29,629 bases of DNA from Myxococcota bacterium (GCA_039208735.1 JBCCQY010000110.1:1-29629), one strand, 5' to 3'. Positions 1-29,629 are shown, counted from the first letter of the stretch. Translations and numbers: made by a program. The notes: a model not told the origin generated them from the sequence alone.

Positions 1-34
1 AGTGATTCGAACACTCGACCACTTGCTCCCAAAG
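1..34 (-). repeat. Distal att site: duplicated 3' part of tRNA-Pro (anticodon loop to T-arm), truncated by the window start
   Basis: gtgattcgaacactcgaccacttgctcccaaag (2-34) vs gtgattcgaacacacgaccacctgctcccaaag (10958-10990). Similarity ends just past the anticodon loop, as is typical for tRNA-targeting tyrosine integrases. Confidence 0.88.
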
Positions 35-93
35 GGGGTGCTGCCGGCCACGATCACGGTGGTGGCGTAAGGTTGAAGGCGGGGGATCTCGCA

Positions 94-122
94 GGGGGCG
101 CCGGGGGGCACAAGGGGGCACA
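94..122 (+). repeat. Putative integrase arm-type binding sites (tandem GGGGGCACA, 10-bp period)
   Basis: GGGGGCGCC 94-102, GGGGGCACA 104-112 and GGGGGCACA 114-122, about 60-90 bp inside the att core. The same 9-mer recurs near the other end. Confidence 0.65.
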
Positions 123-306
123 TCCGGCGAGGATGAAGGCAGAGACTACGTTCCGGGTCTACTCGTGTGTCTACCCTGCGGAGTCCGTTTTCGGGTGAGG
201 CGGTTCCGTGCCCTCGCGGACCAGTGACTGGCCTCGACCAGACGGGCCAGTAGGCGCGCTTCGCTTGGTCGCTGGTGACGCGCGGTGCGTGGCCATGTGG
301 TGATGA

Positions 307-2814
307 TCAGACGTCGATCTCAACAGCCACGCCAACCTTGCTCGCGACCTCGCTGTAGAAGTCCACCTCGAGAACCTGACCCTCAACTTCGGCCTCAACG
401 TCGTCTGTCTCGATGGACACGATCAGCGCGTACCTTGCCTTGCGCTCGACTTGACCGAGGTGCTTCCGTTCCCGCCACCACCCGATGACCGGGAATACTG
501 CAATTCTCCCACGGCCTGTCAGTTTTGACGCCGGGCCCTCCCATACGTCCGAATGGACACTCCCACGATCACGGTTGTCCGTCCCAATGACCCACTCAGA
601 GGCGTCCGAGGGGAAGCTCTTACCCTTGTCTCCCTCCGACCGAGCGGCGAGGGAGATTCGCTTCTCGAACGCAGCGTCGGTCTCGTCCGCGGTCTTCACG
701 GCGAAGCGGAGGTTGTGCGATGGGTAACGGTAACGGCTTCCCCATCCGCGATCCCCTGGTCCTGGCTCAACGAAGTAGGACAGGGTGACGCGGAGTCGCA
801 CCGTTGTCGTTCCCAGCGCTTCGAGCGCGGACTCTGGCCATGGGAGGTCGTGAAGTCGGAGCTCATTGCTCTTTGCCGTGCTGCCCTCGAGCTTGAAAGG
901 CTGGATGGTGTCTTCGAGAACCAAGGTCAACGCGTGGCCGGCCGAGTGCAGGGCACGGCGCAGATCTGGTCGGCCATGCCCGAACGTGCGGAGGAGGTCA
1001 TTGACCTTCTGTCGTCGGGTTCCCTCGTTGCAGCGTTCCCGCATCTCGGTCGTCCAACGACAGGAATGAATAAGCAAAGCGCGGACTGTCTCGGGCCAGA
1101 GGCTTGTGTACTCCTGTCGGATGCGGGTAGCATACCTGCCAGCCAGAACTGCGGCTGGGCTCGTTCCGCCTGCGGATGTGAGGAGTGGCCACCCGAGATC
1201 GGGGATGTTCGTGGTCAGGAGCTCGAGCTCTTCGACTCGTTCGGGCTGGCCGGCAGGCGCCGCTGCCATGTTCCCTCCCTCCATCACCATGTCAGGCTTG
1301 TTTGGCCAAGCCCACTCCCACAGCCTCCCGACGGTGGTGTGAGGCGACATGTCGCCGGCCGACGCAATTGGCGACCAGCCTGGCCTCACGGTCTGATCGA
1401 GGTCAACCCGATCGGTGATCGCACCGACACATACCGCGTTCCACGCTTGGGCAGGGTCTTGGACGCCGTCAGTGAGGTTGTCTTCGGGGTACGCGTAGGT
1501 GGGTTGGTGATCGTGGTTCCCAGCGGAGACAAAGACGAGGCGGCCCGGGTCATCGTCAACTCCGGCGCAGATCTGGTCGAGGGCACTGGACCATGCCGTA
1601 GGCCGTCCCTCGTTGCTCCTTACACCCGTGATGGTGACCGTGAACACACGCGTGCGGAACGGAGCTTCGCGCTCGGGGTGAAGGGGTGCTTCGCGAAGGA
1701 TGGCGCCCCGATGCGTCAAGCTGGTGTGCGCGGTGCCGACATCGATAATCTTCACCGACTCCAAAGGGAACGGTAGGTGAAAAGGCTCGCTCGACGCCAG
1801 CGCATCTCCGAGGTGCTCTCCGAAACTCGCTACACCGGCCATCCATGTTCCATGACCCATTCTGTCATCTGGCGTCCAGGTCAGAACCGCGTGGCACTCA
1901 GCACTCGAAATGGAAGGTCGCAAGAGTGGATGGGCCCATGCCACCCCGGAATCGAAAATGCAAAGAGCCACGTCGTCGCGTTCGGGTGGGACCAAGCGGC
2001 CTGCCAATTCGTGTGTCCACTCAGCCTGTTCGGGGATGCGCATCTTGTGGAAGTCGGAGTCGAACTGTGGCGCGGCACGTAGTTCGGCAATGCTGTCCAG
2101 CAAATCCACGGCTCGTTCCACCGCAGCTATGGGGGCACGGGCGACTACAACCTCCCGATCTGGGAACAAGAGCGTGAGCTTACTCACTTGAATGCCGAGG
2201 ATGGCGGCATTTGTCTTGAATCGTTCGACATCTCCGCCGCGAAGCCAGACCTCCCAATCGTAGCTGGCGGTAGGGTCAGCCGGGAAGGCGTAGTATGGGT
2301 CGGTCCAGATGTCCTGGCTCCGAGACGGCCGGAACTGCTCGACGCTCTGGATGGTACTGACCCCCCGTGGCTCACCCGACTTCGAGTTCTTGGTTGGGTC
2401 GAGGTAGTTCTCTACCCTTCTCACCGGCTTGCTCATTCCGCCTTCAGGGATGAACAAGGTGGCCACACCTTTCCCGCCACCTGTAGCTCGCACGGCCAAC
2501 AGCTCGACCTGATTTCTACCACGTCGATCTTCCAGCTTCTCAGGATCGAAATCGCGGTTCAGGTCCACTTCGGCTGTCACAATCGACCCAGACGCCGACA
2601 CCCCAGCCGATGCACGATCACCAGATAGCGTCTCCTCTCGTTTCTCCAACGCGTCAAGTTGCGCAAGGAGATTCCCACCGTGGATTGCTCGGTCACGGCT
2701 CGGGTACGCCGCCGGTGGTGGCGTATCGGGACCACCGGAAGAGACATACACGTACTCGCGCGATGTAGCGGTGCCCCTCGGCTGAAGGTGGGGCTTCCAA
2801 TCGGGGTTCGCCAC
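307..2814 (-). CDS. ietS: S8 family (subtilase) serine peptidase, IetS-like
   Basis: 835 aa. Catalytic motifs FDSGV (Asp), HGTWMAG (His), SAGN (oxyanion Asn) and GTSPAA (Ser). Conserved C-terminal LRVTLSYFVEPGPG/RGSVHSD/PVIGWW. No signal peptide; lies directly downstream of an AAA ATPase. Confidence 0.88.
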   Translation of the reverse strand: MANPDWKPHLQPRGTATSREYVYVSSGGPDTPPPAAYPSRDRAIHGGNLLAQLDALEKREETLSGDRASAGVSASGSIVTAEVDLNRDFDPEKLEDRRGRNQVELLAVRATGGGKGVATLFIPEGGMSKPVRRVENYLDPTKNSKSGEPRGVSTIQSVEQFRPSRSQDIWTDPYYAFPADPTASYDWEVWLRGGDVERFKTNAAILGIQVSKLTLLFPDREVVVARAPIAAVERAVDLLDSIAELRAAPQFDSDFHKMRIPEQAEWTHELAGRLVPPERDDVALCIFDSGVAWAHPLLRPSISSAECHAVLTWTPDDRMGHGTWMAGVASFGEHLGDALASSEPFHLPFPLESVKIIDVGTAHTSLTHRGAILREAPLHPEREAPFRTRVFTVTITGVRSNEGRPTAWSSALDQICAGVDDDPGRLVFVSAGNHDHQPTYAYPEDNLTDGVQDPAQAWNAVCVGAITDRVDLDQTVRPGWSPIASAGDMSPHTTVGRLWEWAWPNKPDMVMEGGNMAAAPAGQPERVEELELLTTNIPDLGWPLLTSAGGTSPAAVLAGRYATRIRQEYTSLWPETVRALLIHSCRWTTEMRERCNEGTRRQKVNDLLRTFGHGRPDLRRALHSAGHALTLVLEDTIQPFKLEGSTAKSNELRLHDLPWPESALEALGTTTVRLRVTLSYFVEPGPGDRGWGSRYRYPSHNLRFAVKTADETDAAFEKRISLAARSEGDKGKSFPSDASEWVIGTDNRDRGSVHSDVWEGPASKLTGRGRIAVFPVIGWWRERKHLGQVERKARYALIVSIETDDVEAEVEGQVLEVDFYSEVASKVGVAVEIDV

Positions 2815-2823
2815 GGCCTGCCT

Positions 2824-3819
2824 CTACGGCTGGGACGTTGTTTCGTAGCCGGACCGCTTCATGCGAATCGCTGCCACAAGGTGAGCGGTATCCAGCTCGA
2901 GGCGGCCTTCCAGGATCATGTCTTTCGCCGCCTCCTCACATGCTCCAAGGATGTCGGCCTGTGCGATCCCGGCAGCTTCACTAGCCGCCTGTGCGAAGTC
3001 CACAGATCCCGTGGGGAAGTTCGCGAGCGAGACTCTCAGCATCTCCAACGTGAGGCCCTCATCCGGGCGCTCGTACCGAAGTACGCTGTCGAATCGGCGA
3101 AACAGGGCCCGGTCGAGCAGTTCGACGTGGTTCGTGGCAGCGACGATCAGGCTGTCTGAATCGTCCTCCTCGATGAACTGGAGAAAGCTGTTGAGTACAC
3201 GGCGGATCTCACCGACGTCGTTCGGTGTTGCGCGCTGTGCTCCGAGCGCATCGAACTCGTCGAAGAGATAGACGCCGCGAGTCTCGATCATGGCATTGAA
3301 TACGAGCCGGAGCTTCGCCGCCGTTTCCCCAAGAAACCTGGTAATCAGAGTGTCGAGACGGACGGCGAGGAGTGGGAGCCGAAGCTCGCTTGCGATGGCA
3401 TTGGCGGTCATCGTCTTTCCGGTACCCGGAGGGCCGACGAGCAGGAGCTTGCGGCGGGGGCGAAGGCCATGCTCACGGAGGTCGTGGGCTCGCCGGTGCT
3501 CATTGAGTAGGCGATCAAGCGACACCCGCAGCGGCTCGGCGAGGACGAGGTCTTGGAGCCGGACCTCTGGGTAGGTGCAGCGGAGTAGCTCGGCGAGGTC
3601 GCCCTTTGGCTGTCCGAAGGGGACGGCCCCAGGAACCCTGCCAATGGCAGTCCTGCGCCTTCTCGCATCATCCACGAGATCGCGTAGCTCGCGGGCCACC
3701 TCGGCGTGCCCTTTGCGGGCCTCGGCCGCTGCGACCTGGAGTACCACACGGAAGAACTGGGCATCGTCCTGGTCGTTGAACGACCGTACGAGGGCCGCAA
3801 TCTGCTTCGCCGTAGCCAT
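2824..3819 (-). CDS. ietA: AAA+ ATPase, IetA-like
   Basis: Walker A GPPGTGKT, Walker B YLFDEFD, sensor ATN and LDRALFRRFD. The N-terminus MATAKQIAALVRS is typical of IetA-type ATPases. ATG 3819 is preferred over TTG 3831; the stop is 9 bp from the S8 gene start. Confidence 0.88.
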   Translation of the reverse strand: MATAKQIAALVRSFNDQDDAQFFRVVLQVAAAEARKGHAEVARELRDLVDDARRRRTAIGRVPGAVPFGQPKGDLAELLRCTYPEVRLQDLVLAEPLRVSLDRLLNEHRRAHDLREHGLRPRRKLLLVGPPGTGKTMTANAIASELRLPLLAVRLDTLITRFLGETAAKLRLVFNAMIETRGVYLFDEFDALGAQRATPNDVGEIRRVLNSFLQFIEEDDSDSLIVAATNHVELLDRALFRRFDSVLRYERPDEGLTLEMLRVSLANFPTGSVDFAQAASEAAGIAQADILGACEEAAKDMILEGRLELDTAHLVAAIRMKRSGYETTSQP

Positions 3820-4145
3820 GGTGTTGCTCAAAGGGGGGTGCGGGCGTCATGTACAGGTGCTTCGATTCGGGGCCAGTTAATCCGACAGCGTCCCGGTGGC
3901 GCGGCCTTGGGAAAATGGCTGGACCAGTTCGGCTTCCACGAGGTGGGGGCGAACGGCCTGGCTTTCCCACCTTGATCGGTTGGAGCTTTGCCGCAGCCTC
4001 CGTGTTGGCTCTGACGAACTTGGGCCGCGTCGCCTCATCGACGGTTGACATGTCGGTGATCCCGCGTGGTTGGTAGAATACTATGTGAGCCAGCGGACAG
4101 TTTTTGGTAGCCAACCCGACCGGACCAGCTGCGGCCGAGCCCTGG

Positions 4146-4370
4146 CTATCGGATGGTCCCACCGTCAACTGCTGTCTTTGTCCCCCCGCCGTGCTGCGTG
4201 AACCGTGGGCGGATGAAGACTTTCTGCGGTCGCAGCGTGTACCGCTGGTCGGTGGCGCGTTGCGACCAGACGAGCGCCTCGCCCGGTTGGAGCGAGGTCA
4301 CTGCACCATCCGGAACATCATCGAGGGCTACGATGGCGCTGCGGAGATGCTTCAGCCACTGTGGCGAGGT
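4146..4370 (-). pseudogene. 3' remnant (~74 codons) of a large HerA/FtsK-like ATP-binding protein gene, resembling the C-terminus of MADS Mad8
   Basis: Reads TSPQWLKHLRSAIVALD...LQPGEALVWSQRATD...RPRFTQHGGGTKTAV with no start codon or RBS of its own; the upstream part of this frame is shadow sequence of the helicase. Family assignment is from memory and not verified. Confidence 0.55.
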
Positions 4371-4927
4371 ACCACTCGGAACGGCACTAGCACGCCGTCG
4401 CGGACGGCATCGTGGCTCGTGTAGGCGTAGACGACCCTGTCCCAGGTCCGGAGCCCCCGATCGTCGGCGCGGAATGGGGTCGCGGTGAAACCCACCGCAA
4501 CGTCGGCGCGGAGCTTGTCGCTCACGAGCCGCGTCGAGGGACCTTCGATGCGGTGCGCTTCGTCGGCGATCCAGCACGCCCACGATGCTCGCTCCTCGAG
4601 GAGCCTGGGCAGGCTCGGAACGCAGGCGACGACAACGTCCTTGTCGACCTCCCACGCGTGCTGGTACGCCCTGCCCACCCGCAGCGGGCCGCAGCTTCGA
4701 GTCACCGTCGCGGCGAGCTGGTCGACGAGCGCCTGCGTCGGCGTGGTGATCAGGATGGGCCCCCGCCTCGCCGCTGCCGCGAGCGCGCCGATCAGTACCG
4801 ACTTGCCCGACCCGGTGCAGGCCTGCACGAGCGGCCGCCGGAGCCCCGCACGCAGCGACCCGATCACCGTCCGGAAGGCATCCTCTTGCCACCGACGAGG
4901 TGCGCGTCCCGCCCAGACGTCAGCCAC
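4352..4927 (-). pseudogene. SF2 DEAD/DEAH-box (ResIII-like) helicase, N-terminal domain only, truncated
   Basis: Q motif (PRRWQEDA), Walker A CTGSGKS, Ia TPTQAL, II DEAH and III TATP. Ends at 191 aa just after the interdomain linker (GVLVPFRVV) with no motifs IV-VI. GTG start overlaps the upstream stop. Confidence 0.8.
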
Positions 4928-7676
4928 AGGCCACCCCCGGCGACGTCGGCAACTCCTCGCTCGCGGCGGGCTCGTGCCAGCTCGTGGCGACGCGCACCTC
5001 CACGGCCTGGTCCGCGGGGACGTCGTAGTGCCGCCGAGACTCGGTGCCTGGCACGACGACCGCCTCGATGGCGTCGCGGAGAGCGAGGTGCATGTGCTGC
5101 CGCAGGCGCGAAGCCGTGGCCTCGACCTCTTCGGCCGGAGACTCGACGATCACCTCGTCGTGCACGACCAGCACCACTCGGTCCGTCGACGACAACAGCA
5201 CTCGTCGCAGCGCATCGGCCTCGGTTGCCTGCCACACGTGCGCCTTGGCCCGCCGGATCTGGCTGGCTCGATCCCCTCCCACCGGAATCGAGCGCGCTCG
5301 CGCCTGCAACCCGGGCCAGACCATCGGGGGCGGATCACGCTCCAGTCCCTCCATGTAGGCGCGGAGTCTCGGGTAGCTTCGCAGCCAGACCTCCCGTCGA
5401 AGCATGAGCATCCGGCCGTCGACGGGGGCGCCGTACTGCTGCGCCACTTCGGCGAAGGTCGTGCCTCCGCCGCCGTTGAGGTAGGCGAGGACGCACACCT
5501 TCGCAGCGCGGCGTCCTCGTTCCGGGTCGAGCTCGGGGAACCAGATCGCGGCAGCGTGGGCGTACAGGTCGCCGGTGGCGAGGTCCCCCATCGCAGCATG
5601 ATCGTCGGACAGCGCAGCGGCGATCTGCACGAACGCGGCTCGCCAGTCGCCGATCACCAGTCGATGCCCCTCTGGCGCGGCGAACCCCGAACGAACCGCG
5701 AAGGCCTTGGTGACGCCCTGGAGGTTCGGCGCCGAGGACTGCAGACGTCCGAGCTCTTGCTGACCCCATCGGCAGCGTACGCGCCCCGTCTGACGGGCCT
5801 GGAGGATCGGGGAGGCGTGGTCGGCTGTTCCATCGAGCAGCCCACGAAGGGCGTCCCTGCGCCGTCCGTCCGCCTCCGACCCGGCGCTTCGGAGCGCCTC
5901 GAGCCCCGCCTCGACCTTGTCCCGGAGCACCTTCGCATCGGCGGGCATGCCTCGCGCCGCCATGGCGACAACTGCGTCGTAGGCAGGGTCTGTAGGTGCG
6001 AGGCTCACCGACTGCGCGGCGATGGCTTCGAGGGACGGAGCAGGGGGCGGCGATGGGGACGCGGGAGGCGATGGAGGGTCCATCGTCGGTCCGTCGACCC
6101 GGACCGGCCGGTAGCGGACGCCCATGTTGGTGGCCTTCTTCTGCAGTTGCCAGGCTCCGTCGAGCAGCGGGCGCGTACGCTGGGACAGGCCGGTCAGCCA
6201 CTTGCCGAGGCTGCTCTGCTGGGCGGCGGCCGTCCTCGACTGGTCGACCAAGCCGGCGAGGTCCCACTTGCCGAAGGTGCGCGCGAGCTCGAGGATGTGC
6301 TGCGGGGACAGCCACGCGGGCTCGCCCATAGCGTCACGCTCCCACACGGTCCTCTCGTAGCCCTGCTCGTCCTCGAACTGACCGGCGAACAGCTCGACGA
6401 GGTCCTGGGTGGCAGCGTCGACGGGCCTCGCTGACGGCGCCAGCCATGCCTCGCCCCACTCGGGCTTCGCGAGGCTCACGGGCCCGCCGACCTGCCGCGA
6501 CCACCACTCGTAGCTGTCGAGCGATCGCGCAGCATCGGGCCGTCCCGCCTTGATCCAGTGGTCCACCAGCCGGAGCAGGGCCGACACCACCCGAGGGCGG
6601 TGGGCCGACACCCACTGCAAGAGGTCGGGCGTTCGGAATCGCCGGTTTGGCCGCTGGCGGAGCCGGATCAGGTTGATGCGTCGCGCCGCCTCGCCATCGG
6701 TGCGGATGCGGATGCCGTTGCCGAGCCACATCGTGTGGGTCGGGTTCCCGCCGTCCATCGTGCTCGAGCCGACGGTGCGGGAGGGCAGGTCACCGCGGGC
6801 CGTCATGATCTGGTTGAACCGCGCCGAGTGGATCGAGGAGCCGGTCGCGATGTTGTCGAAGAAGATGACCGGGGGCAGGGCGGTCTGTTTGAGGATCGAG
6901 CCGAGCGTGTAGCCCTGTTCGGGGCCGTCCTCGAAGGGAACGCTGCCGATCGGCTGTTCGGAGGCGACGCGGCAGAGGAGCTCCGAGACGTAGCTTTTCC
7001 CCGCGTTCTCCTCGGGCGCGACGATCAGGTGGAAGGGGCTCGTCTGCCCTCGCGTGTCGGTCACGATCTGGACGAGGGCGGCCACGAACGCGGTCGCCGA
7101 CGACGCCGAGGCGAAGTCGAAGTCCATGAGCCGGTCCAGGATGTCCCACATCTCGGCATCCGAGACGCGGTCCGGGCTCGCGAGCTCGTCGTGCGACCAC
7201 TGCAGCCAGCAGCCGGACGCCTCGTCGTAGCCGGGCTGGTTCACGAGTCGCCCGTCCTCGTCGAACCAGGGGGCGTACCGAACGTGCTCGAGGCGTGGCC
7301 AGGCCTCCGACAGCCAGACCGCCTTCGCGTCCCTCGCCGGCAGCTCGCGCACCTCGTCGCGCCGGATGCCCTCGATGACACACACCTCGGGCAACAGGGC
7401 CTGGAACTGCTCGGCATCGAAGGGCCGCAGGCTTCCGGTGGCGGGGTCGAGGCGGTGCAGGCCCTTCGTCTGCCGCCACCGCCAGAAGCGGTCGGGCTGC
7501 TTGAGACGGACCGACTCGACCGCCTTGAGCCTCCGTTGGTGGATCAGGAGGCCGCGCTCGATCACGTCTGGCTCTGCGGACCATGACGGGTGGTCCTCGG
7601 CGCGCCACGGAGTTGGCGCGCTGCTTATTGGTGCGTGTTGAGTGGCCCTCGCCGCGCCGACGCTAGAGCTCTGCAC
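4920..7676 (-). CDS. SF3-like replicative helicase fused to a C-terminal family A DNA polymerase domain
   Basis: N-half has Walker A APEENAGKS, Walker B IFFDN, WLGNG, AARR and a probable winged helix (SLGKWL). After a Pro-rich linker come PolA motifs GRLQSSAPNLQ, motif A GDWRAAF, motif B RRAAKVCVLAYLNG and motif C VHDE. Start is uncertain (ORF open to 7745; GTG 7676 chosen). Confidence 0.82.
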   Translation of the reverse strand: MQSSSVGAARATQHAPISSAPTPWRAEDHPSWSAEPDVIERGLLIHQRRLKAVESVRLKQPDRFWRWRQTKGLHRLDPATGSLRPFDAEQFQALLPEVCVIEGIRRDEVRELPARDAKAVWLSEAWPRLEHVRYAPWFDEDGRLVNQPGYDEASGCWLQWSHDELASPDRVSDAEMWDILDRLMDFDFASASSATAFVAALVQIVTDTRGQTSPFHLIVAPEENAGKSYVSELLCRVASEQPIGSVPFEDGPEQGYTLGSILKQTALPPVIFFDNIATGSSIHSARFNQIMTARGDLPSRTVGSSTMDGGNPTHTMWLGNGIRIRTDGEAARRINLIRLRQRPNRRFRTPDLLQWVSAHRPRVVSALLRLVDHWIKAGRPDAARSLDSYEWWSRQVGGPVSLAKPEWGEAWLAPSARPVDAATQDLVELFAGQFEDEQGYERTVWERDAMGEPAWLSPQHILELARTFGKWDLAGLVDQSRTAAAQQSSLGKWLTGLSQRTRPLLDGAWQLQKKATNMGVRYRPVRVDGPTMDPPSPPASPSPPPAPSLEAIAAQSVSLAPTDPAYDAVVAMAARGMPADAKVLRDKVEAGLEALRSAGSEADGRRRDALRGLLDGTADHASPILQARQTGRVRCRWGQQELGRLQSSAPNLQGVTKAFAVRSGFAAPEGHRLVIGDWRAAFVQIAAALSDDHAAMGDLATGDLYAHAAAIWFPELDPERGRRAAKVCVLAYLNGGGGTTFAEVAQQYGAPVDGRMLMLRREVWLRSYPRLRAYMEGLERDPPPMVWPGLQARARSIPVGGDRASQIRRAKAHVWQATEADALRRVLLSSTDRVVLVVHDEVIVESPAEEVEATASRLRQHMHLALRDAIEAVVVPGTESRRHYDVPADQAVEVRVATSWHEPAASEELPTSPGVACG

Positions 7677-7953
7677 AAGGCACCGAGCGCCGCCCTCGAC
7701 GGCGATAGGTCTTCGTCCGCTGCCAGGCGCCTCGCAGACCCTCACTCTCCGCGCCGGTCAGGTCCAGGGCCTCGATCAGGGCATGGAGCTGGATCCAGTC
7801 GGGCGTGCTGAGCTCGTTCTCGTACTCGGAGATCCGCGACTGGTGCACTGCACAGGAGCTGTCGGCCTGCTTCGCCCGTTCCGCCAGCTGGCGCTGCGAC
7901 CAGCACCGTGTATTCCTGAGACGGCGGAGTTCGCGCCCGAATGTCGGGTCCAT
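7663..7953 (-). CDS. Cro-like XRE helix-turn-helix regulator
   Basis: MDPTFGRELRRLRNTRCWSQRQLAE...QSRISEYEN, 96 aa. Strong GGAGG RBS before ATG 7953; first gene of the replication operon. Confidence 0.82.
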   Translation of the reverse strand: MDPTFGRELRRLRNTRCWSQRQLAERAKQADSSCAVHQSRISEYENELSTPDWIQLHALIEALDLTGAESEGLRGAWQRTKTYRRRGRRSVPCAEL

Positions 7954-8017
7954 GGACACCTCCCCATACGACATTCGGATAGTTGATGATGGCTGATGTT
8001 GCAACCGACAATCGGAT
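7935..8017. promoter_or_regulatory. Three operator-like palindromes (consensus ATCCGA-N3-TCGGAT) at the divergent switch
   Basis: GCCCGAATGTCGGGT 7935-7949, ATACGACATTCGGAT 7966-7980 and AACCGACAATCGGAT 8003-8017, at or between the starts of two divergent XRE genes. Confidence 0.6.
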
Positions 8018-8051
8018 TGATGGCACAGATCTGGCTTGGGAACCAGATAAG

Positions 8052-8678
8052 ATGGCGATGCAGATCAAGCGGCTCCGGGAGAGCCGCGAGCTCTCCCAGC
8101 TGGAGCTCGCGTCGGCGATCGGTCGCACTCAGCGCTGGATCTCCGATCGGGAGCGAGGCTCCGCGCGGGTTACCCTCGACGATCTGCACCTCATCGCCGA
8201 GGCGCTGCAGGTCGAGCTGGTGTTGGTGATCGGCGACCATCGGTTCGTCGGCGGCGTCCGCTCTCGGGCGACGACCTACGAGATGCCGCCGCAGTGGGAG
8301 CTACTGCACATGGGAACGAACAAGCAGATCGCCCAGCGTCTGAAGGCCATTCGAGAAGAGCTCGGACTCAGTCAGGGCGACGTGACCGAGCGGCTCGAAC
8401 AGCCCCACACCTGGCTGTCGGTTCGGGAACGGGGAGGGGTGAAGCTGTCGCTCGACGACGTGTCTGAGATCGCAGGAGCCATGGGGCTCCACGCCGAGCT
8501 GGTCATAGCGAGGGACCGCGAGCTCATCGAGCTCCTCTCCACGTCGCCGGCGGCTCACCTCGATCTGGTCGGTACCCTTCTCCGAGTGCTGCCCACGATG
8601 GAGGAACAGTCCCGGAAGATGCTCGTCGGCATGATCGAGGTCGCGGCCGAGCAGATGAGCGAGAAGCCTCGCGCCTGA
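8052..8678 (+). CDS. CI-like repressor with two tandem XRE HTH domains
   Basis: QIKRLRESRELSQLELASAIGRTQRWISDRERG and QRLKAIREELGLSQGDVTERLEQPHTWLSVRERG are homologous HTH repeats. Divergent from the Cro-like gene; start may be 7986, 7989 or 8052. Confidence 0.8.
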   Translation: MAMQIKRLRESRELSQLELASAIGRTQRWISDRERGSARVTLDDLHLIAEALQVELVLVIGDHRFVGGVRSRATTYEMPPQWELLHMGTNKQIAQRLKAIREELGLSQGDVTERLEQPHTWLSVRERGGVKLSLDDVSEIAGAMGLHAELVIARDRELIELLSTSPAAHLDLVGTLLRVLPTMEEQSRKMLVGMIEVAAEQMSEKPRA

Positions 8679-8838
8679 TGGCGCCTCACGCAGTGGTCGA
8701 GGTCCTGTAGGGCGAAGGTGGCGTCCGCACGAACCCGCCACTGCAGCGCCTCGACCGAGGAGCTCGTGATGGCATCGGGTCTACTATACGGACTACGGGC
8801 GGGCTCGCGAGTCTTCGTTCGCACTCTTGTTGCGATGC

Positions 8839-8869
8839 ATCTGCTTTTCGGATTATCCCTTTGTTGGAT
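8839..8869. promoter_or_regulatory. Second pair of operator-like sites in an AT-rich putative promoter
   Basis: ATCTGCTTTTCGGAT 8839-8853 and ATCCCTTTGTTGGAT 8855-8869 each match 12/15 of ATCCGAWTGTCGGAT. Confidence 0.45.
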
Positions 8870-8905
8870 TTGATGCGCAGCGGCATCACGACATCGAGGT
8901 GCGAC

Positions 8906-9088
8906 ATGGCGCTCCGGATGTGGAGTTGGGGGGTGGGCCGAGCGCGTCTGCGCAGCGTGGCTCTGGTCAATGCCTCGAGTCCGCGAAGCGCCACCTTGGC
9001 GAGACGGCGAGCCTGGGAGGGGGAGCCTGCGCTTCTCGTCGCCAACCAGCGCAAGCAGAACGTCTTCACGCTGGTCTCCGCCCCATGA
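8906..9088 (+). CDS. Small hypothetical protein (60 aa)
   Basis: GAGGT RBS 5 nt before ATG 8906; its stop overlaps the next start (ATGA 9085-9088). No recognisable domain. Confidence 0.35.
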   Translation: MALRMWSWGVGRARLRSVALVNASSPRSATLARRRAWEGEPALLVANQRKQNVFTLVSAP

Positions 9089-9639
9089 TCCTCCGCTCCG
9101 TCAGTCGCCAACCGACACCATCCGACAGTGAGCTGGCAGATCATCCGCGGCCGGCGAGTGACGCTCGATGCATGCCGCTCGCCAAGCCCGCCCCGATGCT
9201 TCGCCGCTCCCCCGAACCCTCACCCTCTGTGGATGAGACGCAATCGCCCACCTCGCTCGAAGCCCGACGCCTTCCCGTCACCTCGCTCGCGGGGCCTGCG
9301 GAGTGGCGTTCCATGGCCAGCCGCATCCGACTCACCGTCGCCCATGTCGACGACGCGGGACCCGTGATCGTCGATGGGCCGATAGGCCCGGAGTGCCTCG
9401 TCGTCCTCTGGCCCTCCGTCGATGGCCGGCTGATCGAGCGCGCCGTGCTCGACGGGGAGCACGAGCTCCGTCGTTGGCGGCTCTCGCCCGCCGACGTCGA
9501 GCGCCTGGTCGAACTGGTCTCCGACTGGGACCTCGGTCGCCGCGATCTCATCGTGTCGGCCGCGGCCATCCGACCCTGTCGAGACACCCTGCGCGGCTCA
9601 CGGGTCTGGCCCGGTCATCGCCTGGCCAAGGCGGCTTAG
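9085..9639 (+). CDS. Hypothetical protein of the element
   Basis: Open frame converging on the integrase stop (4-bp overlap). ATG 9085 is coupled to the upstream ORF; an alternative ATG at 9313 (GGAG RBS) starts the more globular-looking last 108 aa. Confidence 0.45.
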   Translation: MILRSVSRQPTPSDSELADHPRPASDARCMPLAKPAPMLRRSPEPSPSVDETQSPTSLEARRLPVTSLAGPAEWRSMASRIRLTVAHVDDAGPVIVDGPIGPECLVVLWPSVDGRLIERAVLDGEHELRRWRLSPADVERLVELVSDWDLGRRDLIVSAAAIRPCRDTLRGSRVWPGHRLAKAA

Positions 9640-10838
9640 AAGTCGAACGCATCCAGCCGAGCGGCGAGATCCTGCGGTCGCGGCCGACAGTAGACCCGAC
9701 GAAACATCGCCGCATCCGTCCACCGACCCGTTCGCACTGCCGTGTCCTCGTCCACCCCCATCGCCCAGGCGATCGTCGCGAACGTGGCTCGCAGCAGGTA
9801 GGGCGTGACCGGACGCTCGATTCCCGCGCGCTGGGCGGCCATCGCGAGCGCTCGCTTGTACCCGCCGCGGCTCGCGTAGGGCGTCCCCTTCTTCCGCGAC
9901 GGGAAGACCACGCCATCCGGAGTCGGTCTCGGAACGGCGACCTCTCGCCACGCGAGGAGCGCCTTCGTCGCCAGCGGCGTCAGCCCGATCACGGCGGCCG
10001 ACGCCGTCGTCTTGGTGCCCCGGACGGACAAAACCCTCCGCTCGAGGTCGACGTCGGACCACCGCATCCGGACCAGCTCGCCAGGCCGCAGTCCCACCCC
10101 GGCCTGCACGCCCCACATCGCCCGGAACTTCGGCTCGCTCGCGTCCATCAACGCCTTCAGCTCGTCGAGGTCGAGGGGATCCACCTGCGGCTTCGCCCGC
10201 GTCGTCGCCCCCTTGATTCGGATGGCGGCCAGATCGGGCAGCGCGTCGATGTGCCGCTTCCGGTACGCATACTTGAGCAGCGCCCGAATCGCGTTGCGGT
10301 GGTGCACCTTGGTCTGCCCGCTGACCGGCTCGCCCTCGTTCGCGAGCGAGCAGTTGCGGCCCCCACGAATCACCCGCAGCCCGTCGAGGTAGTCCATCAC
10401 GTCCCGAGGATCGAGATCGCGCACGCGCACGCTGCCCAGCACCGGCAGGATTCGTGCCCAGTACTCCCGCTCCGTTGGCCAACTCTTGACCTGGTGCGCT
10501 CGCCACACCTGGTAGCTGCTGTTCTCGAAGTACGACCGCAGCGACATCCGGCCCCAGTCTGGCCCGAACTCGTCGAGCGCTGCCTTCGCCACGACCGGGT
10601 CCCCGACCACGTGCTCGACGAACCCCTCGTGATCGCGCTCGTACCACGACCACAGCAGCGACAGCCGGTCCGCGTCGTGCTCCGACTGCACGTAGTCCCG
10701 CGCCGTGTCCGCCTCTTCCCGCGTCACGTACCCGAGCCCGAGCTGCTTCCGGTTGTCCCGCGACCCGTAACGGAGTCGGAAGTAGGTACCGCCCGGCCGT
10801 TTCGAGGCGTCGACTCGCCATTGTCCGCGTATTGCCAA
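9636..10838 (-). CDS. int: Tyrosine recombinase / integrase
   Basis: GLRPGELVRMRWSDVD (Arg-I), GTKT (Lys), TPYLLRATFAT (His/Arg box variant) and GRWT...RRVY (Tyr). TTG start at 10838 has GGAGG 5 nt upstream; 400 aa; adjacent to the tRNA 3' end. Confidence 0.9.
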   Translation of the reverse strand: MAIRGQWRVDASKRPGGTYFRLRYGSRDNRKQLGLGYVTREEADTARDYVQSEHDADRLSLLWSWYERDHEGFVEHVVGDPVVAKAALDEFGPDWGRMSLRSYFENSSYQVWRAHQVKSWPTEREYWARILPVLGSVRVRDLDPRDVMDYLDGLRVIRGGRNCSLANEGEPVSGQTKVHHRNAIRALLKYAYRKRHIDALPDLAAIRIKGATTRAKPQVDPLDLDELKALMDASEPKFRAMWGVQAGVGLRPGELVRMRWSDVDLERRVLSVRGTKTTASAAVIGLTPLATKALLAWREVAVPRPTPDGVVFPSRKKGTPYASRGGYKRALAMAAQRAGIERPVTPYLLRATFATIAWAMGVDEDTAVRTGRWTDAAMFRRVYCRPRPQDLAARLDAFDF

Positions 10839-10884
10839 CCGGACCTCCCCGGAGCTCCGTCGAGCTCCCGAGAAGCCACTATCT

Positions 10885-10903
10885 TGTGCCCCCCGGGGGC
10901 ACA
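10885..10903. repeat. Putative arm-type sites, inverted pair TGTGCCCCC-C-GGGGGCACA
   Basis: Same 9-mer as at 104-122, lying between the tRNA 3' end and the int start. Confidence 0.65.
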
Positions 10904-10944
10904 TTGCCAGCGAATGTCCGCCGGTCGATTGTTGGGTTCGAAAG

Positions 10945-11021
<77 letters not shown>

Positions 11022-11125
11022 GACGAGCAAGCCATAACGGTTGTCGACTCGGCGAGCCAATCCCCCACCGACCTCACCCGTTTCCGCCGTCGTGATACCC
11101 CCGCACGGCGGGAAAGGAGACGTCG

Positions 11126-12373
11126 ATGAGGGGCTTTGAACTGGGTACCGTCACGGTGGGGCTCTTGGCCTTCGCCTGGGTCAGCAACGCCTGCCGCATG
11201 GCGAACGACCCCATGGTCGATTCCGGCTCGATGCCTGTCGTGGCCACCGGCTGCGTGGCAACGAAGGCCCCACGCTTCGTCGATCGCACGGATGACCAGC
11301 TGCCCGAACTCACGCGGTTCTGTATGGACGCCCAGCCCTTCGATGCCGACGGTGATGGCGATCTTGACCTCTTCCTCGCCCAGGAGTTCGTCGAAAACGT
11401 CCTGCTGATCAACGACGGCACGGGCACCTTCACCGACGTGAGCGACGCCCGACTCCCCCGCGCCCGCCGCGATAGCGAAGACATTGCGATCATCGACTTC
11501 AATGGCGATGAACATTCCGACGTCTTCATCGTTAGCGAAGACGATCGGACCAATGAACTCTACCTCAACGATGGAACTGGCACCTTCACCGACGACAGTG
11601 CGTCCATCCCCGTCGAAGGCCGGTCCAATGGGGTTGTCGCCATCCCCCTCGACGATGACGCCACTCCCGACCTCGTCATCGGCAATGCCGGCCTCAACAC
11701 GGCACTGCTCTCGGCGTTGCCCCTCGTCGACGTCACAACGCAACGCCTCCCCGACCAAACCGACACCACCCAGGACCTTGAAGCGGGTGACGTCGATGGC
11801 GACGGTGACTTCGACCTCATCGTGGCCAACGAGTCCGACAACGTCCTGTGGCGCAACGACGGCACGGGCACGTTCACGGCGGAACCATCTGCCATTGCCC
11901 TTCGCGCAAGCCCTGAAGAGACGCGCGAAGCCGAACTCGGCGACGTCGATGGCGATGGTGATCTCGACTTGGTCTTCGCCAACATCCAGGTGTTCGTGGC
12001 TCAAGCGGATCGCGCCAACCGCCTACTTATCAACGACGGAACCGGCCAGTTCACCGACGCTCCCGACGGAGCCCTCCCGAGCGACAATGACGACACGTTC
12101 GATGTCGAACTCTTCGACCTCGACGCGGATGGCGACCTCGACTTGGTGACCGCCAACCTCGACCAACTCTCTGGGGGCGGCGGGGAGCGCTACCGTGTGT
12201 ATGAAAACGATGGCCAAGGAATGTTTACCGAGGCCACGAACACGTTTTTCGACCGATCCGTCCGCGGCAACGGCTTCGACATTGAAGTGGCCGACTTCAG
12301 CGGAGATGGCCGTCCTGACCTCTACCTGTGCAGCCGCGGCGGCCAGGACCGACTCCTCATTGCCCAACCGTGA
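11126..12373 (+). CDS. Secreted FG-GAP/VCBS repeat (integrin-like beta-propeller) protein
   Basis: AAGGAG RBS, N-terminal hydrophobic segment, and about seven DxDGDGDxD-type repeats followed by NDGTGxF motifs. Confidence 0.85.
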   Translation: MRGFELGTVTVGLLAFAWVSNACRMANDPMVDSGSMPVVATGCVATKAPRFVDRTDDQLPELTRFCMDAQPFDADGDGDLDLFLAQEFVENVLLINDGTGTFTDVSDARLPRARRDSEDIAIIDFNGDEHSDVFIVSEDDRTNELYLNDGTGTFTDDSASIPVEGRSNGVVAIPLDDDATPDLVIGNAGLNTALLSALPLVDVTTQRLPDQTDTTQDLEAGDVDGDGDFDLIVANESDNVLWRNDGTGTFTAEPSAIALRASPEETREAELGDVDGDGDLDLVFANIQVFVAQADRANRLLINDGTGQFTDAPDGALPSDNDDTFDVELFDLDADGDLDLVTANLDQLSGGGGERYRVYENDGQGMFTEATNTFFDRSVRGNGFDIEVADFSGDGRPDLYLCSRGGQDRLLIAQP

Positions 12374-12558
12374 CCGCCCCTGCGGGGCCCGACATTTCTT
12401 CGTGGACAACGTCGAGTTGTACTGCGTGCCTTTCTACGTTCGACGACATCGAGGGTCGGTGCAGGTGGTGCGCCAGGATTCACGTTTGATAGGGACCCTG
12501 GACCACCAATGCCGCTCTCAAACCCCACGATGTCGTCGTTGGGACTGCCGTCTACAAA

Positions 12559-13722
12559 TCAGTGACGGCGGCGCGTGCTGACCAAGCCGAGGAGGAGCAA
12601 CGCGCCCAGGCCAGCCCCTGCAGGTGATGCCGATGAGCATCCGCAACCCGTCTCGCTGTCGATGGGTTCGGGCTCGGGCTCGGGCTCTTCCGTCGGATCG
12701 GGCTTCTTCTTTTCGTCAGGGTCGCAGATGTCGGGGTCTTTCGTGCCTGCGCAGACCCCGGCGTCGCAAACGTCGTTGACCGTGCACTTGTCACCGTCGT
12801 CGCACATCCCGCCCTCATTGGCAGCCATCGGTTCGCACATGCCGGTTGCGACGCTGTAGTTGCCCATGTTGCAGGCATCGTACACCGCGGTGCAGTCCAC
12901 CCCGAAGTTTGCGATCTGGTCCCACTGTTCCTGGGTCATGCACTGGAACACGTTGGGCGGCAGCGCCACGAGTTCGGCGGCCTTGGCTACCGCTTCGGGG
13001 TTGGTCGGCACCCCGCTCACGAGGTTCATGATGGCGCGGGTTTCTCCAGCGCCCACCGTGAACTCGTACGACCATTCCGGATTGTCGTCACCGTCGGTGA
13101 ACGTCACCACGTTGGCCGAGATCGCGCCGTCACGGTTGCCGAGCACATGGGCGAGCCTTGGATCGTCGTAGTCTCCGCCCGTGGCCACCCAGTGGTCGGT
13201 GGTGTCGCCCTTCGTATCACCGCTTTCCGAACCGAGAATTTCCGTCGAACCATCGGAACCGAGGTTGTTCACGACCTCCATCGTGACCGTGGCGTCTTTC
13301 GTACCGTTGTTGGTCACAAACGTGATCCACCGCGCGAACGCGTCGTTGTCAGGTACGTACACCCGACGGGACACCGTCAGATCGCCAATCGTCTGCGGGT
13401 TGAGCACCACGTCCCGGCCCTTGCACTCCAGGGTGGCGTCGCCATTGTTCGTGTAGGTCGTGCCGTCGATGATCACGCCGTTGTAGCCGTCGAATGCGTC
13501 CCCAAGGGTGCTCGACGTTGTCGCTCCACTCGTGGTCGTCGTTGGAACGGCCTGGGTGTAGCTCGCTTCCGACGCGGCGCCCGAGGCGGACGACGAGGAG
13601 TAGGTGACATCATCATTGATGTAGTAGGTGAGTCCTGAACCATCGACGAGGTCAACGGTTGCAAAGGCCGGTGTGGTCAACCCCAACACCAAGCCAAACG
13701 GGATGAGCTGCCGAAGCCGCAT
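12559..13722 (-). CDS. Exported protein with a MYXO-CTERM sorting signal
   Basis: Signal peptide, Cys-rich CDDGDKCTVNDVCDAGVC repeat, PE linker, and C-terminal GCGCSS + hydrophobic helix + RRRH; GGAGG RBS. Confidence 0.85.
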   Translation of the reverse strand: MRLRQLIPFGLVLGLTTPAFATVDLVDGSGLTYYINDDVTYSSSSASGAASEASYTQAVPTTTTSGATTSSTLGDAFDGYNGVIIDGTTYTNNGDATLECKGRDVVLNPQTIGDLTVSRRVYVPDNDAFARWITFVTNNGTKDATVTMEVVNNLGSDGSTEILGSESGDTKGDTTDHWVATGGDYDDPRLAHVLGNRDGAISANVVTFTDGDDNPEWSYEFTVGAGETRAIMNLVSGVPTNPEAVAKAAELVALPPNVFQCMTQEQWDQIANFGVDCTAVYDACNMGNYSVATGMCEPMAANEGGMCDDGDKCTVNDVCDAGVCAGTKDPDICDPDEKKKPDPTEEPEPEPEPIDSETGCGCSSASPAGAGLGALLLLGLVSTRRRH

Positions 13723-13827
13723 ATGCGAATCCTCCGATACGAGCAGTTCTCTCTGAATTCAAGTTTTGAACTTGAGCTTGCGCTGTCGCGTTAGTTGCCC
13801 GTATCGGCATGTCAGAGGTTGACACAA

Positions 13828-15942
13828 ATGCAAAGCTGGCTCGTCTTGATGATTGCGGCGGGATGCTCTCGTCCCGAGGCCCCCCCTCCCAACGTCCTGC
13901 TCGTGACGTTGGACACCACTCGCGCGGATCGCATCGGAGCCTACGGGTTTCCGCTTGCGCAAACGCCCACCCTGGATCGGCTGGCCAAGGAGGGTGCGCT
14001 GTTCGAGCGTCACACGACGACCGCGCCGATCACGTTGCCCGCGCACATTTCGATTCTCACGGGGCTGCTGCCGCCCACCCATGGTGTCCGGGACAATGGC
14101 GCCTATGCGCTATCGCGCGACGTCGTGACGCTTCCCGAGCACCTCGCGGCCCACGGGTACGAAACCCGGGCCTGGGTTTCCGCAGCCGTGCTCGACGGGC
14201 GATACGATCTCGACCAGGGCTTCATGAGCTACGACGATGATCTGTCGTCGCAAGACACGCCGCCCATGTTCCTCATTCGCGAGCGCCCGGGTCACCAGAC
14301 CGCGACCGAGGTGGTGCGCTTCATCGAAGAACGCGATTCGGAAGCACCGTTCTTCGCGTGGATGCACCTGTTCGATCCGCATTTGCCTTGGCAGCCAGAC
14401 CCACGCACCCGTCCCCTGGCGCCCACTGGCTACGATGCCGAGATCGCCACCGCGGACCTTGCTTTGGGTCGCGTAATCGAGGCGCTAAGACGGACGAACA
14501 CGCTGCACGACACGCTGGTCGTGGTCACCGCAGACCACGGTGAAGGCCTTGGTGAGCATGGGGAGCGGACGCACGCGGTGTTCATCTACGACTCCACGAT
14601 GCACGTGCCGTTGGTGGTGCGCCACCCGGCCACGATTCCACCGGGCACTCGTATCGAGACGCCGACCAGTGCCGTCGACCTCGTGCCCACCATTCTCGCC
14701 ACCCTCGACCTGCCCCCCCTCGATACCCAGGGCCTCGATCTCAACCCGCTCATCGCGGGAGGGTCGTTTCCCCCACGCGATCTGTACATGGAGTCGCTGC
14801 TCTCGGAGCGGGGATTCGGTATGGCGCCTCTGCACGGGCTTCGCCGCGGTGACCAAGTGTGGATCCGGGCTCCTCGGGCGGAGCGCTACAACACCACCGC
14901 GGATCCCCGGCAGCACCACAACCTGCATCCGGATGCTCCGGTCCCTGGCTCCGAACTCGATGCTGCGCTGACGAAGGTGATCGCAAGGGCCGAGGCCCGC
15001 TCGGTGGCCGCGGTCGAAAACCCGATGAGCACCGAAACGAAAGACATGCTCATGGCACTTGGGTACCTCACCGAGGACCACGACCGTCGGGGGGTTGCAG
15101 GCCTCGATCCCAAGGATGGACTTCCGTTGCACAACCTGCTCGAGGACGCTCGGCACGCGGTGCGACGTCATGAATTGGAGGCGGCGGAAGGCCATCTGAA
15201 GGCGCTGCTCGATCAGGTGCCGGAGCACGTCTCGGCCTTGAACGTCTATGCGCTGGTCCGGCTGCATCAGGAGCGCTACGACGATGCCGAGGCGTTCTAT
15301 CGGGAATCTCTGCGCATCGACGCCCAGCAGTACCGAGTCCTGCAGGCGTTGGCGCGGCTCGCGGCCCGACGAAACGATCCATCCGCCGCCAGAGCGCTGT
15401 TGCATCAAGCCCTCGCCGTCACCCCGGACTACGTCGAGGGCATGGTGCTGCTCGGTGTTCTGGCGTTCAAGGAAGGAAATCGGGCGGAGGCGGAACGGTG
15501 GCATCAGAAGGCTCTGGCGGTCGATCCGACCTCTCCGCGGATGTGGAGGGCTTTGGCCGATCTTCGGTATCGCGAGGGTCGATGGACCGATGCGCGTGGC
15601 CTGTATGAACGGGTCACGACGGCCAATCCAAAGGACTTCGAAGCCTGGCTTCACACAGGAGTTTCGGCCCTTCGCATGCACGACCACGGGAAGGCTCGGG
15701 AGGCGACGCATCGGGCTCAGACCCTTCGTCCTGATTCCTGGCTCCCCGCCTACAACTTGGCTTGCATTGAGGCCATGGCGGGTCGAGCGGAAGAAGCCCT
15801 TCAGCATCTCGACCTTGCGACCCAGCACGGCCTACGTCAGCCCCGGCAGCTCACCGAGGACCCCGACTTGGCCACGCTTCGCGGTCGTCCAGATTTCAAC
15901 GCCCTGCTCGCGCGCATGACGACCCCCCAGGCGCCCCGCTAG
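13828..15942 (+). CDS. Sulfatase-like hydrolase/transferase (AlkP superfamily) with C-terminal TPR repeats; probable lipoprotein
   Basis: PNVLLVTLDTTRAD, TLPAH (Thr-type nucleophile motif), DPH, TADHGE and LxALGY, then TPR helices. Lipobox-like IAAGC; ATG 13828 follows GAGG. Confidence 0.87.
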   Translation: MQSWLVLMIAAGCSRPEAPPPNVLLVTLDTTRADRIGAYGFPLAQTPTLDRLAKEGALFERHTTTAPITLPAHISILTGLLPPTHGVRDNGAYALSRDVVTLPEHLAAHGYETRAWVSAAVLDGRYDLDQGFMSYDDDLSSQDTPPMFLIRERPGHQTATEVVRFIEERDSEAPFFAWMHLFDPHLPWQPDPRTRPLAPTGYDAEIATADLALGRVIEALRRTNTLHDTLVVVTADHGEGLGEHGERTHAVFIYDSTMHVPLVVRHPATIPPGTRIETPTSAVDLVPTILATLDLPPLDTQGLDLNPLIAGGSFPPRDLYMESLLSERGFGMAPLHGLRRGDQVWIRAPRAERYNTTADPRQHHNLHPDAPVPGSELDAALTKVIARAEARSVAAVENPMSTETKDMLMALGYLTEDHDRRGVAGLDPKDGLPLHNLLEDARHAVRRHELEAAEGHLKALLDQVPEHVSALNVYALVRLHQERYDDAEAFYRESLRIDAQQYRVLQALARLAARRNDPSAARALLHQALAVTPDYVEGMVLLGVLAFKEGNRAEAERWHQKALAVDPTSPRMWRALADLRYREGRWTDARGLYERVTTANPKDFEAWLHTGVSALRMHDHGKAREATHRAQTLRPDSWLPAYNLACIEAMAGRAEEALQHLDLATQHGLRQPRQLTEDPDLATLRGRPDFNALLARMTTPQAPR

Positions 15943-15997
15943 AACGCGTGGGGTCGCGTCTGCTACGGTCCCTGCTCCACGTTGCGACGGAGGAGCA

Positions 15998-17383
15998 GTG
16001 GCAACCATTCCGCAGGACGAAGGCCGAGGGAACTTCGGTTCGCTCATCGGATTCGTGATGGCGGGAGCCGGATCGGCGATCGGGCTCGGCAACATCTGGC
16101 GATTCCCCTACATGACGGGCGAGAGCGGTGGCGCAGCCTTCCTGCTCGTCTACCTCGGTTTCGTGGCCCTCATTGGGGTGCCGGTCCTCTACGCGGAACT
16201 GGCCATGGGGCGGGCAAGCCAGCGCAACCCCGTCGGGGCGTTCGCGGTGCTCGGTCCTAAGGGCAACAACCCGTGGGCCTGGGTCGGCGGCTTGGGGGTG
16301 GTCACGGGCTTCGCGATCCTCGCGTTCTACAGCGTGGTGGCGGGCTGGACGCTTGGCTACGTGGCGATGGCGGTATCGGGGCAGTTCTCGGGTGGCGTCA
16401 CGCCCGAAGAGAGCGGCAACCTCTTCGGAGGTCTCGTCTCGAACCCCTTACTCGCGTCGGGCCTCACTGCACTCTTCTTGGTGCTGACGGCGTTGGTGGT
16501 GCGTGGGGGCGTTCAGAAGGGCATCGAACGGGCCACCTCCATCCTCATGCCGGTCTTTCTCGTGCTGCTGGTGCTCTTGGCGATTCGTTCGGTGACCTTG
16601 CCGGGGGCTCTGCAAGGGGTCGAGTTCCTGTTTTTGCCTGACTTTTCAAAAATCACGCACATTGTGGTCGTGAAGGCGTTGGGTCAGGCCTTGTTCAGCC
16701 TGTCGCTCGGCATGGGAGCGATGATCACCTACGGCTCGTACCTCGACCGCAAAAGCAGCCTGCCGTTTGCTGGGGCGACCGTCGCGCTCTTCGATACCGC
16801 CATCGCCGTGCTGGCCGGTCTCATCATCTTCCCTGCGCTGTTTTCGGCTGGCGTGGACCCCAGTGGCGGAGCCGGGCTCGTCTTCGTGGTCATGCCTACG
16901 ATCTTCGAAGCGATGCCGCTGGGCGACGTCTTCGCGGTGGCCTTCTATGTCTTGCTCGCGACGGCGGCGCTCACGTCAACGGTGAGCCTCCTCGAGGTCA
17001 TTGTGTCCTACCTTGTGGATGAACGTGGCATGAGCCGAGAAACCGCCGTTTGGGCGACCACCGCAGCCTGCTTGGTCCTCGCCATTCCTTCCGCGCTGGC
17101 GCAGGGTGCGGTGGGCTTCTTCTCGTCGTTGCCCGGGTTGGAGATCAGCTTCCTCGATCTGCAGAACAATCTTTGGGGCAACTACTCCCTTTCGATCGGC
17201 GCGCTGTTGATGTGCCTGTTCACGGGTTGGGTGTGGGGCGTTCAGCCGGCTCTCGAGGAGATGGAAGCGTCCGGCGACGGGCTGCCGTTGGGCGGGCTGT
17301 GGGGCTTTCTCGTACGCGTGGTGTGCCCCTTGGCCATCGCCGGGTTGCTCGTCTACATCACCGTGACCGGCGACTTCTTCTAA
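15998..17383 (+). CDS. Sodium-dependent transporter, NSS/SNF family
   Basis: GSAIGLGNIWRFPY, GGAAFLLVY and GQALFSLSLGMGAMITYGSY signatures; many TM helices; GGAGG RBS. Confidence 0.93.
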   Translation: MATIPQDEGRGNFGSLIGFVMAGAGSAIGLGNIWRFPYMTGESGGAAFLLVYLGFVALIGVPVLYAELAMGRASQRNPVGAFAVLGPKGNNPWAWVGGLGVVTGFAILAFYSVVAGWTLGYVAMAVSGQFSGGVTPEESGNLFGGLVSNPLLASGLTALFLVLTALVVRGGVQKGIERATSILMPVFLVLLVLLAIRSVTLPGALQGVEFLFLPDFSKITHIVVVKALGQALFSLSLGMGAMITYGSYLDRKSSLPFAGATVALFDTAIAVLAGLIIFPALFSAGVDPSGGAGLVFVVMPTIFEAMPLGDVFAVAFYVLLATAALTSTVSLLEVIVSYLVDERGMSRETAVWATTAACLVLAIPSALAQGAVGFFSSLPGLEISFLDLQNNLWGNYSLSIGALLMCLFTGWVWGVQPALEEMEASGDGLPLGGLWGFLVRVVCPLAIAGLLVYITVTGDFF

Positions 17384-17424
17384 ATGGTTTCGCAAGCCGG
17401 GGTCATCGCGTGGCTGATCCGATC

Positions 17425-17449
17425 GGAACCTTTGCGGGGGTCGTGCGTA
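17425..17449 (+). promoter_or_regulatory. Putative autoregulatory ECF sigma promoter
   Basis: GGAAC (17425-17429) - N16 - CGTA (17446-17449), immediately upstream of the ECF sigma gene. Confidence 0.55.
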
Positions 17450-17459
17450 GGGGCTCTTG

Positions 17460-17990
17460 ATGACGCTCACCCCCGACCGACTCCGACGTGCCACCGCCGG
17501 CGACCCGCAAGCGCGGATGGCCATCGTCGACGCCCATGGACCCTGGGTCTACGCCCTATGCCGCCGCCTGTGTCCCGACGCGGATGACGCCTACCAAGAG
17601 GTCTGGGTGCGGGTGTTTGGCGCCCTCGACCGTTTCGACGCCCAAGCTGCGTTGCGACTGCGCCCTTGGATCGGTACGATCGCCCGGCGGCATCTGATCG
17701 ATCGCCACCGCAGAGCCCGGGTGCTCGGCGTCGCCGAGCCACCCGATGCGCTACCCGATCCTGGCCCTTCCCCCGATCGTCTGGCCCATCGTGCAGAGCT
17801 GCGAGAACAGATCGATGATGCGCTCTCGAAACTGCCGTTTGAACAGCGGGCGGCGGTGGTGCTTCACGATGTCCATGGGGTGCCGCTGGCTACGCTTGCC
17901 GAGGACCATGGGGTGGCCCTGGGCACGATCAAATCTCGTCTCCATCGCGGCCGGGCCAGGCTGGCCGCCCTGCTCCGGAGCCTCCAGTGA
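17460..17990 (+). CDS. ECF RNA polymerase sigma-70 factor
   Basis: Region 2 (DADDAYQEVW...WIGTIARRHLID) and region 4 (LPFEQRAAVVL...GTIKSRLHRGR); about 176 aa. Confidence 0.92.
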   Translation: MTLTPDRLRRATAGDPQARMAIVDAHGPWVYALCRRLCPDADDAYQEVWVRVFGALDRFDAQAALRLRPWIGTIARRHLIDRHRRARVLGVAEPPDALPDPGPSPDRLAHRAELREQIDDALSKLPFEQRAAVVLHDVHGVPLATLAEDHGVALGTIKSRLHRGRARLAALLRSLQ

Positions 17991-19153
17991 CCACGCCCTC
18001 CATCGACGAGCAACTGTCCCGCTACTTGGAGGGAGATCTACCGCCTGACGAGGCCGCGGCGCTCGAGGCCCGGATTGCGTCGTCTCCAGATCTGGCGGCG
18101 GCCCTCGAAGACCTCTAAGCGGTTCGAGCCGGCCTTCGGGCACTCCCGACGACTGCTCCACCTCCTCCACTCGATCGGCGTCCGCCGGCGCGATCGTTCC
18201 CCTGGCGCCAGGTCATTCCATGGGCCGTCGCATTGGCAGCCATCCTCGCTTTCGTGCTCCGAACCCCGAGCACCGTCGTGCTCACGTCCGGCGTGACCGA
18301 GGTGTCGGGCGACGTGCAGGTGCTTGCCGGAGACGTCGTCATCGACGTGGACGGACGGGTTCGGATCGCCGTGGAACCTTCGGAGGGGGTCCTGCGTCGT
18401 GCTGGGGCAGAGGAGGATGCGATGGACGTACGTACGCCGCTCGCAGCGCTGGCGGGAGCTGTGGTGACCTTGGTGGTGATGGAAGGATCGGCGATGGTGT
18501 CGGAGGGAGGCACCACCGAGGCGATTTCGCCCGGCGAGGTCCGGTCGTTCGGAACGCCGAAACGGACCGTCACCTTGCCCACGACCCCCAACGAGCGCAT
18601 GGCCGCCCTGCAGTCCGAGATCGCCGCCCTGCAAGAGCAGCTTCAGGCTACCGAAAAGGAACTTGCGACCTCCTCGTTCTCGCGGGCGCTGGCCCAAGGC
18701 CAGCTCGAAATGCTCCAGGGCAACGAGTCGCCTTGGCCCGAGGATGCGCCCCCTTCCCTGAACCCCGACAACTTCGAGTCGGAGCTGCGCGATCGGGTCG
18801 CTGAACTCGAGGGCGTCGAGGTGACGCGGGTAGACTGCGACGAGTACCCCTGCGTCGCCGCCCTCCGTCTGCGGGACGGGGCAGAGTTGGCTGATTGGAA
18901 CGCAGACAAGGGCAACGCGGTGCGCGAGTGGATCGCGTCTGAGCTTGGAGACAACCACTCACTTTCCGTCAACGCTTCGAGGTTCAAAAACGACGATCAC
19001 GAAGCCCGGTTCGTCTTGTTCGCGGCCTATGAGGGGGATCGCGATTCCGATGTGGGGGTTCGCACCAAGTACCGCGTCGACACGATGCTGGAGAGTCTTG
19101 GCCAAGAAGTCGCTGCAGAACTCGAGGCTCAGCAAGCCCCGCCCGAGGAGTAG
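17987..19153 (+). pseudogene. Membrane anti-sigma factor gene interrupted by an in-frame TAA at 18116-18118
   Basis: GTG 17987 overlaps the sigma stop. The N-terminus EQLSRYLEGDLPPDEAAALEARI resembles an anti-sigma domain. After the TAA the same frame continues through a Pro linker and TM helix (WAVALAAILAFVL) into the 18233-19153 ORF. Confidence 0.7.
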
Positions 19154-19159
19154 CCCCGA

Positions 19160-19185
19160 CCTGTTCAACCCGAGATTTGAACAGG
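19160..19185. other. Inverted repeat CCTGTTCAA-N8-TTGAACAGG (terminator or operator)
   Basis: Perfect 9-bp arms starting 6 nt after the upstream stop and abutting a -35 box; no clear U-tract. Confidence 0.45.
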
Positions 19186-19186
19186 A

Positions 19187-19216
19187 TTGTCAGTCCTGCG
19201 TCGAGCTCCGTACAAT
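19187..19216 (+). promoter_or_regulatory. Sigma70-type promoter, probably giving a leaderless mRNA
   Basis: TTGTCA (19187-19192) - 18 nt - TACAAT (19211-19216); ATG 19223 is 6 nt downstream, with no SD. Confidence 0.6.
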
Positions 19217-19222
19217 CGCGCC

Positions 19223-20986
19223 ATGAATGCCCAACGTACTCCTCCTCCGACGCCCACGGTGCTCCGAGGGGGCCTCGTCTACGACGGAACTGGCGCAGAC
19301 CCTCAATCGGTCGATGTCTGGATGCGCGATGGCCGCATCGAGGCGCTGACGCCCTGGGGAACCCGAGAAGCTCCTTCTGACGTCGAAGAGATCGACGTTT
19401 CGGGCCGTTGGGTGACGCCGGGCTTCGTCGACTTGCACACCCACTATGACGCTGAGATTGAGGTTCTGCCTGGGCTTTCGGAATCGGTGCGTCACGGCGT
19501 GACCACGGTGGTGCTGGGCAGCTGCGGCTTGTCGATGGTCATGGGGCAGCCCGAGGCCTTGGCCGACATGTTCTGCCGAGTGGAGGGCATTCCGCGCGAT
19601 GTGGTGTTGCCGCTGCTCGAGCGGACCAAGACCTGGGACGACCCCGGTAGCTACCTCACCCACCTCGATGAGCTGTCGCTCGGGCCCAATGTGGCCGTCA
19701 TGCTTGGGCACTCGACGATTCGTGCTCACGTGATGGGCCTTGGTCGCAGCTTGGAAGACGGCGTCACGCCCAGCAAAGACGAGCTGGGGCAGATGGTCCA
19801 CATCCTCGAAGAGGCATTGGACGAAGGCTACCTCGGACTGTCGATCAACACCTTGCCTTGGGACAAGATGGACGGGGACGCCTACCGCAGCCGGCCTACG
19901 CCCTCGGTGTACGCAAAGTGGTCGGAGTACCGGGCCTTCATGAAGGTCCTGCGACGTCGAGATGCGGTGTTTCAGGGCGTTCCCGATGTCTCGGCCAAAC
20001 TCAACGCCGTGCATTTCTTCTTCGGATCGCTAGGCTGGTTCCGTCGTTCCCTGCGGACGATGATCATCACCTTGCTCGATGCCCGAGCCGAGCGCGTATC
20101 GTTCCGGCTGGTCGGGTTTGTGGCGTGGCTGGTGAACCTGGTGGGAGGTCGCTTTCGGCTCCAGTCGTTGCCCCACGCCTTCGACATCTGGTCCGACGGA
20201 CTTGAAGTGCCCGTCATCGAAGAGTTCAGCGCAGGCACCCAGGCGCTGGGTCTCAAGGACGAGGAGGCTCGTTCCTCGTTGTTGCGCGACCCGTCGTACC
20301 GCCGTCAGTTCAAGCGTGAGTGGCGAGGGTGGTTCGCCAAGGCCTACCATCGTGACCTCGATGAGGCGACGATCGTGAATGCGCCAGATCCCGCCCTTGC
20401 GGGCCGGTCCTTTGCCGCGGTGGGCAAGGAGCGAGGCATTGATGCGGTCGATGCGTTCCTCGACTTGAACGCCGACCATGGCAACGCACTGCGCTGGAAG
20501 AGCGTCATCGGCAACGACCGGCCCCGTTGGGTGGAATGGATCGCCTCACATCCGGCGGTGCTGATCGGCTTTTCCGATGCGGGCGCCCACCTCCGCAACA
20601 TGGCCTTCTACAACTTTGGCCTGCGTCTGCTCAAGCGCGTACGCGACGCTGGGTTGGCGGGCCGGCCGTTTATGTCTGTGGCGCGCGCGGTTCATCGACT
20701 GACGGCGGAGATTGCGGACTTCATCGGCATCGACGCCGGGCGGCTCGAAGCGGGACGGCGGGCCGATGTGGTGGTGATCGATCCGAGCGCCCTCGATGAC
20801 GCTCTCGAACGGATCGAAGAAGCGCCCATGGAAGGATTCGCAGACCTGTCCCGGCTCGTTCGTCGCAATGATGCGGCGGTGCGAGGGGTGTGGGTGGGCG
20901 GACACCAGGCTGTCGAGCAAGGCGTGCCTACCGACCAGCTTGGCCATGAACGGCTCGGTCGGGTGTTGCGTCGCACGACAGCATGA
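19223..20986 (+). CDS. N-acyl-D-amino-acid deacylase family amidohydrolase
   Basis: GGLVYDGTG, PGFVDLHTHYD, HGVTTVVLGSCG, SDAGAH and GRRADVVVID motifs. Confidence 0.88.
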   Translation: MNAQRTPPPTPTVLRGGLVYDGTGADPQSVDVWMRDGRIEALTPWGTREAPSDVEEIDVSGRWVTPGFVDLHTHYDAEIEVLPGLSESVRHGVTTVVLGSCGLSMVMGQPEALADMFCRVEGIPRDVVLPLLERTKTWDDPGSYLTHLDELSLGPNVAVMLGHSTIRAHVMGLGRSLEDGVTPSKDELGQMVHILEEALDEGYLGLSINTLPWDKMDGDAYRSRPTPSVYAKWSEYRAFMKVLRRRDAVFQGVPDVSAKLNAVHFFFGSLGWFRRSLRTMIITLLDARAERVSFRLVGFVAWLVNLVGGRFRLQSLPHAFDIWSDGLEVPVIEEFSAGTQALGLKDEEARSSLLRDPSYRRQFKREWRGWFAKAYHRDLDEATIVNAPDPALAGRSFAAVGKERGIDAVDAFLDLNADHGNALRWKSVIGNDRPRWVEWIASHPAVLIGFSDAGAHLRNMAFYNFGLRLLKRVRDAGLAGRPFMSVARAVHRLTAEIADFIGIDAGRLEAGRRADVVVIDPSALDDALERIEEAPMEGFADLSRLVRRNDAAVRGVWVGGHQAVEQGVPTDQLGHERLGRVLRRTTA

Positions 20987-21483
20987 GTGCGCCCCACGAG
21001 GTGGTCTGGCACGAGGATGGGTTTTCGCTGCCTCTCGGCCGGTTGCGTCGGCCCCATGACGAAGGCCGCTACGTCTGGGCCATGACGATTCCATTGTACG
21101 TGTTGGCCCTGGCCATCGAGTACACGCTGGCGGGGTCGGTGTTTGTGCTGGGTACGGCCCTGGTCCTGTTTGCCCGGCAAGCGATGTGGCTCGATGAGCG
21201 CATGCTACGCCTGTCTGGGTTTGGACTGCAGATCGGTCGACATCGGGTGGGCGCTGACGAGCTGTTGGGGTGCGAGCTACAGGGGCACAGCTTGGTGATT
21301 CGAACTCGGCGTCGAACCTGGCCATTGCCGGTGGGCGGCTTGACGGGGCCCGAACGACGGTGGCTCTGCGATGAGATCACGGCGCTTTGGTCCCGTTGGC
21401 AGGCCCGTAAAGGCGACGTCCCGGTTCGGATTCGCCGGCTCACCACCCAGGCTCGCGTCACAGCGCCATCGGCGCCACGGTAA
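20983..21483 (+). CDS. Hypothetical membrane protein
   Basis: ATGA overlap with the upstream gene; two hydrophobic segments followed by a small beta-rich domain. Confidence 0.6.
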   Translation: MSAPHEVVWHEDGFSLPLGRLRRPHDEGRYVWAMTIPLYVLALAIEYTLAGSVFVLGTALVLFARQAMWLDERMLRLSGFGLQIGRHRVGADELLGCELQGHSLVIRTRRRTWPLPVGGLTGPERRWLCDEITALWSRWQARKGDVPVRIRRLTTQARVTAPSAPR

Positions 21484-22957
21484 ACGCGATCACCGTCGCC
21501 CAGGCGGCGAGCAGCAGGTTGAGGGCAAACCCGGCGATGGCCATGTCACCGGGCGACACACCTGCGCCCTGCGCCGCGATGGCATTGGGCGGCGTGGCGA
21601 CGGGCATCATGAACGCACAGCTCGCGCTGATGGTGGCGGGAAGCATCCAAACCACCGGGTCCGCACCGGCTCGCAGGGCCCCCGCGGCGAGCAGCGGGAG
21701 CAGGATCTGGGTCGTCGCGGTGTTGCTGGTCAACTCGGTGAGGAACGTCACCCCCAGACACACCAGTCCCACCGCGAGGACCGGAGGCAAGCTCGCCAGA
21801 ACGTCGGTGCCTTGCGCAAGCCAGTCGGTGAGCCCGCTGGCCGAGACTTGGGCCGACAGGGCAAAGCCGCCTCCCAACAGGAACAGCACACTCCAAGGGA
21901 TGTTCTGCTCGACGTCGCGAAAGTTCAGCACAAACGACGTTTGTGAGCCGCGGCGGACCGGAATGGCGAACAGAACGATGGCGGCTAGGATGGCCACCCA
22001 GGCATCGTGGATGAGTCCATCGAGACCGAAGGCTCCGGACCAGCCCGGTACGGTGAATCCTCCAAAATCGAGGGGCTTGCGGAAGAGCCAGCCGAGCGCG
22101 GCGAGAGCGATGACCGCGATGACCGCGCGCTCGCCCGGGCGCCAGGGCGGGGCCACAGGCGGATCGCCACCCGCTCCGCCGGTCTTCGGCACGAGCAGTC
22201 GAGTCACGATCCACCAGGCAATAGGCACCGCGACGACTGTGAAGGGTACACCCACACCCATCCACTCGGCAAAGCCCACTTCGCGCCCGGTGCTTTCCTG
22301 GAGCACTCCGGCGAACACGGCGTTCGGAAGGGTACCTACGAGGGTCGACACGCCGCCAATGCTGGCGGAGTAGGCAAGGCCAAGGGCAAACGCGCTACGG
22401 ACCCGCGCCGGCTGCTCCACCTCGGTGGGGGCCAGGGTCAAGGCCAAGGGGAGGAGCATCACGGTGGTCGCCGTGTTGCTGACGAGCCCCGACAATACTG
22501 CGGTCGCGACCATGAGGCCCAGCAGACGAGCCCGAGGGGACCGCCGCGCTGCCTCCGAACGCAGCAGCTGGGCCACGATGCGTTCGTGCAGACCCACCGA
22601 CTCCATGGCGCGCCCGATCACGAAGCCACCGAGCATCAAGAACACCAGGGGGCTTGCGTACGGCACTGCCGTCGCCTTCATGCTGGCAATCCCGAGAGCC
22701 GGGAATGCCACCAGCGGCACCAGGGCGGTCACGGTGATGGGAAACACCGCCGCTAGCCACCAAAACGCCATGAGGCCGGTGACGCCTAAGGTGCGCCACC
22801 CCTCGACCGACAATCCCTCGGGCGGTTCAGTGACCAAGACGGCGATGACGAACGCGAGCCCGAGGACCAGGCCGCCCAGCCGATAGGCGGGTCGTTGCTG
22901 GAGCGACTCCCAGCGAGCGGCGGCGGCGGCCAGTTGTTCGAGGATCGTTCGCATCAC
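21458..22957 (-). CDS. DASS/SLC13 family sodium:dicarboxylate/sulfate symporter
   Basis: SNTATT motifs twice, ASIGGVSTLVGTLPNA, WSVLFLLGGGFALS and CAFMMPVATPPNAI. Confidence 0.92.
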   Translation of the reverse strand: MMRTILEQLAAAAARWESLQQRPAYRLGGLVLGLAFVIAVLVTEPPEGLSVEGWRTLGVTGLMAFWWLAAVFPITVTALVPLVAFPALGIASMKATAVPYASPLVFLMLGGFVIGRAMESVGLHERIVAQLLRSEAARRSPRARLLGLMVATAVLSGLVSNTATTVMLLPLALTLAPTEVEQPARVRSAFALGLAYSASIGGVSTLVGTLPNAVFAGVLQESTGREVGFAEWMGVGVPFTVVAVPIAWWIVTRLLVPKTGGAGGDPPVAPPWRPGERAVIAVIALAALGWLFRKPLDFGGFTVPGWSGAFGLDGLIHDAWVAILAAIVLFAIPVRRGSQTSFVLNFRDVEQNIPWSVLFLLGGGFALSAQVSASGLTDWLAQGTDVLASLPPVLAVGLVCLGVTFLTELTSNTATTQILLPLLAAGALRAGADPVVWMLPATISASCAFMMPVATPPNAIAAQGAGVSPGDMAIAGFALNLLLAAWATVIAFTVAPMAL

Positions 22958-23020
22958 GGCTCCTATCCCCCATGCAGCAGCGTGGGCTATGGTGCCCCGT
23001 CGAGAAGCGAGAGGTCGATC

Positions 23021-23899
23021 ATGTGGGTGTTCGTCACGATGTGGACATTGCTGAGTTCGGCGTTCGGTCAGGTCGATCCGCGCTGCCTCGACCTGGCCAA
23101 TGCGGGCCCGCCCGCCGACTACGACGAGCAGGTTCAGCAGGACTTTCTACAGAACTACTACGCCTTGGCGTCCACCTTCTCCGCCAATCACGGCCCCGTG
23201 CCCCACGAAGCTGGACGAGGGTCGGTCGGCATCGACGTGGGTGGTGTGCCGCCGTTGGGGTGTCGTCGGCGCCTCGTACTCAACTACACCAAGACGGAAA
23301 ACACGAACCGTTCACCCATCATGCCGCGGTTCCGTTTTTCGTTGGCGGGACCCGCCATCGGGCAGATGGTGCCCTACATTGGCGCCGCGTTTTTGCCGCC
23401 CGCGCGCATCGCGAGCCAGACCACGACCTTGATTTCCTTCGAGGCGGGGGTGGGCTTCCAATTCGGTGAGCGCCTTCAGTTTGGGGCGCGATTTCACGCC
23501 ACGAGCCATCGGACGGTGGGAGAAATCTCAGGCCCTCGCCGCGAGAACGATGGTGCATTCGACGACCTTTTCACCGCCAATACGCTCGGCGGCGATCTGT
23601 CGCTCGGATTTCGGCTCGATGCGGCGGTTCCCTACCTTTCGCTTGGGGTGACGGACGCGAGCACGACCTACTACGTGGGCGACGACAACATCGCCGTCAA
23701 CAACTTCCACCCCTACTTTGGACTCGTCGGTTCGGCAGGGATCGATACGCTGATCGCGAGCCGCATTCGCGTCGGTGGCGAGTTGTACGGGGCGTTCGGC
23801 GGCTTTTCTCGTCCCGATCCGACCGTTGAATCGGTGGACCAGGCGGCCCGCTATGGTCGACTGGTTACCGCGCGCGTGCGGGTTGGCTACGAACTCTAA
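23021..23899 (+). CDS. Hypothetical exported protein, probable outer-membrane beta-barrel
   Basis: GAGG RBS and ATG 23021; signal peptide (LLSSAFG/Q); amphipathic strands; C-terminal VRVGYEL. Confidence 0.65.
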   Translation: MWVFVTMWTLLSSAFGQVDPRCLDLANAGPPADYDEQVQQDFLQNYYALASTFSANHGPVPHEAGRGSVGIDVGGVPPLGCRRRLVLNYTKTENTNRSPIMPRFRFSLAGPAIGQMVPYIGAAFLPPARIASQTTTLISFEAGVGFQFGERLQFGARFHATSHRTVGEISGPRRENDGAFDDLFTANTLGGDLSLGFRLDAAVPYLSLGVTDASTTYYVGDDNIAVNNFHPYFGLVGSAGIDTLIASRIRVGGELYGAFGGFSRPDPTVESVDQAARYGRLVTARVRVGYEL

Positions 23900-24270
23900 G
23901 CTTCTGGTGCGATCGCGTGAGCCATGAGTTCTTCGAGCGGGACCGTGTCGAGCGCACGCTCATGGGTACGTTCGAGGAACACGGGGCACGCGATGCCCGC
24001 CTGGAACGCTTGTCGCCAGCTGCCCGCACAGACGCACCAGCAATCCCCGTCCTTCAACCCGGGAAAGCCAAACCGAGGCTCCGGGGTGACAAGATCGTTG
24101 CCTTTCATGCGAAGAAACTCGAGGAAGGGCATGGTGACTTGGGCGCAAATCGTGTGTGAGCCTCGGTCCTGGCTGTCGGTGTTGCAGCACCCGTCGCGGA
24201 ACCACCCCGTCAAGGGGTCGTGAGAACAAGGCTGCAGCGGTCCTCCGAGGACGTTTCGCGAGCGCTCCAT
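23896..24270 (-). CDS. DUF2237 family protein
   Basis: NVLGGPLQPCS.DP.TGWFRDGCC, FPGLKDGDCWCVCA..W and TH..AL motifs; AGGAGGAG RBS before ATG 24270. Confidence 0.9.
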   Translation of the reverse strand: MERSRNVLGGPLQPCSHDPLTGWFRDGCCNTDSQDRGSHTICAQVTMPFLEFLRMKGNDLVTPEPRFGFPGLKDGDCWCVCAGSWRQAFQAGIACPVFLERTHERALDTVPLEELMAHAIAPEA

Positions 24271-24303
24271 GGCTCCTCCTGCGGCGACCGGTAACGTTTT
24301 CTC

Positions 24304-25074
24304 ATGACCCCTGACCTCGACATCGCTCGTCACTTCGTCCAAGAGGTTCGCCCCCCTCCTGGGCGCATCTTGCTCGTGGGGGTGACCGGAGCCCACCTGT
24401 ACGGCTTTCCGTCACCGGACAGCGACATCGACCTGAAGGGCCTCCACCTGGCCCCTACCCGCGACGTGCTCGGTCTGAAGTCGGTGCCCGACACGCACGA
24501 CGTGACCGCCATGCACGAGTCGATCGAACACGATCTCACCACCCATGAGGTCGGGTGGGCGTTGCGCGCGCTCCTCAAGGGCAATGGCAACCTCCTCGAG
24601 CGGATCGCCAGCCCATTGCAGGTCTTTGAGACCGAAGCGGTCACCGAACTTAAGGAGCTGCTGCCCCAACTCATCTCGCGTCGGGTTCATGCGCACTACG
24701 CGGGCTTCTTCCGTCAGACCTGCCGCTTTTTCGATCGGGAACCTCAAGCGAAGACGCTGCTCTACAGCATTCGGGTGGCGCTGACGGGCCTTCACGTGCT
24801 GCAGACGGGCGAGGTCCAGCCGCACCTGCCCACGCTGGCCGAGCACTTCGGGTTTCCCGAGGTCGACGCGGTGATTGAGGCCAAACGCACCGGGCGGGAG
24901 AAGGCCTTGCTCTCTCCGGAAGCCGCCGCCCCCCTGCGGAGGCGCTGGCCCGAACTGGAAGAGGCTTTGAAGCTCGCGTTCGCGAAGACATCGTTGCCTG
25001 ACGAAGCGCCCGGACGTGAGGCAGCCGACGCTTGGCTCGTCAAGGTTCGACGTCGCGATCTCGAGGCGACGTAG
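24304..25074 (+). CDS. Pol-beta superfamily nucleotidyltransferase (YcgL/RlaP-like)
   Basis: GAHLYGFPSPDSDIDLKG motif, LLKGNGNLLE, HYAGF and KTLLY..RV.LTG. Confidence 0.85.
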   Translation: MTPDLDIARHFVQEVRPPPGRILLVGVTGAHLYGFPSPDSDIDLKGLHLAPTRDVLGLKSVPDTHDVTAMHESIEHDLTTHEVGWALRALLKGNGNLLERIASPLQVFETEAVTELKELLPQLISRRVHAHYAGFFRQTCRFFDREPQAKTLLYSIRVALTGLHVLQTGEVQPHLPTLAEHFGFPEVDAVIEAKRTGREKALLSPEAAAPLRRRWPELEEALKLAFAKTSLPDEAPGREAADAWLVKVRRRDLEAT

Positions 25075-25075
25075 C

Positions 25076-25756
25076 TTACAGGCGGACCGCGACGCCGAGC
25101 CGCTGGATGTAGCCGCGGGGCCGTATGGTGCCGAGGTCGCCGATCGCAGCGGAGCCGGCCCAGCGGTGGCCAAACTCGGCGTACGCCGAAAACCAGTGGT
25201 CTGGAACGCGGATTTCAAATCCCGCGACGGTGATCAAGCCGCCCGTGAGTCCAATCGACCGCAACTGATTGGGATTGGTGGAGGTCGTGGGGTCGTCGTC
25301 GAGTCGGATTTGACCCCGCCAGAGTAGGCCTTGGGCCATCAAGTAGGGAAAGAACATCTCGGTGACTTCGATGTCCGCACGAGGTCCGAGCGCGAACTGG
25401 TCGACGGTGAGGGCCGCCCCAACCGCGGGGAAGGCGTCCGAGGTGGTCAGCCGCGATCCGCGTTGGCTTCGCTGCCAGGTTCCGACGAGTTGCACCCGGT
25501 CGTGCACCTTGAGCTGCGCTCGGGCGCCCAGGCCCAACATCAATGGGCGGCCGCGGAACGTCTCGTAGTCCGGCTGATCCGTGAATTGATGGCCGAGATC
25601 AAGGCCCAACGTCAGGATGCGTGGGTCGGGCTTGGAATCGAACCGAGGTGGTTCGCGGTCACTGACTTCCATCACCGTGTCGTCATCGGGGGCTTCGACG
25701 GTCGTGGGCGGCGGGTCCTGGGCCCACGCCAGGCCTTGGAGGAGGGTCCAGATCAT
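25076..25756 (-). CDS. Hypothetical exported protein, probable small outer-membrane beta-barrel
   Basis: Short signal peptide (AWA/Q), amphipathic strands, ends LGVAVRL; ATGA-coupled to the upstream gene. Confidence 0.65.
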   Translation of the reverse strand: MIWTLLQGLAWAQDPPPTTVEAPDDDTVMEVSDREPPRFDSKPDPRILTLGLDLGHQFTDQPDYETFRGRPLMLGLGARAQLKVHDRVQLVGTWQRSQRGSRLTTSDAFPAVGAALTVDQFALGPRADIEVTEMFFPYLMAQGLLWRGQIRLDDDPTTSTNPNQLRSIGLTGGLITVAGFEIRVPDHWFSAYAEFGHRWAGSAAIGDLGTIRPRGYIQRLGVAVRL

Positions 25757-27339
25757 CGCTGCACCTCCGGTGCTTCGGCGAATTGAATGGGATCGAGAAG
25801 GCCCGTTGCGGCAAAGCCGCTGACTTCGATCAGCTCCCCCGACTGTGGGTTGAAGAACGAGACGAGCCCCAGGGCATTGTTGTGGGTGATCCAGAACAGA
25901 GAGGCGTCGGGCAACGAGCCAATGGTCACGGGAGGTGCCGACAGATCGATTTGGGCCAGCGCTCCGGTCAGGAGGTCGTAGGACTGGAGGTAGTCGATGC
26001 CTTCCTGAAGAATGAGCGCGTTCAGGCTGGTTTCATCGGCCACGAAGGCGACCCCAATGCCTCGGCCTTCCAGCAAGAAGGGCACGCTCTCTTCGCGCGC
26101 AAGGTCCAAGACTTCCATGCCGGGATTCGCATCGTACAACGCGTCGACGCTGCCGCTCGTAACGCCGCTTTCGGGGCGGGTCATGGCGATGGCGAACTCT
26201 CCGCCAGGAGCCGGATGAAGCGAAATTGCGGGGTTTTGAATTGAGTATTCGGTGAGCTGTTGGGTCGCGAGGTCGAGGGCGTACAGGTCGTGCTGGTCGT
26301 CGTCGCCCCACAACAGGGCCAGCCCGCCGGTCGTCGTGATCTGGTTCATCGGCTCGTCTAAATCGAGACGGTCGACCGTGAAGAAGCCGTGCTCCATCAC
26401 CTCGACGACGGGGGAGTCGTCGTAGACCAGCACCGTTCGATCGGCATCATCGGCGACCTGTAGGGTGGCGGGTTCTCCCGACAGGTCGATGATGTTGATG
26501 CTCTCGTCCATCAGGTCGATGACGTAGAGGTCGGCCTCATTGGCGGTGCTGATCAGCGCGTAGCGACCGTCGGGGGTCAGATCGATGCCGTTGGGATCCC
26601 GAACCACATCGGGATCGAGGGTCAGTGGGAACTGCGTGATGGCGTAGGGCTGCGACCCAAGGCCGATGCTGGCCACGCGGTTGCGCGACAGCACGACAGC
26701 CGAGGTGGCCAGGCCTGCGTCATCGTAGTTGAACAGCACCTGATCAGGCGCAAATCCGACCGTCACAATTTCCGAGCCGTCGCGTTCGAGGTCCAACACG
26801 GCAACCCCGTTAAGGTTGACCACCCCGTTGATCGTGACGTTGTTGAAGTCTTCGATATGGGCGATGCCGAAGCGCCCATCGGCCGAGAACTCGACGGCGT
26901 CGTAGGCGCCATTGACGGGCTGGGTACCGGCGGCCGCGGTGCCGCGGACGAGCCGAATCGTGGATTCCACGGTCAGATCGGCGTCTTGGCACCGGGTGAT
27001 AGAGGTGACGCGGCGGAGTTCCTGGCGGTCGTCAGGCGCGCAGAAGTACTCGTCGACGAAGGCCACGATGGTCTGTTCGTCGGGGGCTGCGGCGATGCGG
27101 GAGACCCGACCTTGTCCCAGGTCGATGGGCTCGACCTCGCCGTTCGGTGCGATGCGAATGAGGCGGCCGGACCACGGCAGTCGGACGTAGAGTCCAGAAC
27201 TCGTCGCCACGGCCTCATTGGGGGCCCACAAGGGCTCATCCAAGACGTTCGACCGACCGTCGGGCAGGTTGTTCCAACCACAGCCCGCCAACCCGGCCAC
27301 CAGTGCGAAACACAACGTGCGTGTCATCCCGGGCCTCAC
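25753..27339 (-). CDS. Lipoprotein with a YncE/YVTN-like beta-propeller
   Basis: Lipobox LAGC; repeated FSADGRF / LTPDGRYA / PAPGGEFA blade motifs. Confidence 0.72.
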   Translation of the reverse strand: MRPGMTRTLCFALVAGLAGCGWNNLPDGRSNVLDEPLWAPNEAVATSSGLYVRLPWSGRLIRIAPNGEVEPIDLGQGRVSRIAAAPDEQTIVAFVDEYFCAPDDRQELRRVTSITRCQDADLTVESTIRLVRGTAAAGTQPVNGAYDAVEFSADGRFGIAHIEDFNNVTINGVVNLNGVAVLDLERDGSEIVTVGFAPDQVLFNYDDAGLATSAVVLSRNRVASIGLGSQPYAITQFPLTLDPDVVRDPNGIDLTPDGRYALISTANEADLYVIDLMDESINIIDLSGEPATLQVADDADRTVLVYDDSPVVEVMEHGFFTVDRLDLDEPMNQITTTGGLALLWGDDDQHDLYALDLATQQLTEYSIQNPAISLHPAPGGEFAIAMTRPESGVTSGSVDALYDANPGMEVLDLAREESVPFLLEGRGIGVAFVADETSLNALILQEGIDYLQSYDLLTGALAQIDLSAPPVTIGSLPDASLFWITHNNALGLVSFFNPQSGELIEVSGFAATGLLDPIQFAEAPEVQR

Positions 27340-28892
27340 TCGATCTCGGAGTTCAGTTCGAAGCCCGTAAGGGTCTCGAGCGTGTCATCGTCTGCGTCGT
27401 AGAACGAAATCCGACCTAAGGGATGTTCCTGGCTCACCCATGCCGCAGGTGCATCCGCATCCAGGGCATCGAGGTCGGGCAGCACACCGAGGAATTCGGG
27501 CACGGATCGCAACTCTCGTTCGGTGTGCAGGAGCGTGCTGTAGTCGAGCACTTCGAGCAGCGGCTCGTCTTCCATGATGAAAAAGCCGAAGGCGCCATCG
27601 CCGCTGTTCGCGAAGGCTGTGGGTTCAGCGGGCAGCTTGAGGGGATTGGTGCGGAGGTCGGCCAGCGAGACCATCGTCATCGCCCAAGACCCCGCGAACA
27701 GCGGCTCGGTCTCGGGGCCATCGTCGATGGAATGGAAGACCAGTGCGGTCTCGCCGGTCGGGTTGATCGCGATGCCGTCGACTGGCTTCACGAGCGGTCG
27801 CTCCTGTACTTCGTCGGTGGCCCGGTCCCACACCGCGTACCGCTCTTGTAGGCTGGCCGTAGTGTAGAGTAGCCCTCGGGAATCGTTGGGGTCGACAACG
27901 AGTGAGCCGTAGTTTCCGCCGCCTGGCAACGGCACGACACGGGGCAAGAGCCCTGGATCGTCGGCCTGGTAGACCCACAGCTCCTGGGATCCCCGTGCCA
28001 GCGCGATGGCTTCGGTCCCGTCGGCCGACAGGTCGAGGTCTGTCGGGTTGGCGCCCGCAGGAACCGTCTCGATGGCTCCGCTCACGAGATCGACGACGAG
28101 CAGTTCGGTGGCGCCGAACTGACGAACCCAGGCAAAAGACCCATCACTCGCCAGGATTACTTCTTCAGCACGAGGGGCGGCCTGAACGTCCGCTTCGAGT
28201 TCGATGAGCACTGGACTCGGCTCGGTCACCGTGAGGTCGACGGTCGCGAGGTAGGCGTCGGCGACCACCACCGCGAGGGCGCCATCTGGGGTGAAGACGA
28301 CCATACGCGGGTTGAAGCCCACCGCCATCGGCGCGTGGGTTCCGGTAGGCAGGTGCACAAAGCTCGTCTCGTTGAAGCTTTGGAGCCCTTCAACGGGCGG
28401 ATCGTCGGGTCGCTCGTTGGCGCGGTTGTGCCAAAGTACCGCCCACTCCCCATCGGGGGCCAACCGCATGTCGTTGAAGTTGTCGCGGACCTGGACCTTC
28501 CGCTGATCGAGGGTCTCGGCATCGAGGATCGAGACCGAGTCTTCGCCGCGATTAAAGACGACGGCGGTGGTGTAGTCGCGCGTCGTTTGGACGATTTGGG
28601 GGTCTGAACCCACCGGGGTCGTGTCGACGGACAGCGTGTCGACCCGAATGCGGGTCACCGTGTTGCGATCGGGGTTCGGCACGAACACGTAGGCGTCGGT
28701 CTGGCTCGGAGGAAGCGAACCCAGGATGGCCTCGTCTTCTGGCGGAGGCTTCATCGGGTCGTCGCTATCGCCCACGGGCGGACCGGTAGGGGAGCTAGGT
28801 TCGGCAGCGGACGTCGGATAGTCGGCAACCGCTAGGTTTGCGTCTGAACAGCCGGCGGTCGCTCCTATGAGCCACCACGGTACGTGCATCAT
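27336..28892 (-). CDS. Lipoprotein with a YncE/YVTN-like beta-propeller
   Basis: GGAGG RBS; lipobox TAGC; NTVTRI...TPVGSDP, VGFNPRMVVFTPDG and AGANPTDLDLSADG repeats. Confidence 0.75.
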   Translation of the reverse strand: MMHVPWWLIGATAGCSDANLAVADYPTSAAEPSSPTGPPVGDSDDPMKPPPEDEAILGSLPPSQTDAYVFVPNPDRNTVTRIRVDTLSVDTTPVGSDPQIVQTTRDYTTAVVFNRGEDSVSILDAETLDQRKVQVRDNFNDMRLAPDGEWAVLWHNRANERPDDPPVEGLQSFNETSFVHLPTGTHAPMAVGFNPRMVVFTPDGALAVVVADAYLATVDLTVTEPSPVLIELEADVQAAPRAEEVILASDGSFAWVRQFGATELLVVDLVSGAIETVPAGANPTDLDLSADGTEAIALARGSQELWVYQADDPGLLPRVVPLPGGGNYGSLVVDPNDSRGLLYTTASLQERYAVWDRATDEVQERPLVKPVDGIAINPTGETALVFHSIDDGPETEPLFAGSWAMTMVSLADLRTNPLKLPAEPTAFANSGDGAFGFFIMEDEPLLEVLDYSTLLHTERELRSVPEFLGVLPDLDALDADAPAAWVSQEHPLGRISFYDADDDTLETLTGFELNSEIE

Positions 28893-29027
28893 TCCATCCT
28901 CCAGGCCTCATCGCCTGAGGATGTGCACAAATCGTGCCGGAGAGGAAATCCTCTCGCCATCGAGGTTGCGAACGTCTTGCGATCAGGAATCGCGACACTC
29001 GCGTCGGGTTCGATCCGCCGTGGAGCG

Positions 29028-29465
29028 TCAGAGGTTCAGGTGAAGCTGAATGCCCGTCTGCGCCGTGAATCGGCCGTTGATGTTGATGACGCCGGCCTGG
29101 CCCCCAATGTCGAGCTTGGGGATGGCCGTGAAGTCAAGGGTAAACCCTGCATCCCAGCCCGCTTCTCCGCCTTCTACGAGAGGTCGGTTGATGTGGGCGA
29201 AAAGGCCCGGTTCAACGACTTTGGCAAACTGAAGGCGCAACCCAGCCTCGGGAATGAACTGGTTGCCGCCGTTCCAGTAGGTCACGCCGATTTCAGGCGT
29301 AAACGTGACTGCGAGCAGGTCGAAGCTGAATCCGAACCGGCCCCCAATCCCTTCGCCAAGGTTGGCGGAGTCGTTGTCGCTCAAAGGAATGCTGAACAGA
29401 TACTCCGCTCCAATGGAGGTTCCCGCATGTGCGGTATTGGACAGCAAAGCGGCGAGGACCAGCAT
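29028..29465 (-). CDS. Small outer-membrane beta-barrel protein
   Basis: Signal peptide (AHA/G), about eight amphipathic strands, ends GIQLHLNL; GGAG RBS. Confidence 0.7.
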   Translation of the reverse strand: MLVLAALLSNTAHAGTSIGAEYLFSIPLSDNDSANLGEGIGGRFGFSFDLLAVTFTPEIGVTYWNGGNQFIPEAGLRLQFAKVVEPGLFAHINRPLVEGGEAGWDAGFTLDFTAIPKLDIGGQAGVININGRFTAQTGIQLHLNL

Positions 29466-29584
29466 GGCAGACTCCGGGGGCGGAGGGAGATGGTTTCAGA
29501 ATAGCTGACACCGGAAACGTCCGCGGGCGTCCCTTTAGGCGGGTATGTCGTGCGGGCGCCCTCCGAGGGACGAAGTGAGGTGGC

Positions 29585-29629
29585 ATGGACGGGATGTTCT
29601 GGGCGTTGGTCCTCGGGGTCATCCTGCTG
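29585..29629 (+). CDS. 5' fragment of a membrane or exported protein (runs off the window)
   Basis: GAGG RBS, then MDGMFWALVLGVILL with no stop before the window end. Confidence 0.45.
   Translation, partial: MDGMFWALVLGVILL

Follow-up and report, generated by a model that had tools for sequence, protein, structure and literature searches.

The window analysed here, a 29,629-nucleotide stretch from a Myxococcota bacterium (GCA_039208735.1, JBCCQY010000110.1:1-29629), contains an integrated element of approximately 10.96 kb that extends from a tRNA-Pro gene to a partial copy of the 3' half of that gene (Table 1). The layout is that of a phage satellite (PICI/P4-like), i.e. tRNA att sites, an integrase, divergent regulators, a replication gene (rep) and defence cargo, the latter an IetAS-like pair. 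In the search for packaging and capsid genes, which had no satellite-specific models, the candidate ORFs between positions 8680 and 9640 gave no family match, and neither iterons nor a sigma-70 promoter were found in the non-coding stretches checked. The contigs of the sequencing run contained no attP joint and had flat depth, which bears neither way; the run carrying this DNA is labelled as a marine metagenome. In a second assembly, from the probable source run, positions 3581-11001 are identical (0 differences); as this assembly represents the same sample, the identity argues against an assembly slip and nothing more. The host genome has three other PolA genes.

Table 1 Features of the integrated element and of the rep gene. 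Residue numbers of the polymerase follow E. coli PolA.
Feature	Position	Strand	Basis or remark
tRNA-Pro(TGG), integration site	10945..11021	-	att copy 10958-10997
Second att copy	2..41		90% identical to tRNA 3' half, cut by contig end
Tyrosine integrase, start uncertain	9636..10904	-	Pfam Phage_integrase, E 1.3e-18
Divergent double-HTH repressor-like gene	7983..8678	+	Pfam HTH_31 + HTH_3, two stretches
Small XRE/HTH regulator, directly upstream of rep	7663..8004	-	Pfam HTH_31, E 2.9e-11
rep: D5-like SF3 helicase-wHTH, linker, TV-Pol-type family A polymerase	4920..7745	-	longest ORF
Helicase module: N-terminal collar, AAA+, winged helix	6096..7565	-	fold, motifs
Walker A	6996-7019	-	helicase module of rep
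Walker B Asp	6855-6857	-	helicase module of rep
Motif C Asn (helicase)	6717-6719	-	helicase module of rep
Arg-Arg finger	6678-6683	-	helicase module of rep
Winged helix	6096-6407	-	helicase module of rep
Pro-rich linker	6006..6083	-	pLDDT <50
Polymerase domain	4977..6005	-	alignment and fold
R668	5745-5747	-	alignment to E. coli PolA
D705	5646-5648	-	alignment to E. coli PolA
Gate Phe (position 710)	5631-5633	-	alignment to E. coli PolA
R754 / K758	5511-5513 / 5499-5501	-	alignment to E. coli PolA
L762	5487-5489	-	alignment to E. coli PolA
N766	5475-5477	-	alignment to E. coli PolA
New Glu, position 852	5220-5222	-	alignment to E. coli PolA
HDE	5154-5162	-	alignment to E. coli PolA
Truncated SF2 (ResIII-like) helicase gene, overlaps rep stop	4352..4927	-	first RecA domain only
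IetA-like AAA+ ATPase (cargo)	2824..3831	-	PADLOC IetA, E 1.4e-70; below NCBIfam cut-off
IetS-like S8 peptidase (cargo)	307..2814	-	PADLOC IetS, E 2.5e-28; Pfam S8

The rep ORF is open over 941 codons, with no internal stops and with GC3 of 0.80-0.95 throughout. Its true start is probably one of two GTG codons, at 7676, as taken in an earlier sequence-only reading of this DNA, or at 7565, the start of the gene on record (881 aa, the form used here for numbering), upstream of which up to 60 extra codons are possible. In the Rep model (mean pLDDT 84.5), residues 1 to approximately 490 adopt a D5-like SF3 helicase fold, i.e. an AAA+ domain with Walker A and B, motif C and an Arg finger followed by a C-terminal wHTH; the motif roles were assigned by eye using the known SF3 motifs, and these motifs are conserved among homologues. 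The leading fold matches are vaccinia D5 (Z 13.0), SaPI5 PriRep (Z 12.2), NrS-1 and ASFV (Z 10.4-13.0 overall), and the top six are all of the D5 type. SaPI5 PriRep, P4 alpha, poxvirus D5 and NrS-1 share with Rep the SF3 fold, the C-terminal winged helix and a satellite-like gene layout, and they carry an N-terminal primase, AEP or TOPRIM. The helicase is joined through a disordered linker (residues 493-515), the length of which varies among homologues from almost nil to about 150 aa, to a polymerase recognized by Pfam DNA_pol_A (E 2.6e-15). The top fold match of this polymerase is Klenow (Z 26.0, rmsd 3.1, 315 aligned residues), compared to Z 14.2-15.2 for the T7 and mitochondrial RNA polymerases, and a profile of the family described below matches Klenow with E 5e-31. 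No exonuclease family was matched in Rep (Pfam), and the model leaves no space for one between linker and polymerase; the thumb, from a conserved Gly to GRV, comprises 55 residues vs 109 in E. coli Pol I. The fusion that had been recognized from the sequence alone, without exonuclease and with a much shortened thumb, is thus confirmed by family matches, fold searches on each half and the structural model. A short thumb is not distinctive, however, and was discarded as a mark of a primase: the thumb is also short in four accessory PolAs whose motif A is canonical.

Computed alignment to E. coli PolA shows that R668, D705, R754, K758, Q849, D854 and H881-D882-E883 are all retained in Rep, with four substitutions, namely E710 to Phe (codon TTC), F762 to Leu, Y766 to Asn and A852 to Glu. 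The motif assignments made earlier by eye (D705, R754/K758 and HDE kept; E710F, F762L, Y766N) are all reproduced in this alignment; the change at position 852 had been overlooked. Across family A, E710 and Y766 are reported to be conserved without exception and to be linked by a hydrogen bond, and E710Q and Y766A impair Klenow (PMC3715850). With both replaced together in a family (described below) in which both catalytic Asp residues stay, the pocket is genuinely rebuilt. The use of rNTPs does not follow from the replaced steric gate, because an aromatic residue five positions after the metal-binding Asp (Asp+5) acts as a gate in Y-family enzymes: Phe at this position is described as a closed steric gate in DinB, and Phe installed there blocks rNTP use by DinB2 (PMC4176160). 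In PolD, which has an unrelated fold, the gate is reported to be a His (PMC7708050).

An HMMER search listed 150 proteins, 149 of them non-self. Among these, 18 (26-37% identity) consist of the helicase and a C-terminal polymerase of the Rep type (hereafter, the family) and 7 of the helicase and a canonical PolA. A further 66 are helicases extended at the N-terminus by a long stretch, and 51 are short stand-alone helicases. The family polymerase precedes the same helicase in 2 proteins and occurs in the absence of that helicase in 5 (4 N-terminal to other helicases and 1 fragment). P0043, a candidate stand-alone polymerase, proved to be a contig fragment of a 907-aa fusion. Searching 401 genomes from the phylum and 182 from the class contributed another four fusions (L055, L056, L168, L175), four pairs of split helicase and polymerase genes (L059, L169, L173, L176), contig-edge pieces (L010, L058) and stand-alone forms (L057, L063). 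Because the 18 fusions keep the joined architecture and likewise have non-canonical motifs A and B at such low identity, Rep represents a family rather than a decaying enzyme, as the sequence-only reading required. Most family loci with enough flanking DNA contain an HTH pair together with either an integrase or a serine recombinase; a ParA gene is frequently present too. In six relatives, the polymerase occupies the N-terminal primase slot, ahead of the same helicase (2), a DUF5906 (1), AAA_25 (2) or VapE (1) helicase. Derivation of these N-terminal forms from the C-terminal fusions was not adopted: they are nested in the best trees, yet the AU test does not reject a basal placement (p-AU 0.276); a topology p value of 1.6e-8 was set aside, being confounded by five ungrouped rows.

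A word-seeded protein search produced 9 matches, none of them in the family; a search confined to proteins of at least 1788 aa gave no member either, a length range that makes this result uninformative. In a viral scan, none of the 64 loci exceeded 166 bits with the family profile, compared to approximately 290-330 for the window and the fusion members. In tblastn of INPHARED phages and PLSDB plasmids, the matches listed had no more than 24-32% identity; one Burkholderia match was, on inspection, an ordinary Pol I.

The rebuilt pocket is a property of the whole family. In 38 family polymerases, a set that includes near-copies (P0029/L055/L175, L056/L168, P0013/P0161) as well as L169 and L173, admitted on weak profile scores plus neighbourhood, position 710 is His in 25, Gln in 10, Phe in 2, Leu in 1 and Glu in none; position 852 is Glu in all 38; and position 766 is Asn in 26, Tyr in 7 and another residue in 5. 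By comparison, in 51 control PolAs, hand-picked from the loci of this analysis, Glu710 is found in 49 and Glu852 in 0. Catalytic residues are nearly invariant (D705 and K758 in 37 of the 38, R668 in 36, and D882 in 37, the remaining one being interrupted at a contig end); L010, which is included in the set, looks dead. The family residue at the gate is therefore His, and the Phe noted earlier is a change of this copy. A stepwise path from Glu through Gln to His is unsupported, the Gln forms being not clearly basal in the tree. In L075, a viral control that branches away from the family, His710 occurs with Asp852, a single hint that positions 710 and 852 may go together.

TV-Pols were predicted in 2008 to be primase-polymerases; they are described there as minimal PolA-like domains without a linked nuclease, partnered with D5-like helicases in integrase-bearing mobile elements, and phage Ma-LMM01 is listed as a carrier (Iyer et al. 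2008, PMC2579912). In this phage, ORF178 is a canonical PolA adjoining an exonuclease, and ORF30, beside two transposase genes, has D-x4-H, K-x3-L-x3-NG, Q-x2-E and HDG; the main text of the 2008 paper names no ORF, and we infer that ORF30 is the TV-Pol. Together with six relatives and two Polaromonas plasmid proteins, ORF30 makes up a set of nine probable TV-Pols, the identity of which is deduced from context; the gene of one of the plasmid proteins lies near a recombinase gene. His710 and Glu852 are present in all nine, Leu762 in 8 and Asn766 in 7. The HH score of their profile is 55.8 vs the family and 19.5 vs canonical PolA or, with the four signature columns masked, 33.9 and 16.7, respectively. 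With the signature columns removed, these stand-in TV-Pols also group with the family in a PolA phylogeny, both under LG+G4 (88 rows; SH-aLRT 97) and under a mixture model (45 rows; SH-aLRT 93), each tree carrying a long-branch warning. The family itself scores 373 vs canonical PolA, compared to 19 for the probable TV-Pols, and thus lies between the two; it may link Pol I-type enzymes to TV-Pols.

Rep has the minimal PolA core of TV-Pols (coiled-coil thumb, hairpin Arg, two palm Asp and RxxxK), no nuclease domain, the link to a D5-like helicase and the integrase-bearing element. It differs in being far closer to Pol I, in its gate Phe and in the position of the polymerase, which is C-terminal to the helicase in Rep and 18 homologues and N-terminal, as in TV-Pols, in six relatives. 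The proposed reversal of domain order relative to TV-Pol accordingly stands. Domain order is a feature of the architecture rather than of the polymerase domain, and the His/Glu signature shared with the probable TV-Pols, together with the six relatives that have the domain in the primase slot, indicates a TV-Pol-type domain in reversed order. The connection to TV-Pols is stronger than the sequence-only reading supposed.

The helicase-then-PolA order is not in itself new: a primase-helicase-PolA arrangement is known in Pas55 of Actinoplanes phage phiAsp2, which is described with a DnaG primase (PMC4889955). Pas55, compared here by description, has the same helicase type and is the top BFVD match of Rep (E 3e-29); Rep lacks the N-terminal DnaG or AEP primase. 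P0059, P0097, P0112 and P0152 likewise share the helicase type and the order, but they start with a primase domain, include a 3'-5' exonuclease and have a thumb of full length and a canonical motif A. A further related system is CCPol-MP-Cch2 of SCCmec (PolA-SSB primases), an integrative element in which a priming PolA accompanies a D5-type helicase, without proofreading and with a short thumb (PMC7581432, PMC10061031). CCPol-MP primes with dNTPs, and CCPol, which keeps E710 and F762, is reported to be unable to prime alone (PMC7581432). CCPol still has a portion of the exonuclease domain and depends on an OB-fold protein encoded separately (PMC7581432, PMC10061031), whereas Rep is one chain with a changed pocket (Phe, Leu), in which polymerase and helicase are fused via a short linker with no OB-fold gene between them or as a partner. 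Polymerase-first PolA-helicase fusions are described as frequent among polinton-like viruses and virophages (PMC3671162; bioRxiv 10.64898/2026.06.19.733378, 10.64898/2026.10.13.758929 and 10.1101/2024.03.18.585575). In the accessible text of the 2023 PolA reclassification (PMC10201439), the present group is not described. The literature covered, mostly outside subscription journals, described neither a helicase-TV-Pol fusion lacking a primase nor the His/Glu signature, which the alignment figure or supplement of the 2008 paper may show, and nothing joining TV-Pol with the steric gate. A TV-Pol-type polymerase following a D5-like helicase in small integrative elements is thus a real, conserved and apparently undescribed architecture.

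No primase was detected in the element by family searches or a primase probe, in agreement with the sequence-only reading, and nothing of primase size precedes the helicase. Residues 3-467 of Rep align with primase-helicases of the Prim-Pol, DUF3854, RepB and TOPRIM types over their helicase portion, so the N-terminus hides no primase. Only 0-71 residues precede the helicase in all 18 family fusions, leaving no space for an N-terminal primase, whereas 5 of the 7 fusions with canonical PolA have at least 150 N-terminal residues, 4 of these with Prim-Pol or DUF3854; among the 66 polymerase-less helicases with long extensions, a Pfam primase catalytic domain is present in 34 and a primase accessory domain in another 7. 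The expectation that relatives would encode no separate primase held in part: none was detected in 8 fusion or split-gene loci (four of them short or cut, and some ORFs in the probed loci being without family), but in the distant member L063 a polymerase of the His/Asn/Glu type lies, within an integrase-led gene run, near a Zn-finger-TOPRIM-AAA_25 protein (a TOPRIM-RecA-type helicase) with intact-looking TOPRIM Glu and DxD, which the probe missed. In L057, visual inspection alone suggested AEP-like segments, for which there were zero library or probe matches. In L170-L172, which carry close relatives of the helicase, 16-20 kb of sequence contain no polymerase and no detected primase; these loci and the 51 short stand-alone helicases make a missing primase weak evidence in itself.

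On balance, we slightly favour the view that Rep is a self-priming helicase-primase-polymerase, its activities being deduced from the observed folds, architecture, conservation and context. Rep would be the one-chain replicase of the element: after integrase-driven excision, the wHTH would bind the origin and the SF3 ring unwind it, by analogy with D5, P4 alpha and SaPI Rep, and the tethered PolA would begin chains de novo on the unwound strand and extend them without proofreading. The pocket would have been rebuilt in the TV-Pol way, with His (Phe in this copy) and Asn in place of the E710-Y766 pair; Glu852 may assume the role of the lost carboxylate, and the helicase tether would provide the template grip that MP provides for CCPol. 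The primers would more likely be DNA or mixed than RNA. This view draws on the lack of primase space in the family fusions compared to the canonical ones and on the finding that, with four types of helicase, the family domain stands where a primase would be; the same reasoning from displacement has been applied to TV-Pols. It also draws on the near-invariant catalytic residues, on the presence of His710 and Glu852 in all probable TV-Pols and on priming by CCPol-MP. Counting against it are the L063 TOPRIM, L170-L172, the limited reach of the probe, the partner need of CCPol and the impairment of Klenow by E710Q and Y766A.

A serious but clearly less probable alternative is that the helicase is coupled to an error-prone polymerase that needs a primer, a reduced version of the Pas55 type primed by host DnaG, transcripts or recombination ends. 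Helicase-exonuclease-PolA fusions of the same order (the 7 of 149 matches), the Pas55 match, L063 with its own TOPRIM, helicase-only elements and the reported dispensability of the SaPI primase in vivo (PMC7581432) all fit such an enzyme, which leaves unexplained why primases are missing in every family fusion and kept in most canonical ones, why four types of helicase have the domain in place of a primase and why all 38 pockets are rebuilt. The family could also be active and this copy impaired, with His-to-Phe removing a needed contact in an element starting to decay. Phe is rare, the adjoining SF2 gene is truncated, and Rep departs from the family near motif A and in the thumb; we nevertheless regard this as unlikely, with the ORF and its GC3 preserved, all catalytic residues kept, integrase, regulators and att sites apparently intact, and two base differences separating the usual His codons from TTC. 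Still more improbable is a role of the domain other than DNA replication, be it the synthesis of short RNAs or of untemplated products or a non-catalytic clamp on DNA ends: the loss of a pair described as universal in family A (PMC3715850), the acid D787 of T7 RNA polymerase in the column aligned to 852 and the shorter thumb helix of that enzyme (PMC7581432) would be compatible with it, yet the fold is much nearer to Klenow, and a bulky gate residue and both catalytic Asp are retained.

As to origin, the 2008 proposal was that TV-Pols are near-ancestral forms (PMC2579912). A different, tentative possibility, to which we give distinctly less credence than to self-priming as such, is that the family is a Pol I-like stem of TV-Pols, the latter being reduced from canonical PolA, and that the His710/Asn766/Glu852 pocket gives an unaided de novo start of DNA. 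This would amount to a one-chain helicase-primase-polymerase built on PolA alone, with no accessory subunit. As of 2020, CCPol was described as the sole TV-Pol member assayed (PMC7581432), and no later TV-Pol assay was found in the literature covered; CCPol itself depends on a partner and has the canonical gate. A self-priming helicase-polymerase chain, if real, could serve primer-free amplification. The Rep family is near enough to Klenow for every residue to be mapped, and it includes natural gate variants (His, Gln, Phe) as well as either domain order. Three questions thereby become directly testable: the way in which a PolA begins chains, the substitute for the E710-Y766 pair, and the direction of evolution between TV-Pols and Pol I.

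The SF2 helicase gene of the window stops after its first RecA domain, and the DNA beyond this stop resembles, in a different frame, the C-terminal remnant of another gene; this suggests a recombination junction ahead of the defence cargo. Contig C192 carries another copy of the SF2 gene (86% amino acid identity). The GC content of the cargo, the IetA/IetS-like pair, is lower than that of the rep region. The tail of the secreted-type protein looks similar to myxobacterial sorting signals.

Among the polymerases compared, a PolA paralogue of the host (L003) has Gly at 710, Asn at 766 and Glu at 849 (E. coli Pol I numbering) and falls among cellular-type PolAs in the tree; it is possibly inactive or repurposed. 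The viral PolA (L075) combines His710 and Asp852, yet retains the canonical F762 and Y766. In the 7.2 kb Polaromonas plasmid pW9NP1, a repA gene lies directly downstream of the probable TV-Pol. In the four accessory PolAs the thumb is short (65–66 aa), motif A is canonical and position 766 is Phe; for that of L060, a Pfam search gave no exonuclease match, and the gene surroundings look chromosomal.

The related elements L057 and L063 share an unknown protein of ~530–600 aa, a RecA-type helicase and the family polymerase. By eye, candidate degenerate AEP segments were noticed in L057, for which a library search returned no match.

Table. Coordinates of the features discussed.
Feature	Coordinates	Remark
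IetA/IetS-like pair	window 307-3831	ATPase and S8 peptidase; satellite cargo
SF2 gene region	window 4146-4927	
Secreted-type protein	window 12559-13722	C-terminal tail Cys-Gly-Cys, hydrophobic, Arg-rich
PolA paralogue (L003)	G000:C85:16407-17528	host genome; full-length, altered motifs
Related elements with family polymerase	L057:2367-8954; L063:517-7683	
Viral PolA	L075:8864-10975	IMG/VR contig
Probable TV-Pol	L180:37-2497	plasmid pW9NP1
Accessory PolAs	L060:9608-11188; L061:3260-4828; L064:8625-10286; L065:9566-11428	four genomes, same phylum
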